Below are positions 1 to 64,000 of a stretch of DNA of 64,000 nt, in pieces. The notes below the pieces were generated by a model, which saw only the letters and a program-made list of their open reading frames with translations, was not told the DNA's origin and searched no databases. Each line of letters begins with the position of its first letter. The stretch's first letter is position 1. The stretch is taken from positions 7,482-71,481 of the forward strand of contig JAHDRK010000013.1 in the NCBI GenBank assembly GCA_018433345.1. Reading direction: 5' to 3'. Origin of the DNA: Syntrophobacterales bacterium. GTDB taxonomy: Bacteria > Desulfobacterota > Syntrophia > Syntrophales > UBA2210. Made by a program: the position numbers and the translations under genes.

Positions 1-941
1 CCACCCATTATTGATATCCCTCTGTACTCTCGGCGGGGAAGCATGGAAAAGGCGAGACAGGCCTGGGCAAGTTCAGGAAGGTTGTACACCTGGACGGCAT
101 TGGCCTGCCGGAGGAGAGAATTCCAGATAACCCGGCCGCCTCCAAGGGACGCCGTATGACTGGCAACCGCCCTGGCCCCGGCCTCCGAAAGCCCGCCCTT
201 GTATATGATGACCGGTTTTTCCGGGGTCGTCCTTCGCAGGGTTTGAAGAAAGGCGGGACCATTTTCGACACCCTCCACATACATGGCGATCGTTTCCGTT
301 TCGGGATCACGAGATAAATAATCCAGCAGTTCTACTTCCCGGAGGTCGGCGCCGTTGCCGAAACTCACCACCTTGCTGAACCCTATGCCCATCCATTTCC
401 CAATATGGGCAAGATCGATGGACATGCCGCCGCTCTGGGACAGAAACGCCACTGACCCCGGCGTGCGGGACAGATCCGGTCCCGGCAGCAATGTCAAACC
501 GCTCGCAGGACAATAAACCCCGAAACAATTAGGACCAATCACCCTGATTCCTCTCCGCGCGACCTTACGGATTTCTTCTTCAAGGGCTATGCCCTCCGCC
601 GTCCCAAGCTCGCCGAATCCCGCCGAAAGGACCTCGGCGCCGGCGGCGCCCTTCGCCAGACATTCTTCCAGCACCTTCGGCACCGTTTCCGCGGGCGTTG
701 CTACAATAGCGAAATCTATGTCATGGGGAATTTCCGACACGCTTTTGTACAACTTTCTGCCCTGGAACTCGCCTCCCCTTGGATTGACGGGATAGATTTC
801 GCCTTCGAATCCTATATTTAAAAGGGCAAGCATGATGCCGCTGCCGAATCCCACGCCCTTCGATGAAACACCCACCACCGCCAGGTGTTTCGGATTGAAT
901 ATCCTGTCCATCGTCCGATCAAAATCCGCCTCTGAAACCAT
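1..941 (-). CDS. ADP-forming acyl-CoA synthetase / CoA-binding domain protein, N-terminal part (3' end lies beyond the window edge)
   Basis: Not in the ORF track because it runs off the edge. My own minus-strand translation from ATG 941-939 reads MVSEADFDRTMDRIFNPKHLAVVGVSSKG...VIGPNCFGVY...FLSQSGG. These are CoA-binding/succinyl-CoA-synthetase-alpha-like motifs. SD-like GAGGAG lies 10 nt upstream. Confidence 0.75.
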   Translation of the reverse strand, partial: MVSEADFDRTMDRIFNPKHLAVVGVSSKGVGFGSGIMLALLNIGFEGEIYPVNPRGGEFQGRKLYKSVSEIPHDIDFAIVATPAETVPKVLEECLAKGAAGAEVLSAGFGELGTAEGIALEEEIRKVARRGIRVIGPNCFGVYCPASGLTLLPGPDLSRTPGSVAFLSQSGGMSIDLAHIGKWMGIGFSKVVSFGNGADLREVELLDYLSRDPETETIAMYVEGVENGPAFLQTLRRTTPEKPVIIYKGGLSEAGARAVASHTASLGGGRVIWNSLLRQANAVQVYNLPELAQACLAFSMLPRREYRGISIMG

Positions 942-1019
942 TTTCTTTCGACTCCTCGCTTGATGTTATCTAAAGGCTGCGAAACAGCGCCTTTGTGAGG
1001 CCCCTTTTTAATCCAACCT

Positions 1020-1820
1020 TCAGACCATGATCGCGCCGCCGTCCACGTTTATCGCCTGCCCCGTAATGTTCCCCGCCTCCTCGGAGGCGAGATAGGCAAC
1101 CAGGCTCGCCACGTCTTCCGGGGTCTGAGGACGACGAAGGGGTATCTGAGATTTCACCCTTTGCTCAAAAATCTGCTCCGGTGTCTTGTCCGCCATGGAG
1201 GCAAAATTTTCTTTCATCCACTGCGCCATCCTCGCCCATCCCTCGGTCCACACGTAACCAGGACAAACGGCGTTTACCGTAATCGAATAACGGGCCAATT
1301 CCTTCGCGAGCACCTGCGTGAGTCCTATGACTCCGAACTTCGACGCGCTGTAGGCGCCGACAAGCGATTCCCCCACCTTTCCCGATATGGAAGAAATGTT
1401 GATTATGCGTCCCTGTTTGCGTTCGATCATGTGGGGCGCGACGGCACGGCAGGCAAGAAAAGTACTTTTCAGTGTCACTTCCACCGTTTTATCCCAAACT
1501 TCCACAGGCATTTTAACGAGCAGAGACATTCCCGATCCGCCGCCGATGTTGTTTACCAGGATGTCGATGGTTCCGAAGACCTCGATCGCCTGTTCAACCA
1601 TCCTTTCAACGTCTTCCTCCTTGGTTCCGTCCGCCTCTACCGCGAACGCCGTCCCGCCCTGCCCCGTGATCTCGTCTACCACGCGCCTGGCGGAAACACC
1701 TTCCAAGTCGGATACCACAACGTTGGCTCCCTCCAACGCGAGCCTGCGTGCACTGGCCCTTCCTATGCCTCCGGCCGCTCCTGTCACGATTGCAGTCTTG
1801 TCCTCAATTTGCAGGTCCAT
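1020..1820 (-). CDS. SDR family oxidoreductase (FabG-like)
   Basis: 266-aa ORF with Rossmann motif TGAAGGIGRA, NNIG, and the catalytic YSASK (YxxxK). Confidence 0.9.
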   Translation of the reverse strand: MDLQIEDKTAIVTGAAGGIGRASARRLALEGANVVVSDLEGVSARRVVDEITGQGGTAFAVEADGTKEEDVERMVEQAIEVFGTIDILVNNIGGGSGMSLLVKMPVEVWDKTVEVTLKSTFLACRAVAPHMIERKQGRIINISSISGKVGESLVGAYSASKFGVIGLTQVLAKELARYSITVNAVCPGYVWTEGWARMAQWMKENFASMADKTPEQIFEQRVKSQIPLRRPQTPEDVASLVAYLASEEAGNITGQAINVDGGAIMV

Positions 1821-2131
1821 ACAACACCTTCCCCTTTATAAACTACAGAATTATAAACTATTTATGATGAAGTGACGGCGGCCTATCCGTAGCGGCATAC
1901 CCACCGGCCGCCCGATAATTCATAATCGCCGCGCACCGGCCTGTCAAGGAATACTTTTGCCCTGCCCCCTTCTCTTCTTTTGTCTCGTAGGCGGCATATC
2001 TACCTCTATTCGAGATGAAACATGCCGTGGACGAATGCGCGGGATGTCTCTTGTATAACCGGCGCAAATTTAAAATCTCCCCTTCACGAAGTCCATCCTT
2101 CAAGAATGTGTGTGGAAAGGGGAATGGTCGA

Positions 2132-3079
2132 CTACAGGTTTGGCATGAACAGTCTTCGAGGACCGTCGATTCTCGTAAGACCGGCAGCTTGGGCGGCGGC
2201 CAAGGCCTCACGGTATTCCCCGCTCGTTATGGGACGGCCGATGTCCTTGTCGCCCACCGCCCTGTAACAGGGCCTGTACTGGTCCATGACGTTTACGTAA
2301 GTATGGGGGGAAATTTCCCGGGCTATAAAATTCATCACCTCCGCTGTACCGGCGACGTTGCCGGGCATAACCAGGTGACGTACCAGCAGTCCTCTCGCGG
2401 CAATGCCGTCCGCCGAAATTTTCAGGTCACCCACCTGCCTGTGCATTTCCTTCAAGGCCTCGCAGGCCCGCTCCCTGTAGTCCGATACCCCGCAAAAACG
2501 TCGCGCCCACGTGTTGTCCCAGAACTTGAAATCCGGCATGTAGATGTCGACGATTCCTTCGAGAATCTCCAGTGTCTCCAGGCTCTCGTATCCGCCGCAG
2601 TTATAGACGAAGGGAATTTCCAGTCCCGTCTCCGCCGCAAACACGAGTGCTTCGAGTATCTGCGGAACCACGTGCGTGGGCGTCACAAAATTAATGTTGT
2701 GACATCCCTGCCCGGCCAACGACGACATCATGCGCGCGATTTCCCGGGGAGATACCTCCCTGCCCGCGATTCCATGACTGATATCGTAATTCTGACAGAA
2801 GGAACAAAGAAGATTGCATGAAGAAAAAAATATGGTCCCCGACCCATGGCTTCCCACCAGCGGCGCTTCCTCCCCGAAATGTGGGCCATAACTCGCCACG
2901 ACGGCCCTCATCCCGGTTCGACATACCCCCCGCTCCCCTGATAGGCGGTTTACGCCGCATTTCCGGGGACATAACCCGCAGGACTCCATTATTGAGAGGG
3001 CGCGTTCCACTTTCTTTTCAAGCACACCCTTTTTATATCCTTTCAAACATGATCCTTTCTCTTTTCCGTCGTCTCCCAA
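2132..3079 (-). CDS. Radical SAM protein, PflX-like (pyruvate formate-lyase activase homolog family)
   Basis: Contains the CNLLCSFCQN CxxxCxxC radical-SAM motif and an N-terminal CGLCPRKCGVNR...GVCR cluster. The track ORF extends to 3178. I prefer TTG at 3079 (SD GGAGG 9 nt upstream), which leaves 122 bp for divergent promoters. The start is uncertain. Confidence 0.75.
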   Translation of the reverse strand: MGDDGKEKGSCLKGYKKGVLEKKVERALSIMESCGLCPRKCGVNRLSGERGVCRTGMRAVVASYGPHFGEEAPLVGSHGSGTIFFSSCNLLCSFCQNYDISHGIAGREVSPREIARMMSSLAGQGCHNINFVTPTHVVPQILEALVFAAETGLEIPFVYNCGGYESLETLEILEGIVDIYMPDFKFWDNTWARRFCGVSDYRERACEALKEMHRQVGDLKISADGIAARGLLVRHLVMPGNVAGTAEVMNFIAREISPHTYVNVMDQYRPCYRAVGDKDIGRPITSGEYREALAAAQAAGLTRIDGPRRLFMPNL

Positions 3080-3201
3080 AAATAGCCACCTCCGATTCGC
3101 CCTTGACAGAAAGATGTTTATATCACATCGTAAGGCGCCTTCAGGATACCGTCCCCGCACGATCCGCGAATGCAGCACCGAATATACAACAGGGACTGAA
3201 A

Positions 3202-4506
3202 ATGAAACAAGACCGCTTCTTCTATGGTTGGGTCATAGTCGCCGTTTCCTTTGTCAACATGGCTTTCACTTTAGGAATTTGGTATTCATTTTCTGTCTTT
3301 TTTGTGGCCGTAATCGAAGAATTTCACTGGAGCCGCGCCGTAACTTCGGGAGTCTTCTCCTGCTTCATGATTGTCCATTCCCTGTCCGCCGTCCTCGTGG
3401 GATCGATCCTGGATCGATTCGGGCCGCGTCGCGTACTGCCGACAGCCTCTTGCATCGTCGCCCTGGGACTTGTCGCATCAAGCCGAATCTCGCATCTTTG
3501 GGAATTCTACCTGTGGTACGGCGTGATGACGGCCATGGGTATCTGCGCCCTCGGATTCATAGCCCATGGAATGATCCTTCCCAAGTGGTTCGAGCGGAAG
3601 CGCGGGTTGGCAACGGGAATCGCCATGGCCGGCATCGGCCTTGGAATGCAGGTTATCGTCCCCGCAACCCAGTACCTGATAAACATTTTCGGCTGGCGGC
3701 CCGCCTACTTGGTTCTCGCCGCCGTCGTCCTGTTGGTTCTCTTCCCCTTGAATGCGCTGCTGCAGAAAAAGGATCCCGGCGAAGTCGGAGAGGTTCCCGA
3801 TGGATCGCGCTCGATCCGGGGTGAGGAAAAGAAAAAAAACGAAACTTACAGGCCTCCCGCCCCCCCTGTCGCCGACACCCTTTTCGGCGCACTTCACACC
3901 AGGCAGTTCTGGTTTCTTTTTTTCAGTTTCTTTTTTGTCCCCATGGCCGTCCAGGGGACTTTGATTCACCAGGTCGCCCGCGTTGTGGATACGGGTTTTT
4001 CCGCTGCCCGCGGCGCCTTTTTTTTCGGGCTGGCGGGTATCATGGGTTCCGTTGGAAAAATCTTTTTTGGAAGTCTCTCCGATATAATCGGCCGCGAAAA
4101 GGCATTCGCCATGGGCATGGTTTGCGCGATGCTGGGAGTGGCAAGCCTGCTGTTCCTCGAAAGCAACCGGTCGTACCTTCTGTACAGCTACGCGATCCTC
4201 TTCGGGCTGGGATACGGCTCGGTGGCGCCGCTGTTCCCCGCGAAAATGGCTGATCTCTTTCTTGGCCCCCATTTTGGAAAAATATACGGTATCTTGTCCC
4301 TTGCGGGTGGTGTAGGCGGCGCGCTGGGGGTGTTCCTGAGCGGAAAAATTTTCGACCTTACAAATGACTACACGACGGCCTTTATTCTCGGGTTGACGGC
4401 GATCACCCTTGCCATAATTCTATTTTCCCGTGCGGCTCCGAAAGGCGGAAAGATCGACAAAAGCGGCTCGGCCCCCTTGGGACGACACAACGATGATCCA
4501 CTATAA
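3202..4506 (+). CDS. MFS transporter (oxalate/formate-antiporter-like)
   Basis: The hydrophobic 12-TM-like sequence begins MKQDRFFYGWVIVAVSFVNMAF. The upstream part of track ORF 2818..4506 is antisense to the radical SAM gene and is not coding. Confidence 0.85.
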   Translation: MKQDRFFYGWVIVAVSFVNMAFTLGIWYSFSVFFVAVIEEFHWSRAVTSGVFSCFMIVHSLSAVLVGSILDRFGPRRVLPTASCIVALGLVASSRISHLWEFYLWYGVMTAMGICALGFIAHGMILPKWFERKRGLATGIAMAGIGLGMQVIVPATQYLINIFGWRPAYLVLAAVVLLVLFPLNALLQKKDPGEVGEVPDGSRSIRGEEKKKNETYRPPAPPVADTLFGALHTRQFWFLFFSFFFVPMAVQGTLIHQVARVVDTGFSAARGAFFFGLAGIMGSVGKIFFGSLSDIIGREKAFAMGMVCAMLGVASLLFLESNRSYLLYSYAILFGLGYGSVAPLFPAKMADLFLGPHFGKIYGILSLAGGVGGALGVFLSGKIFDLTNDYTTAFILGLTAITLAIILFSRAAPKGGKIDKSGSAPLGRHNDDPL

Positions 4507-4509
4507 ACT

Positions 4510-5520
4510 TCAGAGGTCCATGAGTCCCAGCGGCCAGCGGGAAAGCGCCTTGATATCGTAACCATGGCGGACACCCTTTTCCAGGAGCATTGACCCGTAA
4601 GCGGCGATCATGGCCGCGTTGTCCGTGCAAAGAACTGGGGGAGGCACGTGAAGCTCGATCCCTTTCTCCTCGCAAGCCGCCTGGAAGCAGTGTCTCAGGC
4701 GGCGATTCGCCGCCACGCCGCCGGAGACAACGATCGTGGAGACCGAGGCCGCCTCGGCCGCGCGGACGGTCTTCTCCACCAGCACATCGACAATCGCCTG
4801 CTGAAAGGATGCCGAGATGTCCGACATCTCATCGTCCGTAATCGGCTGTTCCCGAGTTTTCAGGTAGTTGAGCAAGGCTGTTTTAAGCCCGCTGAAGCTG
4901 AAATCGAAGCTGTCTTTCATGGGACGGGGAAATTTTATTTTTTGCGGGTCTCCCCGGGCGGCAAGTTCATCGATGACGACCCCGCCGGGATACCCCAGGT
5001 CGAGCATCTTCGCGGCCTTGTCGAAGGCCTCCCCCGCAGCGTCGTCCCGTGTCTGCCCCACGAGGTTTATTCTTCCAAAATCTTCGACCACATATATATT
5101 CGTGTGCCCGCCGGATACCACGAGCGCCGCGAAAGGAAATGCGGGAGGTTCTTCCACCAAGAAGGCCGCCGCGATATGTCCGGCGATATGATTGACCCCC
5201 ACGAAGGGCAGATTTTTCGCGAAGGCAATCGCCTTGGCCGTGGAAAGTCCCACGAGTATGGATCCCACAAGGCCGGGTCCTCTCGTTGCCGCAATTCCCT
5301 CGATATCTTCAAGGGTCGCTTTCGCCTCACCGAGCGCCTGGTCGATAACGGGCATTATGGCTTCCATGTGCTTGCGCGACGCTATTTCGGGGACAACACC
5401 TCCGTAAAGCGCGTGGAGATCCACCTGTGAGGCTATAACGTTCGAAAGTATTCGTCGTCCCCCCGAAACGACGGCCGCCGAGGTCTCATCGCAGGACGAT
5501 TCTATTCCGAGCACAAGCAT
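4510..5520 (-). CDS. tsaD: tRNA N6-adenosine threonylcarbamoyltransferase TsaD
   Basis: MLVLGIESSCDETSAAVV..., VNHIAGH, and a Kae1/Gcp-type length of 336 aa. Confidence 0.95.
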   Translation of the reverse strand: MLVLGIESSCDETSAAVVSGGRRILSNVIASQVDLHALYGGVVPEIASRKHMEAIMPVIDQALGEAKATLEDIEGIAATRGPGLVGSILVGLSTAKAIAFAKNLPFVGVNHIAGHIAAAFLVEEPPAFPFAALVVSGGHTNIYVVEDFGRINLVGQTRDDAAGEAFDKAAKMLDLGYPGGVVIDELAARGDPQKIKFPRPMKDSFDFSFSGLKTALLNYLKTREQPITDDEMSDISASFQQAIVDVLVEKTVRAAEAASVSTIVVSGGVAANRRLRHCFQAACEEKGIELHVPPPVLCTDNAAMIAAYGSMLLEKGVRHGYDIKALSRWPLGLMDL

Positions 5521-5627
5521 CGATACACCGCAATTCCATACCGTCTTGAAAAAACATTCACAAAAACAGGCGAAAGGTATATAAGAAGTTCATCGTTTTG
5601 TAAACAACATATGCTGAGGGATCTTCC

Positions 5628-7256
5628 ATGGAAATACAAACCGACTTTCTCGTCCTCGGCAGCGGCATAGCCGGCCTGGCATTCGCAATAAAGGCGTCGC
5701 GGCTGGGAACCGTTGCCATCGTCACAAAAAAAGAAACCATCGAATCGAACACAAATTATGCCCAGGGCGGCATCGCCACAGTCATAGACCAAGAGGACAG
5801 CTTCGAATCTCATATCAAGGATACCCTGGAAGCGGGGGGAGGCCTATGTCACGAAGATGTAGTCCGGTTCGTCGTTACCGAAGGACCGGAGCGCGTCAGA
5901 GAATTGATCGAATGGGGCGTCCGGTTTTCCCCTTCGGCCTCGTCGGAAGGCTATGACCTCGGACGCGAAGGAGGCCACAGCCATAGAAGGGTCCTGCACG
6001 CCGAGGATTTAACGGGGAGGGAAATCGAGCGGGCACTCGTCGAACGGGCCGGGACCATCGACAACATACAGATCTTCGAAAATCATTTCGCTGTCAACCT
6101 CATAACGCGTTCCAAGATAACGGGAACCGACGAGCGCCCCGACCGCTGCCTCGGATCCTATGTTTACGACATAAAAAACCAATCAGTCCGTACGTTCAGG
6201 GCAAAGTTCGTGATACTGGCCACTGGAGGATCAGGGAAGGTTTACATGATTACCACCAATCCCGATATAGCCACCGGCGACGGCCTGGCCATGGCGTTCA
6301 GAGCGAAAGCGAACATAGCGAACATGGAGTTCATCCAGTTTCATCCCACCTGCCTCTTCCATCCCCAGGCCAAGTCGTTTCTCATCAGCGAGGCCGTGCG
6401 CGGAGAAGGCGGCGTTTTAAAACTGAAAAACGGCTCCACTTTCATGGAAAAATACGATCCCAGGGGGAGCCTGGCGCCCCGCGACGTGGTCGCCCAGGCC
6501 ATCGATCGGGAACTGAAGAAAAGGGGAGACGAATTCGTCTACCTCGATATAAGGCACCGGGGCAGAAAATTCCTGAAGGAGCGGTTCCCCCACATATATC
6601 ACCGATGCCTCGAATTCGGCATCGACATGGCCCGCGACATGATTCCCGTGGCGCCGGCGGCGCACTACCAATGCGGAGGCGTTGTCGTAAATGAATACGG
6701 GGAAACCACAATCGGACATCTTTTCGCCTGTGGAGAAGTTTCTTGTACCGGATTGCACGGAGCCAACCGTCTGGCAAGCAATTCGCTGCTCGAAGCCGTT
6801 GTTTTCGCCCATAGGATTTTCAAGAGAATCGAATCCATATTCGCCGTAACACCCGCGGATACACTGTACATACCACCCTGGGATCCGAAGGGTACGGTGG
6901 AAAGCGACGAATCAATAATGATATCGCACAACTGGGACGAGATCCGCATGTGCATGTCCAATTACGTGGGGATCGTAAGATCCGACAAGCGGCTTCACCG
7001 GGCAAAGCGCAGGATTGAACTCATCTCCCAGGAAATCGACGAGTACTACTGGAATTTCAAGATTACCCCGGAATTGCTGGAACTTCGCAATATCGCCACC
7101 GTGGCCCAGTTGATCATAGCGTGCTCCCGCCTTCGAAAGGAGAGCAGGGGACTTCACTTCAACATAGACTACCCTTACAGAGACGACGCCAACTTCAAAA
7201 AGGACACCATCGTAAACAGGGATATCCTCTCGGCGCTCAACCAAAACGGATTATGA
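5628..7256 (+). CDS. nadB: L-aspartate oxidase
   Basis: FAD motif VLGSGIAGL, YAQGGIA, RGEGG, LASNSLLE; 542 aa. Confidence 0.93.
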   Translation: MEIQTDFLVLGSGIAGLAFAIKASRLGTVAIVTKKETIESNTNYAQGGIATVIDQEDSFESHIKDTLEAGGGLCHEDVVRFVVTEGPERVRELIEWGVRFSPSASSEGYDLGREGGHSHRRVLHAEDLTGREIERALVERAGTIDNIQIFENHFAVNLITRSKITGTDERPDRCLGSYVYDIKNQSVRTFRAKFVILATGGSGKVYMITTNPDIATGDGLAMAFRAKANIANMEFIQFHPTCLFHPQAKSFLISEAVRGEGGVLKLKNGSTFMEKYDPRGSLAPRDVVAQAIDRELKKRGDEFVYLDIRHRGRKFLKERFPHIYHRCLEFGIDMARDMIPVAPAAHYQCGGVVVNEYGETTIGHLFACGEVSCTGLHGANRLASNSLLEAVVFAHRIFKRIESIFAVTPADTLYIPPWDPKGTVESDESIMISHNWDEIRMCMSNYVGIVRSDKRLHRAKRRIELISQEIDEYYWNFKITPELLELRNIATVAQLIIACSRLRKESRGLHFNIDYPYRDDANFKKDTIVNRDILSALNQNGL

Positions 7257-7396
7257 TTTCAGGTTGACCCGGTTTTTGCGTAATCGCTGCCTCTGACACC
7301 ACACTTTCTTTTCTTTTTTGCGCCTTCCACTAAGGCGGATTAAAGGAATTTTCCGCATATATCCACGAAACAAAACAAATATATGTCAAATATCCA

Positions 7397-7425
7397 TTGA
7401 CAGGCATATTCTAAAACCATAAAAA
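7397..7425 (+). promoter_or_regulatory. Candidate sigma-70 promoter of the gcv operon
   Basis: TTGACA (7397-7402), 17-nt spacer, TAAAAA (7420-7425), about 30 nt upstream of the gcvT ATG. Confidence 0.4.
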
Positions 7426-7457
7426 AGGGCATACACTATCACGCAGATACTGGAGTT

Positions 7458-8768
7458 ATGAGCAAACAAACGCCTTTGTACGATCTTCACTTGTCTCTCA
7501 AGGCCCAAATAGCCGAGTTCGGCGGTTACGAAATGCCCCTGTGGTACCCTTCCGGGGCTCGAAGGGAGCACCTGGCCGTTCTTACGGGGGCCGGTCTTTT
7601 CGACACCAGCCACATGGCTGTTATCCATGTTTCCGGCCCGCGGGTCTTCGATCTACTGCAGCATTGTCTCACCAAGGACTTGGACAGGTGCATTGGAAAA
7701 TCGCGACTGCCCCTCTCACCCGGGCGGGCCGCCTACGGTGCCTTTCTCACTCCGGAGGGGCACACGATCGATGACACCGTAATAAGCATGTTGGACGAAG
7801 AAAACTTCATGCTCGTTGTAAATGCGGGCATGGGCGCAACGATCACGAACCACCTCTCGTCGGAGACAGAAGGGCTTTCCCCGGCGCCCGCGATCGAGAA
7901 CCTTAGCGACCGAATGGGCAAGCTCGATCTTCAGGGACCGAAATCGGCGATCATACTTGCTTCCACACTCGAAAAGCCCGAAATATTATGCGAGCCCTTC
8001 CCCTTTTTCAGCTTCAAAGGGCATTTCGACGAGTCTTCGCCCCTATACGGTGACGTACGGCTCTCAGACGGATCGCACATCCTTCTTTCGCGCACCGGAT
8101 ACACCGGGGAATTCGGGTTTGAACTCTACATGAAACCGGTCCGTCTCGAAAGTGTCTGGCGTCTCCTCATGAAAGAGGGAGAAAGGCACGGTTGCATCCC
8201 TTGCGGTCTCGCCGCCCGTGATTCCCTCAGAACGGGCGCCGTGCTTCCACTGTCCCACCAGGACATAGGGGACTGGCCGTTCATAAATCACCCCTGGGAA
8301 CAGGCCCTGCCGTTTGCCGGCGACGAAGGTGGATTCACGAAGACTTTCATAGGCGACGAGGCGCTGCTTCGCAACCGCGGCAAAGGTTTTTTCACTTATC
8401 CTTTCGCCGGCTTCGACCTACGAAAGGTCCAGGTCGGGCCTGACACGGCAGCTGTCAACTCAGGCGGGCGGCGGATCGGCACGGTCCTTACCTGTGTCAC
8501 CGACGTGGCCATCGACCGCGAGGGGACACGGATCATCAGTATCAACAGCCCCGACAGGCCCGAAGGTTTCCGCCCCAAGGGCCTCTGCTGCGGTTTCGTG
8601 CGACTTACTGAACCGGCGAAAAGGGGAGCCATCATAGAAATCAAGGATGGACGTCGATCCTTGCCGGTCATGATCATGGACGACCTGCGTCCCGACAGAA
8701 CGGCGCGGCGGCCGATCAGCAGCATGCTCCCGGCCGATCTAAGGCGATCGGCCGATCCAAACAAATAA
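7458..8768 (+). CDS. gcvT: Glycine cleavage system T protein (aminomethyltransferase)
   Basis: N-terminus TPLYDLHLSLKAQIAEFGGYEMPLWY..GLFDTSHM is typical of GcvT. It is followed by gcvH and gcvP. Confidence 0.9.
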   Translation: MSKQTPLYDLHLSLKAQIAEFGGYEMPLWYPSGARREHLAVLTGAGLFDTSHMAVIHVSGPRVFDLLQHCLTKDLDRCIGKSRLPLSPGRAAYGAFLTPEGHTIDDTVISMLDEENFMLVVNAGMGATITNHLSSETEGLSPAPAIENLSDRMGKLDLQGPKSAIILASTLEKPEILCEPFPFFSFKGHFDESSPLYGDVRLSDGSHILLSRTGYTGEFGFELYMKPVRLESVWRLLMKEGERHGCIPCGLAARDSLRTGAVLPLSHQDIGDWPFINHPWEQALPFAGDEGGFTKTFIGDEALLRNRGKGFFTYPFAGFDLRKVQVGPDTAAVNSGGRRIGTVLTCVTDVAIDREGTRIISINSPDRPEGFRPKGLCCGFVRLTEPAKRGAIIEIKDGRRSLPVMIMDDLRPDRTARRPISSMLPADLRRSADPNK

Positions 8769-8791
8769 CAGGAAACACAAGGAGTCTGTCG

Positions 8792-9196
8792 ATGAAAGAA
8801 ATCAGCGAATTACTATTCCCCGACGATGTCTTTTACGCGGAGGACCACGAATGGGCCCGACTCGACGGAGGCGTGATCACGGTGGGCATCAACGACTACG
8901 CCCAGGACCAGCTGGGGGATATAGTTTACGTGGAGCTTCCACGGGTGGGCGACACCTTTGAAAAGGGAGAAGAATTCGGAACGGTGGAATCGGTCAAGGC
9001 CGTCTCCGAACTCTACATGCCCGTGGGAGGCGAAATCGTCGCGGTCAACACGGACCTGGAGGATTCTCCGGAATTGATAAATCAATCTCCATACGGCGAC
9101 GGTTGGCTTATCAAGGTCAAACCCGATGACGAGACAGAAATCGAAGAACTCATGGACAAAGAGACCTATCTTGCCATGCTGAAGGAGGAGGATTGA
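8792..9196 (+). CDS. gcvH: Glycine cleavage system H protein
   Basis: 134 aa with lipoyl-lysine motif VESVKAVSE. SD AAGGAG upstream. Confidence 0.95.
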   Translation: MKEISELLFPDDVFYAEDHEWARLDGGVITVGINDYAQDQLGDIVYVELPRVGDTFEKGEEFGTVESVKAVSELYMPVGGEIVAVNTDLEDSPELINQSPYGDGWLIKVKPDDETEIEELMDKETYLAMLKEED

Positions 9197-9200
9197 TTGA

Positions 9201-10532
9201 ATGCGGTACCTGCCTCACACGGAAGGGGATGTCGCGGAGATGCTCGAAACATTGGGCATCTCGGACATGGAAGACCTGTTCGAGGTCATACCCGCATCGT
9301 GCCGGCGATCGACCGACTTGGACCTTCCCCGTCCCATGTCCGAATGGGAGTTGGACCACTTCATGGAAAATCTCTCGGCCCGGAACACGATCGATCACGA
9401 CTGCTTACTCTTTCTCGGCGCGGGAAGGTACAATCACTTTATACCGGAAACCATCGGCGCCGTACTCGGACGTTCCGAGTTTTCAACATCTTACACGCCT
9501 TACCAACCGGAGATCAGCCAGGGAACCCTGCAGGCCCTTTACGAGTACCAGACCCTGATGACCCGTCTCACCGGCATGGAAGTGGCCAACGCCTCGCTTT
9601 ACGACGGGGCGTCTGCGCTGGCGGAAGCACTGCTCATGGCGGTGAGGGTGACAAAACGAAAGAAAATAGTTCTTTCGACGGCCGTTCATCCCGCCTACAG
9701 GAAGGTGGCGGCCACCTACCTCAAACCCACGGGCTGCGAAGTCGTCGAACTGCCCTTTCTCCCCTCGGGGCGTACGGACCTTTCGCCACTGGACGAGGTC
9801 GCTGAACCGGCCGTCCTCGCCTTGCAGTCACCTAATTTTTTCGGGTGCCTGGAAGACCTTTCAAGGGCCGCCGGGCTCGTTCACGAGTCGGGCGGACTCC
9901 TGGCGGCAACCTTCACGGAACCGCTCGCCTTCGGCCTTTACCGTGCGCCGGGCGTGGACGGCGCCGACATAGTCTGCGGCGAAGGACAGAGTCTCGGCAT
10001 ACCTGTTTCCTTCGGCGGGCCCGGGCTGGGCATATTCGCGACGCTGGAGAAACACGTGCGGGCGATGCCGGGACGCCTCGTGGGAAAAACTCGGGACCGG
10101 TCGGGCAGGCGCGGTTTCGTCCTCACCCTGGCGACCAGGGAGCAGCACATAAGGCGCGAGCGGGCCACTTCGAACATCTGCACCAACAGCAGCCTCTGCG
10201 CCCTTGCCTCGGTCATGTACCTCGCCTCCCTGGGAGGAACCGGTTTCCGAGACCTCGCCAGGCTCAACTACGACAAGGCGGAATACCTGAAAAGGGGGCT
10301 CGCCGGGGCGGGATGGGAAATCCCCTTTTCGGCGCCCACCTTCAATGAATTCGTAACAGCGATTCCCGGAGACGGCGAAGAGGTGTACCGGCGATTAAAA
10401 GAGAAAAACATCCTCGCGGGAGTCCCTCTCAAGAGGTGGTATCCGGATCTCTCCGAACACTACCTGCTCTGCGTAACAGAAACAACGTCACGAGACCGAA
10501 TGGACATGCTCGTCTCGGAGGTGCGTTCATGA
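9201..10532 (+). CDS. gcvPA: Glycine dehydrogenase (decarboxylating) subunit 1
   Basis: MRYLPHTEGDVAEMLETLGI..., 443 aa, positioned between gcvH and gcvPB. Confidence 0.93.
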   Translation: MRYLPHTEGDVAEMLETLGISDMEDLFEVIPASCRRSTDLDLPRPMSEWELDHFMENLSARNTIDHDCLLFLGAGRYNHFIPETIGAVLGRSEFSTSYTPYQPEISQGTLQALYEYQTLMTRLTGMEVANASLYDGASALAEALLMAVRVTKRKKIVLSTAVHPAYRKVAATYLKPTGCEVVELPFLPSGRTDLSPLDEVAEPAVLALQSPNFFGCLEDLSRAAGLVHESGGLLAATFTEPLAFGLYRAPGVDGADIVCGEGQSLGIPVSFGGPGLGIFATLEKHVRAMPGRLVGKTRDRSGRRGFVLTLATREQHIRRERATSNICTNSSLCALASVMYLASLGGTGFRDLARLNYDKAEYLKRGLAGAGWEIPFSAPTFNEFVTAIPGDGEEVYRRLKEKNILAGVPLKRWYPDLSEHYLLCVTETTSRDRMDMLVSEVRS

Positions 10533-11986
10533 AGGAAAGAACAGGCACTACGGGTCTTGTATTCAACGAACCCCTACTTTGGGAAATGGGACGTACCGGG
10601 CGTTCGGGCATGTCCCCGCCCCCGCGCGACGTCGAACCGGCGGAAGTATGTGAAGAACTCCAGGGAAAAGGTCCGGATTTCCCCGATCTGTCGGAACCGG
10701 AAGTGGTCCGCCACTACACGAGACTTTCGCAGTGGAACTTCGGAGTCGATTCGGGCATGTATCCCCTGGGATCGTGCACCATGAAGTACAACCCCAAGAC
10801 AAACGAAAGGCAGGCCGCCCGAAAGGGTTTTGCCTCGGCGCATCCCCTGCTCCCCGACGAGCTTTCGCAGGGCGCCCTTCGCCTCATGGCGGAACTGGAA
10901 CGATGCCTCGCCCAAATAACGGGGATGGACGCCGGCACGCTGCAACCCGCGGCAGGCGCCCAGGGGGAACTCACGGGCATGTTGATTATCCACCGGTGGT
11001 TCGAAAACCGGGACGACCGTCGGACAAAAATAATCGTTCCCGACACAGCCCACGGCACAAACCCAGCGAGCGCAGCTCTCTGCGGTTTCAGGGCCTTGGC
11101 GGCGAGATCCGGTCCCCATGGCATCCTCCTTCCGGAAACCATCGAAGAGCTCATGGACGACGAGACGGCGGGCGTCATGGTGACCAACCCCAACACCTTG
11201 GGGCTTTTCGAGGAAAACATGGAAGAGATATCCCGCATCGTCCACGAACGTGGCGGGCTGGTCTATTGCGACGGCGCGAACATGAACGCCCTCATGGGTC
11301 TGGTGGACATGGCCTCCACCGGCATCGACATACTTCATCTCAATCTTCACAAGACCTTCTCCACGCCCCACGGCGGCGGGGGACCCGGATCCGGGCCGGT
11401 CATGGTCAGGAAAGAACTGGAGCCCTTCCTCCCCGTTCCCCGGGTCGTTGAAGACGAATCGGGCGCGCTTCGCCTATCCGAAAACCATCCCCTGTCCATC
11501 GGAAAGGTTCACACCTTTTACGGCAATTTCGGCGTCATGGTAAAGGCCTTGAGTTATATACTGAGCATGGGACCCAACCTGAAACGGGCGAGTGAACTGG
11601 CGGTGTTGAATGCCAATTATATCAAGGAACTTCTCAAGGATACCTATCACCTGCCCTACGACAGGACCTGCATGCACGAATGCGTATTCACCGACGCTCT
11701 CCAGCAGTCCTACGGCGTAACGACCCTCGACATCTCCAAGCGGCTCATGGACTATGGTTTTCACCCGCCGACCATCTACTTCCCCCTTGTCGTCAAGGGC
11801 GCCCTCATGATCGAGCCCACGGAAACGGAATCGAAGGAAACCATCGACACTTTCATCGAATCCATGCGATCCATCGCCAGGGAAGCGCGGGAGGAACCCG
11901 ACCTTCTGTTGAACGCCCCGCATTACTGCAAAACCGAGCGGCTCGACGAAACGGGAGCGGCCAGGAAACCCTGCCTTGCGGGATGA
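10529..11986 (+). CDS. gcvPB: Glycine dehydrogenase (decarboxylating) subunit 2
   Basis: PLP-lysine motif LNLHKTFSTPHGGGGPG. Start chosen at ATG 10529, an ATGA overlap with the gcvPA stop. The track ORF start at 10436 lies inside gcvPA. Confidence 0.93.
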   Translation: MKERTGTTGLVFNEPLLWEMGRTGRSGMSPPPRDVEPAEVCEELQGKGPDFPDLSEPEVVRHYTRLSQWNFGVDSGMYPLGSCTMKYNPKTNERQAARKGFASAHPLLPDELSQGALRLMAELERCLAQITGMDAGTLQPAAGAQGELTGMLIIHRWFENRDDRRTKIIVPDTAHGTNPASAALCGFRALAARSGPHGILLPETIEELMDDETAGVMVTNPNTLGLFEENMEEISRIVHERGGLVYCDGANMNALMGLVDMASTGIDILHLNLHKTFSTPHGGGGPGSGPVMVRKELEPFLPVPRVVEDESGALRLSENHPLSIGKVHTFYGNFGVMVKALSYILSMGPNLKRASELAVLNANYIKELLKDTYHLPYDRTCMHECVFTDALQQSYGVTTLDISKRLMDYGFHPPTIYFPLVVKGALMIEPTETESKETIDTFIESMRSIAREAREEPDLLLNAPHYCKTERLDETGAARKPCLAG

Positions 11987-12029
11987 GGATCCCCACGCCT
12001 CCACCCGCGGACATGAAAGGGCAGGTAAA

Positions 12030-13322
12030 ATGGCAACCTCTCGACTCTCATATAGACAATTCCGATGGCTCTTTCTCGGCATCATAGGGACCCTTTACTT
12101 TCTCACCTGCCTGCACAGGATGTCGCCGGCGGTTATCGCGCGTGACCTTGCCCTCTCCTTCAACGCCGATGCCGTGGCCCTGGGAGTGATTTCCTCGACC
12201 TATTTCTACTGCTATTCCGCCGCCCAGCCCGTGGTGGGATACCTATCGGACACGATAGGACCCCGTCGCGTCATGACGATCTTTTTCGGCATGGCCGCCC
12301 TGGGATCGCTCATCTTCGCCCTGGCGCCCAACACGGCGGTCGCGGCATTCGGCAGGGCCCTCGTGGGAGCTGGCGTGGGCGGCGTATTCATCCCCGGCTT
12401 AAAACTTTTTTCCGCCTGGTACAGGTCCAACGAGTTTTCCGCTCTCACGGGCATGATGATCGCCGTGGGGGGCCTGGCGGGACTCTCGGCCACCCTTCCT
12501 CTCACACTTGTCGCCGTTCGAATAGGTTGGCGGTCCACCTTCGTCGGGATCGCAGTTCTTTCCTTCGTCCTGGTTGCCCTGTGCTGGATCATCATTCGAG
12601 ACAGACCCGAAGAAAAGGGCTGGCAGGCGATACCGGGCGGTGGGAACGCCCCTTCCGGGGAAAGCGACGGAAAGGCTGAACAATCCCTTGGACGGCGCCT
12701 CGGCCTCGTCTTCAGCAATGCCGACTTCTGGAAGATATCACTTGCAACCTTCTTTACGTCCGGTGTTTCTCTAACCTTCCAGGGTCTTTGGGGGGTCCCG
12801 TACCTGATGGACGTTTTCGATTTCGACCGGTTGAGGGCAGGCCGTTACATCATGCTGTTTCCCCTTGGATTCGCCATGGGAGGTCCGGTTGTCGGTTCAA
12901 TCATGGGCAGATCGCAACTGGATCCCCGAAAGACACTCATGAGCATGGTGACCTGCGCGCTTGCCGGCTGGACGGTGATTTTCTTCATAGGCGACAAGGA
13001 CGTGCTTCCCATCGTGGCCTGCCTGTTATTCCTCTTCGGTTTCACCGCCGGGGGGACGCTTCCCGTTTCATTCACCCTGACCCGCGACCTCTTCCCGAGC
13101 CAAGTCATGGGCACCGCGGTGGGACTGATGAACACAGCGCCCTTCCTTGGAGCCGCGGTCTATCAGCCCTTCACGGGATTCATCCTAAGCCGCGCGCCGG
13201 CGCCGATGCCGGAATCGTACAGCCAGGCGGCCTACAGGAACCTCCTTATTTTATTCATACTGTCGAACGCAATCGCCCTAGCCGCGGCGTCGTTGCTGAA
13301 ATACAGGGCGCGAAGGGGCTAG
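12030..13322 (+). CDS. MFS transporter
   Basis: Polytopic hydrophobic protein. Start taken at MATSRLSYRQFRWLFLGIIG, since the track start 11976 overlaps the gcvPB end. Confidence 0.8.
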   Translation: MATSRLSYRQFRWLFLGIIGTLYFLTCLHRMSPAVIARDLALSFNADAVALGVISSTYFYCYSAAQPVVGYLSDTIGPRRVMTIFFGMAALGSLIFALAPNTAVAAFGRALVGAGVGGVFIPGLKLFSAWYRSNEFSALTGMMIAVGGLAGLSATLPLTLVAVRIGWRSTFVGIAVLSFVLVALCWIIIRDRPEEKGWQAIPGGGNAPSGESDGKAEQSLGRRLGLVFSNADFWKISLATFFTSGVSLTFQGLWGVPYLMDVFDFDRLRAGRYIMLFPLGFAMGGPVVGSIMGRSQLDPRKTLMSMVTCALAGWTVIFFIGDKDVLPIVACLLFLFGFTAGGTLPVSFTLTRDLFPSQVMGTAVGLMNTAPFLGAAVYQPFTGFILSRAPAPMPESYSQAAYRNLLILFILSNAIALAAASLLKYRARRG

Positions 13323-13355
13323 GGGTGCGGCCTTGCCGCAGGTGAGGGGTAAAGT

Positions 13356-13500
13356 GGGAACCGTTACCGAAAAAATCTTGATTCGCCCTTCGGAATCATG
13401 GCCGCTCTCTTCGCCTGTTCGTTGACAGAATGAAGTTGGGTGCAAGAAGTATAATTGGACCTCTGTTCATCCTAAGCCTATCGAAGGATGGGGAGGGGGA
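13356..13500. repeat. ~145-bp dispersed intergenic repeat, copy A (partner at 20549-20700)
   Basis: GGGAACCGTTACCGAAAAAATCTTGATTCGCCCTTCGGAATCA.GGCCGCTCTCTTCGCCTGTTCGTTGA.AGAATGAAG... is shared with copy B at roughly 90% identity by eye. It ends in a CATCCT..AGGATG hairpin module. Confidence 0.85.
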
Positions 13501-13590
13501 AGCCGGCAAGGGATAAAGGACGGGGTACGGGCGAAGCCCGGTGCAAGTTCCCTTTTGTAAAGGGGGATTTAGGGGGATTTCAAAAAAACC

Positions 13591-14466
13591 GTGAAAAACA
13601 ACCACCACTCACCAAAGCCACGCTGGCTCCGGCAGAACCTCCTGACCGGCGCAGGATATGAACGGACCCGGGCGCTCCTGCGCCGGGAGGGACTCACCAC
13701 CGTCTGCCGCGAGGCGCGCTGTCCCAACATCCGTGAATGCTTCTCTCGACACACGGCAACCCTCATGATCCTGGGCGACCGCTGCACGCGGGACTGCCGG
13801 TTCTGTGCCGTGGCGACAGGGACGCCGAACCGGCCCGACTGGAACGAACCGGCGCGTGTGGCCCGGGCCGCGAAAGAAATGAACCTCCGGTACGTGGTGG
13901 TCACCTCAGTGACCAGGGACGACCTTCCCGACGGAGGCGCGTCTCTCTTCGCCGCCGTCATAAGGGCCGTCAAGGAGGCCTCTCCGGGAGCGGCGGTGGA
14001 GGTGCTCGTCCCCGACTTCGCGGGCGACCGGGAGGCCCTCGATACGGTCCTGGAGGCCGGACCGGCGGTGCTCAACCACAACGTGGAGACTGTTCCCCGC
14101 CTCTATCCCTCGATTCGCCGCGGCGCGGATTACCGTCGTTCCCTGGCGCTCCTGGAACAGGCCTCCCGCTTCGGCGTGCCAACCAAGACGGGCCTCATGC
14201 TGGGACTGGGCGAGTGGGACTCGGAACTGGAAGAAACGCTGAGAAACGCCCTCGAGGCCGGAGCGCGCATCCTTACCCTGGGACAGTACCTAAAACCGGC
14301 GCCTGACAGAGAACCGGTGTCACGCTATGTCCCGCCTGAAGAATTCGACCGGTGGAAAGACAGGGCCCTCCGGATGGGCTTCGCCGCCGTGGCCTCGGGA
14401 CCTTTCGTGAGAAGCTCCTACGACGCGGCGGGCTTGCGCGACCTGTACCTGCGGAAGGGCACCTGA
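13591..14466 (+). CDS. lipA: Lipoyl synthase
   Basis: CPNIRECF plus radical-SAM CTRDCRFC. GTG start, 291 aa. Confidence 0.95.
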   Translation: MKNNHHSPKPRWLRQNLLTGAGYERTRALLRREGLTTVCREARCPNIRECFSRHTATLMILGDRCTRDCRFCAVATGTPNRPDWNEPARVARAAKEMNLRYVVVTSVTRDDLPDGGASLFAAVIRAVKEASPGAAVEVLVPDFAGDREALDTVLEAGPAVLNHNVETVPRLYPSIRRGADYRRSLALLEQASRFGVPTKTGLMLGLGEWDSELEETLRNALEAGARILTLGQYLKPAPDREPVSRYVPPEEFDRWKDRALRMGFAAVASGPFVRSSYDAAGLRDLYLRKGT

Positions 14467-14735
14467 TTGAACGTTCGGATGCCCGGATAAATCCCCCCGC
14501 CTTCCTCGGTCAGGCATCGTAGGTCCATCTCTCAAGGCGAAAGTAAGGAGTGGTGTCGCCTCTTTTAAAGAAGAACGATCGGACTATTTTACCGGTAAGA
14601 ATGATTCACGGTGAAAAGCCTTCCTCGAAAGAAAACGTCTCGTTCGTATCATCCGGAATAGGCTTCGCCGAAAGACCCGCGCTGTAGGCGCGGAGAACAC
14701 CCCCGGACGGACCGCTCCAGAGTTTTTCAAAAATA

Positions 14736-14773
14736 AAGGGGGACGGCCCTTTCGGGTCATCCCCCTTTTTTTG
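14736..14773. terminator. Bidirectional rho-independent terminator between convergent lipA and the esterase gene
   Basis: GGGGGACGGCCCTTTCGGGTCATCCCCC hairpin, followed by TTTTTTTT on the plus strand and TTTATTTTT on the minus strand. Confidence 0.65.
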
Positions 14774-14873
14774 TTTCATACCGTCCCTCGATGCCGCCGT
14801 GAAGGGAGGCCCCCCAGGCCGCAGCGGAAGCCGCGGCCTGGGGGGGGTAAAGGTTTGGTTATCGACATTTTCA

Positions 14874-16586
14874 TCAATCTGGCGATGATAAATCGTACCA
14901 GAAATCCAGATGGTGGGCGTCGCCAAACTTACCTTCCTCAAAAATTCCCACCACCTCGTCTCCAGTCGGGTGGAGCTTCATGATGCAGCCCCCAACACAT
15001 TCAGGGTCAGAGGAACCAATTTCCGGCCACGTTTCGCCTGCGGGACTGCCGTCCTTGGCAAAGTCCGTCCAGTAACCTATCATCCTGTCGGACAGAGCTT
15101 TCTGTTCCCGTGTCGCTTCAGGATGATCCCGCAGGGTTCCGAATACATACTGGATCTCGAACGAGTGAGAGGCGCCAAGCCCGTACCTGCCGAAGGAAAG
15201 CAAGGGCGACAGAGCGCCGAGCGCCGAGTAGGTTTCATTGATCGGCGCGTCCTCGTCGGTGAACCAGTAACCGTATACGGTTCTCTCATTAGAGGCGATC
15301 TGCCCCCACTGGACGGCATTGCTCACGGTGAAGGTGGCATCGGTCCAGATCATGCTGTAGGCGTTGCGGAAGCGGTTTGGATGAGATTCGCCCCACATCT
15401 CTTTTGCCACGTCGAGATAGTAATCGGCGACGGCACCGGCGACGTCACCTCCACTGGCTGCGAGAAACGCCGCCACTCCGGCACGATACTGCTCTTCAGT
15501 ATTCATATAACCAAAGCCACCGAGGAAGAGCCCCGCGAAAAGGGTGCCTTCGTGCAGGTTGCAGCCGATCATGATGGGGACGTCGGCATACTCGCCCGAC
15601 GAAAGGGCGCCGTCAATCGATTGGGGCAGGAATGTATCCGCTGCGTACACGGGTGTGAACCAGGCCCAACCGAGGGAGTTAAGCTGTGTTCCCATGATTT
15701 CTTCAATGGATAAGCCGCGCAGACATGCCCGCGTCTCTTCATTAGATTCGGTTCCTTTACAGAGATTTGTAAAGGGTGTTCCAAGTAAATAATAACCGAT
15801 ACTCAAATCCATCTGCTCGGGACTGTAGGATCCGCTCTGAACGACGGCCTTGTGAAACAGACCATCAACTATGTCTGACCTGGCCGCCATCAGCGACAAC
15901 ACGCTGTGACCACCGGCGGACTCACCGAAGATTGTCACGTTTTCGGGATCGCCGCCGAAGGCCTCGATATTGTCCTGTACCCATTCCAGTGCCATTACCT
16001 GGTCTTTCAGGCCGAAATTCCCCGTTGGATCCTCGAGCGCAGGGTGCGGCAGGAACCCGAAGGCGTTGAGACGGTAGTTGATGGTCACGACGATGACACC
16101 CTCGCGAACGAGGTCGGGCATGTCGTAGCCCGGGTTGCACGAGGAACCCTGGATATAGGCCCCACCGTGAATCCAGAACATGACGGGGAGACCCTCATCT
16201 TCACCGGTGTCTTCCACTGGAGCGAAGACATTGAGGTAGAGACAATCCTCGCTGCCGCTACCGTCATCCTGGATACATTTGTCGCCGAAAGTCGTTGCGT
16301 CGCGAACACCAGACCAAGGGGTTTCATACTTGACGGGAGGCGCAAAACGCAATGTTCCCACTGGTGGTTCCGCATAGGGAATGCCGCGACAGGCAATCAC
16401 CGTTCCTTCTTTGGCACATCGAATATCGCCCAGTTGCGTTTGGAATACGGGGGAAGATTCCGTCGGCGGCACATAAGTCCAGTCGTCATCGCCGGTACCG
16501 ATAATCGACGCCAGCCCAAGCACAAGCACCGCGAGGACCGCGCAATAACGCAATCCCACCCCTAACTTTTTACGCACTTCTTCCAT
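14874..16586 (-). CDS. Type-B carboxylesterase family protein, secreted or membrane-anchored
   Basis: Nucleophile elbow FGESAGG, oxyanion WIHGGAY, N-terminal hydrophobic signal LRYCAVLAVLVLGLASIIG. Start at ATG 16586 with SD AGGAGG. The track start 16640 adds 18 unsupported residues. Confidence 0.85.
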   Translation of the reverse strand: MEEVRKKLGVGLRYCAVLAVLVLGLASIIGTGDDDWTYVPPTESSPVFQTQLGDIRCAKEGTVIACRGIPYAEPPVGTLRFAPPVKYETPWSGVRDATTFGDKCIQDDGSGSEDCLYLNVFAPVEDTGEDEGLPVMFWIHGGAYIQGSSCNPGYDMPDLVREGVIVVTINYRLNAFGFLPHPALEDPTGNFGLKDQVMALEWVQDNIEAFGGDPENVTIFGESAGGHSVLSLMAARSDIVDGLFHKAVVQSGSYSPEQMDLSIGYYLLGTPFTNLCKGTESNEETRACLRGLSIEEIMGTQLNSLGWAWFTPVYAADTFLPQSIDGALSSGEYADVPIMIGCNLHEGTLFAGLFLGGFGYMNTEEQYRAGVAAFLAASGGDVAGAVADYYLDVAKEMWGESHPNRFRNAYSMIWTDATFTVSNAVQWGQIASNERTVYGYWFTDEDAPINETYSALGALSPLLSFGRYGLGASHSFEIQYVFGTLRDHPEATREQKALSDRMIGYWTDFAKDGSPAGETWPEIGSSDPECVGGCIMKLHPTGDEVVGIFEEGKFGDAHHLDFWYDLSSPD

Positions 16587-16826
16587 AAACGATTCCTCCT
16601 TTGTTTGTGTGTAACTCTCTTGTTTGCCTGTGATTCTCATTGCGGGTGCATTTATAAAACGCTTTTCCCGTCACGAAGCACGGGACAAGACGGTTGCACG
16701 AAGTCACGTTGGAAATACTTCAACTTGTCTTGCACTCGAAATATCTTTGGGAATCGGTTGGAAAAAAAGGAATCAGGCGAGCTCCATTGGCATGAGGCGC
16801 CAAGCGTGTTGCATTTTGGATGCTGA

Positions 16827-16854
16827 GGATAGTGGAGAACGGATAGTGGAGAAC
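16827..16854. repeat. Perfect 14-bp tandem duplication (GGATAGTGGAGAAC x2)
   Basis: Read directly. It lies about 240-270 bp upstream of the esterase start. Confidence 0.9.
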
Positions 16855-17136
16855 GTTGGTTTGCTTTTAGGCGAAATCCCTGTCGCTGTCAAGAAAAATT
16901 GTCTATGTATCCCAACGAAGCGTATCGAGATTTTGGTGGTGTAGGTTGTTTTTTACGGTGTTTGTCCTTACCCTGTCGAAGTCCAAGCCGTGACAAAAAC
17001 CGTTCGCACCAAGCCCTTCGATAAGGCTCAGGATAAACGGGTGTTGTGGGTTTGGGATGAACGGGGGGGATACAGGATTCATGATGAACGGGGTGTGGTT
17101 ATATTCACCTTGCCCCCCTTACCTGTGACTTTTTTA

Positions 17137-17165
17137 CCAAATGTCAAGTTTAAAGATTTGACCCC
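17137..17165. repeat. 29-nt conserved element CCAAATGTCAAGTTTAAAGATTTGACCCC, copy 1
   Basis: Identical to 33312-33340. It contains the GTCAA-N10-TTGAC inverted repeat and lies 6 nt from the stop codon of the minus-strand SDR gene. Confidence 0.9.
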
Positions 17166-17171
17166 ATCTGA

Positions 17172-17939
17172 TCAGGGCCGGATCCCGTGCCCTCCGGCTA
17201 TTACAACTTCCTTGCCCGTTATGAAGGCGGCGTCGTCGGAACAGAGGGTGAGGACCGCACCGGCGATCTCTTCGGGCTTACCCAACCGACCGATGGGTAT
17301 CGTAAATATAAGGGCGTCTTTCGCCGCGGGGTTATGGTCGAATATCTTCTGCGACATGGCCGTCTCGATGAAGCCGGGACAAACGGCGTTAACGCGGACC
17401 TTGCGGTGAGCCACTTCCAGCGCAGCCGCCTTGGTCAGCCCCAGTATGGCGTGCTTGCCGGCGCTGTATATAGACAGGCCGTCGTTACACCGCACGCCGA
17501 GAATGGAGGAGTTGTTGACGATGCACCCCCCGCCTTCTTTGCGTATCATTGGGATTTCGTATTTCATGCAGAGCCAGATGCCTCGGAGGTTCGTCTTCAT
17601 GATGGTGTCCCACTCCTCCAGCGTGGCGTTTGCGGTGCGCCTTATCATGACGCTCGTCCCCGCGTTGTTGAAGGCGTGGTTCAACCGGCCGTGGCGTTCA
17701 CCGATGGCCGCGAAAAGCGCTTCCACCTGTTCGGGCTCCGTTACATCGGTCCTGATGAACTCGGCGTCTCCGCCCTTCTGTTTTATTGTTTCCACGACTT
17801 CGTTCCCGAGGTTTTCACGGCGCGCGGCTATGACGACCGTGGCGCCCTCCGCGGCAAAGGCAAGGGCCGTGGCCTTCCCGATGCCCGAGTTCCCCCCCGT
17901 TACCAACACGATTTTATCTTCGAATCTGCGCTCTTTCAC
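17172..17939 (-). CDS. SDR family oxidoreductase
   Basis: VTGGNSGIGKA, NNAG, YSAGK. GTG start with SD GAGGAG 9 nt upstream. Confidence 0.9.
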   Translation of the reverse strand: MKERRFEDKIVLVTGGNSGIGKATALAFAAEGATVVIAARRENLGNEVVETIKQKGGDAEFIRTDVTEPEQVEALFAAIGERHGRLNHAFNNAGTSVMIRRTANATLEEWDTIMKTNLRGIWLCMKYEIPMIRKEGGGCIVNNSSILGVRCNDGLSIYSAGKHAILGLTKAAALEVAHRKVRVNAVCPGFIETAMSQKIFDHNPAAKDALIFTIPIGRLGKPEEIAGAVLTLCSDDAAFITGKEVVIAGGHGIRP

Positions 17940-18013
17940 TTTTCAGATCTCCTCGCTCTCTATCCTCCCGCGGACCAGACGCGGGGTCTTTTTCGGTTTT
18001 TCCCGCTATATGC

Positions 18014-18814
18014 CTATATCGACTGCCCCCCGTCGACGACAATTTCCTTGCCGATCATGTAACTTGCTTCGTCGGAACACATCCAGAGGATGATTCCTGA
18101 AACCTCCCGGGGTTCGCCGATACGCTTCATGGCCGTGTTCGCGATCACCATCTCGTACATGTTTGGAATGAATTGTGACGCCCTTTCAAGGATTTCCGTC
18201 TGGATCGGTCCGGGACAGACGGCATTGATGCGGATGTTTTTCTTCGCGTACTCGTAGGCCGCCGTCCGAGTCAGCCCCAGTATGGCGTGCTTGCTGGCAC
18301 AGTAGTGAGAAAGCCCGTAGTCGGCGGTAAACCCCAGGATGGAAGCCGTATTTACGATAACGCCTCCGCCCTGCGCGAGCATCTGCTTGATCTCCTGTTT
18401 CATGCACAACCAGGTTCCACGGGCGTTCGTCTCAATCACAGCGTCCCATTCTTCAACGGTCGTCTTCGCCACTGTGGGGATATGGGGGTGAGACATGCCG
18501 GCGTTGTTAACGGCGATATCGAGGCGGCAGTACTTTTCCAGAATTTTCTCGAAGAGGTTGTCGATATCGCCGGGATTTCTGATGTCGGTCCTGATAAAAC
18601 AGGCTTCACCGCCGTCCTTGATGATTTGATCCACCAGTTCGGCGCCCCGTTCTTCACGGCGGGCGGCCGTCACAACCTTGGCCCCCTCGCCCGCGAATGC
18701 CAGCGCGGTCGCCCGCCCGATCCCGGAGGTCGTCCCGGTGACAAGAACCACTTTGTCTGAAAACCGTTTCTTTTCCACTCCTTCAGCTCCTTTTTTTTGT
18801 TTTGTTAACGGCAC
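18014..18814 (-). CDS. SDR family oxidoreductase (paralog of the preceding gene)
   Basis: VTGTTSGIGRA, NNAG, YCASK. The start is either GTG 18814 or, by alignment with the paralog (VEKKRFSDKVVLVTG) and an upstream AAGGAG, GTG 18778. Confidence 0.88.
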   Translation of the reverse strand: MPLTKQKKGAEGVEKKRFSDKVVLVTGTTSGIGRATALAFAGEGAKVVTAARREERGAELVDQIIKDGGEACFIRTDIRNPGDIDNLFEKILEKYCRLDIAVNNAGMSHPHIPTVAKTTVEEWDAVIETNARGTWLCMKQEIKQMLAQGGGVIVNTASILGFTADYGLSHYCASKHAILGLTRTAAYEYAKKNIRINAVCPGPIQTEILERASQFIPNMYEMVIANTAMKRIGEPREVSGIILWMCSDEASYMIGKEIVVDGGQSI

Positions 18815-19281
18815 CTACCTGCGGTTTCCACCTTCGTCGCTCCGGCCGTATAATCGTTACCCTGTCCGCCCGCTCCGACTTAGTTGCCGGCAATGCAACC
18901 CGGCACAAGTGGACCCGTCCTCACCGTTCCCGAATGAAATTCAGGTGACGTGTCCAGCCATGTTCAGCCCTCATTACCACATTTGACCTTTTGAAGACAA
19001 GCACCTGCGGCACCTATAACGAATGTCCCTGCTTACCGCGAGGAGGGCGGACAATGGAATTGTACTCAGGATGCGCAGGCGGCGTACCTGAATGAGACCA
19101 AGCGGGCGAAGGCGGTGGGATGTATGCCACGTAAAGGGTTTGATTGTCGTCGGCGCCGCCCCTTTCTCGACCCGTCCCACGGCCTCTTTTCAAAAAGGAA
19201 GGAGTTGAATTTCGAGTCCGTTATCAAGATAACGGTGATCCTGAGCGGAGTCAAAGGGACAAATCTGAAAGCCGGAACGAA

Positions 19282-19305
19282 GGACAGGGCGCCTCCGCCC
19301 TGTCC
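19282..19305. terminator. GC-rich hairpin 25 nt downstream of the bacterioferritin-like gene
   Basis: GGACAGGGCG-cctc-CGCCCTGTCC. A T-rich tract (TTCGTTTGCTTTTTT) follows on the plus strand, and a weaker T content follows on the minus strand. Confidence 0.5.
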
Positions 19306-19329
19306 TTCGTTTGCTTTTTTGACGATTGT

Positions 19330-19881
19330 TTATTGTCCGCCTTCGCTTATGACGAATCCCGCCGGAGCGATCCCCGTTTCGGAGGGTGTGCCCGCGATGT
19401 TGGCCAGGTAGGCGGGACCGAGTTTCGTGATGTGGTCGTTGATATTGTCGAAATAATTGAAATGCGCCTGCTCTTCATCGATGATCGTCTCGAAAATCTT
19501 GGCGCTCGTGCTGTCGCCGTTTTCATTGCAAACAAGCAGGAACTGGTTGTAGCGGTCGATGGTGTCGTCTTCGAGCTGCGCGTCGAAGGAAAAAATCACG
19601 TCCACGTCCTGCCCTTTCTCTACCGCTGATTCCGGATCGGTCGTCGGCTCGCCGCCGAGTTCCTTGATCCGCTCCGCAAAGGTCTCGGCGTGTCGCATTT
19701 CGTCTATGGCTATGAGTTTTACCTTGGCTGCGAGTTCACCATAGTCCATGTCATCCAGGTTGTAGTGCTGGCTCATGTACTGAAGGATCGCCTGAAGCTC
19801 CATGGCCCTTGCCGTATTAAGAACTTCGATAACCTTTGCCTTCCGTGCTTCCCGAGTCGACTTGTTCGTTTTCCCAGCCAT
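19330..19881 (-). CDS. bfr: Bacterioferritin-family ferritin-like diiron protein
   Basis: Diiron ligand motifs DEMRHAE and EEQAHFNY in a four-helix-bundle-length protein. Start at ATG 19881 with SD GGAGGGA. About 25 extra C-terminal residues compared with classical Bfr. Confidence 0.8.
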   Translation of the reverse strand: MAGKTNKSTREARKAKVIEVLNTARAMELQAILQYMSQHYNLDDMDYGELAAKVKLIAIDEMRHAETFAERIKELGGEPTTDPESAVEKGQDVDVIFSFDAQLEDDTIDRYNQFLLVCNENGDSTSAKIFETIIDEEQAHFNYFDNINDHITKLGPAYLANIAGTPSETGIAPAGFVISEGGQ

Positions 19882-20548
19882 TTGTCTCCCTCCTCTTGAT
19901 CGCAAGTATCAGTTTCTCTATTCAGCTAAATGGAGAACCTTGATAAATCCCCCCGCCGTAATTTCGTCATTCGCGACCAGGTGAAGCACCCGGTGTTTCC
20001 AAATGTCTCATGTATTCAAGGCCGTACCTTCGCTTGCCTGGACTGACGAAAAAAGTTACGCGGAGCCCTCGAGTATTTTTTCGGTGCCTTTAATCTTCCA
20101 TGGAATCGTTTGGATACTAACCTCTTGCCGATATTTTTTCAAGCCGTTACATTTTCATTACTACAACTTTTTTATTCCCCTGTCACCGGGATTGCGGTAA
20201 TCTCGAACTTGCCACACACGGTCATCTTAAACATTCCACCCTGTACATCCCGGCTTTGCCGCATTATCGCACCATACTCGCCGCCTTCTTCATCCCGACC
20301 CCACATCCCCGCCATCCCCAAGTCCAACGCAACCCTTCATCCTGAGCTTGTAGACCCCCTTTCATCCCGAGCCTGTCGAAGGATGGAAGGGGGTGGGGTT
20401 CGGATGGTGTTTTGTATCCGGGTGGTTCTCGGCCCTGATTCCTCGGTCTCAGAATCTCTTTTCGACGGTTCCGTATCTCGCTTCACTGCGCCTCGAAAAC
20501 TCACCCTTCGGGCTCAGACAGTTCGAGGCGCGGTCGTTCCGCTTCGAT

Positions 20549-20700
20549 GGGAACCGTTACCGAAAAAATCTTGATTCGCCCTTCGGAATCAGGGCCGCTC
20601 TCTTCGCCTGTTCGTTGATAGAATGAAGCCGGGGGCAAGAAGTATGACTGAACACCCCTGTTCATCCTGAGCCCCGTCGAAGGAGGGGACGGGGAGGGGA
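20549..20700. repeat. ~150-bp dispersed intergenic repeat, copy B (partner at 13356-13500)
   Basis: See copy A. Further CATCC[TC]GAGCC..TCGAAGGA[TG]G hairpin modules flank it at 20363-20385 and 20663-20686, with an inverted copy at 20711-20730. Confidence 0.85.
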
Positions 20701-20787
20701 ACCGTTCACACTTCGACAGGGCTCAGCGCAGAGGGAGGTGCGCCTGTTTGTCTCGTTTATTCGCGTTGGAAGATTGAAAGACATCTC

Positions 20788-20926
20788 TTGACATGGCAAG
20801 AGGAATCTGTTCTACACAAACAAAAGGTCTGGGAACCGATTGGGTTTTCGCCGATTTTCGGTACAGAGTTCAAATTTTGTAGCACAGTGTGACCATCGTG
20901 CCTGCAAAGTTCGATGGTCTTTTTTT
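20788..20926 (+). ncRNA. Candidate small RNA or cis-regulatory leader (orphan promoter-to-terminator unit)
   Basis: TTGACA (20788-20793), 17-nt spacer, weak TCTACA preceded by TG. About 100 nt later comes the stem GACCATCG(20891-98)/CGATGGTC(20912-19) followed by TTTTTTT (20920-26). No coding potential. It lies 67 nt upstream of the slyD-like ATG. Confidence 0.4.
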
Positions 20927-20993
20927 ATCCGCGGTTCCACTCCTGACAAAAGGGGCCGGAACGGGGAAATCGCCTTGAAAGGAGCACGATACC

Positions 20994-21491
20994 ATGCCTG
21001 AAAAAATTAAACCGGGAGACACCGTCAGCGTTCATTACACCGGAAAGTATGAGGACGGCGGCGTTTTTGATTCATCGGAAGGCCGTGAGCCCATCAAGTT
21101 CACCGTCGGCGGGAAACAGCTCATCCGCGGGTTCGAAGAAGCAGTCGTAGGAATGAGCGAGGGAGAGAAAAAGGAGATCACAATAACACCGGAAAACGGT
21201 TACGGAGAATCCATCCCGGAACTCGTGTTCGAAATCCCCCGAAACCACGTACCGGATAATATTCAGCTGGAGGAGGGGCTCCAACTCACCCTCACGGACC
21301 AGGAGGGCAATCAACTTCCCGCCGTGGTGAAGAAGGTGACGGACGAGACGGTCACCCTGGACGCAAACCATCCGCTGGCGGGCAAAAAGCTGCACTTCGA
21401 CATCGAGGTGGTGGAAACGGGACTGACTCCCGACTCCTGTTGTGATCCCACCGGGTGCGGCAGCGGCGGAGGCGGTTGCTGCGGCTGCTGA
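20994..21491 (+). CDS. slyD: FKBP-type peptidyl-prolyl isomerase, SlyD-like, with a Cys/Gly-rich C-terminal tail
   Basis: VSVHYTGKYEDGGVFDSS..., LDANHPLAGKKLHFDIEVVE (FKBP plus IF-domain pattern). Tail is CCDPTGCGSGGGGCCGC. SD AAAGGAG. Confidence 0.85.
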   Translation: MPEKIKPGDTVSVHYTGKYEDGGVFDSSEGREPIKFTVGGKQLIRGFEEAVVGMSEGEKKEITITPENGYGESIPELVFEIPRNHVPDNIQLEEGLQLTLTDQEGNQLPAVVKKVTDETVTLDANHPLAGKKLHFDIEVVETGLTPDSCCDPTGCGSGGGGCCGC

Positions 21492-21523
21492 AGCAGCCCG
21501 CGGGGGGAGCTTGATCGTCGAAA

Positions 21524-21551
21524 GGGGTGCGGTATGCCGCGCCCCTTCTTT
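21524..21551. terminator. Hairpin terminator between convergent slyD-like and LUD-domain genes
   Basis: GGGGTGCGG-tatg-CCGCGCCCC followed by TTCTTTG. Confidence 0.55.
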
Positions 21552-21586
21552 GCTCCGACCGGTCAAGGCCGTGAATCAAAGCCTCG

Positions 21587-22243
21587 CTATATTCCCAGGT
21601 CCTGGTTTACGAGCACGACCTTGATCCTTCCCTTGGGAAATGATTTTTCCGTAATCGTCCAGCTATTGCAAATACGCTGCGTTCCCGAACATTCCTCGCA
21701 AACGGCGGTCTTCGCACAGGGCGTCTTGAACGACAGACGCATGGCGTTCACCGGGGCGGCGTAATCTTTGATTCTCACCATAGCCTCACCCAGATCCGGC
21801 ACGATCTTGTTGCGACCGGCCACGATGATCACCCATCGAGGTCCGAAAGTAATCGCCCCCACGCGGTTCCCTATCATGTCAAGATTGACCAGGAGGCCGG
21901 TTTCCGTCACCGCGTTGGTACCAGTTACAAAAAGATCGGCCAGGAGCGCCTGCCTTCGGCGTTCGAGCATCTCTTCCCGGGGAACATCCCGGTCGAGCGT
22001 GTCATAGACCGTAAATCCAAACCTCCCGTCCTTCAACGATTCGTAAAGCCCCGCCTCCTGCACAGTCATGGATCCGCCCCAGGCCACACTTTTTGCATTG
22101 AGGGAGGGGATGATTTTTTCAGTTGCGAGTTCCCGCGCCTCGTCGGCGGTTTCGACCACGAAGGCTTCAAAATTGTTCCTTTCCAGTGCCTTTTTAACCC
22201 CTTCAAGTTTCAGTTTCCAAAAGGATCGTTTTACATCGGTCAT
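21587..22243 (-). CDS. LUD-domain (lactate-utilisation LutC/YkgG-like, DUF162) protein
   Basis: 218 aa with N-terminal KKALERNNFEAFVVETADEARE and C-terminal Cys cluster CAKTAVCEECSGTQRIC, typical of this family. SD AAGGAGGAG. Confidence 0.75.
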   Translation of the reverse strand: MTDVKRSFWKLKLEGVKKALERNNFEAFVVETADEARELATEKIIPSLNAKSVAWGGSMTVQEAGLYESLKDGRFGFTVYDTLDRDVPREEMLERRRQALLADLFVTGTNAVTETGLLVNLDMIGNRVGAITFGPRWVIIVAGRNKIVPDLGEAMVRIKDYAAPVNAMRLSFKTPCAKTAVCEECSGTQRICNSWTITEKSFPKGRIKVVLVNQDLGI

Positions 22244-22297
22244 CCGTTTCTCCTCCTTTCACTGTAAAGACGACAGACACATATTTTGAAATTTCGC

Positions 22298-23182
22298 TTA
22301 TTGTAACGTAATATTTTTCGACTGCCACGCAAGACGGAACTTTATGGAATGAAGAAGTCGCTTTGAAAGAAGAACAAAAAGGTACGCCGCCCCCGCCACA
22401 ATGATCGTGGTGGCTCCGGCGGGGAGGTCGGCGGCGTAACTCACCGCCAGCCCGGTGGTGGTAAAGAGGGCGGTAAAAAAAACGGACAGCATCATGAGCC
22501 TCGACAGCCGACCGGTGAAGTTTCCCGCCACCGCCGCGGGGATGGTCAAAAGGGCGATGACCATGACGATTCCCACCACCATTACGAGCAACACCACACC
22601 CAGGGCCGTGAGACAGAGAAGAAGGAGAAAGTAAAACTCCACCTTTACGCCCCGGAGACGTGCGAATTCCTCGTCGAAGCAGACTGCCAGTAAACGACGG
22701 TAAAAGAGCACAACGACCACCACTACAACGAGGTCGAGGGCGGCGATGATCCGGAGATCTCTCGGCGATACCATGAGGATGTTCCCGAAGAGATAGCTCA
22801 TCAGGTCCTCACCGTAGCCTGGAGTCCGGGATATGAACAGCACGCCCAGGGCCATACCCAGCGCCCACACGGCCCCGATGACCGTGTCCTCCCGTTCACG
22901 GGCATAGAGGCTCACAAGACCGATTACGACGGCCGCTATCAAGGCCGAAATCACCGCTCCCAAGAGCGGTGTGAGCCATTCCCACTGGTAGACCACCCGG
23001 CAGTACCGTGCAGCACCGAGACCCGCAAGAACAGAGTGAGCAATTCCCCCCGCCAGGTAGGTAATCCGGCGGGTGACGACGTAACCGCCTATGACGCCGC
23101 AGGCGACACTTGCCAGCAGCCCCGTGGCCAAGGCATATTGGAGAAAGTGGTACTTTGCCAGATCGCCTATGAATTCAGACAT
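22298..23182 (-). CDS. znuB: Metal (Zn/Mn-type) ABC transporter permease
   Basis: ABC-3 family polytopic permease. Start at ATG 23182 overlaps the znuC stop by 8 nt. The track start 23239 lies inside znuC. Confidence 0.85.
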   Translation of the reverse strand: MSEFIGDLAKYHFLQYALATGLLASVACGVIGGYVVTRRITYLAGGIAHSVLAGLGAARYCRVVYQWEWLTPLLGAVISALIAAVVIGLVSLYAREREDTVIGAVWALGMALGVLFISRTPGYGEDLMSYLFGNILMVSPRDLRIIAALDLVVVVVVVLFYRRLLAVCFDEEFARLRGVKVEFYFLLLLCLTALGVVLLVMVVGIVMVIALLTIPAAVAGNFTGRLSRLMMLSVFFTALFTTTGLAVSYAADLPAGATTIIVAGAAYLFVLLSKRLLHSIKFRLAWQSKNITLQ

Positions 23183-23951
23183 GGCATTCTCCCCCACCGC
23201 TCCTTTCGTCATGGCGGACCATGCGCACGTCCGATCCATAGATTTCGCTGATGATCTCTCCCGTTATTTCGCTGGTGGGATGCACGACGACGCGCCGGTT
23301 TACGCAGACAACGGTGCGCACGTACCGCGACACGAAGCCGATGTCGTGACTCACAACGACAACGGTCATGCGATGGTTCAACCAGAGCAAAAGTTCAAAG
23401 AGTTCTCCCTCGTGGGCGGGATCGACGTTCGACGTGGGTTCATCGAGGATCAAAAGTTCCGGATCGGTCGCCAGTGCCCTGGCTATCAGCACCCGTTGCC
23501 TCTGCCCGCCGGAAAGTCCCGCGAAAGGACGGTCGCGAAGGTCTGCAATGTCCAGTTTGCGAAGGACGTCATCAACCCGGGCGTCCCTTTCGACGCGGCG
23601 CTGGAAAGCGAAGAGACCTCCCTTGCCAAGGAAACCCATGGAAACGACGTCTGTCACATTCACGGGGAACATCATGTCGAGCTGGGAGTGCTGGGGCATA
23701 TAACCCACGCGGTGACGCGCAGAGGCAGGGGGACACCCGAACAGCCGGATCTTTCCCCGGAGGGGTTCGAGCAGGCCGAGAACCAGCTTTACGAGCGTCG
23801 TCTTCCCTCCCCCGTTGGGTCCCACGATCGAGACAAAGTCGCCCCGCTCCACGGAAAGGTTCACCCCTTCCAGGACCGGTTCACCGTTGTAGGAAAAGGT
23901 GACGTTCTCCATCGTGACAACGGGATCTTCTTTCCTCTCTCTCTGGATCAT
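23175..23951 (-). CDS. znuC: Metal ABC transporter ATP-binding protein
   Basis: Walker A GPNGGGKTT, signature LSGGQRQR, Walker B LLILDEPT. Confidence 0.9.
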   Translation of the reverse strand: MIQRERKEDPVVTMENVTFSYNGEPVLEGVNLSVERGDFVSIVGPNGGGKTTLVKLVLGLLEPLRGKIRLFGCPPASARHRVGYMPQHSQLDMMFPVNVTDVVSMGFLGKGGLFAFQRRVERDARVDDVLRKLDIADLRDRPFAGLSGGQRQRVLIARALATDPELLILDEPTSNVDPAHEGELFELLLWLNHRMTVVVVSHDIGFVSRYVRTVVCVNRRVVVHPTSEITGEIISEIYGSDVRMVRHDERSGGGECHV

Positions 23952-24892
23952 GCACCTTCCCGCCTTTCCCCGCCTCCGACCGCCAAGGCCTTACTTATCG
24001 CCTCCCCTATTCGTTCCAGGTTCAGCAGGTAGTCTCTCGCCAGCGGATCGAGCGGAACCACCGCGCCGCCTATCTCACGGGCCACTGACTCGGCCAGGCG
24101 AGGCGAAAACTGCGGCTGGACGAAGATGACCCGCACGCCTTCCTCTTTCGCCTTCTCGATTATCGAGGCGAGTTGCCGGGGCGAAGGTTCTTTGCCGCTG
24201 ACCTCCACGGACTCCTGGTGAAGCCCGTAAGAATCGGCGAAATACCCGAAGGCCGGATGAAAGGCGTAGAAAGTCTTCCCTTTCAGGGGCGCGAGAATTT
24301 CAGTCAATTCCCGATCGATTCTTTCCAGATCCTCGAGAAAGGAGACCAGGTTGGCCCGGTAGAGGTTCTCCCTTTCCGGGTCCAACTCGACCAGGGCCTG
24401 GCAGATGGTCCGCGCCTGTATCATGACCCGCTTCGGATCAAGCCATACATGGGGATCCGCCGTCTCCCCGGACGAGGATTGTCCATGGCGGTGATCGTCG
24501 TCGCCGGTCTCGCGGTCGCGATGAAACGGCGCTTCGAAATATCTCAGGGGTACCCCCAGGCGGGTGTCCACGATCCTGAGGTTCCTCATGGTTCCCCCGA
24601 TCTTTTCAAGAATACGGTCTTCAAAGGGCAATCCGATCCGGAAAAAAATGTTCGCCTCTCCCAGCGCGGCCATCTGCCTCGGCGTGGGCTCGTAAGTATG
24701 GGGCGACATGCCCGACCCCACGAGAACCCCCACGTCCACGTGAGGACCTCCGATCCTCTCGACAAAATAGGCCTGGGGAAGAATGCTGACAAAGACCTTC
24801 GGCCGCCCCGCCATGGCCTCAACGCCAAAAAGAGCGAAAGAAACACATAAAAAGACAACCACGCCGTGAATAACATTCCATGCCCTGTTCAT
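23948..24892 (-). CDS. znuA: Metal ABC transporter substrate-binding protein, ZnuA-like
   Basis: Cluster-9-type SBP with signal peptide (VVVFLCVSFALFGVEAMA) and an acidic/His-rich loop HRDRETGDDDHRHGQSSSGETADPH, characteristic of Zn-specific ZnuA. Start at ATG 24892. A 4-nt overlap with znuC. Confidence 0.85.
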   Translation of the reverse strand: MNRAWNVIHGVVVFLCVSFALFGVEAMAGRPKVFVSILPQAYFVERIGGPHVDVGVLVGSGMSPHTYEPTPRQMAALGEANIFFRIGLPFEDRILEKIGGTMRNLRIVDTRLGVPLRYFEAPFHRDRETGDDDHRHGQSSSGETADPHVWLDPKRVMIQARTICQALVELDPERENLYRANLVSFLEDLERIDRELTEILAPLKGKTFYAFHPAFGYFADSYGLHQESVEVSGKEPSPRQLASIIEKAKEEGVRVIFVQPQFSPRLAESVAREIGGAVVPLDPLARDYLLNLERIGEAISKALAVGGGERREGA

Positions 24893-24914
24893 GCCTCGCA
24901 GCCACTCCCGACGT

Positions 24915-25172
24915 TCAACTCTCCCTGAAACAGACAAGGTAATTCTCTTTGCACTCCTCGCAGTTGCTCACCGAGTGATGGGTGGAAAAGTCCTGCCAGT
25001 GCCTGATCTGGGAGGGCGTCAATATGCCCCTTCCATTGCAGAGGGGACAGGCCGTGCCCAGGGCCTCCATGATGGCCCTGCGGATGAATTCGGAACGGTT
25101 GGGTATATCCTTCAATACCTCCATCATCGCCTCATCCACCTTGAAGCTTATCACCTCTTCTTTTTTCTTCAT
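24915..25172 (-). CDS. Small ribbon-helix-helix (CopG/NikR-type) DNA-binding protein fused to a Cys/His-rich zinc-finger-like tail
   Basis: 85 aa. RHH pattern ISFKVDEAMMEVLKDIPNRSEFIRRAIMEAL, then CPLCNGRG (CxxCxGxG), HH, CEEC. First gene of the znu cluster. Confidence 0.8.
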   Translation of the reverse strand: MKKKEEVISFKVDEAMMEVLKDIPNRSEFIRRAIMEALGTACPLCNGRGILTPSQIRHWQDFSTHHSVSNCEECKENYLVCFRES

Positions 25173-25198
25173 GGGAACGCTCCCGCCGTTTTCGAATT

Positions 25199-25226
25199 AA
25201 GTAGTACTTTGTATTACCATAGTCAA
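25199..25226 (-). promoter_or_regulatory. Candidate promoter plus palindromic operator of the RHH-znuACB operon
   Basis: Minus strand: TTGACT (25226-25221), 17-nt spacer, TACTTA. The perfect 11-bp palindrome AAGTA-C-TACTT (25199-25209) overlaps the -10 region. The -10 match is weak. Confidence 0.35.
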
Positions 25227-25388
25227 GTCGCTTTTTTCAAATGGAATTGCCGCTGAAACGGCGCAGAAGAATCGTCAAAACAAAAAACTACGATGTTTAC
25301 ACCGTCGGGGGCGATCGGATCGCCGTCGGCTGAAGACTCGTTGTCTTCTTCGAGGAAATTTTTGCTTTTAGCACCGGACAATTGCCGG

Positions 25389-26138
25389 TCAGGGCAGCCG
25401 GTTGATTGCGGAGGCGACGCAGGCGGCGCCGAAACCGTTGTCGATATTGACGACGGCCACGCCTCCCGCGCAACTGTTGAGCATGGCAAGCAGGGCCGCC
25501 AGCCCCCCGAAGCTCGCCCCGTAACCCACACTGGTGGGGACTGCGATGACCGGCTTGTCCACGAGCCCCCCCACGACGCTTGCCAGTGCACCCTCCATAC
25601 CGGCCACGACAATGACGACCCGGGCACCCCGGACCAGGTCTATCACGTCGAAAAGCCGGTGGATGCCGGCCACCCCAACGTCTATGATCCGCTCCACCCG
25701 GTTTCCCAGGATTTCCGCGGAAACCGCCGCCTCCTCCGCCACGGGCAGGTCGGAGGTGCCGGCGGCGACCACGGCGATGTAGCCCTCGGGGATATTAAGC
25801 GCCACCTTCCTGACGGTGATCGTCCGGGCGGTTTCGTTGTATTCCGCCCGGGGGCAGATTTCCGACACGGCGGCAAAGACCTCCGCAGTCGCGCGGGTGG
25901 CGAGGATGTTGGTGTCCCGAGTGAGCATGTATTCCACGATTTCGCGGACCTGGGCGGCCGTCTTACCTTGGCAGAATATGACCTCCGGACGCCCCTGCCG
26001 CTCGGGACGCTGATTGTCGATCCGGGCGAACCCCAGGTTCTTGCAGGAGGCCTCACGGATGAGTTCCAGGGCGGCCTCCATACCGAGAGCCCCCTCTTTG
26101 AAGGCGGCGAGGATATTCTTCAGTTCATCGTCTTTCAT
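25389..26138 (-). CDS. larB: Nickel-pincer cofactor biosynthesis protein LarB (PurE-like NaAD carboxylase/hydrolase)
   Basis: [57 protein letters not shown]. Start at ATG 26138 with SD GGAAGGAGA. The track start 26231 overlaps larE. Confidence 0.88.
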
Positions 26139-26199
26139 GGATCCCGTCTCCTTCCGGCGTCTCGAGGGATGTTCCGATCCCTCGGCATTCCGGCGCCCC

Positions 26200-26985
26200 T
26201 CAATCCATGCTGCCGCTGCGGTACCCTTCAAGGTCGAGTGCCACGTAGCGGAAACCCATTTGTTTCAATCGCTTCGCCACCTTTCCCATCCGTTCTTCGC
26301 TCATGAAAAGACGCCTCTGCCCCGGCGCCACCTCTATGCGGGCCATGACACCGTCGCTCCTGACCCTCACCTGCTCCATGCCTTCCTCGATGAGGTATTC
26401 TTCAGCCATTTCAATGCGCGTAAGTGTCTCCAGCGTCACCTCGAACCCATGGGGCAGCCTGGTCATCAGGCAGGAATCAGCCGGCGTTATCCAGCTTTCT
26501 CTTCCCCGCTCACGCAGGAGTTCGGTTATTTCGCCCCGGGTAAACCCCATTTCGCGGAGCGGGCTCAGCACACCCCGTTCTTTAAGCGCGCTCATTCCCG
26601 GTCGAAGCGCCTTCCTGTCGTCGGCCTGTGTCCCGTCCAGCAGGTGCCTGATCTTGCGCGATTCAGCTTCACGACCCATCAGTTCGAACATGGCATCTTT
26701 GCAGAGATAGCATCTGTTCCGGGGGTTATATCGGATTTCCTCGCCGATCGGCATGTCTATACTGCGATGTTCCACGCCCAGGCACGCGATGATATCGTTG
26801 GCGCGCCGAATGTCACGCTTCAGGGTATAGGGCGCGAACACGGTGAAGGCAGTTACCCCGCCGCCGAGGGCCTCACGGGCGATGTCGAGCAGGAAGGCGC
26901 TGTCCTGACCGCCTGAAAAGGCGACGGCGCACGGTTCCAGCCCCCGGAGCCGTTCCAACAGGGCTTCCAGTTTATTATCCTTCAT
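26200..26985 (-). CDS. larE: Nickel-pincer cofactor sulfur transferase LarE (PP-loop ATPase)
   Basis: PP-loop AFSGGQDS, CxxC (C92, C95) and DSCLMTR (C172). Overlaps the larC stop by 11 nt. Confidence 0.88.
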
Positions 26986-28207
26986 GTGCCTCCTCTTTCG
27001 ATGCCACCCTTGTACGCTCCACGGCGTCGTACACCTCTTTCAGGGGTACGCCCCTCTCCAGGGCTATGCGGCGGCAATCTTCGTACTCCGGCTTCCATGT
27101 GATCCTGCCGGGACCACGAAGAGCCCTCTTCACCCGAACCTCCCCCAGGTCTGTCTGTACCGTGACCAAGTCCCGATCGAGCGTCGTCCTTCCGAGGCGC
27201 TGTTTCCGCACTCCCAGGGTGGCGGTTTCCTGCAGGCTTATCTCTTCCGCCTCAGCCTGCCGCGAAGGTTCGCAAACCGCCGAAAGCACCACGGCCGGCC
27301 TCGATTTTTTCATGATAACGGGCGTAAGGTACACGTCTATCGCACCGGCGTCAAAAAGCCGGTCCATTACGTGCTCGAGCATTTCCGGGCTCATGTCGTC
27401 GATGTTGCATTCCACGAGGCAGATATCATTATCGCCGTCTGTCAATCGTCCGGGCTCGGCCTCGCCGAGGATCACCCTGAGCACATTGGGTATCTCAATG
27501 TCTCTCGTCCCCACGCCGTAACCGATCTTTAAAGGCCGAAAAGCCGCTTCGGAGGTAAAGCAGTCCACGGTGGAAGCCAGGACGGCAGCCCCCGTGGGCG
27601 TTGTCAATTCGAAGGGGGCCCTCCCCTTCGTGACCGGTATTCCTCGCAGGATTTCCAGCGTGGCAGGCGCAGGAACGGGAAGGGTTCCGTGGGCACATGT
27701 GACGAATCCTCCTCCAAGCTCAACGGGAGAAGACATGACGCGATCCACCTCGAGGATCTCCAGACAGACGGCGGCGCCCACGATATCGATAATGGAATCA
27801 ACGGCGCCCACCTCGTGGAAATGCACTTCTTCGACGTCGGCGCCGTGGATCTTTCCTTCGGCGCGGGCTATCCTGGAAAATATATCGATGCTCGTTTTTT
27901 TAACCCCATCGGAAAGTCGGGAGGCCTGTATAAGCGCCTTGATATCGGTGAAAGACCGGCCGTGAAAATCGCCTTTGTGTTGATATGCTCCTTTTCGCCG
28001 GTCTGGTTCGTCGTTATGTATCACGTCGATCTTCGTTCCGGTGACCCCTCTCATCTCTCGACATGACCGCCTCAGTTCATATCCGTATAGGTCGAGCTTT
28101 TTAAGGGACTCGACCAGCCGATCAAAATCGACGCCCACATCCACCAGCGCGCCCAGGTTCATGTCTCCGCTTATTCCCGCGAAGCAATCGTAGTAAAGTA
28201 TTTTCAT
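26975..28207 (-). CDS. larC: Nickel insertion protein LarC (DUF111)
   Basis: MKILYYDCFAGISGDMNLGALVDVG is the canonical LarC N-terminus. Start at ATG 28207 with SD GAGGTGG. The track start 28342 adds 45 unsupported residues. Confidence 0.9.
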   Translation of the reverse strand: MKILYYDCFAGISGDMNLGALVDVGVDFDRLVESLKKLDLYGYELRRSCREMRGVTGTKIDVIHNDEPDRRKGAYQHKGDFHGRSFTDIKALIQASRLSDGVKKTSIDIFSRIARAEGKIHGADVEEVHFHEVGAVDSIIDIVGAAVCLEILEVDRVMSSPVELGGGFVTCAHGTLPVPAPATLEILRGIPVTKGRAPFELTTPTGAAVLASTVDCFTSEAAFRPLKIGYGVGTRDIEIPNVLRVILGEAEPGRLTDGDNDICLVECNIDDMSPEMLEHVMDRLFDAGAIDVYLTPVIMKKSRPAVVLSAVCEPSRQAEAEEISLQETATLGVRKQRLGRTTLDRDLVTVQTDLGEVRVKRALRGPGRITWKPEYEDCRRIALERGVPLKEVYDAVERTRVASKEEAHEG

Positions 28208-28431
28208 CGAGCCACCTCGGTTCACCTCGCAAGGCGACGACCCCGCCCCGGCAGCAAGCACTGTATCCGTCAACCGTCGTGAATGCAACGATTTTTCACC
28301 GCCGAAACAGGGCGGCGTAAAACCGGCCTCCGGGAACATCAATCATGGTTGCATTTTTTGCCGTTCAATGAAATAGAACCTTGTCGAACCACATAAACGC
28401 TTGGCAAGCAAAAAAAAACGGGAGGTTTCAT

Positions 28432-29217
28432 ATGGACATTGCAGGAAAAATTATCGTTGTCACAGGCGGCGGCGGTGGTATCGGAGAGGGACTCTGCCGC
28501 CGGTTCGCCGCGGAGGGCGCAAAAACGGTGGTCGTCGCCGACTTGGATGAAGAGAGGGCACGCAAGGTAGCTGAAAGTATCAAGGGAATCGCTGCCTACT
28601 GTGACGTGCGAGACAGACGGGACATCGAGGATCTCATCTCGAACACGGAAGAAAGGGTGGGACCCATAGACCTGTTCTGCTCGAACGCGGGGATTATAAC
28701 CCTGGGCGGTGTCGAGGTCCCCGATGAACAGTGGCAGAGAATCTGGGAGATAAACGTGCTCTCACACGTACGAGTGGGACGCGTACTGATTCCGCGAATG
28801 ATCGAGCGGGGAGGCGGAGCATTGATGATAACGGCTTCGGCCGCGGGGTTGCTGAGCCAAATCGGTTCTATCCCTTACTCGGTGACGAAACACGCCGCCG
28901 TAGGGCTGGCGGAAAGCATCGCCATCACCTATGGTGATCAGGGCATACAGGTATTCGCTCTCTGCCCGCAGGCGGTTCGGTCGGACATGACTCGTCGGCA
29001 CGAAGGAGGCGGGGTGGCGGCCGTCGACGGTCTCATGGAGCCGGAAGAAGTGGCGGAAAAGGTGATGCAGGCCTTCAGGGACGATACCTTCCTTATCCTC
29101 CCCCATGGGGAAGTAAAGACCTACATGCAGCGCAAGGCAAGCGATTACGACAGATGGCTTCACGGGATGCGACGTCTCCAGGCGCGCTTCCTGGAAGGCG
29201 CCCCTCTCAAGCAATGA
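28432..29217 (+). CDS. SDR family oxidoreductase
   Basis: VTGGGGGIGEG, SNAG, YSVTK. ATG 28432 preceded by GGGAGG. Confidence 0.88.
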   Translation: MDIAGKIIVVTGGGGGIGEGLCRRFAAEGAKTVVVADLDEERARKVAESIKGIAAYCDVRDRRDIEDLISNTEERVGPIDLFCSNAGIITLGGVEVPDEQWQRIWEINVLSHVRVGRVLIPRMIERGGGALMITASAAGLLSQIGSIPYSVTKHAAVGLAESIAITYGDQGIQVFALCPQAVRSDMTRRHEGGGVAAVDGLMEPEEVAEKVMQAFRDDTFLILPHGEVKTYMQRKASDYDRWLHGMRRLQARFLEGAPLKQ

Positions 29218-29224
29218 TTCCCGA

Positions 29225-29250
29225 GCGGGTGAGGATGTCTCCTCACCCGC
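29225..29250. terminator. Perfect 11-bp stem hairpin just after the SDR stop (no U-tract)
   Basis: GCGGGTGAGGA-tgtc-TCCTCACCCGC. Confidence 0.45.
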
Positions 29251-29714
29251 CGTATGGCAAAACCGGAATGTGAGACCGACGGTCCTTTTAAATCAGACTC
29301 CCGGCCGTGTCCAAGGGAGTGATTTATTTCTAATTCAATTGACAAAACCTCTTCGAAATGTTTTATAGGTTCGAAAGTCTTGCCAGTGTCGTCGAAACCG
29401 GCCGCTGATTCCGCGCCCGCAACGCAACCGGGGGGTTACAGGTGCAAACGTCTTCGCTTCTTATCAACCCCTATGTATTCAATCGACAATCGGAAGCGCG
29501 ACGCCATGACGGCAGAGGCCTGTCTTCTACTTCTTTCCCCCTTGAAAACCAACAGTTAGGCCTGGAGAATATCTCCTATCCGAAGCCGTTGGATAACGGT
29601 ACGACTGGACATCTCTTTAAACTGCCGAAAAGTGAAAGGACATGTTCCATATTCGTGTGGGGACATTAATACACTGAACACAGAATAAACTTTAAACAGA
29701 AGGAGGATCGAATC

Positions 29715-30293
29715 ATGTCTGAAACGAACAGAAAGGGTTTTTCAAGGATACGGGTCATCCTGACGCTCGTCATCCTGACCGGATGTTTCCTGGCCGCCGG
29801 CTGCACCTCCACCCCCAACCAGCTCGACCCCTCGGCGACCTCACCCCAGATTGTTGTCAATCCCGGCAACGTCCGTCTCGGTGTAGCCTATCTCACGGGC
29901 ACGGATATCGTGTTCGAGGGTTCGGGTTTCGAACCGGAGGATTCGGTATTTATTTCGCTCATCGGTCCGGAGGACACGGAAATCGCCGTAGCCGACGCAA
30001 CGGTCAAGGCTGACGGAACATTCCAGGCCAAGGCGGGCGCTCTTGGAAAGGTGGCCGGCATGTTGAGGGCCGATGTCGCCGGCAAATATAAGGAAGACGG
30101 CAGTTACGAACAGTTCATCGTTTTGACCCAAGATCCAATTCCTACCGGTACTTACAAGGTGCGGGCAACGGGCATGTTGTCCGATGTGACGGCGGAAACA
30201 CAAATTAACGTGATGGATCCAGGCCTGACGGACCGCTTCAAGGATTGGCTCGGGAAAAAAATGGGGAAAATAGTGGATAAACGCGCCAGCTGA
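29715..30293 (+). CDS. Hypothetical lipoprotein
   Basis: Signal peptide with lipobox (ILTGCFLAAGC) and SD AGGAGG. The beta-rich mature part has no recognisable catalytic motif. Confidence 0.7.
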   Translation: MSETNRKGFSRIRVILTLVILTGCFLAAGCTSTPNQLDPSATSPQIVVNPGNVRLGVAYLTGTDIVFEGSGFEPEDSVFISLIGPEDTEIAVADATVKADGTFQAKAGALGKVAGMLRADVAGKYKEDGSYEQFIVLTQDPIPTGTYKVRATGMLSDVTAETQINVMDPGLTDRFKDWLGKKMGKIVDKRAS

Positions 30294-30483
30294 CGCAGAA
30301 CTGATTTCTCCGGTGAAGCCGAGGCAAAGGCGGCGGTCCGCGAAACAACCGGCGTGAATAACGAAACGGCGATGCCGAAAGGGTTGGAACGTGGGCGGCG
30401 AACGCGGTTCTCCCGTGGCCGGGACAGGCGGGGTGCATTACCGAAGCCTGAGCGACAAAACCGATATTTTGAAATAGGGGCGC

Positions 30484-30511
30484 TTGACTTTCGGGGTGTG
30501 ACGCGTATTAT
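30484..30511 (+). promoter_or_regulatory. Candidate sigma-70 promoter upstream of sufCB
   Basis: TTGACT, 16-nt spacer, TATTAT. This implies a GC-rich leader of about 160 nt. Confidence 0.45.
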
Positions 30512-30678
30512 CTTTTTCCAACGGCATCGGGCGACAAGGCCAAATAGGCGATAGATGCACACTCTCGGGCGGGGCGGCTTCCGGTCGTCCCGACGATTGT
30601 ATTGAAGCCCGGAAGGTCGGTCCGTCTCGGCGCGGAAACGACCAAGACCGCCTGTTGCAACATTTAGTGGGAGGCGTC

Positions 30679-31440
30679 ATGCTTATAATAGAAAATCTTC
30701 AGGTAAAACTGCTGAACAAGGAATTGCTCAGGCACATAGATCTCGAAATTCGGCCAGGAGAGACGCATATTCTCTTCGGACCGAACGGGTCGGGAAAAAC
30801 ATCCCTCCTGATGACCATCATGGGATATCCCCAGTACGAGGTAACGGCGGGAAAAATCTGGTTCAACGGCGAGGACATCACCCATCTTTCCATAGATCAA
30901 AGGGCACGCAGGGGCATCGGCATGTCTTATCAACGGCCGCCCGCCATCCGCGGAGTAAAAACGAGACAGATCGTCGAAATGTGTGCCGGAAATCCGGAAA
31001 TCGTGGAACAATTGGCCGAACGGCTTAATTTTTCCGACTTTCTCGATCGGGACATAAACGTCGGGTTTTCCGGCGGGGAAATAAAACGCTCGGAACTATT
31101 GCAGCTCATGGCGCAGAAGCCGGAGCTGGCGCTCTTCGATGAGCCGGAATCGGGCGTGGATCTGGAAAACATAGCCATCATAGGAAACGCCATCGACGAA
31201 CTGCTCGAGCGTGGGCACTTGCCCCGATATGGAAAATCTGTAAAGGAAGAAAAAGAATCCAGGACAAGGATGGGACTTATCATCACCCACACGGGTTTCA
31301 TTTTGGATTATATCACCGCCGACCAGGGACTGGTACTATACGACGGGGTGCTGGCATGCAGGACCAACCCCATGGAAATATTCAAGCAGATACGAAGCGT
31401 GGGCTACGAGGAGTGTGTGCGATGCGGATGCGCGAGCTAG
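30679..31440 (+). CDS. sufC: Fe-S cluster assembly ATPase SufC
   Basis: GPNGSGKTS, FSGGEIKRSE, LALFDEPESGVD. ATG 30679 with SD GGGAGG. Confidence 0.9.
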   Translation: MLIIENLQVKLLNKELLRHIDLEIRPGETHILFGPNGSGKTSLLMTIMGYPQYEVTAGKIWFNGEDITHLSIDQRARRGIGMSYQRPPAIRGVKTRQIVEMCAGNPEIVEQLAERLNFSDFLDRDINVGFSGGEIKRSELLQLMAQKPELALFDEPESGVDLENIAIIGNAIDELLERGHLPRYGKSVKEEKESRTRMGLIITHTGFILDYITADQGLVLYDGVLACRTNPMEIFKQIRSVGYEECVRCGCAS

Positions 31441-32639
31441 ACGAAAGGGCCCGCGCCGCCTTGAACAAGGCGGCGGCGCTCGGTGAAGACATCGATCTCG
31501 ATTCCTTTTTAACGGATTCACCACGGTATGAAAAAATCGACGATCTAAAGAGGCTGCCCGAACAGGACCGGCAACGAATGCTCATGGCGGGCATCGACAC
31601 CGACGGGAGACAACGATCGGGATCCTATCTCCAGAAGGACGGATCCCCCGTTTTTTCCGCCGCCTTCCAGGAAGGTCTCGAGATAGTTCCCATCAAGGAG
31701 GCTCTGGAACGGTACGATTGGCTCGTCGACTTTTACTGGAACCTGATACCTGTGGACATGGACAAATACACGGCCCGCGCCAGGCTGAACCTCCAGAACG
31801 GGTATCTTATCAGGGCCCTGCCCGGCGCCCGAATCACCATCCCGGCCCAGGCCTGCATGTACATTGAAACAAACGGCTTCAGCCAGAACGTGCACAACAT
31901 CGTCATTGCGGAAGAGGGTTCCGAGCTGCACATGATCACGGGATGCGCCTCGGCGACCCACGTCGCAAGGGGAGTACACGTGGGCATTTCCGAGTTCTAC
32001 GTGAAGAAAAACGCGAAACTCAGTTTCACAATGATTCACCACTGGGCCGAGGACGTCGCGGTGAGACCCAGGTCGGCCTGTATCGTCGAAGAGGGAGGAC
32101 TGTTCCTCAACAATTACATAAGCATGAAGCCGGTACGATCTCTCCAGATGGCACCCGTCACGTCGCTCGTGGGAAAGGGAGCGGTGGCGCGGTTCTACAG
32201 CCTCCTCGCCGGACATCCAGGAAGTGAACTCGACGTTGGAGGCCGCGTGATTCTGCGTGCGGAAGAGACGAGGGCCGAAATCGTCTCGCGGTCCATCACA
32301 AACGGCGGCACTATTATCGCCCGCGGCGACTTGATCGGAGAAGTACCGGGTGTCAGGGGACACCTCGAATGTCACGGACTGATCCTAAAGGGCGGCGTCA
32401 TAAAGGCCGTCCCTGAACTGACCGCCACGGCGGAAGGCGTAGAAATGTCCCACGAGGCGGCGGTGGGCAAAATCGCCCAGGAAGAAATTTTTTACCTCAT
32501 GTCGCGGGGGCTGACGGAAGAAGAATCAGCGGCGATGATAGTGCGAGGCTTTCTCAACGTTGAAATCCCCGGGCTTCCCCGACCTCTCCAGCAGGAAATC
32601 GACCGAGCCGTGGAACTCAGCCGAACAGAAATGATGTAA
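31422..32639 (+). CDS. sufB: Fe-S cluster assembly scaffold, SufB/SufD family
   Basis: C-terminal beta-helix region with SHEAAVGKI..EEIFYLMSRGL..EESAAMIVRGF, typical of SufB/D. The start overlaps the sufC end. Confidence 0.85.
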   Translation: MRMRELDERARAALNKAAALGEDIDLDSFLTDSPRYEKIDDLKRLPEQDRQRMLMAGIDTDGRQRSGSYLQKDGSPVFSAAFQEGLEIVPIKEALERYDWLVDFYWNLIPVDMDKYTARARLNLQNGYLIRALPGARITIPAQACMYIETNGFSQNVHNIVIAEEGSELHMITGCASATHVARGVHVGISEFYVKKNAKLSFTMIHHWAEDVAVRPRSACIVEEGGLFLNNYISMKPVRSLQMAPVTSLVGKGAVARFYSLLAGHPGSELDVGGRVILRAEETRAEIVSRSITNGGTIIARGDLIGEVPGVRGHLECHGLILKGGVIKAVPELTATAEGVEMSHEAAVGKIAQEEIFYLMSRGLTEEESAAMIVRGFLNVEIPGLPRPLQQEIDRAVELSRTEMM

Positions 32640-32665
32640 AAAAATAGACCGGAAGGTTCTTGAGG

Positions 32666-32693
32666 TAAAGTTTTTCGCCCCGATATCCGATTG
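32666..32693 (+). promoter_or_regulatory. Candidate sigma-28 (FliA)-like promoter
   Basis: Exact TAAAGTTT, then a 12-nt spacer, then tCCGATtg (core CCGAT of GCCGATAA). It lies 34 nt before the ATG at 32727. The spacer is 1 nt longer than consensus. Confidence 0.35.
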
Positions 32694-32726
32694 TAGAATA
32701 AAGATTAAGGGGGAGAACAAAAAACC

Positions 32727-33077
32727 ATGTCTTCGGCAATGCTTACGGCGCTCACGGGATTGCAGGCACAGAGCCTCGCGATGGCTGTAAGCGCCAACAA
32801 CGTGGCGAACGTAGAAACCGACGGCTTTAAGAAAAGCCGGGTCCTGTTCCGCGAGGCCCTTCCCTCCGGCGTATCCGTCGCCGTAGAAAAAGACGAGAGA
32901 CCGGGAACCATAGTCACAGGGGCTTTTCCGGAAGACGGAGAGCGGGAACTCTCCAACGTAAACCTGCACGAGGAAATTGTCCGACTGATAACCACCGGTT
33001 ACGCCTATAAAGCCGGCGTGGTGACGGTACGCACAGCCTACGAGATGGAAGAAAAACTTATGGATATCTTGGCCTGA
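32727..33077 (+). CDS. Miniature flagellar hook/rod-family protein (N- and C-terminal D0 segments only)
   Basis: 116 aa. N-terminus LTGLQAQSLAMAVSANNVANVETDGFKKSR matches the rod/hook signature (..NNIANvnT.GFK). C-terminus ELSNVNLHEEIVRLITTGYAYKA matches the conserved SNVdl.eE...mI......A terminus. SD AAGGGGGAG. Confidence 0.75.
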   Translation: MSSAMLTALTGLQAQSLAMAVSANNVANVETDGFKKSRVLFREALPSGVSVAVEKDERPGTIVTGAFPEDGERELSNVNLHEEIVRLITTGYAYKAGVVTVRTAYEMEEKLMDILA

Positions 33078-33311
33078 ACCGGGCGAAGAATCCCTCTTTC
33101 CTTCCACCCCTGACCTCGAACCTCTTACCTATCGCCATAGCCTTTTTACCCCGGTTCCCCGTTCCGTCCTTCGACAGGGCTCTCCCAGGCTTGGCGAAGG
33201 GCTCATAATGAATGGAGAATATTTCCGCCCCCCTCGCCGCCCATAGCCTATAGCCCATGCCCTTTTACCCCTTATCCTTAACCCTTTACACTCACACCCC
33301 TCTCTTTTTTC

Positions 33312-33340
33312 CCAAATGTCAAGTTTAAAGATTTGACCCC
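33312..33340. repeat. 29-nt conserved element CCAAATGTCAAGTTTAAAGATTTGACCCC, copy 2
   Basis: Identical to 17137-17165. It lies 3 nt from the stop codon of the minus-strand MBL-fold gene, and its upstream flank is C/T-rich repeat DNA (..CCTTTTACCCC.. x2). Confidence 0.9.
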
Positions 33341-33343
33341 TAT

Positions 33344-34222
33344 CTAACATATGCCGCGTATGCTCTTTTTTGCGAAAAACCGCTCCCGTTCCTGTATGTC
33401 CTCCGGCAAACCGTCAAAAAGACTCATCGCCTTGTCTTCCTTAAGTATATCCTCGAAGACTTCATCTTCCACCGGCTTGCTTTTGGACTCCATGTGCCGC
33501 TTGGTGATGGAGACCCAGCAGTCGACTTGGCGTAAAGCGGTGTCAAGGATCGCGGCGGGCTCATCGCTATGGCCGTAATGACCAAAGCAGAGATGAGACA
33601 CATCAAGGGAGGCGATCCTGAGGAGAGAGGAGCGGTAAACGTCGTAGAAAAAGGGCGCCGGGGAGGCAAGACGAAGATAGATCCCTTCCTCCCGGGGATA
33701 ATAAACACCCGCAGCTTCTCCGACAAAAAGTATGTCGTCCATCTTGTAACATCGGTGATGAGAGGCATGACCCGGCGTGTCGATAATTTCAAAGAGCCCC
33801 TCTTCCATGACGGTTTCCGGTGCGACGAACACATCCTCTCGGCAGGGTTCGACAGACCCGTATGCATCCGCCAAGTCTCCCAGGGCCTTCTTCGACGCCG
33901 CCCATAGTTTCGAGGGATCCACGAGGTGACGGACACTGGTGGGTTTGCAGAACACTTTTGTTTCCGGGTGGCGGTGGAGAAGAAACCCCAGACCGCCCAC
34001 ATGATCGAGATGAATATGTGTAATCAATACGGCGTCGATCCTATCCACCCCCAGTTTGTCCAATTCGTCGTGAAGCCTTGTTATGGTGGACCTGGGGCCG
34101 GGATCCACGAGTACGGTTTTTCCCCGGCGACGGACAAGCCAGCTGCTGATGAATCTTCTGAAACCTCGAAGTGGTTGGTCGAGGTCGATAAGATAGCAGT
34201 TCTCAAGTAGTTCTTGTGCCAT
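33344..34222 (-). CDS. MBL-fold metallo-hydrolase
   Basis: HIHLDHVGG (HxHxDH), DTPGHASHH; 292 aa. Confidence 0.88.
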   Translation of the reverse strand: MAQELLENCYLIDLDQPLRGFRRFISSWLVRRRGKTVLVDPGPRSTITRLHDELDKLGVDRIDAVLITHIHLDHVGGLGFLLHRHPETKVFCKPTSVRHLVDPSKLWAASKKALGDLADAYGSVEPCREDVFVAPETVMEEGLFEIIDTPGHASHHRCYKMDDILFVGEAAGVYYPREEGIYLRLASPAPFFYDVYRSSLLRIASLDVSHLCFGHYGHSDEPAAILDTALRQVDCWVSITKRHMESKSKPVEDEVFEDILKEDKAMSLFDGLPEDIQERERFFAKKSIRGIC

Positions 34223-34709
34223 GGCTGGTTACGAATCGACCGCCTTCAAAAACTATCCTCGTTTGTTCCGGCGAAAACCGGAACGCGAAAACGCCGACCT
34301 TGTTTTTATTTCTGCAATGCCCTACCCGCCGGCTGTGGAAACGTAGCGTTTTTTCATTAGGCATTTGCAGATTTCCGTTTATATCCGCCGGAGATGGTAT
34401 GGGTCAAGACCAAATGCCCTTTGTGCGAAGTAAAATCCCGAATAAATTACCGCCTCGCATTGTTATTGTCTCGGTGGAGAGGCCCGGCCGTGGCAAGTCG
34501 AGAAGCATCGCGAGGGTTTGTAAAGGAATCTGAACCTATTGAGTCGGCCGTCCACTTTATTTATTGCCGGATGCGGCATAAAAAACAATTGACATTGAAT
34601 CGTGCCGCCAAGTAGTTTATAAATACAGTTCGAACATATTCCCCGCACCACCATTAATAGAAGGCGAGATTGGCGGAATATTTCCAGTAAGCGCGGCACA
34701 TACATTTTC

Positions 34710-37700
34710 ATGAACACTGAACCCGTCAACAATGACCCCTTGATCCTCAGGCATCGCCGTATTCTCGCCCAGGCGGCTGTTTTTGACGGCGATTTCAGCA
34801 TCGATTGGCTCCAGGAGCTTACAGGCGAGAAGGCATCCGTCATATTTTCAGCCCTTGAATACGCAGTCGAAGGGGGGCTGCTTTCCCGGATCGATCTCGC
34901 ACTCTTTTCGTTCATTGACGCTGATGAGAGGAACGCCCTCGTCAGGGAGCTGCCCACCGAGGAAGTCGAACCGCTGCACCGTAAGGCGGCCGCCCTGTTA
35001 TTCTCCAACATGCCGGAAGGTTCGGAGAGAACCACCCGTGTCGCCCGTCACCTGCTTCACCTTTCAAACGACTATGAGGGTTGTCGTATTCTGCTGGAGA
35101 ACGGAAACATCCACCGGCGCCGCTTCAGGGACGATGAGGCAAGAATCTTTTACGAAAAGGCACTCGACGATCTTCGCAGTATAAAAAACCGCAATGCCGA
35201 CCGACTCTTTATTCAATCAACTCTCGAGTACTGCAAGGTATCGACCGACAGCGACAAACAGAACCGCGTGATTGCAATCATAGAAGAGGCCATTGCCCGA
35301 GCCGAATCCGTCGGCGACCGGGATTCTCTGGGTTTCCTTGAAATGCAGCTCGGTAAAAGCGAATGGCTCCGTTCGCGCTACCCGGAAGCACTCCATCATT
35401 TCGAGAAGGGTTGGGACATGACCAAGAGCGCCGACGATGCGATTATCCAGAAATCCGCGACCATCCTGGGCATGTTCTATAATTACTGGTCGGGGCGATA
35501 CCGGGATGTGGTCGAGGTATATGAAAAGCTGGTCCCCAATGTAGAAGATCAGTTCCCCAAGGGACGCCTTCCCCTCCTCGCGGCGTTGACCGCCGGCGTA
35601 TGCCTGGGACATACGGGCCTTTATTCCCAAGCCCTGGGAATGCTGCATGCCATTCGCGGACACAGCCGTTCCATCGGTAACCTTTCAATGGCAGGACTTG
35701 CCGGAGTTTCCCTTGGATACCTCCTCCTGGAACTTCAGCGGCCCGATGACGCCATCCAGTGTATAATGGACTCATGGGAAGAAACGGAAACAAGCAAGAG
35801 CATTTACGCCCGCCTGGGCGGCCTCTGTCTGCTGGGATACGCCTATCTGCTCGTCGGTGATCACGATCGCGCCGTTGAATGTCTCAGGGAATACCTGGAC
35901 GAAAGCAGGCGGTCTCAAATGACTGTCAAGTATACAGCCCTCTGGATGCAGATCTGCCGGGCCATGGAGGAAGGTTCCTTCCCTCCCCTCGAAGGTCTTT
36001 CTCTAGAGGAGGAAATCGCTTATTCACTGAAAAGCGGCAATTTCCTCATGAAAGGCGTCGCCCATCGTTACCGGGCCATGAAAATGAGGCAAGCCCGTGA
36101 ACCCTCCGGCGCCATACTGGCGGAACTGGAAAAGTCCCTCGGCGATCTAGAGACCTGCGGCCACCAGGTTGAATTGGCCAATTCCAAGCTGGAGATCTCC
36201 CGTGAGTACATCCTTATGGGCGATCATGACCGGGCCGCCGAATTTGCAGGACCTGCCGCGCGAACTCTATACTCCTTTAACGAAGCCCTGGTTCCCGACG
36301 ATATAAGGCCCCTGGTGAAAGACTTACGCAAAGACAATGACTTGCTTGACGAAATTCTCAGGCTGAGCCAGGAGTTGGCCACTATCAGAGATTACGGGGA
36401 ACTGTTAAAGCGGATCGTATCGGCCAGCAACAGGATAACGTGTGCTGAGCGGGGTGCGGTTTTCGCTATAGAAGGCGGCCATCCCGAGAAGATCGTCCTC
36501 CGGTCGGCAAAAAATCTCACGGCGGAAGATGTAAAGATGCCCGAATTCGACCGGTCCATGAAACTTATCATGGAAACCGCCGGAAATCCACGTGGAAAAA
36601 TACTTGGAGAAATGGATCATGACAATCTCGGCAACGCCCGAGGGAGGGATATCATACGGTCCTGCATCTGCGTTCCACTGAAAATCAGGAACAAGCTTAA
36701 GGGAGTTCTTTATCACGACAACCGCCTTTTTAGAAGCGCATTCAAGGAATCAGACCTGGAAATTCTCGACTATTTCGCCACCCAGGCAGCCATAGCGATG
36801 GACAATGCCGAGGCCTGGGAAAGATTGCAGAACCTCTATGAAAAACAACAACTGGAAAAGGAGCATTACGAGAAAGAATACCTGGAAACGATCCACTTCG
36901 CAGATTTCGTGGGTAAAAGCCCGACCATCAGACAGGTTTTCGTGGAAGCCGAGCAGGTCGCCCAAACGGATGCCACCGTGCTGATTTTGGGTGAAACCGG
37001 AGTGGGAAAAGAACTGGTGGCTCGCTACATTCACCGCCACAGCTCCCGGGCCGACAAGCCCTTTATCAGGGTTCACTGTGGCGCCTTACCGGAAAGTCTA
37101 ATTTCGAGCGAACTTTTCGGCCATGAGAAGGGTGCCTTTACGGGAGCCACGTCCCGCCGTGTAGGTCGCTTCGAACTTGCAAACGGAGGGACCATTTTCT
37201 TGGACGAAATCGGCGACATATCGATGGAGGTCCAAGTAAGACTGCTGAGGATTCTCCAGCATAAAGAATTTGAGCGCGTGGGAGGCCATGAGACATTGCG
37301 TTCCGATTTCCGCCTTCTTGCCGCAACAAACCGAAACCTGGAAGAAGAAGTGGAAAACGGTCGATTCCGCCGCGACCTTTACTACCGGCTCAACGTCTTC
37401 CCCATCAGGGTTCCACCCCTACGCGAGCGAAAGGAGGATATCCCTTTACTGGCCCGCTACTTTCTCGACATCTATGCCAACAAGAGCAACAAACCCGTCA
37501 GCAAGCTGAAACCCGATGAAATGGGGAAGCTCCTGTCCTATGACTGGCCGGGCAATGTGAGGGAGCTCGAAAATGTCATCGAGCGCGGGGTAATCCTGGC
37601 AAAGGGTTCCATTTACAAGGTGCCTGACCTGAACGGCCCCCACCACCGAAGAAACGATGGATCATCCATGAATCTTCGAGAAAATGAACGGAATCACATT

Positions 37701-37883
37701 CTCAAGATTTTGAAAAAGACCGGTGGTAAAGTGGCCGGACCGGGAGGAGCTGCGGAAATCCTCGAAATCCATCCCAACACCCTCTTTTCGCGGATGAAAA
37801 AACTCGGGATCTCAAGGAAGGCGGATTACGTGTCAGGTCCTTCCCGGTCGACATCCGCAGGATGTCAGGATAACGATATCTAG
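34710..37883 (+). CDS. Sigma-54-dependent transcriptional activator with a long TPR-like N-terminal region and a GAF domain
   Basis: 1057 aa. AAA+ Walker A GETGVGKE, GAFTGA loop, FLDEIG, RRDLYYRLNV. C-terminal Fis-type HTH AAEILEIHPNTLFSRMKKLGI. A GAF-like segment sits at about residues 570-720 and helical repeats at about 1-560. Confidence 0.9.
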   Translation: MNTEPVNNDPLILRHRRILAQAAVFDGDFSIDWLQELTGEKASVIFSALEYAVEGGLLSRIDLALFSFIDADERNALVRELPTEEVEPLHRKAAALLFSNMPEGSERTTRVARHLLHLSNDYEGCRILLENGNIHRRRFRDDEARIFYEKALDDLRSIKNRNADRLFIQSTLEYCKVSTDSDKQNRVIAIIEEAIARAESVGDRDSLGFLEMQLGKSEWLRSRYPEALHHFEKGWDMTKSADDAIIQKSATILGMFYNYWSGRYRDVVEVYEKLVPNVEDQFPKGRLPLLAALTAGVCLGHTGLYSQALGMLHAIRGHSRSIGNLSMAGLAGVSLGYLLLELQRPDDAIQCIMDSWEETETSKSIYARLGGLCLLGYAYLLVGDHDRAVECLREYLDESRRSQMTVKYTALWMQICRAMEEGSFPPLEGLSLEEEIAYSLKSGNFLMKGVAHRYRAMKMRQAREPSGAILAELEKSLGDLETCGHQVELANSKLEISREYILMGDHDRAAEFAGPAARTLYSFNEALVPDDIRPLVKDLRKDNDLLDEILRLSQELATIRDYGELLKRIVSASNRITCAERGAVFAIEGGHPEKIVLRSAKNLTAEDVKMPEFDRSMKLIMETAGNPRGKILGEMDHDNLGNARGRDIIRSCICVPLKIRNKLKGVLYHDNRLFRSAFKESDLEILDYFATQAAIAMDNAEAWERLQNLYEKQQLEKEHYEKEYLETIHFADFVGKSPTIRQVFVEAEQVAQTDATVLILGETGVGKELVARYIHRHSSRADKPFIRVHCGALPESLISSELFGHEKGAFTGATSRRVGRFELANGGTIFLDEIGDISMEVQVRLLRILQHKEFERVGGHETLRSDFRLLAATNRNLEEEVENGRFRRDLYYRLNVFPIRVPPLRERKEDIPLLARYFLDIYANKSNKPVSKLKPDEMGKLLSYDWPGNVRELENVIERGVILAKGSIYKVPDLNGPHHRRNDGSSMNLRENERNHILKILKKTGGKVAGPGGAAEILEIHPNTLFSRMKKLGISRKADYVSGPSRSTSAGCQDNDI

Positions 37884-38094
37884 TTTAATGACGATATATC
37901 GTTGTTTCTTCCTCCTCGTTGCGCATTGTGTGTCCAGTCATTTGTCTCCAGAATCGACTTATCACATTCAATCAATATTCGATGGTCTTGCAAAAATCAG
38001 CACTCCTCTCGTCTGCCTGAGCGGGGTTGAGAGGGAATATCCGAAAAGACCAGGGGCAATAGGCCGTGGGCGACGGATACGGATAAGGGGCTAT

Positions 38095-38109
38095 TGGCAC
38101 GATGATTGC
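38095..38109 (+). promoter_or_regulatory. Sigma-54 (-24/-12) promoter
   Basis: TGGCAC-gatga-TTGC is an exact match to the TGGCAC-N5-TTGC consensus. It lies 208 nt upstream of the SBP gene and directly downstream of the activator gene. Confidence 0.75.
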
Positions 38110-38316
38110 GTAATATGCAATGTGAAAGTTTGAGAAAGAACAGTATCACCGATGAAAACCAATTTTATCCTCACTTCAAAGAAAGCTTACCGGAAGGACC
38201 AGGCATTGATCGTCAAAAGCGTTGCACCGACCATCATCATTACGTCAAACATAGACATACATAAATTTATACGTTTCCCGCCGTAACAATCCAGCCACAC
38301 CAAAAAGGAGGGTGTC

Positions 38317-39579
38317 ATGCAAAAATCACGTCTACTTTTCATCGTCGTCAGCACCGTGCTGGCTGTTATCCTTTTTGCTTCCACGGCACCGGCCAAAAGA
38401 GAAAAAGAAATACGCTTGGGTTTCATGGGTGATCTTTCTGCTCCCTTTTCTCTGAGCGCCGAAGCCGCGGCGAAACTCGCCGTCGAAGAGATTAACGAAG
38501 CCGGCGGCATATTGGGAAGACCCGTTCGTCTCTTCGTAGAAGACACAGGCGGCGAGATTCCAAAGGGGATCGAAGTCTACAAAAAACTTGTTATGCACAA
38601 TCGGGTAAATGCGGTCATCGTGGCCGAAAAGGTTGAAATGGGGGTGGCCGGAATACAAATCGGGGCAGAGTTGTTCCGAGAGTTTCCCCACGTCATGTTT
38701 TCCACCATAGGTTCGGGTGATGCCATCTGGCACCATGTGCGAGATGATTATGACCGCTTCAAGTTCGGGTTCCAGACCTACTATTTCGTTTCGTCCCACT
38801 ACCTTGAAATTTTAGGCGGGAAACTTCTTCCAGACTTTTATGGCAACGTCGTAGGCGCAAAAAAGATCGCCATTCTTTACGAAGATATGGACTGGACCCG
38901 TCCCATCCGGCGCGGCCTCCCCGGCGTATCGCCTCCCCTCAAGGAAGTTTATGAAAACGCTGGATTTGAAGTCGTCTACGAGGCCACTCTTTCTCTCGAC
39001 CAGCAGGTGTTCAGTTCGATCTTCGAGCGGATAGCCCAGTCCGAAACAGATATCATCGACTGCGTAGTGGGTTACATAGACCAGGTTTCCTTCATCAAAC
39101 AATGGGTAGACTCGCCGGCAAGGAATATTCCATGGTTCTTCTGGGGAGGTATCGCAGGAATGCCCATGGCCTGGGATATGACGGGAGGGGCCATCGCGGG
39201 TGGTAGCATCGGTTCTTCCTTCGTGAGAGTGCCCATTACCGAAAAAACGATCCCTTTCATGGATAACATGATCGGAAAATACAAAGTGGGGCCCATCTTC
39301 GGTTCCCACACCACATATGACACAATATTCGGTTACCGGAAGGCCCTTGAACAGGCCGGTGACCTCAAGGATATCAACAGGATTATCAAAGAACTCGAAA
39401 ACGTAAGAGAAACAGCCGTCCTGGGAACCATCGGTTGGGATCCCAAGTATCACTATAATATACCGTATCCCGAGTACATAACGCCCATAGTGCAGTGGCA
39501 GGACGGTCAAATGGTGCCCGTCTATCCCGAGGACATCGCCCTTGGAAGCTTTAAACCGGTCACCGAGCTAAGAAAGTAA
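38317..39579 (+). CDS. ABC transporter substrate-binding protein (LivK/type I periplasmic binding fold)
   Basis: Signal peptide MQKSRLLFIVVSTVLAVILFASTAPA, EIRLGFMGDLS..., 420 aa. SD AAGGAGG. Confidence 0.85.
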   Translation: MQKSRLLFIVVSTVLAVILFASTAPAKREKEIRLGFMGDLSAPFSLSAEAAAKLAVEEINEAGGILGRPVRLFVEDTGGEIPKGIEVYKKLVMHNRVNAVIVAEKVEMGVAGIQIGAELFREFPHVMFSTIGSGDAIWHHVRDDYDRFKFGFQTYYFVSSHYLEILGGKLLPDFYGNVVGAKKIAILYEDMDWTRPIRRGLPGVSPPLKEVYENAGFEVVYEATLSLDQQVFSSIFERIAQSETDIIDCVVGYIDQVSFIKQWVDSPARNIPWFFWGGIAGMPMAWDMTGGAIAGGSIGSSFVRVPITEKTIPFMDNMIGKYKVGPIFGSHTTYDTIFGYRKALEQAGDLKDINRIIKELENVRETAVLGTIGWDPKYHYNIPYPEYITPIVQWQDGQMVPVYPEDIALGSFKPVTELRK

Positions 39580-39664
39580 GCCCCTTACTCGGCCGACGCG
39601 GGCAAGGTACTGTTTCACCAGCCCGCGGCGGCGGTCGAGGGACCCTGTGGGCAACATAACAGAA

Positions 39665-39683
39665 GGCGGCGCGGAGCGCCGCC
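39665..39683 (+). other. Intercistronic GC hairpin between the SBP and permease genes
   Basis: GGCGGCGC-gga-GCGCCGCC, a possible attenuator or mRNA-stability element. Confidence 0.4.
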
Positions 39684-39699
39684 AGCGAGAAACAACGCC

Positions 39700-40575
39700 A
39701 TGATCACCCTTATTCAAAACATCCTTGTCTACACGCTTATCTGGGGATCGATCTACCTTCTAATATCCATCGGCTTTTCCCTGATATGCGGTGTACTGCG
39801 CATCTTCCACCTGGGCTACGGAATCACCTTCGTGATCGCCGCATATGCCATGTGGTTCTTTTTGACAGACATGAACATGGGACTCGTTACCAGTATCATA
39901 CTCATGATTCTGCTGCAGATATTTATCGCCATAGTGGTTTTCTACAAAGGAGTATTTCAGCAATTCCTCGATGAAGAAGAAAACCTCCTGGTTGTATCGA
40001 TCCTGCTGTTTCTTTTCGCCAGCAATTTCATCAACTGGATGTATCCTATTACGGCAGGGGTAAGCATCCCCACGCGTTTTTTCCCGGGATCGGTCATGAT
40101 AGGAGCCGTAACCATTTCCAAACAGATGATCGCGGCGGCTGTTACAGGAATTATTGTAACCTTCCTGCTTGTACTAATGTTTCTCAAAACACGCACGGGG
40201 CTCATAATCCGGGCCATGAGCCAGGACCTCAACGCCGCGCGACTAATGGGCGCGAACGTCGACAACATGTATTACCTGGCCATGATCCTGTCGGTCATAC
40301 CCCCCGCTATTTGTGTAATAATGATCGCTCCTTTCTGGAGCATAGACCCCCATATGGGGATGCCGCTCCTCATCACGGCGCTACTTATAGCCATTCTGGG
40401 GGGACTGGGGAACCTGAAAGGAAACATCATAGCAGCCTACCTGATTGCCCTTATCCATTTTTCGACTAATTTTCTGCTGGCGCCTCGATTTATGACTTTC
40501 GCCGCACTCGTAGCGACACTCATCTTCCTCATAGCCAAACGGGGAGGAATTATGGCAGGGGAAACGATATGGTAA
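39700..40575 (+). CDS. Branched-chain-amino-acid-type ABC permease (LivH family)
   Basis: 291-aa polytopic protein of LivH-like length and pattern (..RAMSQDLNAARLMGANV..). Confidence 0.88.
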   Translation: MITLIQNILVYTLIWGSIYLLISIGFSLICGVLRIFHLGYGITFVIAAYAMWFFLTDMNMGLVTSIILMILLQIFIAIVVFYKGVFQQFLDEEENLLVVSILLFLFASNFINWMYPITAGVSIPTRFFPGSVMIGAVTISKQMIAAAVTGIIVTFLLVLMFLKTRTGLIIRAMSQDLNAARLMGANVDNMYYLAMILSVIPPAICVIMIAPFWSIDPHMGMPLLITALLIAILGGLGNLKGNIIAAYLIALIHFSTNFLLAPRFMTFAALVATLIFLIAKRGGIMAGETIW

Positions 40576-41612
40576 AAGTGGAACTAAAAAGAGACCGAAT
40601 CCTTCTACGGTGGGGGCAGAAAAAATACGAATGGTGCATAGAACCCCGCTACTGGAGAAACCCGATCATAGGTGTGTCCATATTGTTGGTTCTTCCGCTG
40701 TTCTTTTATTCCTTTCCCCATCTTCTTACGATGCTGACCACGGCCAATCTGCTGGCGGCCATCTCCATTCCCTTGACATTGCAAATCCTTGGAACCGCCC
40801 GCGTCAACTTCGGACCACAGTTTTACCTGGGGATAGGCGGCTACACGGCTGCGCTCCTCAATCTTCACCTGGGATGGAATCCCTTGTTTACGCTCATCGG
40901 AACAATCGTGGTCTGCGGTTCCGTGTCATTCCTTCTAAGTCCGATTACCTGGGTTGCCAAGGGGCTTTATTTTTCTCTGATCACACTTATACTTCCCCTG
41001 GCCTTTCTGGATCTGACCTACCAGTTCGGCGACATATTCAGGGGCGAGGTGGGGCTCTTCGGAATGAGCTCCCTTCTTGACCTTGGTCGGGTGCGATGGA
41101 ACTACCTATCACATTACTACCTCTCCCTGTTTCTGATGCTGGTTTACCTCTTCTCGGCGGACAAAATCGGCCGTTCCAGGTTCGGCGTCACTCTGGCAGC
41201 CATTAATGAAAACGAGGACGTGGCCAGAATGATGGGAGTCAACGTAAATCGTTACAAGGTATTCTATTACGTGCTGCCGTCGATTCTCACCGGAATCGTG
41301 GGTTGGTTCATTGTCCATACATTCAGGTCTTTTGCGGGTGTAACCTATCTCCCTCTGGAATACATGCTTAAGGTGTTGTTTATCGTCATAATCGGAGGCC
41401 GGGCCTTTGTTTATGGTGCGGTTCCCGGCGCCTACGTTGTCGCTATGCTGGAAGAAGGGTTGAGAACGTTCGGCCACATCAGCCATTGGCTGTTCCCACT
41501 GGTTCTTATAGCGCTTATCTACATTCTTCCCCGTGGAGAGGGTCTATGGGGTCTTTACCACAAACGGCACCCAAGGGATTACTTCCCCAAGTTACATGTG
41601 CGCCGGGAATGA
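40569..41612 (+). CDS. Branched-chain-amino-acid-type ABC permease (LivM family)
   Basis: 347-aa polytopic protein with INENEDVARMMGVNV. The ATG overlaps the preceding stop. Confidence 0.88.
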   Translation: MVKVELKRDRILLRWGQKKYEWCIEPRYWRNPIIGVSILLVLPLFFYSFPHLLTMLTTANLLAAISIPLTLQILGTARVNFGPQFYLGIGGYTAALLNLHLGWNPLFTLIGTIVVCGSVSFLLSPITWVAKGLYFSLITLILPLAFLDLTYQFGDIFRGEVGLFGMSSLLDLGRVRWNYLSHYYLSLFLMLVYLFSADKIGRSRFGVTLAAINENEDVARMMGVNVNRYKVFYYVLPSILTGIVGWFIVHTFRSFAGVTYLPLEYMLKVLFIVIIGGRAFVYGAVPGAYVVAMLEEGLRTFGHISHWLFPLVLIALIYILPRGEGLWGLYHKRHPRDYFPKLHVRRE

Positions 41613-41670
41613 CCCGTTTCAAGCAATGGGGAAATACAAGAGAGATGACCGACAAAGGAGATTATTCCTC

Positions 41671-42396
41671 GTGTTAGAAGTCGATAATATAAGCATAAAT
41701 TTCGGCGGCCTTAGGGCGCTGGACGATGTAAGCTTTTCCGTCGATGAAGCAGAAGTGGTGGGTCTTATAGGTCCGAACGGCGCCGGGAAAACAACCATGA
41801 TGAATATCATCTGCGGCATTTACAAACCCACTGACGGCAGAATTTTTTTTGAAGGAGAAGATATAACGGGAATGCCTCCTCACAAGATATGTCATCGGGG
41901 AATATCCAGAACCTATCAGATCCCGCAGCCCTTCTACGCCATGACTGCCCTTGCGAACGTTGTAACAAGCGTCCTCAACGGCAAGAAACGACCAAACATG
42001 TGCCTGTCCGACGCGGGCTTGGAGGCTTCTTATTACCTTGAATTCGTGGGACTTTTTTCCAAACGGGACGAACTGGCAAGTAATTTGAATCTCTACGAGT
42101 TACGAATGCTCGAACTGGCACGGGCCCTTGCCACCACACCGAAACTCCTTCTCCTGGACGAGGCGATGGCGGGATTAAATCCGGTGGAATCGGAAAAGGC
42201 ACTGGAAATGATTTGGAGTGCCCAGGAGCAGTTCGGCATTACCCTCCTATGGATCGAGCATGTGATGAAAATCATTATGAAGGCGGCCAAGAGGATTGTG
42301 GTCCTACAATACGGCAAGAAAATAGCCGAAGGACCCCCCGAGCAAATCGCCAATGATCCACGCATTATTGAGGCCTATTTAGGGGGTGCGCACTGA
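41671..42396 (+). CDS. ABC transporter ATP-binding protein (LivG family)
   Basis: GPNGAGKTT and YELRMLELARAL. Start set at GTG 41671 (VLEVDNISINFGG, SD AAAGGAG). The track start 41533 overlaps the permease, and ATG 41625 is an alternative. Confidence 0.85.
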   Translation: MLEVDNISINFGGLRALDDVSFSVDEAEVVGLIGPNGAGKTTMMNIICGIYKPTDGRIFFEGEDITGMPPHKICHRGISRTYQIPQPFYAMTALANVVTSVLNGKKRPNMCLSDAGLEASYYLEFVGLFSKRDELASNLNLYELRMLELARALATTPKLLLLDEAMAGLNPVESEKALEMIWSAQEQFGITLLWIEHVMKIIMKAAKRIVVLQYGKKIAEGPPEQIANDPRIIEAYLGGAH

Positions 42397-42397
42397 A

Positions 42398-43102
42398 ATG
42401 CTTACCATCAAAAACCTGAACGTCTCTTACGGTGTCATTCCCGTCCTGCACAACGTAAACATGACAGTGGAAAAGGGTGAGTTGGTGGCCCTGCTCGGTT
42501 CAAACGGTGCAGGAAAAACTACGCTGTTGAACACAGTCTCCGGTATCCTCCAGGGGGCATCGGGAACGATCGAGTTTTTGGGAAAGCGAATTGAAAAGTC
42601 AGCCCCTCAGAATATTGTTCGCATGGGCATATCGCAGATCCCCGAAGGAAGAAAGATTTTTCCCTACATGACGGTCAAGGAAAACCTTTTCATGGGAGCA
42701 AGTACACGACAGGCATGGGGAAGTCGCCACGAAATGTTCGAACGGGTCACAAAATTATTTCCCATTCTTGAAGAGCGGAAAAACCAGCGGGCGAGTCTCA
42801 TGAGTGGCGGAGAGCAACAGATGCTCGTCATTGCCAGGGGACTTATGGCAAAACCGCTTCTCCTCATGATCGACGAACCATCTCTGGGATTGAGTCCTCT
42901 CTTTCAAAAGCAGATTTACCGGGCAATCGAAACCCTTCCAGAACAAGGAATAACCATCCTCTTGGCCGAACAGAATGCCCAGATATCGTTGGAAATAAGC
43001 AATAGAGGCTACGTCCTACAGGACGGCGAAATTGTCATGGGAGGAACAAGCGAAGAGTTATTAGCCAGTGATATGATAAGACAAGCATACTTGGGGGTTT
43101 AA
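42398..43102 (+). CDS. ABC transporter ATP-binding protein (LivF family)
   Basis: MLTIKNLNVSYG, GSNGAGKTT, MSGGEQQML, LLMIDEPS. Confidence 0.88.
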   Translation: MLTIKNLNVSYGVIPVLHNVNMTVEKGELVALLGSNGAGKTTLLNTVSGILQGASGTIEFLGKRIEKSAPQNIVRMGISQIPEGRKIFPYMTVKENLFMGASTRQAWGSRHEMFERVTKLFPILEERKNQRASLMSGGEQQMLVIARGLMAKPLLLMIDEPSLGLSPLFQKQIYRAIETLPEQGITILLAEQNAQISLEISNRGYVLQDGEIVMGGTSEELLASDMIRQAYLGV

Positions 43103-43108
43103 TAATAG

Positions 43109-44470
43109 ATGAACAGCGACTATTTTTCTTATACGGCATCTCTTTTCGACCGCTCGCGGGTTGAAGAGAAATCGGAGGCACTCAAAGGAATTCGGGTGCT
43201 CGACCTTTCGCACATGATTTTCGGTCCAAAGGCTGCCGATGTACTAGCCGAACACGGTGCCGAAGTGGTCAAGGTGGAAGTTCCATACCAGGGAGACTAC
43301 TGGCGGAGCGCAACCTATTGGGGTAAATACTGGAAGCACTCCAATCCCATGTGGCATTTCATCAATCACAGCAAATACTTTGTTGGCATCGATGTCAAGT
43401 ATCCAAAGGGCAAGGAGCTGATACTGAAACTGGCCGAGCAGTCCGACATCGTGATTGAAAACTTCGCCAGCGGAACGGTTGAAGCCTGGGGAATCGGCTA
43501 TACCCAGACCCGCGCCATCAATCCAAAGATCATTTATGCCAGCCTCAGCACTTATGGACAGACCGGTCCTTTCCGTTTTTTCCCGGGCTGGGATCTACTG
43601 GCCCAGGGCACCAGTGGCGTCATAAGTATCACCGGCTACCCCGACACCGAGTATTTTTTTAAGGTGCCGGACTTCTTCGGTGATTTCTATCCCGGCTTTT
43701 TTGCAGCAATGCTTATAATGATGGCGCTTAATCATCGGGAAAAAACCGGTGAAGGCCAGTATCTTGATGTCTGCCAGGCGGAAATCCTCATGCGCTCCCT
43801 CTTTCATTTCACTTACAGCAGCGTCACGGGACAAGAGCTGGGCAGAACGGGGAACCATGACCCTACAACCTCTCCATCAGGTATTTTCAAGACTTCCGAC
43901 GGCGGCTTCGTCGCGCTTTCCGTCGGAACGGATGAACAGTTCAAGGCCATCTGTGTCGAAATGAGCCGGGAAGACCTCGCCGATGATGGACGGTATGCCA
44001 AGGCCCTGAATAGACTTGATCCGACGCATGCCGATGAACTCAACGACATAGTCGCCCAATGGGTTGCCACAATGACACTCGAATCGGCACGGCGTCTTCG
44101 GGAAAATTGCCGTTTCCCCTTCAGCGTCGTGGAAGACGACGTCACCATATCCAAGGACGAATGGCGGCGGGAACGAGGAAGTGTCGTAGAATTCGACGAT
44201 ACAATGTACGGAAAGCTCGTCATGGCAGGTTCCGCAGCCATGATGAGCGAGACACCGGGACGCATCAAGTGGCTGACACGTCCCCTTGGGTACCACAATC
44301 GGTATATCTTCAAAACAAGGCTCGGATTGTCGGAGGAAGAAATTCGAGAGCTCGAAAAAGAGCGTGTGGTGGGCTACTGGGACTACCGCGTGGGCCAGAG
44401 ACCACCGGTTTATTACAAGATCGAGGAAGACAAAATTTTCAATTACGGTGATAAAGGCGATGTCCAGTAA
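43109..44470 (+). CDS. Family III CoA-transferase (CaiB/BaiF/Frc family), subunit 1
   Basis: LKGIRVLDLSHMIFGPKAADVLAEHGAEVVKVE and the catalytic-Asp region GWDLLAQGTSG; 453 aa. Confidence 0.88.
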   Translation: MNSDYFSYTASLFDRSRVEEKSEALKGIRVLDLSHMIFGPKAADVLAEHGAEVVKVEVPYQGDYWRSATYWGKYWKHSNPMWHFINHSKYFVGIDVKYPKGKELILKLAEQSDIVIENFASGTVEAWGIGYTQTRAINPKIIYASLSTYGQTGPFRFFPGWDLLAQGTSGVISITGYPDTEYFFKVPDFFGDFYPGFFAAMLIMMALNHREKTGEGQYLDVCQAEILMRSLFHFTYSSVTGQELGRTGNHDPTTSPSGIFKTSDGGFVALSVGTDEQFKAICVEMSREDLADDGRYAKALNRLDPTHADELNDIVAQWVATMTLESARRLRENCRFPFSVVEDDVTISKDEWRRERGSVVEFDDTMYGKLVMAGSAAMMSETPGRIKWLTRPLGYHNRYIFKTRLGLSEEEIRELEKERVVGYWDYRVGQRPPVYYKIEEDKIFNYGDKGDVQ

Positions 44471-45794
44471 GGAAAAAATCTATTCCAGGTACATGCAGAA
44501 CAGAAATGCGGCCAAGAGAATCTCCGAATGGAGTTCCGTCCTTTCCGAGATAATGTCTCCGGAGGGAAAACCAGAGGCTCTTAGCGACACAATGGTGCTT
44601 GACCTCAGTTATGCCAATTTCACGGGCATGATAGCTTCCAGTATTCTCGCCGAGGCGGGGGCGGAGGTCATCAAGGTGGAACCCCCCGAGGGCGATCCGG
44701 CGCGGCTCATGACCCCCTATGGAAAAACGATAGAAGGAACAGGGATCCCCTACATCATGGAATGTCGCAACAAGTACAATATCACCCTCGATATCTACAA
44801 GTACGATGACAGGGAAAAACTTTGCGCCCTGGTCAAAAAGGCGGACATTTTAATAGAAACCTTCGAACCCGGAATGATGGACGGACTCGGAATAGGATAT
44901 CGGCAACTCAAGGAGATCAATCCAGGCCTGATCTACGTCGCTATAACACCTTACGGTCAATATACGAAGGACGCGGAGAAACGTTCTTCATTGCCTTGGT
45001 CCGACCTTACCAGCCAGGCTGAATCGGGAATGGCGGCGCTGATCGGAGCCCTGCCCGATGACCCGGAACCTTTCAACTGGCCCACCCGAGCAGGGTTTCA
45101 CGCGGCAACATACACCAGCGCCGTATCGGCAGTGTGCAGCACCCTTATCGCGCTCTTTTTCAAACGGCGAAACGGGACGGGACAGATGATCGACGTAGCC
45201 ACGGCTGATTCCTATTCTTCCTGCGTAGGGTTCCCGCCGACCATAGGTTACATATGGAAAAAACCAAGACCGCGTTACGGAACCCTGGATTACGGACTGT
45301 GTCCCTATGGTTTTTTCAAGTGCAAGGACGGCTATGTCGCCATAGCCTGCTTCCGTGACCAGGATTTTCGCGCGGCGCTCCGCATTCTTGGTCTCTGGAA
45401 AATCGAAGAAGAGTGGAAAACGCTTCTCGACAGAATCACCGATGACATTGAAAGGGCGAAAACTCTAAACCGCGAAATCGAAAAGGTCGTGGCTTCGATG
45501 ACCTTCGATGAAATATTTCAAAAATTTCAGGAATTCAGTATAAAGGCAGCACGTTCTAAGTGGCGCGGCGGGGGTCTTCCTGTTACCACCAAGATGCTTC
45601 ATCCCATGGAGGTCATGGAGGTGGAGCACTGGAAGGCCCGAAACGCCTTTTTTAAGGCGGACGACAAGTATTACGGGATATTCCAGGTACCTGTCACCGG
45701 CAAGATGTCCAAGACGCCCTTGCGCATCAAAAGGATCGCCGCCCGCATAGGTGAAGACACAACATACATTTTTGAAAAATACGGTATATCGTGA
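44460..45794 (+). CDS. Family III CoA-transferase, subunit 2
   Basis: MVLDLSYANFTGMIASSILAEAGAEVIKVEPPEGDP and WSDLTSQAESG. ATG 44460 overlaps the upstream stop by 11 nt. The track start 44286 is internal to the previous gene. Confidence 0.85.
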   Translation: MSSKEKIYSRYMQNRNAAKRISEWSSVLSEIMSPEGKPEALSDTMVLDLSYANFTGMIASSILAEAGAEVIKVEPPEGDPARLMTPYGKTIEGTGIPYIMECRNKYNITLDIYKYDDREKLCALVKKADILIETFEPGMMDGLGIGYRQLKEINPGLIYVAITPYGQYTKDAEKRSSLPWSDLTSQAESGMAALIGALPDDPEPFNWPTRAGFHAATYTSAVSAVCSTLIALFFKRRNGTGQMIDVATADSYSSCVGFPPTIGYIWKKPRPRYGTLDYGLCPYGFFKCKDGYVAIACFRDQDFRAALRILGLWKIEEEWKTLLDRITDDIERAKTLNREIEKVVASMTFDEIFQKFQEFSIKAARSKWRGGGLPVTTKMLHPMEVMEVEHWKARNAFFKADDKYYGIFQVPVTGKMSKTPLRIKRIAARIGEDTTYIFEKYGIS

Positions 45795-45922
45795 TATCGG
45801 CGGTAAGCTCAAAAAAATAGCCGAGGTGATAACATAATAGTGACACAAAGAAAGCCGCCTTCTTGGAATGTCCGGAATAACGGGTATCGAAGACGGACGG
45901 AGAGTGAGAAACGGGTGGAGCC

Positions 45923-47521
45923 ATGAAGGAAAAAAAGAAAGACGTGGACCTCGACGAAATCAGGCCCGACCTGGCGGAGACCATCGAGCGCCACCGCCTG
46001 ACCCTCGACGAAGCCCGTCCGGAGGCCGTAAAGAAAAGGCACGAACGAAACCAGCGTACCATACGGGAAAATATCGCCGACCTGCTCGATCCGACTGGCT
46101 CAATAGAGTACGGATCCCTCGCCCTGGCCGCCCAGCGACAGCGGATCCCAATGGATGAGTTGATGAAGAAGACCCCCGCCGATGGTCTTATCGCCGAAGT
46201 GGGATCGGTGAACGGAGACCTCTTCGGGCAACAAAAAAGCCGTTGCATGGTGCTGGGGTATGATTACACCGTCCTCGCCGGAACCCAGGGCTGGTTCAAT
46301 CACAAGAAAAAAGACAGGATGCTGAAACTCGCCTATAAATGGAGGATCCCCGTGGTCCTCTTCGCCGAAGGTGGGGGCGGCCGTCCGGGTGACGTGGACA
46401 TGACCGATATCGTCGTCGCCGGGCTGGATTTCATGTCCTTTACGCTGTTTGCCCGGCTAAGCGGCCTTGTGCCGTTGGTCGGTGTGGTAAGCGGCCGCTG
46501 CTTCGCCGGCAACGCGGCCCTCCTGGGATGCTGTGACGTTATAATAGCAACCAAAGATTCGAATATAGGCATGGCCGGCCCCGCTATGATCGAAGGCGGG
46601 GGGCTGGGGGTGTTCGCACCCGAGGACGTGGGCCCCATTTCCATTCAGTCTCCCAACGGCGTCGTGGATATAGTCGCTGAAGACGACGCCGATGCCGTTG
46701 CCAAGGCAAAATGGTATCTTTCTTACTTCCAGGGGGATATGCCGACCTGGGATTGCGCCGATCAACGTCATTTGCGCCACGTCGTCCCGGCAAACCGGAG
46801 GCGGGCGTATAACGTCCGAAGGGCCATAGAGATCCTGGCGGACAGTAAGTCGGTACTGGAACTGCGACCCGAATTCGGAATTGGAATCGTCACGGCCCTT
46901 GTGAGGATAGAAGGAAAGCCCTTCGGGTTGATGGCCAACAACACATTCCACTTGGCCGGGGCGATCGATTCCGACGGCGCCGACAAGGCATCCCGGTTTG
47001 TTCAACTCTGCGACGCCTTTGACCTGCCGGTAATCGTTCTCATCGACACGCCGGGCTTCATGGTGGGACCCGAAGCGGAAAAGACGGCGCAGGTCCGCCA
47101 TTTCGGCCGTATCTTTCTGAATGCCGCCAATGCCGATATCCCGGTTTTCAGTGTCGTGCTAAGGAGGGGGTACGGACTCGGTGCCATGGCAGTAGCCGGG
47201 GGCAGTTTTCACAACTCCGATTTTATCGTTTCATGGCCCACCGGTGAATTCGGGGGCATGGGGCTGGAGGGCGCCGTCCGCCTCGGTTTTAAAAAGGAAC
47301 TAGAGGCAATCGATGATCCCGAGGAAAGGGAAAAGCGCTTCGAGGAACTTGTGGGCCTTTACTACGAACGGGGCAAAGCTGTCAACATGGCCTCGTGCTT
47401 GGAAATAGACAACGTGATCGACCCCGCGGACACCCGTCGCTGGATCATGCAAGGTCTTCGCTCACAACCGGAACGCCGACTGCGAACCACGAAAAAGCGA
47501 CCCAACATAGACGGGTGGTAA
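45923..47521 (+). CDS. Acyl-CoA carboxyltransferase (biotin-dependent enzyme CT/beta subunit), lineage 1
   Basis: 532 aa. RTIRENIADLLDPTGSIEYG, FAEGGGGRPGD, and a second crotonase-like half ending ..IDNVIDPADTR. Confidence 0.85.
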   Translation: MKEKKKDVDLDEIRPDLAETIERHRLTLDEARPEAVKKRHERNQRTIRENIADLLDPTGSIEYGSLALAAQRQRIPMDELMKKTPADGLIAEVGSVNGDLFGQQKSRCMVLGYDYTVLAGTQGWFNHKKKDRMLKLAYKWRIPVVLFAEGGGGRPGDVDMTDIVVAGLDFMSFTLFARLSGLVPLVGVVSGRCFAGNAALLGCCDVIIATKDSNIGMAGPAMIEGGGLGVFAPEDVGPISIQSPNGVVDIVAEDDADAVAKAKWYLSYFQGDMPTWDCADQRHLRHVVPANRRRAYNVRRAIEILADSKSVLELRPEFGIGIVTALVRIEGKPFGLMANNTFHLAGAIDSDGADKASRFVQLCDAFDLPVIVLIDTPGFMVGPEAEKTAQVRHFGRIFLNAANADIPVFSVVLRRGYGLGAMAVAGGSFHNSDFIVSWPTGEFGGMGLEGAVRLGFKKELEAIDDPEEREKRFEELVGLYYERGKAVNMASCLEIDNVIDPADTRRWIMQGLRSQPERRLRTTKKRPNIDGW

Positions 47522-47650
47522 AGCAATCTTGGAGGAACCACGATCTCTCGAACAAACCAACGAGAAAAACCCGGGAATGGAACCGGGCATTCGCTGCGGG
47601 GCCTTTGTGATCTCCTCGTGCCCTGTTGAAGAAATCCCTTTGATGGCGGT

Positions 47651-47872
47651 ATGTTCATGGCAATCGACATAAAGGCCCCCATGCCCGGCATCATAATGGA
47701 AATCCTCGTAGACGAAGGCTACACAGTCAGACGTGACGACGAGCTCCTGATCCTGGAAGCGATGAAGATGGAAAATCCAATCCGCTCACCGGAAGACGGC
47801 GTCGTGAAAACCATCCTCGTGAGAAAAAAGGACTTCGTCGATACCGACCAGATCATCATGTCCCTGGAGTAG
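47651..47872 (+). CDS. Stand-alone biotin carboxyl carrier domain protein
   Basis: 73 aa with biotinyl-lysine motif LEAMKMENPI. There is no N-terminal extension. Confidence 0.85.
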   Translation: MFMAIDIKAPMPGIIMEILVDEGYTVRRDDELLILEAMKMENPIRSPEDGVVKTILVRKKDFVDTDQIIMSLE

Positions 47873-48004
47873 ATCCCTTCGATCGGGATTTATGTTTTTC
47901 CTGGGGACGAAAACACCCGGGATACGAAGGATAAAACGCCTCGTAATCGCCTTCTGTTTACCCTTCAATGAATATAAAGTCTTGAGGAAGGAGAAACAAA
48001 AACC

Positions 48005-49561
48005 ATGGCCTTTGAAAAACAGTTGGAAGAACTCAGGCAGAAAAAAGAGCGGGCGCTCATGATGGGAGGACCCGAAAAAATCAAAAAGCAGCACGACGCG
48101 GGCAAATACACGGCCCGCGAACGCATCGACAAGCTGCTCGATGGGGGAAGCTTCGATGAAATCGGGATGCTGAGCCATTCCGACATGCCGGGAATGGCTC
48201 ACAAGAGCCCTGCCGACGGCAAGGTGGGCGGCTACGGCCTTATAAACGGGCGTCCGGTAGGAGTCCTTGCCGCCGATTTCACAGTCCTTGGGGCCACATC
48301 GAGCCGCGTGGCGGGACGAAAGGAACATGACATCAGGAGCACGGCGGACCGCCACGGGTTTCCCGTCATATACCTGGGCGAGGCCGGAGGTGCCCGAATG
48401 CCGGATATAATGGGCTCGGCGGGGCTGGCCTCCTACGGTGGCGGCGGAAGGGACACCTTCCTGCAACTGATGAGCCGTGTCCGAAGAACTCCACTGGTAA
48501 CGGCGATCTTAGGCCTCTGCTACGGGGAACCGACATGGATGGCTTGCCTTGCCGATTTCGTGGTCATGGTCAAGGGTACGGCCATGGGTGTTTCGGGTCC
48601 TCGGATACTGTCAATCGCCTTGGGCGAAGAGATAACCGACGAGGAGCTCGGAGGCTGGGAGCTGCACGCAAAGGTGACGGGAATGACCGATCGGACGGCG
48701 GAAAACGAGGATGAGTGTTTCAAGATTATACGGGATTACCTGGATTACATGCCTTCGCACAATGAGGAAGTTCCTCCCGCAAAGGAGGTTCCGGAAGGAT
48801 CGGGTGAAAACATGTCAAAAATCCTCGACATCATCCCGGAAAAGCGAAACAGGGCCTACGACATGAACCGGGTGATCGAGTGCATTGTAGACCGGGAGAG
48901 TCTTTTCCCCATCAAGCCGCTGTTCGGCCAAACGGCCATCACTTCTCTGGCACGAGTGGACGGAAAGGTCGTGGGCATCGTGGCGAACCAGCCTCGCGTC
49001 AACTCGGGGGCCATGGATACCGATGGAATCGAAAAGGTCATCAGCTTTCTTTGTCTCTGCGACTCCTTCAACATTCCATTGATCTTTCTTGAAGACATTC
49101 CGGGATTTCTCGTGGGATGCGCCGCCGAGAGAAAACGGGTGGGCGCCCACGTCATGAATTTCATGAATGCCTTGGGGCTTGTGACTGTCCCAAAGATCAC
49201 TATCATTATGAGAAAGGCCTATGGAATGGCCTTCTGGAACATGTGCGGTTCCGGAAGCGGGGCCGATTCGATCGTCGCGTGGCCCACCGCCGAAATGAGT
49301 TTCGTCGATCCCGTCATCGCCGCCAACGTGGTCTACGGCGCCACTGCGGCGGCTACACCGGAGGAAAAGGAAGAACGGATAGCCAAGATGGCCGAGGGTA
49401 CCGACCCTTACGGAGCCGCTGGCCTACACTATATTCAAGATGTCATCGATCCGCGGGAAACGAGGAACCACATTATCAAGGTGCTGCGGCGGACTCGGGA
49501 TTTTTCAAAAACGAAGGGAATAGGCGAACACAAACTGGCCAACTGGCCTACGAAATTCTAA
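48005..49561 (+). CDS. Acyl-CoA carboxyltransferase (12S/PccB/MmdA-like), lineage 2
   Basis: 518 aa. GGPEKIKKQHDAGKYTARERIDKLLDGGSFDEIG, LGEAGGARMPD, ..IQDVIDPRETR. SD GAAGGAG. Confidence 0.88.
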   Translation: MAFEKQLEELRQKKERALMMGGPEKIKKQHDAGKYTARERIDKLLDGGSFDEIGMLSHSDMPGMAHKSPADGKVGGYGLINGRPVGVLAADFTVLGATSSRVAGRKEHDIRSTADRHGFPVIYLGEAGGARMPDIMGSAGLASYGGGGRDTFLQLMSRVRRTPLVTAILGLCYGEPTWMACLADFVVMVKGTAMGVSGPRILSIALGEEITDEELGGWELHAKVTGMTDRTAENEDECFKIIRDYLDYMPSHNEEVPPAKEVPEGSGENMSKILDIIPEKRNRAYDMNRVIECIVDRESLFPIKPLFGQTAITSLARVDGKVVGIVANQPRVNSGAMDTDGIEKVISFLCLCDSFNIPLIFLEDIPGFLVGCAAERKRVGAHVMNFMNALGLVTVPKITIIMRKAYGMAFWNMCGSGSGADSIVAWPTAEMSFVDPVIAANVVYGATAAATPEEKEERIAKMAEGTDPYGAAGLHYIQDVIDPRETRNHIIKVLRRTRDFSKTKGIGEHKLANWPTKF

Positions 49562-49582
49562 ATTCACCATCCTCGATGGTTT

Positions 49583-49617
49583 CCGCCGCTTCCCCCTCCA
49601 TAAACGGGAAGCGGCGG
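49583..49617. terminator. 12-bp GC hairpin between convergent genes (no U-tract)
   Basis: CCGCCGCTTCCC-N11-GGGAAGCGGCGG. Confidence 0.45.
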
Positions 49618-49627
49618 ACCTCGACTT

Positions 49628-50266
49628 TCACTGATTCCCTTCGGCCCGGCCCAGATCCCGGCGGGCGGACCAGAGCCTGTGAATCGCCGTGAGATTCGTG
49701 GAGACGGCCATGAACCATAGGATGAGGATCAAGGGGGCGTCCGGTGAAATGGAGGGGAGCCAAGCCTCGGCCACCGGTACCGCCAGCGAGGCGGCTGCAA
49801 GAAAAATAATGCGTTCCGGTCTTTGCATGAAACCAACCACCCTGATCGTACCCAGCGATTCGGCGCGAGCCTTTACGTAACTAACCATGTAGGAACCGGC
49901 GATGACGAAAAGGACCGCGTAAAAAGTTACATCGTTGCGGTAATGGACCAGGAGGCCGGCCAATATCAGAAAATCGGCCACCCGGTCGGCGCTCGAATCG
50001 AGCAATGCACCGAATCGGCTCGCGCTCCCGCTCAAGCGCGCCACCGTTCCATCGAGGGTATCGAGCAGACCTGAGAGGAGAAGGGCCAATCCGGCCCAGA
50101 AAAAGAACCCGCCGGCATAGAGAAAAAAAACCCCCAGCGACACCGCCAGGGAAAACAGCGTCAGCGCGTTGGGGGTGATAGGCCCATTGGCAAGCGGTCC
50201 GGCGAGTGTCTCCATGCATCTATAATAATATCTTACGATTCGTTCCCGCACGGTCGCATCCTCCAA
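49628..50266 (-). CDS. CDP-alcohol phosphatidyltransferase family protein
   Basis: DTLDGTVARLSGSASRFGALLDSSADRVAD is the full D-x2-DG-x2-AR..G-x3-D-x3-D motif. TTG start at 50266 with GGAG 6 nt upstream; ATG 50215 is an alternative. Confidence 0.85.
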   Translation of the reverse strand: MEDATVRERIVRYYYRCMETLAGPLANGPITPNALTLFSLAVSLGVFFLYAGGFFFWAGLALLLSGLLDTLDGTVARLSGSASRFGALLDSSADRVADFLILAGLLVHYRNDVTFYAVLFVIAGSYMVSYVKARAESLGTIRVVGFMQRPERIIFLAAASLAVPVAEAWLPSISPDAPLILILWFMAVSTNLTAIHRLWSARRDLGRAEGNQ

Positions 50267-51204
50267 AAGGTCTCCACGGCAAAACGCACCCTATCTTCCG
50301 GCGCTGCGTGTTTTTTCTTCAAATCTTCGACGACACGGAGTCGCGGCACCAGCCCTCCGCCGTTGGCGAGCTGGATGTTAAGGCCGGGTCTTGCATTCAG
50401 TTCGAGCAATACCGGACCGCGTTTTTTGTCCAGGACAATGTCGGCGCCGATATATCCAAGTCCGGTCATTTCGTAACAACATGATGCCAACCTCAGTATT
50501 TCCCGCCATCCGGGAACGCGGACCAGATCGAAGGCCTTGTTGGTGTCGGGATGCCTTTCAATGGGGCGCGAGTACTGAACGGCGTTTATGATTTTCCCAT
50601 CCGATATGTCGAGACCCACTCCGACCGCGCCCTGGTGGAGATTGGCCTTGCCGTCCGAAACGCGTGTTGTAAGGCGGAGCATGGCCATGACAGGATAACC
50701 TTGAAAGACTATTATTCTAATGTCGGGGACACCCTCCCAAGAATAATCCGCAAAGATATCGTCACAGTGGATCAATTCTTCCACGATTGCGGCATCGGGC
50801 GTGCCTGCCAGGGAATACAGACCTCCCAGTATGTTGGACACGTGTCGCTTGAGATCATTGAGCGTAATCGCCGCCCCAGAGGATTTTATGTAGGCATTCG
50901 GACCGCTTTCCTTGATTATAAGTATTCCCTTTCCCCCCGATCCCCGCGCAGGTTTTACGGCGAATCCTTCCAGGTTCTCCAGGAGGCCCGCGAGATCACG
51001 GACCCTGTGCTGTTCCCGCATAGAAAAATAAAGCTCGGGAACCGGAATGCCGTATTTCCGGGCAAGCACCTTGGTCTTGAGCTTGTCATCGACGAGGGGA
51101 TAGAGGGAACGAGGGTTGTAACGGGCGATGAATTCTATGTTTCGTCGATTCATGCCTAGGATTCCAAGTTTCCTCAACTGTCCAAGCCCGATGAATCTCG
51201 TCAT
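50233..51204 (-). CDS. RimK-related ATP-grasp ligase (alpha-L-glutamate ligase-like protein)
   Basis: GILGMNRRNIEFIARYNPR, VKPARGSGGKGILII, GADIVLDKKRGPVLLELNARPGL; 323 aa. Confidence 0.85.
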   Translation of the reverse strand: MTRFIGLGQLRKLGILGMNRRNIEFIARYNPRSLYPLVDDKLKTKVLARKYGIPVPELYFSMREQHRVRDLAGLLENLEGFAVKPARGSGGKGILIIKESGPNAYIKSSGAAITLNDLKRHVSNILGGLYSLAGTPDAAIVEELIHCDDIFADYSWEGVPDIRIIVFQGYPVMAMLRLTTRVSDGKANLHQGAVGVGLDISDGKIINAVQYSRPIERHPDTNKAFDLVRVPGWREILRLASCCYEMTGLGYIGADIVLDKKRGPVLLELNARPGLNIQLANGGGLVPRLRVVEDLKKKHAAPEDRVRFAVETFWRMRPCGNES

Positions 51205-52718
51205 GACCGGGATATCCTACGCAGGCTGCTGAATCTCCTCAATTCAAACAATCTGTATCCTGTGTAATTCCCCATAAGCATAATCAGGGCGACGACAATC
51301 AAATTTATCTCGGGAAAATGAAAGGTCAGATGTTGCGTCACCCTCCACTGCATCAACAGGTAGGCCAGCACTGCGACCAAGAGACTCCCCGCCCCCTGCA
51401 CGAACACCTCCCAGGGTCCCTCGTCCTCCCACAGGATAGACATGCGCTCGATGGTCCAAGCAATGATGATGATAGGGAAAAAGGTGACTGTCATCCCCGT
51501 GTTGAACCCCAGCTGATAGCCAAAGAGACTGAAAAAAATCACTATAAAAACGACGATTACCACAATGGTGGAAATGCGGGCAACTAACAAAAGGTTCAGG
51601 TTGGACAGATAGCCACGCAGAAGCAAACCGAAAGAAACGATCGCTATGAAACTCACCAGACCGGGCAATAGTGTGGTTTGGAGAAATGAAAGCGCAATGA
51701 GTATGGGCATGAAAGTTCCGGATGTTTTTACTCCCACGATTATTCTCATAAAAACCAGTACCAGCGCCCCAACGGGCAAAAGAAGCAGTATCCGCAAAAG
51801 GTTCTGCTCTTCCACTGGGAGTTTGTGCACCCCGAGCAGCGCGAATCCCGAATCCTTCATGGTTTCCTGCGCCAACTGTATGGTCGAAATACTCCGTTGA
51901 AGCATGGCGAACCGCGTTTGTGAACTTTCGCCTCCGCTCACGTCGAGAAGGGATTGTCCTTCCAGGTTCCACAGGAAAAAATTCTCTGGAATCCCCTGGT
52001 ATCCGGTTACGGGATTGAACAACACCCATCCGCCATTCGTGTATACCTCTATCATCTCCCGTAACTGTTGGTTCCGACGTCCGTCTTCCAGGTAAAGACC
52101 GGCCACTATCCTGGTCGGGATACGAGCGTAATTAAGCAATTTTACAAGTAACGGCACAAGCGGGGTCTCCGCGAGCAGCAGCGCGGCGTTTTGGTTGGCC
52201 GACGGTTCCGCGAGCAGTTTTATCAATTCACGGGTCATGCTTTCCGGCGTACTGGACATCGAATGGGCTGCGGCCAACAGTTGGTTTGCGGCGAGCGCCT
52301 CGGGTTCATTCCAATAAACGTCAAATAATTGTGGAGGAGGATCATCCCTTTTTTGGCGGGGGATTGTTTGGGGGGCAACCTCCACTTTGTAATAAAGTGT
52401 TTGGGGACCCTCGGCGTTTCGTATCGTCCATTCTCCCCGCCTGTTACCGTTTTCGTTGATAACGGAAAAGCCGTAGCCTGGAGACGCCGTTTGTTCCGAC
52501 AGGATGACAAAGCCCGGGGGGTCATCGGGGATGTCCAGGGTCACCGTCACCGTCCCTCCATGCGCGACGAAATCGACGCGGGCCTCTATCAGCCAGACCG
52601 TCGTCTGATCTCCCGGAAGAAGGGGGATGCCAGTCTGATTGTGGCGAGCCCAAAGAGTCGCCAGGCCTGTCACGATGAGGCACAGTACAATAATATGAAA
52701 AAATATTCGAGAGGTCAT
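51201..52718 (-). CDS. Membrane protein: extracytoplasmic (inactive transglutaminase-like) domain fused to a ~7-TM C-terminal module
   Basis: An N-terminal TM helix (FFHIIVLCLIVTGLATLWA), a soluble region of about 280 aa, then roughly 7 hydrophobic helices in residues ~300-490. ATGA overlap with the ATP-grasp gene. Confidence 0.75.
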   Translation of the reverse strand: MTSRIFFHIIVLCLIVTGLATLWARHNQTGIPLLPGDQTTVWLIEARVDFVAHGGTVTVTLDIPDDPPGFVILSEQTASPGYGFSVINENGNRRGEWTIRNAEGPQTLYYKVEVAPQTIPRQKRDDPPPQLFDVYWNEPEALAANQLLAAAHSMSSTPESMTRELIKLLAEPSANQNAALLLAETPLVPLLVKLLNYARIPTRIVAGLYLEDGRRNQQLREMIEVYTNGGWVLFNPVTGYQGIPENFFLWNLEGQSLLDVSGGESSQTRFAMLQRSISTIQLAQETMKDSGFALLGVHKLPVEEQNLLRILLLLPVGALVLVFMRIIVGVKTSGTFMPILIALSFLQTTLLPGLVSFIAIVSFGLLLRGYLSNLNLLLVARISTIVVIVVFIVIFFSLFGYQLGFNTGMTVTFFPIIIIAWTIERMSILWEDEGPWEVFVQGAGSLLVAVLAYLLMQWRVTQHLTFHFPEINLIVVALIMLMGNYTGYRLFELRRFSSLRRISRS

Positions 52719-53560
52719 TACGGCCTTGTGATGTCGCCCGGAGGTTCCGGAGGAAGCCCGGGCGGCGCTATGTATGTCTCGCTCACGTCCACCACCATGA
52801 CATCCTTGAGTACATTGCGACCGATCAAGACGGGATGCTCCATGTGACTGCGGTCGGAGAGCGTAAACTGGGCGATTTGATTGATCCCGCCGACGGTCAC
52901 ACTCAGCTCAACCACCGGGCGCCGATCAACCTCTTTCGACAGGGCTTGTATGATCTTCGCGCTGCGCACCAAGGGCCGTTCCAAGGTGTATTCTTCGCTA
53001 TTCTCAGGGTTTACAATAGTAAAGCGAATCCACTCATCTCCGTTTCGCTCGAATTTCTGAATATTGTGCGCATTCAGCGAAGATGTCACAGCACCTGTGT
53101 CAATCCTGGCAGGAAGTATTTTCCCGGGAGGCGTGATGAAAACTTTTTCCACGGCCCCCACTACCTGTTTGTCTCTCAACCTAGCTCCGGTGGATTTTCC
53201 AGCGGATTTTCCAGTGGATTTTCCGACGGCCTCCCGGCGCTCGCTTTTAACTGCCTCCCGCTCGCGAAGGCGCATCGCATGCACGACTTTTTCTATTTCA
53301 TCTAGACGCCCTTCCAGTTGTTCCTGCCTGCAAGAGATATCCCTCAACTGTAGAAACATGGCTTGAGAATAATCCGCCATCGCCTGGTTCATAATCACTT
53401 GCTCCCGTGCCATCACCCGTATCCATTCGGCCTGTTCTTGCGTGTTTTTCTCAATTTCACGGAGTTCCGCCTCTTTGATGAGCAACGAGTAGTTGGCGCA
53501 CCCCACGAAAAAAAAGATGAATGCTGAAAATAAGATATAGAGGAATACATCTCTTTTCAC
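52718..53560 (-). CDS. Membrane-anchored coiled-coil protein with a C-terminal retropepsin-like domain (family usually annotated 'putative ATP-dependent zinc protease')
   Basis: N-terminal anchor VFLYILFSAFIFFFVGC, a heptad-rich segment, a (GKS[TA])3 linker, then ARIDTGAVTSSL ... PVLIGRNVL. TAATG overlap with the next gene. Confidence 0.75.
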   Translation of the reverse strand: MKRDVFLYILFSAFIFFFVGCANYSLLIKEAELREIEKNTQEQAEWIRVMAREQVIMNQAMADYSQAMFLQLRDISCRQEQLEGRLDEIEKVVHAMRLREREAVKSERREAVGKSTGKSAGKSTGARLRDKQVVGAVEKVFITPPGKILPARIDTGAVTSSLNAHNIQKFERNGDEWIRFTIVNPENSEEYTLERPLVRSAKIIQALSKEVDRRPVVELSVTVGGINQIAQFTLSDRSHMEHPVLIGRNVLKDVMVVDVSETYIAPPGLPPEPPGDITRP

Positions 53561-53775
53561 GACAAACTCCTATACTAAACCATACGGCAGGTATCAGCCA
53601 AGCAACGTTCTTCCTGGGAACCAAGAACAGGGGATTGGAATCCCGATCTGCGATTCTCCGACTCTGACGCCCCGTTACCATGGAATGTCATGTATCCTGC
53701 GTACGCCATTATCAATAACCCGAGGGAATCGTCAAGTAGTAAGGACCTGTGATATACGTTTTTTTTCACCGCTGT

Positions 53776-55026
53776 TCATCGCTTCTTCGCCAGAAAATAA
53801 AGCCGGCCGTATTCCTTCATATAGCCGGCGATCAGGCCGGCTTCCTCGCCCGTCCCCATAAATAGATCCACCCTACCCGGCCCCTTGATGGCACCTCCCG
53901 TATCCTGGTTGAGAACGAACCGCGAAAAGGGCGTCCAGGAAATGACATTACCTTCGGCGCTGAAATTAGGCTGCTTCAGCGATATAAACGCCGGAGCGCC
54001 CTTGGGGAAAAGGGCCGGGTCGGTGGCGATGGTGCGTCCCGCAGTAACAGGAATATTGAGCGCCCCCAGGGGTCCCTCTTCCACCACCCTGAAAAATACG
54101 TAACTTTCGTTGTGAGCCAAGATCGACATCATCTCGTCGGCCGAGTGGAGATATTGTTTTATACCTTTGAGCGACACATCAGCCAAGGCAACAACCCCTA
54201 TCTCTGCGAGATATCGCCCAAGACTCCTGTAAGGCCTGCCGTTCGACGCCGCGTAACTTACCCGTATGGTCTCGCCGTTCTTCAGGACTATTGTGCCGGA
54301 ACCCTGGATGTGCATAAAGAAGAGATCCACAGGATCGTCTGTCCAGGCGATCTCGAGGCCCCTTCCCTCGAGACGCCCCTCGATATCGATCTCCTTCCTG
54401 CTGTAGTAAGGAATTACCTCACCGTTCTCGATGCGTGCAACTATCCGCTCCCCTTCATATTTGTCATTGAACAGATCCAACCGGATTACCGTATGGTCGT
54501 CGGGTGTGCGATAGATGGGGTAACGGTATCTATCGGTGCGCTCAAGCGACCCCCTGATAACGGGCTCGAAATACCCGGTAAACAGGACGTCGCCATCACC
54601 GTTACGACCTATTGCGCGGTAAAGATCGAATTTTCCCTTCATCTTCTCTCGAATTTCCCCCGGGAAGGGATTGTCCTCAAAAATGTCCCTCAACAGGAAC
54701 AAGGACTCCTTCATTTCCTGGAGTGTGTACTCTATGTCACCATAATGGAACGTCCGGTCGCCGGGAAGCCGATCGTAATAAAGGAGGCTGCGGTCTATGG
54801 CCGTTATGAACGACTCCGCGTCCAAATCGTCGGTAAAATCGGGCCAATGATCCTCCTCCACCAGGACAAGGCGGCCGGGTTCGGGCTCTTCCTCCAAGGA
54901 AGGCCCTTGGGGTGCGAGGACACATCCCATCGCCATGGCGCTTACAAATACGGGGATGACGACTACGGCGACGAAAAATCTAATGATAAAATTTCTCTTG
55001 GAACCCTCGAGGTACAGGAAACTCAT
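53776..55026 (-). CDS. mltA: Membrane-bound lytic murein transglycosylase A
   Basis: Lipobox AMAMGC and C-terminal 3D-domain motif QDTGGAIKGPGRVDLFMGTG; 416 aa. Confidence 0.85.
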   Translation of the reverse strand: MSFLYLEGSKRNFIIRFFVAVVVIPVFVSAMAMGCVLAPQGPSLEEEPEPGRLVLVEEDHWPDFTDDLDAESFITAIDRSLLYYDRLPGDRTFHYGDIEYTLQEMKESLFLLRDIFEDNPFPGEIREKMKGKFDLYRAIGRNGDGDVLFTGYFEPVIRGSLERTDRYRYPIYRTPDDHTVIRLDLFNDKYEGERIVARIENGEVIPYYSRKEIDIEGRLEGRGLEIAWTDDPVDLFFMHIQGSGTIVLKNGETIRVSYAASNGRPYRSLGRYLAEIGVVALADVSLKGIKQYLHSADEMMSILAHNESYVFFRVVEEGPLGALNIPVTAGRTIATDPALFPKGAPAFISLKQPNFSAEGNVISWTPFSRFVLNQDTGGAIKGPGRVDLFMGTGEEAGLIAGYMKEYGRLYFLAKKR

Positions 55027-55045
55027 GTCAACACTTTATCCTCTA

Positions 55046-55513
55046 TTACGGTTCGATTATCAGCGGGATTTCATCACAGTAATCCGGATACTTGGGACAT
55101 TTTATGCACTCCGACCAGATCTTTTCGGGCAATGCCTCCCTATCCACGTCGACAAATCCGATGCTTTTGAAAAATTCTTCCTGGTTCGTAAGGGTGAAAA
55201 TGCGGTAGAGGTCGAGTGTAATCGCCTCGGAAACGCACGCTTCCACCAGTTTCGTCGCAATCCCACGGCGGCGATATTCGGGAAGTACATACAATGACCT
55301 GATCTCGGCCAGGTTTTCCCAAAATATATGCATTCCACATATTCCAACCACCTCTTTGCCATCATCGACACAATAGACAAAATAGTCCCGCAAGTAGCCG
55401 TAAAGCTCCATGAGCGAACGTGGCAGCATTTCGCCGCGTCGGGCGGATTCGTTTATCATCCTGTGTATATGTTTAACATCGCTGATCTTGGCTTTTCGAA
55501 GCATACTCCACAC
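55046..55513 (-). CDS. GNAT family N-acetyltransferase (short N-acetylglutamate-synthase-like)
   Basis: Acetyl-CoA motif YRRRGIATKL and a C-terminal KIWSECIKCPKYPDYCDE tail. Start is GTG 55513 or ATG 55504. Confidence 0.8.
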   Translation of the reverse strand: MWSMLRKAKISDVKHIHRMINESARRGEMLPRSLMELYGYLRDYFVYCVDDGKEVVGICGMHIFWENLAEIRSLYVLPEYRRRGIATKLVEACVSEAITLDLYRIFTLTNQEEFFKSIGFVDVDREALPEKIWSECIKCPKYPDYCDEIPLIIEP

Positions 55514-55563
55514 GGCTCCACTGTTGTTTTTTAACTGCCCGGCAAGGTAAAGGACCTTGAAGA

Positions 55564-57258
55564 CTATAAGCGCCCGCCCTGGGACATGCGCAACATTTCT
55601 CTTGCGTGATCCAATGTTTTATCCGTCAATTCGACACCCCCGAGCATGCGTGCGATTTCCTCCACCCGCTCGTCGTCACCGAGAAGGCTGACACCGGTGC
55701 TTGTCCTGTCACCATCCACTCCCTTGGTCACAAGGTAATGGGTTGTCCCGAAACTGGCAATCTGTGGATGATGCGTAATGCAAATAACCTGGTGCCGCGA
55801 GGAAATATCCCTAAGTTTCGATCCCACGACCTCCGCCGCGGCGCCGCCGATACCGCTGTCCACCTCGTCGAAGATAACCGTTTCGGCTGTGGTATCATGA
55901 ACAAGGACTTTCTTTAGAGCCAGCACGATCCGGGACAATTCGCCCCCCGATGCGACCTTGCTAAGTGGTTTCAGACCTTCACCGGGGTTGGCGGAAAGGT
56001 AAAACTCCACCACGTCGCGGCCCTTGCCGTGCAGGGGCATTGTCTCGCCGCCTTCAGACTCACCCTCTATAAAACGAACCTCGAAAGACGCCTTCGGCAT
56101 GCGAAGGTCCTCCAGTTCATCCATAACGGCTCTCTCCAAGACCATCGCCGCCTCTCGACGCCGCCTTGACAGGCTGTCCGCCAAGCTTTCCAACTCGGCT
56201 TTCATGGCGGCGATATCCCGCTCAAGCGCCTCGAGGTTTCCCTCCAGGCGGTCTATCGACTCCAGTTCTTCCGCGATCTTTTTCCCCCTTTCGAGAACGG
56301 CTTTCACCGATCCTCCGTATTTTCGCTTCAGCGTCCCTATGAGCTCAAGCCTCTCATCAATCTCCTCCAGCCGCCGCGGGTCATGATTTAGACCTCCCAG
56401 ATAGTCTCTCAAGGATAGGGCGGCGTCTTCGAGCCCAAAATACAAGGTGTCCATGAAGGCCTCGTCAATGGACAAACCGGTATCCAGACTCTTTATTTCA
56501 GCTATCATGGCCCTGACACGGTCCAACCCTCCCAGGAGGGCATCTTCGCCCTCGTAGAGTGTCTCGTAGGAGTCTCGTGCCAGGTTGCGAAGCTTTTCCG
56601 CATTCATGAGAATCCGTTTCTCGTCGGCAAGATCCTGGTCTTCACCGGGATTGAGATTGGCCGCTTCGATTTCGTTCATTTGAAACCTGAACAGTTCCTC
56701 GCGCTCCGCCCGATCTCGCCCGGCTGCCTTCAGTTTTTCCAATTTTTGTAGAAGCGACTGGTATTCGGCGAACCGCGCCCCGTAGAAACCTCTTTCCTCT
56801 TCCAGTCCGGCGAACTCGTCAAGTATGTCGATGTGGTTCTCGTTCCGCACCAGCAACTGATGGGCGTGTTGACCACAGATGTTTACCAGGAACTCGCCGA
56901 TGGACGCCAGTATGGCCGCCGTCACGAGGCGCCCGTTCACCGTGATGCGATTTCTGCCGGAACGACTGATAGTCCTCCTGATCACCAGTTCATCGCCGTC
57001 GTATAAATCAAGTTCTTCAAGCCTTCTTTTCACGTCTCGATTAGAGGCTATATCGAACTGCGCTTCCACGACGGCCGACTCCGCCGAGGAACGCACCACG
57101 TCATTCGACACCCGATCGCCGAGCAATAAATTGACGGCGCCCACGATGATCGATTTCCCCGCCCCCGTTTCACCGGACATGACGGTCAGACCGGGAGAAA
57201 AGGAGATCCTCAAGGAATCTATGATGGCAAAATTTTCTATGTACAGTTCGTTCAACAT
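55564..57258 (-). CDS. recN: DNA repair protein RecN
   Basis: Walker A GETGAGKS, long coiled coil, signature ASGGELSRIVLAL, Walker B IFDEVDSGIGG; 564 aa. Confidence 0.95.
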   Translation of the reverse strand: MLNELYIENFAIIDSLRISFSPGLTVMSGETGAGKSIIVGAVNLLLGDRVSNDVVRSSAESAVVEAQFDIASNRDVKRRLEELDLYDGDELVIRRTISRSGRNRITVNGRLVTAAILASIGEFLVNICGQHAHQLLVRNENHIDILDEFAGLEEERGFYGARFAEYQSLLQKLEKLKAAGRDRAEREELFRFQMNEIEAANLNPGEDQDLADEKRILMNAEKLRNLARDSYETLYEGEDALLGGLDRVRAMIAEIKSLDTGLSIDEAFMDTLYFGLEDAALSLRDYLGGLNHDPRRLEEIDERLELIGTLKRKYGGSVKAVLERGKKIAEELESIDRLEGNLEALERDIAAMKAELESLADSLSRRRREAAMVLERAVMDELEDLRMPKASFEVRFIEGESEGGETMPLHGKGRDVVEFYLSANPGEGLKPLSKVASGGELSRIVLALKKVLVHDTTAETVIFDEVDSGIGGAAAEVVGSKLRDISSRHQVICITHHPQIASFGTTHYLVTKGVDGDRTSTGVSLLGDDERVEEIARMLGGVELTDKTLDHAREMLRMSQGGRL

Positions 57259-57264
57259 GTCGCC

Positions 57265-58113
57265 TTACGGAAGGCCGCCCCATCCGAGTTTTCCGCGAAG
57301 CACCTCCATATAGTCCCGTTCGGACGAATCGAAGAGACGTACGCCGTGCTCCGCCTTGACAATCGTCACTGTGTCACCCGATTTCATGAGAATCGAGTCC
57401 TGGCCGTCGGCGGTCACCGTGGCGCCCTCCTCGCGCGTATAAAGGACGATCTTGATGGCGCTTTCGGGCGGTATGACAATGGGCCGGTTTGACAATGTAT
57501 GGGGACAGATCGGCGTGATAATCACGGCGTCCATTTCCGGGAAAACGATGGGTCCCCCCGCTGAAAGGGAATAGGCCGTGGAACCCGTCGGTGTCGATAT
57601 GATGAGACCGTCTGCCTTAAAGGTTGTAAGATACTTCTCATCCACGAAAGTTTCCAGGTTGACCATGCGGGAAAGGTTGCCCCTGTTGATGACCACGTCG
57701 TTCAACGCCGACAGATGGCCGCCGTTGACCGAAGCGTCGAGCATCATCCGCTTGGACGTTCGACAGTCCCCCTTCAATGCCAGTTCCATGGCGTCGTATA
57801 TTTCGTGAAGGTTTACAACCGTCATGAACCCGAAAGAACCGAGATTGACGCCCATGATGGGCACATCGTGTCCCTGAACAGCCCTCGCTGTCTTGAGTAA
57901 AGTCCCGTCACCGCCGAAGGCGACGATCATATCCACCATGTCCCCCATCCGTTCCGACGTCGCCGACTCGAGACCTGCGACCTTCGGGGCAAGTTCCTCT
58001 TCGTAAACAACCGAAATGCCCCGCTCCAAAAGCCAGGCGCCCAGCTTGACGGACTCCTTGACGGCGTTTTGCTTACCCATGTTTGCGATAATACCCACCC
58101 GCCTTATGTTCAT
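57265..58113 (-). CDS. nadK: NAD kinase
   Basis: FGGDGTLL, NDVVI, TPTGSTAYSLSAGGPI. Start at ATG 58113 (MNIRRVGIIAN). The track start 58293 adds 60 implausible residues. Confidence 0.9.
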   Translation of the reverse strand: MNIRRVGIIANMGKQNAVKESVKLGAWLLERGISVVYEEELAPKVAGLESATSERMGDMVDMIVAFGGDGTLLKTARAVQGHDVPIMGVNLGSFGFMTVVNLHEIYDAMELALKGDCRTSKRMMLDASVNGGHLSALNDVVINRGNLSRMVNLETFVDEKYLTTFKADGLIISTPTGSTAYSLSAGGPIVFPEMDAVIITPICPHTLSNRPIVIPPESAIKIVLYTREEGATVTADGQDSILMKSGDTVTIVKAEHGVRLFDSSERDYMEVLRGKLGWGGLP

Positions 58114-58476
58114 GATCTGCCGTGTCCCCTTCATCTCCAAAAACGCAGTCCAAAACCGGAAACACCGATTATTATTGAACGGTTCAGTCCACACCGTGTT
58201 TCGGCGAATTTCTATCACAAAAGAACGCGACTGTCTATTTGCATTACTACAATGAGAAGAGAGGAAATAAAAAAAAATGATGGTCCGGCTCAAAATGAAC
58301 GGTGAAGGGTGAGATCCTGCCGTGTGTCGGCGTACCCGTATAGTTAATTCAACATTGAGGCGGCTATTGTCTTGACATGGGGCGATACCCTGGGATAGGT
58401 TTCTCAGCTCCGGGGACCCCCCAGGCAGGGCGCTCCATCAAGAAGGCGAAAGAAGGAATTGTGGGAGAATTAAGCA

Positions 58477-59097
58477 ATGGGATTCTTGAAAGGGAATGTC
58501 ACCTTCAGGCGGTACCGCGTCGTGGAAGACCCGCCCGTTGATTTCCGAAACTTCTTCGACGAACGAATCAAGCTGCACGCATTCAGTGAAACGACCGCTG
58601 AGACAAGGGAAAAAATTATCGGTTGGACGAGTGTCGGAAACGTACTGGATACAGACTTTCAGTACGCATCGTACCTCTACGGAGAATATGTGCTTTTTAA
58701 CCTGCGGGTGGACAGGAAAATCATCCCCCCGGCGCTGCTCCGCGTCAAAACGTTGGAGGCCGAAGAGCGATACCTCAAAGAACAGGGGCTGAAAAAAATT
58801 TTCAGGCAACAGCGTGCCGAAATCAGGGACAGGGTTCGAAAAGAACTGCTTAAAAAGATCACTCCCGTTCCCTCTTTCCACGAGGTCTGTTGGTCCTACG
58901 CCGAGGGGTGGCTTCTTTTTGGAACACTTTCCGAAAAAGCGGCCGAGGACTTCGAGGAACTATTCAAGCAGACCTTCAACCTACAACTTGTTCCCCATGT
59001 GCCTTGGGATCCGGCTTTATTGGAACCGGAGATTATCGAATCCCTCTCTTCCGCCGGGAACCAGTCCTCTTTAAGGAGCATCGACAATGGAAATTAA
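58477..59097 (+). CDS. RdgC-like recombination-associated protein, N-terminal two thirds
   Basis: MGFLKGNVTFRRYRV.. parallels E. coli RdgC MLWFKNLMVYRL.. (sequence recalled from memory). So do GWTSV/GWVPP, RKIIPPALLR/EKILPSPVIK and AAEDFEELFKQTF/AEDTLALLRKSLG. Confidence 0.65.
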   Translation: MGFLKGNVTFRRYRVVEDPPVDFRNFFDERIKLHAFSETTAETREKIIGWTSVGNVLDTDFQYASYLYGEYVLFNLRVDRKIIPPALLRVKTLEAEERYLKEQGLKKIFRQQRAEIRDRVRKELLKKITPVPSFHEVCWSYAEGWLLFGTLSEKAAEDFEELFKQTFNLQLVPHVPWDPALLEPEIIESLSSAGNQSSLRSIDNGN

Positions 59098-59605
59098 CCG
59101 GAAGGATCTCTCATTCCTGGGCCGGGAATTTTTGACTTGGCTCTGGTACAAGAGCGAAGAACGGAACGGAGCCGTCATGATTCCGGGCGAGGGAGACGTG
59201 GAGCTCGTTTTTCTGCGCCGTATAGTCCTTGTATCGGGCGAAGGAGAATATTCGGAAACCGTGTCATGCAGCGGCCTCCACGCGGATCTTTCAGAAGGCA
59301 AGGCCGCCCTCAAGGCGGGCAAGAAGGTCCGGGAGGCGCGCATAAAAATGGGTATCGGAAACGATGATTGGGAGTTCACCTTCAAGGCGGATGACTTTTG
59401 TTTCCAATCCATGAAATTACCGTCCGGTTTCGAGGAAGGCGAAGATGAAGCGGAAGAGGAAGGCCGTGTTTTGGACAGAATAGGATGTATCGATACCGTG
59501 ACAACCGCCTTGGAACAACTCTTTAGCTCATTTCTCGAGCTGCACCGCTCCGACGCCTGGAAATCACGGGAACTTCCACAGATGGCGAAGTGGATCGGCG
59601 AATGA
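59087..59605 (+). CDS. RdgC-like protein, C-terminal third, encoded as a separate coupled ORF
   Basis: FLTWLW, ARIKMGIGNDDWEFTFKADDFCFQSMKLP and RIGCIDTVTTALEQLFSSFLE parallel the RdgC C-terminal region. It has its own SD AAGGAG (59073-78) 8 nt before the ATG and overlaps ORF1 by 11 nt. Confidence 0.65.
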   Translation: MEINRKDLSFLGREFLTWLWYKSEERNGAVMIPGEGDVELVFLRRIVLVSGEGEYSETVSCSGLHADLSEGKAALKAGKKVREARIKMGIGNDDWEFTFKADDFCFQSMKLPSGFEEGEDEAEEEGRVLDRIGCIDTVTTALEQLFSSFLELHRSDAWKSRELPQMAKWIGE

Positions 59606-59922
59606 ATCGGTGAGGCAACGGTCTTCCTTTTTACCTACAGAGCTACCGATACCTGTGCCTGAAGGTCGTCCCCCGGTCTTGCGGCGAAGCGTTTCATTGT
59701 GCCGGATTGCGGCCGGCCATGAAACAAGACCGGAGGAGGGAGGCGGCGGAAGCAGTATGGAAAAATACCGACAGGCCATATCGTGACACGATTTAAAAGG
59801 TTTGAAGATCGGCCACGCGACCGCATAGGTGCGCCCGGAAATGTTGTCGCCGTCCTGCACGTCCCCATACATCATCGCGACCCATTTTCACGTACTCCGT
59901 TCTACATGAACGAACCCCTGTA

Positions 59923-61962
59923 TCAGAAATCTCGGAATTCCTCCTCTCCGTCATCGAGAGGGATCGCCTTGAGCGCCTTCTCCCTTGTCCGAGCGGCATC
60001 CGAACTTTTATTATAGGATATCGTTTCTGCACCTTTCCTTTGAACGGTTTTGTCACCCTCTTCCATCGTTTCGTATCCTCTGCCGCCGGCGGAAAGGCCG
60101 GATTTTTGCTTTGCAAAGCCCTGTACCAAGACCATGAGCTCATGTACCATATCCTGCATGTGCTCGGCCTGGGCGTTCAGTTCCTCCGCGGCCGCGGCCG
60201 TTTCCTCGGCGTTGGCGGCGGTTTGTTGGGTCACCTTGTCCATCTCCGCCACGCCCCTGTTCACTTGGGCGATCCCCTGCGCCTGTTCCGCGGATGCGGC
60301 GGCGATTTCACCCACCAGCTCCGCCACCTTGGCTGCGCTGACACCCACCTGAGAGAAATCTTCGTTTGTAGTGGTCACCAAGTTGGAGCCTTCCCTAACT
60401 TTCTTCACAGTTCCCTCGATCAATTCCGCCGTGTTCTTCGCCGCCTCGGCAGCCCTTATAGCCAAATTCCTCACTTCGTCGGCCACCACGGCGAACCCGG
60501 CGCCGGCCTCACCGGCTCGGGCCGCCTCGACGGCGGCGTTCAAGGCCAGGAGATTGGTCTGAAAGGCGATTTCGTCTATGGTTTTAACAATCCTCGAAGT
60601 CTCGTCGCTCGCCCGGGAAATTTCATCCATAGAAATTGTCAACTTGTTCATGGACTGGTTCGCCCTTTCGACCACCTGCTTGGCTTCGCTCATCAGGCTG
60701 TCCGCATGCATGGCGTTCTCGGCATTCTGGCTGGTCATGGATGACATCTCCTCGAAGGAGGCGGACGTCTCTTCTATTGCCGCCGCCTGCTCGGCTGCAC
60801 CTTCCGCCAAAGACTGGCTCGACGCCGATACTTGCTCGGCCGCGGAAGACACCTCCCTGGCGCCCCCGCCAAGAGCGAGGATAATGCGGTTTACGGGTTT
60901 CGTGATGGAACGAATCAGGATAACGGCAATGACGACCGCAAGAATGATGGCTATGAAAAGACCCGTGATGACCATGTAAGAGGCCCGATCCAGAACGGTC
61001 GCCGCCCCGGCGGCGGATTCTTCGGTCTCCTTCATGCCCGCCATGGCGATCCTTCCTGCCACCTCGGCGATCTTTACCGCTACCGCGTTGCGCTTTTCTT
61101 CAATCGCCTTCTTCTCCTGGAAAACGGCAACGAAGTTTTCCATGGCCAGGCGGTACTGTTCCGATGCTGTCCGGCAGTTCTCAATCAAGCGCAGGTTGAG
61201 CTCATCGTTGCTTTCCCTGCGGAGCTTGTCGAACAAATCCCCCAATTCATCCAATCGGGACAGGTTGTCTCTCAATCCGATTATATCCCTGTCGCCGATG
61301 GCTTTCGTCGTGGCGATCATCATTTTATTCAAGGCATCCAGGATCGCATTGCCCGTCTGAATCCGTGAAGTCCGAATCCATACTTCGTCGCCGATGTACT
61401 TTACCCGTTCCGCCGTCATTTCACCGACGCTCAACGGACCGAGGTACGCATCGACGAACACAAGCATTTCCGAATACTGCATGCCGAGAAATTCCTCGAG
61501 CGCCTTATTGAAACCGGATGCTTCTTCTTCAGCCGAAGCCAGGCTGTCGGCCAGTTCCTGGTTCTGTATCACCGTGAGTTCCAACAATCGCTCGTATTCC
61601 TCAGCGGCCGCGGAGGCAATTTTCGTGTTTTCCAGCATTTCGTCCATCTTGTATTTTACGGCATGGGCTTGGGCCTCTTCCAGGCATTGTTTCATGTCGC
61701 TCAGGTATTGCCGCGTGTTTTCGAGAAACCTTTCTTCTTCCGTATAGGCGTAACCACGGGCGTCAAGCATGGTCGCCAGTGCCAGTTGGTAGACCCTGTT
61801 CGCCATGTTCGTGGCGGGTATGTTCTCTTCCACCAATCGACTGCTCGACGCGGATACCTGCAGCATATTCACAATGGCCAAGCTTCCCACCATCACGACA
61901 ATGATCACCATGACGGCGAAACCGGCAGCAAGCCTCGTGGACAATTTCATTTTTTTGAACAT
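59923..61962 (-). CDS. Methyl-accepting chemotaxis protein
   Basis: Two TM segments flank a helical sensor of about 290 aa, followed by a HAMP domain. Signalling hairpin [47 protein letters not shown]. Confidence 0.92.
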
Positions 61963-62044
61963 CTCGAATTCTCCCTTAACATCCCTTGAACTCCCGGGGC
62001 TTTATCACCCGACCTTTCAGCGGTTATTATTTTGCTCCATCGTA

Positions 62045-62083
62045 AAAAACAAAAAAAGTCATGTCCCCTTGACGAGGGGCATG
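62045..62083 (-). terminator. Rho-independent terminator (minus strand) upstream of the MCP promoter region
   Basis: Minus strand reads CATGCCCCTCGTCAAGGGGACATG, followed by ACTTTTTTTGTTTTTT. Confidence 0.55.
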
Positions 62084-62360
62084 TAGAACACATTGAATAT
62101 GCCGGACCCCGACCTGCGCAGGGGTGACGAAAATGATAATTCCCGTCTTTTTTACGGGTGCATCTTCTTTGAAACCTAAAACCGGCATATGCGAAGCCTT
62201 TGTGACGTCTATTTCCTTTTCTCTGAATATCGAACTGCGCATACCCGCACATACCCGCACGCACATACAAAGAAAGGCGACTTCGACCCCCCCTTCTTCG
62301 ATGCCGCCTTCAACATCGGTAAAAAACCGAACCAAACAGCACACTACAAAGTTTTTATTG

Positions 62361-62369
62361 TATCGGCAT
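62361..62369. repeat. Target-site duplication, left copy (TATCGGCAT)
   Basis: Identical 9-mer at 63696-63704, immediately outside the IS inverted repeats. Confidence 0.85.
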
Positions 62370-63695
62370 CACTAGTGTCCCAAGGTTGAAATTTCTACCT
62401 ATCTCAACTGATTGAAATATAAATAGATTGAGCGAAAAATGTCATTTATCGATTTGAAAAAAGTTTACCCGATATGCCAGTCTCCACCATCAACGATAAT
62501 GGAGGCGCCGCATGAATGCCGGGAAAACGATTTTCGCCCAGCTGATGGACTTTGTCACCCCCTACGAGTTTCGGAAATGCGTCGAACGCTACGACGGCAA
62601 CCGCAAGGTGATCAGTTTTTCCTGCTGGGATCAATACCTCTGCATGGCCTTCGCCCAGCTCACGTACCGAGAAAGCCTGCGCGACATTCAAGTCTGCCTT
62701 CGGGCGGCTCAATCGAAGTTATACCATCTGGGCATCCGCGGGAAGGTCTCCCGCAATACCCTCGCCCATGCCAATCAGAACAGGGACTGGCGAATCTACG
62801 CCGATTTTGCTCATGTTCTCATCGCCAAAGCCAGAAGACTCTATGCCCGGGATTCCTTCGGTGTCGAACTGGATCAGACGGTGTATGCACTGGATTCAAC
62901 CACAATCAATCTGTGCCTGGCACTGTTCCCTTGGGCGGGATTCCGCAAGCACAAGGGCGCGGTGAAGCTCCTCACGCTTCTGGATCTTCGCGGGAACATC
63001 CCAACCGTGGCCATCATCACCACGGGAAAGGTACACGATGTGAACATCCTCGACGATCTGAGCTTCGAGGCCGGATCCATCTACATTATGGATCGCGGGT
63101 ATCTCGATTATGGGCGTCTCTACGCAATACACCAAAACTTGGGGTTCTTTGTCACACCGGCGAAGAAAAACTTCGGAGGAAGACGTCTTTACTCCCGCCC
63201 CGTGGACAAATCCACCGGCGGTTCAATGCGACCAGACCGTCACCCTCAAGGGCTTTTACGCGAAACGGGATTACCCGGAGAAACTCCGTCGCATCCGATA
63301 CTTCGATTCAAAGAACGACAAACGCCTTGTATTCCTTACCAACAATTTTTCTCTGCCGGCGGAGACGATCGCCGAACTCTATCGCAATCGCTGGCAGGTG
63401 GAGCTGTTTTTCAAGTGGATCAAGCAGCACCTCCGGATCAAGGCATTTTATGGTACCACCGAAAACGCCGTCAAGACCCAGATATGGATCGCAATCTCCG
63501 TTTATGTTCTGGTGGCGATCGTGAAAAAGACCTTGAATCTGGACCACAGTCTCTACACAATTCTACAGGTTTTGAGCGTGACTCTTTTCGAGAAAACGCC
63601 TATTTTACAAGCACTTACGAATACACACTACGAAAACAAGGAGAGCCACCTCAGCAACCAGTTGTATTTATTCGATTAACCTTGGGACAGTAGTG
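62370..63695 (+). mobile_element. IS4-family insertion sequence, 1326 bp
   Basis: IRL is CACTAGTGTCCCAAGGTT (62370-87). IRR at 63678-95 has reverse complement CACTACTGTCCCAAGGTT, a 17/18 match. A 9-bp TSD flanks it, and it carries a single DDE transposase gene. Confidence 0.9.
62512..63679 (+). pseudogene. IS4-family DDE transposase, disrupted by a 1-nt frameshift near 63215-63221
   Basis: The N-terminal 235 aa (DUF4372-like MNAGKTIFAQLMDF.., YALDSTTI, IYIMDRGY) are in frame 1. The conserved C-terminus (VQCDQTVTLKGFY..YRNRWQVELFFKWIKQHL) is in frame 2. The junction is at ACCGGCGGTTCAA. Confidence 0.8.
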
Positions 63696-64000
63696 TATCG
63701 GCATTTAGAAAAAATACTTTAATGGAGAGGTTGTCGCCCGTCCATGGCACAAAGGCGGTTCCCTCTTCGGGAGCGGGCTGCATGAACTCGGCATTGTAGT
63801 TGGGCCGGTATGCCTGTTCCAGATAGTGATTGGCGGCGTGCATGGTCGTGATCCCCTGGAGGGCCAGCTCCTTCACCAGCCGATCCTGGTGTGTCTCGAA
63901 GACCCGTTCGCTCCGTCCCCGTGCCTCCGGTGAATAGGCCGGGATCATCAGGATGCCCAATTGCTTCATGGCGCGTCCGAACTGGGTGAGCTGGGTCTTG
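63676..64000 (-). pseudogene. Fragment of an integrase-core (rve) transposase (IS481/ISNCY-like). The 5' end is outside the window, and the 3' end abuts and reads into the IS4 element.
   Basis: In-frame translation from the window edge reads KTQLTQFGRAMKQLGILMIPAYSPEARGRSERVFETHQDRLVKEL.., the conserved rve C-terminal region. The last ~10 codons of the ORF are TSD/IRR sequence. With the IS removed, the frame would still stop after 5 more codons. Confidence 0.65.
63696..63704. repeat. Target-site duplication, right copy (TATCGGCAT)
   Basis: See the left copy. Confidence 0.85.

Follow-up and report, generated by a model that had tools for sequence, protein, structure and literature searches.

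We observed four overlapping open reading frames (ORFs) on the minus strand of the 64-kb window (the whole stretch of DNA that was analysed), at 52718–53560, 51201–52718, 50233–51204 and 49628–50266, coding for 280 (GTG start), 505, 323 and 212 (TTG start) amino acids, respectively. Profile searches assigned them to the families proposed in the initial annotation, PF05618, PF14400/PF14402, PF14397 and PF01066, and the motifs quoted there (ARIDTGAVTSSL, PVLIGRNVL, VKPARGSGGKGILII, LELNARPGL and DGTVARLSGSASRFGALLDSSAD) were all found in the ORF translations. The close packing that it had described was also confirmed in the sequence: the stop and start codons overlap as TAATG (52720–52716) between the first two genes, rloA and rloB, and as ATGA (51204–51201) between rloB and the third gene, rloC. 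Overlaps of 4 nt inside this triad were found in the relatives L092, L093 and L094 as well, and therefore the tight packing of the triad is a family trait and not a chance event.

Between mltA and rloA, which are 215 nt apart, sits a sigma-70-like promoter candidate (TTGACG-16-GATAAT; 53708–53735, minus strand), called from a 10/12 consensus match only. At the other end, an inverted repeat with perfectly matching 13-bp arms and a loop of 11 nt (49582–49618) lies between the convergent stop codons of gene 4 and a carboxyltransferase gene, and is a likely transcript end. The terminator scan made no call at this repeat, because no T-run follows it. As gene 4 has no intergenic space upstream, all four genes are probably co-transcribed at this locus, gene 4 being probably transcribed from the rlo promoter. 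The four-gene layout was identical in six metagenome contigs of the same organism; these represent a single species and provide no independent evidence.

The product of the rloA homologue (52718–53560, minus strand; GTG start preceded by GGAG at 6 nt) is a retropepsin-like aspartic endopeptidase of the lipoprotein type, 280 aa long (PF05618, E = 2.4e-38). Its best NCBIfam match was RloA3 (117 bits versus a cutoff of 210), the RimB model also matched the protease domain (E = 1.2e-17), and the PDB matches were 9g58 and 9g59 (∼2e-18). Retropepsins act as homodimers. The PF05618 domain, identified by profile match and structure alignment, comprises residues 133–266 (52763–53164, minus strand), with the catalytic DTG at 53093–53101. 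In alignments with 2pma and the two solved RloA structures, 9g58 and 9g59, the DTGA and h-h-G motifs match in position, so that the earlier retropepsin-like reading of the protease holds. This RloA retains the catalytic Asp as well as the basic residues of the polyglutamate-binding channel: R152, R199, R214 and R237, whose positions are invariant or nearly so across 37 homologues (alignment A3), map to K46, R92, R114 and R137, the polyglutamate-contact residues of Pseudomonas RloA (PMC12239564).

The hydrophobic segment at the N-terminus of RloA, originally read as a membrane anchor, is present, but it is a lipoprotein signal peptide, MKRDVFLYILFSAFIFFFVG followed by C (53498–53560, minus strand), in which we recognised a lipobox (FVG/C) with Cys21, a residue conserved at a level of at least 90% in alignment A3. 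Similarly, the stretch described as coiled-coil-like is predicted by AlphaFold2 to be one long α-helix of residues 30–111 (53228–53473, minus strand; pLDDT >90), forming a stalk from the lipid anchor to the protease domain. An equivalent Q/E-rich spacer is present in the RloA homologues of the same alignment. A 12-nt tandem repeat (repeat units at 53192–53224, annotated over 53186–53229, minus strand) codes for the (GKS[TA])3 linker, which is lineage-specific, being an insertion relative to all 36 other homologues of the alignment, and is strain-variable in length (RloA variants of 276, 280 and 281 aa). The lipobox was seen in rloA at 82 of the 82 rloABC loci with a readable N-terminus. A lipoprotein with a long helix is the usual architecture of rloB-linked RloA, and not the undescribed form of the protease for which it had been taken. 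Lpp, LpoA and LpoB are outer-membrane lipoproteins acting across the periplasm, in which a lipid anchor and a long helix or linker place a domain away from the membrane; their likeness to RloA is by analogy only, with no homology.

The protein encoded by the rloB homologue (51201–52718, minus strand) begins with one TM helix, continues with a transglutaminase-like domain in the periplasm and ends with a 7TM part; it has matches to PF14400 (E = 7e-54), PF14402 (E = 3e-100) and the NCBIfam RloB model NF052267 (311 bits versus a cutoff of 900). In Foldseek searches, the periplasmic domain matched 3isr (E = 7e-9), and no match was obtained for the 7TM part; the pLDDT of the AlphaFold2 model was 77. 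As this domain has a transglutaminase-like fold and the sole cysteine of RloB, C13, is inside TM1, it is catalytically dead. The Desulfurivibrio RloB (order Desulfobulbales) shares ∼70% identity with this protein. The rloC homologue (50233–51204, minus strand) codes for a cytoplasmic RimK-related ATP-grasp ligase (TIGR02291, 425.6 bits versus a cutoff of 314; PF14397, E = 1.6e-91). Its similarity to relatives stops at about 50257–50266, and the last ∼8–11 codons, which run into gene 4, form a tail peculiar to this lineage.

Gene 4 codes for a CDP-alcohol phosphatidyltransferase (PF01066, E = 6.7e-17) resembling phosphatidylinositol-phosphate (PIP) and archaetidylinositol-phosphate synthases. 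The initial annotation had placed its start at TTG 50266, overlapping rloC by 34 nt. We consider GTG 50251 more likely, as it has GGAGG 8 nt upstream, is picked by the gene caller of the public contigs (giving 207 aa) and aligns with Met15 of the closest homologue (MRERVVKIYY). The gene then extends over 49628–50251 on the minus strand and overlaps rloC by 19 nt. Among solved structures, the best matches were PIP synthases (mycobacterial PgsA1/PIPS and Renibacterium PIPS; 6h53, 6wm5 and 5d92), and the best NCBIfam matches were likewise to PIP and archaetidylinositol-phosphate synthases. With these enzymes, gene 4 shares the full DGxxAR...GxxxDxxxD motif and the aligned SYxKARAE and RPER segments. 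Unlike the known PIP synthases, it falls in a small uncharacterised Desulfobacterota/Syntrophales clade and scores below both equivalog cutoffs (NF040950, 155 bits versus 180; NF045883, 115 bits versus 170). None of its homologues at 69%, 58% and 55% identity is in an rlo context; one is near an inositol-1-phosphate synthase gene, and we found no gene for this enzyme within the 64-kb window.

From these assignments, we concluded that the segment 50233–53560 is the rloABC operon of an uncultured, sulfur-cycling bacterium of the deltaproteobacterial type (Desulfobacterota), homologous to the operon described in Pseudomonas. It had been stated that no substrate, product or phenotype was established for this triad. 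However, rloABC has been characterised in Pseudomonas aeruginosa (Lormand et al., mBio 2025; PMC12239564), and NCBIfam already holds models of RloA1-3, RimB and RloB. Pseudomonas RloA cuts runs of at least eight glutamates in vitro, the loss of all RloA proteases leads to hypo-osmotic, biofilm, antibiotic and cell-shape phenotypes, and deletion of rloB or rloC suppresses them (PMC12239564).

The operon described here and that of P. aeruginosa and P. fluorescens have the same order of a PF05618 protease with a secretion signal, a PF14400/PF14402 protein and a TIGR02291 ligase, tightly coupled genes, and a conserved catalytic DTG with the four basic polyglutamate-contact residues. They differ in the host, which is a member of the Desulfobacterota and not of the Gammaproteobacteria, and in the protease: Pseudomonas RloA is soluble in the periplasm and has a disulfide staple, whereas the protease described here is a lipoprotein whose domain contains no cysteine, and carries the ∼80-residue helical stalk and the repeat linker. 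The overlap of a PIP-synthase-like gene with the 3′ end of rloC is another difference. RloA and RloB here also score below the NCBIfam equivalog and exception cutoffs, so that their functional equivalence to the Pseudomonas proteins is assumed. The RimABK system of S6 polyglutamylation likewise combines an ATP-grasp ligase with a polyglutamate-cleaving retropepsin-like endopeptidase, and the protease domains are homologous. However, RimB is a cytoplasmic protein without a signal peptide, a RloB-type membrane protein is lacking, and the RimK family model gave only 46.6 bits with RloC (cutoff, 143.4). In Pseudomonas, rimB did not interact genetically with the rloA genes (PMC12239564).

We propose that RloC, in the cytoplasm, would build a peptide, or a peptide tail, that is acidic and rich in glutamate, that RloB, an inner-membrane protein, would pass or present this product at the periplasmic face, and that RloA, lipid-anchored on its stalk, would cleave it, averting a harmful accumulation. 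This order is based on findings in P. aeruginosa, in which the harm caused by losing the RloA proteases depends on the presence of rloB and rloC. Conceivably, though this is unlikely, the triad does not act on free polyglutamate: RloB and RloC would modify some part of the cell wall or envelope (for instance, an envelope protein or the stem peptide of peptidoglycan), and RloA would regulate peptidoglycan synthases or hydrolases. The cell-shape defects and the sensitivity to cell-wall antibiotics of the Pseudomonas mutants, as well as the presence of the Vibrio orthologues within the VxrAB cell-wall damage regulon (PMC12239564), are consistent with this possibility, whereas the conservation of the basic polyglutamate-binding channel and the failure to find, in Pseudomonas, a genome-encoded acidic target located in the periplasm (PMC12239564) argue for free polyglutamate. 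The position of mltA directly upstream of rloA in the window could also be taken as a cell-wall link, but is uninformative, as mltA belongs to a resident backbone (see below) and was near 0 of 80 other rloABC loci.

The A-B-C gene order was observed in every one of the 80 species loci where the contig permits, and also in the three nearest rloABC relatives, which bears out the earlier description of the first three genes as a recurrent triad. This conservation does not extend to the phosphatidyltransferase next to the triad: within 7 kb, a CDP-alcohol transferase was present at 0 of 83 other rloABC loci (HMM search to E ≤ 1 and motif search), and such a neighbour is also missing from the loci of the three nearest RloB relatives (77%, 74% and 69% identity). 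Between rdgC and the CoA-transferase genes, locus L087 and the window are collinear (66–76% nucleotide identity), and L087 lacks the segment 50199–53772, which is the rloABC block; in L087, the gene 4 orthologue comes immediately after mltA. Gene 4 is therefore best read as a separate, housekeeping-type gene of a resident recN-GNAT-mltA-gene 4 backbone; it does not belong to the conserved rlo system, and became a neighbour of rloABC in this lineage only. Neither the neighbourhood survey nor the synteny gave any sign that it shares the rlo function.

As L087 is a single syntenic comparator without rloABC, it is compatible with insertion in the window lineage as well as with loss in L087. That the four-gene arrangement is ancestral and L087 lost rloABC by deletion, with no insertion in the window lineage, would fit with the lack of flanking direct repeats or mobile-element genes marking an insertion, and with a GC content of the block that is not clearly unlike its flanks. 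We consider this quite improbable, however, as the three closest rloABC relatives lie in three different, non-syntenic contexts, indicating that the triad relocates as a unit, and the RloC tail that runs into gene 4 occurs in this lineage only; even if loss were true, gene 4 survives alone and so is independent of rlo. Finally, the initial proposal of one four-gene membrane machine making a peptide-decorated lipid, in which a lipid head group, provided or altered by the phosphatidyltransferase, receives amino acids from RloC and is trimmed by RloA, could draw on the 19-nt overlap with no upstream intergenic region and on the shared layout of the six contigs, but is very improbable and largely refuted by the neighbourhood survey, as the transferase is absent within 7 kb of all 83 other rloABC loci and from those of the nearest RloB relatives, the gene 4 orthologue is kept in the same backbone without rloABC, its remoter homologues stand alone and the six contigs are one species.

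We consider it fairly probable that the locus as a whole is best explained as an rloABC operon acting by the mechanism proposed above, with gene 4 as an unrelated resident neighbour. The triad moves as a three-gene cassette, which at this locus adjoins a resident lipid gene. Through the 19-nt overlap, the expression of gene 4 is physically linked to rloC in this lineage, and this link could have acquired a regulatory meaning.

The locus is very probably a homologue of the rloABC operon joined to an unrelated resident lipid gene. The four ORFs of the initial annotation were found on the minus strand exactly where it had placed them, namely gene 1 (rloA; 52718-53560, 280 aa), gene 2 (rloB; 51201-52718, 505 aa), gene 3 (rloC; 50233-51204, 323 aa) and gene 4 (first read as 49628-50266, 212 aa), and the overlaps TAATG (52720-52716) and ATGA (51204-51201) were both read in the sequence. 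Profile searches bore out the expected families, with PF05618 matched by gene 1 (E 2.4e-38), both PF14400 and PF14402 by gene 2, both PF14397 and TIGR02291 by gene 3, and PF01066 by gene 4 (E 6.7e-17). The score of gene 3 against TIGR02291, the alpha-L-glutamate-ligase-like branch, was 425.6 bits for a cutoff of 314.2. Hence the window has genes for a protease, an inactive-transglutaminase 7TM protein and an ATP-grasp ligase, adjacent and co-directional in this order.

Among the NCBIfam models, RloA1, RloA2, RloA3, RimB and RloB were the best matches of genes 1 and 2. The RloA and RloB models are equivalog or exception models, Pseudomonas-named entries included; gene 1 scored 117 against the RloA3 cutoff of 210 and gene 2 scored 311 against the RloB cutoff of 900, and such sub-cutoff scores point to a distant homologue, not a separate family. 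An identity with the RimK/RimB system was rejected, as the ligase reached only 46.6 against the TIGR00768 cutoff of 143.4, the protease is made with a signal peptide, and the protease and ligase genes are separated by one for RloB. RimB is cytoplasmic, whereas the window RloA has an N-terminal secretion signal. In public records, labels given to RloB homologues include 'UUP1 family membrane protein' and 'gonadoliberin III', the latter evidently an annotation error that has spread.

It no longer holds that this triad is without a known phenotype or substrate. The rloABC operon was defined, and the Rlo names were introduced, in Pseudomonas aeruginosa by Lormand et al., mBio 2025 (PMC12239564), who reported both phenotypes and in vitro polyglutamate cleavage. 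Crystal structures have been solved for the Pseudomonas RloA proteins, which are secreted aspartic peptidases of the retropepsin-like kind, and in vitro RloA cuts runs of at least eight glutamates (PMC12239564). The triple rloA mutant of P. aeruginosa does not grow in hypo-osmotic medium and shows biofilm, antibiotic and cell-shape defects too, and these defects are suppressed by deletion of either rloB (inactive transglutaminase with 7TM) or rloC (ATP-grasp) (PMC12239564). The phenotypes of RloA loss and their suppression by loss of RloB or RloC have been demonstrated in P. aeruginosa only (PMC12239564). In Shewanella, disruption of hm2192 leads to overproduction of membrane vesicles (PMC12096838).

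The window RloA carries a retropepsin motif and is homologous to dimeric crystal structures; the protease domain was of low confidence in the AlphaFold2 monomer model and was judged instead by alignment to solved RloA structures. We observed that it can be aligned with 2pma and with two deposited structures of RloA, 9g58 and 9g59 (E about 2e-18 for these two), its DTGA pairing with the DTGA of the structures and its LIGRN with their h-h-G motif. This alignment of the catalytic DTG upholds the retropepsin-like reading of gene 1. Addition of 20 to the chain index of 9g58 reproduces every published residue number of Pseudomonas RloA, and by this mapping K46, R92, R114 and R137, which make symmetric polyglutamate contacts in the Pseudomonas protein (PMC12239564), correspond to R152, R199, R214 and R237 of the window RloA. 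Among 37 homologues, each of the four positions is either invariant or conserved to at least 90%. The protease domain (52763-53164) contains no cysteine, and therefore the disulfide staple that is reported to be conserved in periplasmic Pseudomonas RloA is missing from the window RloA.

Upstream of the protease domain, the region 53228-53560 (minus strand) encodes a lipid anchor followed by a stalk. The 'hydrophobic anchor' proposed for gene 1 reads as a lipoprotein-type signal peptide, MKRDVFLYILFSAFIFFFVG followed by Cys, with the lipobox FVG-C. In an alignment of the window RloA with 36 homologues, this Cys is kept in at least 90% of the sequences. The stretch that had been called coiled-coil-like is predicted to be a single helix (residues 30-111) and is followed by a disordered linker. 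In this linker, a 12-nt tandem repeat (53186-53229) encodes (GKS[TA])3, and none of the 36 aligned homologues has it; RloA lengths of 276, 280 and 281 aa are found on public contigs of the same organism.

We surveyed the lipoprotein signal in the rloA genes of loci L007-L086 (the surveyed rloABC loci), of L092-L094 (the three nearest RloB relatives) and of the window, among which 82 N-termini were readable. A strict test, requiring a hydrophobic run and then a lipobox, was passed by 73 of these rloB-linked genes, and in the remaining nine the lipobox was visible by eye. The anchored protease is therefore not the novel form that had been supposed, as the lipobox is present in 82/82 of the genes. 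The spacer between the Cys and the domain in operon-linked RloA is helical and Q/E-rich, with a median of 91 residues; the best 120 database homologues of RloA are all 209-347 aa long, and the NCBIfam RloA models span 159-178 positions. Pseudomonas RloA consists of a signal peptide and the domain, whereas operon-linked RloA elsewhere is almost always made up of lipoprotein signal, spacer and domain. Neither lipoproteins nor coiled coils are mentioned in the Pseudomonas rloABC paper (PMC12239564).

A variant was seen in two Endozoicomonas genomes (L065, 2718-3938; L071, 5823-6989), where the product of rloA is a lipoprotein containing two PF05618 domains in tandem, a DTGA in each, and a short, low-complexity spacer having no long helix. 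Judged from its sequence, this protein is a predicted single-chain pseudo-dimer, and it recalls the origin of the pepsins, which are thought to descend from a duplication. Since retropepsins are obligate dimers, we infer that the helical stalk may tether two RloA subunits and help them to pair; Endozoicomonas RloA would have reached the same pairing via gene duplication.

The only cysteine of the 505-residue RloB, C13, lies inside TM1, and no cysteine is invariant among 25 aligned RloB sequences. In the AlphaFold2 model of RloB (pLDDT 77), the periplasmic domain matches 3isr, a transglutaminase-like putative cysteine protease, with an E value of 7e-9. From the position of the sole Cys together with the 3isr match, RloB is read as a transglutaminase fold minus the catalytic nucleophile, in agreement with the name of its family. 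An active transglutaminase or papain-like Cys-His-Asp enzyme was rejected, as there is no Cys in the core domain despite the transglutaminase-like fold. A Foldseek search with the RloB model returned no solved relative of the 7TM block, the transporter matches having probabilities of at most 0.12.

Epistasis in Pseudomonas, the specificity seen in vitro and the conservation of the basic channel lead to a scheme in which RloC would make an acidic, glutamate-rich product in the cytoplasm, RloB would hand this product to the periplasmic face, and the tethered RloA would cleave it there. We put this whole scheme forward tentatively, its chances being somewhat short of even. The main alternative, in which RloB and RloC act as modifiers of a cell-wall component and RloA regulates wall enzymes, appears unlikely.

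We then asked how gene 4 relates to the triad. The initial annotation had started it at TTG 50266; GTG 50251 is the more likely start, being preceded by GGAGG 8 nt upstream, picked by the gene caller on six public contigs from this organism, and aligned with the initiator Met of the closest gene 4 homologue. With this start, the overlap between genes 4 and 3 is 19 nt. The homology of rloC to its relatives stops at about 50257-50266, and hence its final ~8-11 codons form a lineage-specific tail into gene 4.

One genome per species was scanned with an RloB alignment, which gave 80 loci in Gammaproteobacteria, Desulfuromonadales, Desulfobacterales and one Spirochaetaceae assembly; with the three closest RloB relatives, 83 rloABC loci were examined out of ~4,300 RloB homologues. 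The order rloA-rloB-rloC was observed in 80/80 species loci wherever the contig allows, and likewise in all three near relatives. Neither a CDP-alcohol transferase nor mltA occurs within 7 kb in any of the 80, and the transferase was still absent from all 83 loci after an HMM threshold of E<=1 and a motif search. The closest RloB relatives (77%, 74% and 69% identity, the last from Desulfurivibrio alkaliphilus) have their triads in three different contexts, none with the transferase. A shared locus was considered for one of them, L094, which has a GNAT gene upstream of rloABC, and was rejected because its GNAT is unlike that of the window. As for L068, its complete rloABC lies on a contig that was binned as Spirochaetaceae, a group remote from the Proteobacteria-type hosts; horizontal transfer or a binning error could account for this.

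Looking from the other side, gene 4 homologues at 69%, 58% and 55% identity do not adjoin rloABC in any case. The first of these sits in L087, a syntenic relative that keeps the gene order of the window, with 66-76% nucleotide identity, over the rdgC, NAD kinase, recN, GNAT, mltA, carboxyltransferase and CoA-transferase genes. In L087 mltA is directly followed by the gene 4 orthologue, and the window block 50199-53772 is missing. Thus, proximity of the phosphatidyltransferase to the triad is not conserved, since the pairing is absent from the loci of the nearest gene 4 homologues and equally from those of the nearest RloB homologues, and the claim of a novel coupled unit fails with 0/83 other loci having it. 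Four lines of evidence agree that gene 4 is not part of the Rlo system. We conclude that the triad travels as a three-gene cassette, which here abuts a resident gene. The junction may have arisen by insertion in the window lineage or by loss in the L087 lineage; in either case gene 4 exists and persists without rloABC. No direct or inverted repeats were found flanking rloABC, and the composition profile has no clear GC break around it. The two regions differ at a second place as well (window 47521-49653, L087 6638-6676), where two genes of the window, one for a carboxyltransferase (48005-49561) and one for a biotinyl carrier (47651-47872), have no counterpart in L087.

Gene 4 encodes a multi-TM protein with the motif D(x2)DG(x2)AR(x7-12)G(x3)D(x3)D, present as LDTLDGTVARLSGSASRFGALLDSSADRVAD. 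Its best NCBIfam matches are archaetidylinositol-phosphate (AIP) synthase (155.5 bits, below the cutoff of 180) and phosphatidylinositol-phosphate (PIP) synthase (115.4 bits, below the cutoff of 170), and among solved structures it is closest to the PIP synthases of mycobacteria and Renibacterium. Alignments showed that the segments SYxKARAE and RPER, which presumably line the inositol-phosphate pocket of PIP synthases, are conserved between these enzymes and gene 4. One homologue (L091, 3914-6606) lies ~1 kb from an inositol-1-phosphate synthase gene, with an IS1595 transposase gene between; no such synthase gene was found in the part of the genome covered by the 64-kb window. From the NCBIfam and PDB matches, the conserved segments and this neighbour, gene 4 is a predicted PIP synthase, which most likely would convert CDP-diacylglycerol and inositol-1-phosphate into phosphatidylinositol phosphate, a housekeeping lipid step. 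A word-indexed search yielded 278 homologues, forming a small, PIP/AIP-synthase-like clade from Desulfobacterota, Syntrophales and Chloroflexota. The L091 arrangement hints at inositol phospholipids in anaerobes of this clade; a literature search on inositol lipids in Desulfobacterota found nothing relevant.

The 215 nt that separate mltA from rloA contain a promoter-like site (10/12 matches), and no gap precedes gene 4. Between the convergent stops of gene 4 and the carboxyltransferase gene there is an inverted repeat (49582-49618), perfect over 13 bp and with a loop of 11 nt, which has no T-run and probably ends transcripts from both sides. Because of these three features, co-transcription of all four genes in the source organism is likely, as predicted from sequence. 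The sole internal promoter candidate in rloC has 9/12 matches, about 460 nt upstream of gene 4. A terminator-like site at 50131-50152 was rejected; it lies inside the gene 4 CDS, and its T-run encodes FFL in a TM helix shared with a homologue, which marks it as coding sequence. It was also considered that the operon might be driven today from an ancestral promoter of gene 4, for which the intergenic alignment with L087 gave no support, the mltA-rloA gap having no convincing similarity to the mltA-gene 4 gap.

The predicted co-transcription is a consequence of the junction and not evidence for shared function. A four-gene lipid-peptide machine, as had been envisaged, is judged very improbable; two of the findings named beforehand as speaking against it, a prior characterisation of the triad and a non-conserved transferase neighbour, turned out to be true. 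It is extremely doubtful that the fusion of rloABC with the PIP-synthase-like gene was co-opted in the window lineage, such that inositol-phospholipid synthesis is translationally coupled and an inositol lipid serves as the base or the anchor of the RloB/RloC product; if this were so, a lipid-linked acidic peptide would be the long-sought Rlo substrate.

The apparent four-gene lipid-peptide machine is best described as the published rloABC operon beside an unrelated resident gene, and the value of this analysis is mainly corrective. What is new is the host group of rloABC and the lineage-specific operon fusion. Beyond the published account, intact rloABC occurs in anaerobic Desulfobacterota (Desulfobulbales, Desulfuromonadales and Desulfobacterales) and in one Spirochaetaceae-labelled assembly, and a lipoprotein with a long helical spacer is the near-universal form of the operon-linked protease outside Pseudomonas, with the tandem variant in Endozoicomonas. 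Tethering and enforced dimerisation may thus belong to the working of the Rlo system, and could guide experiments on the chemistry of RloB and RloC.
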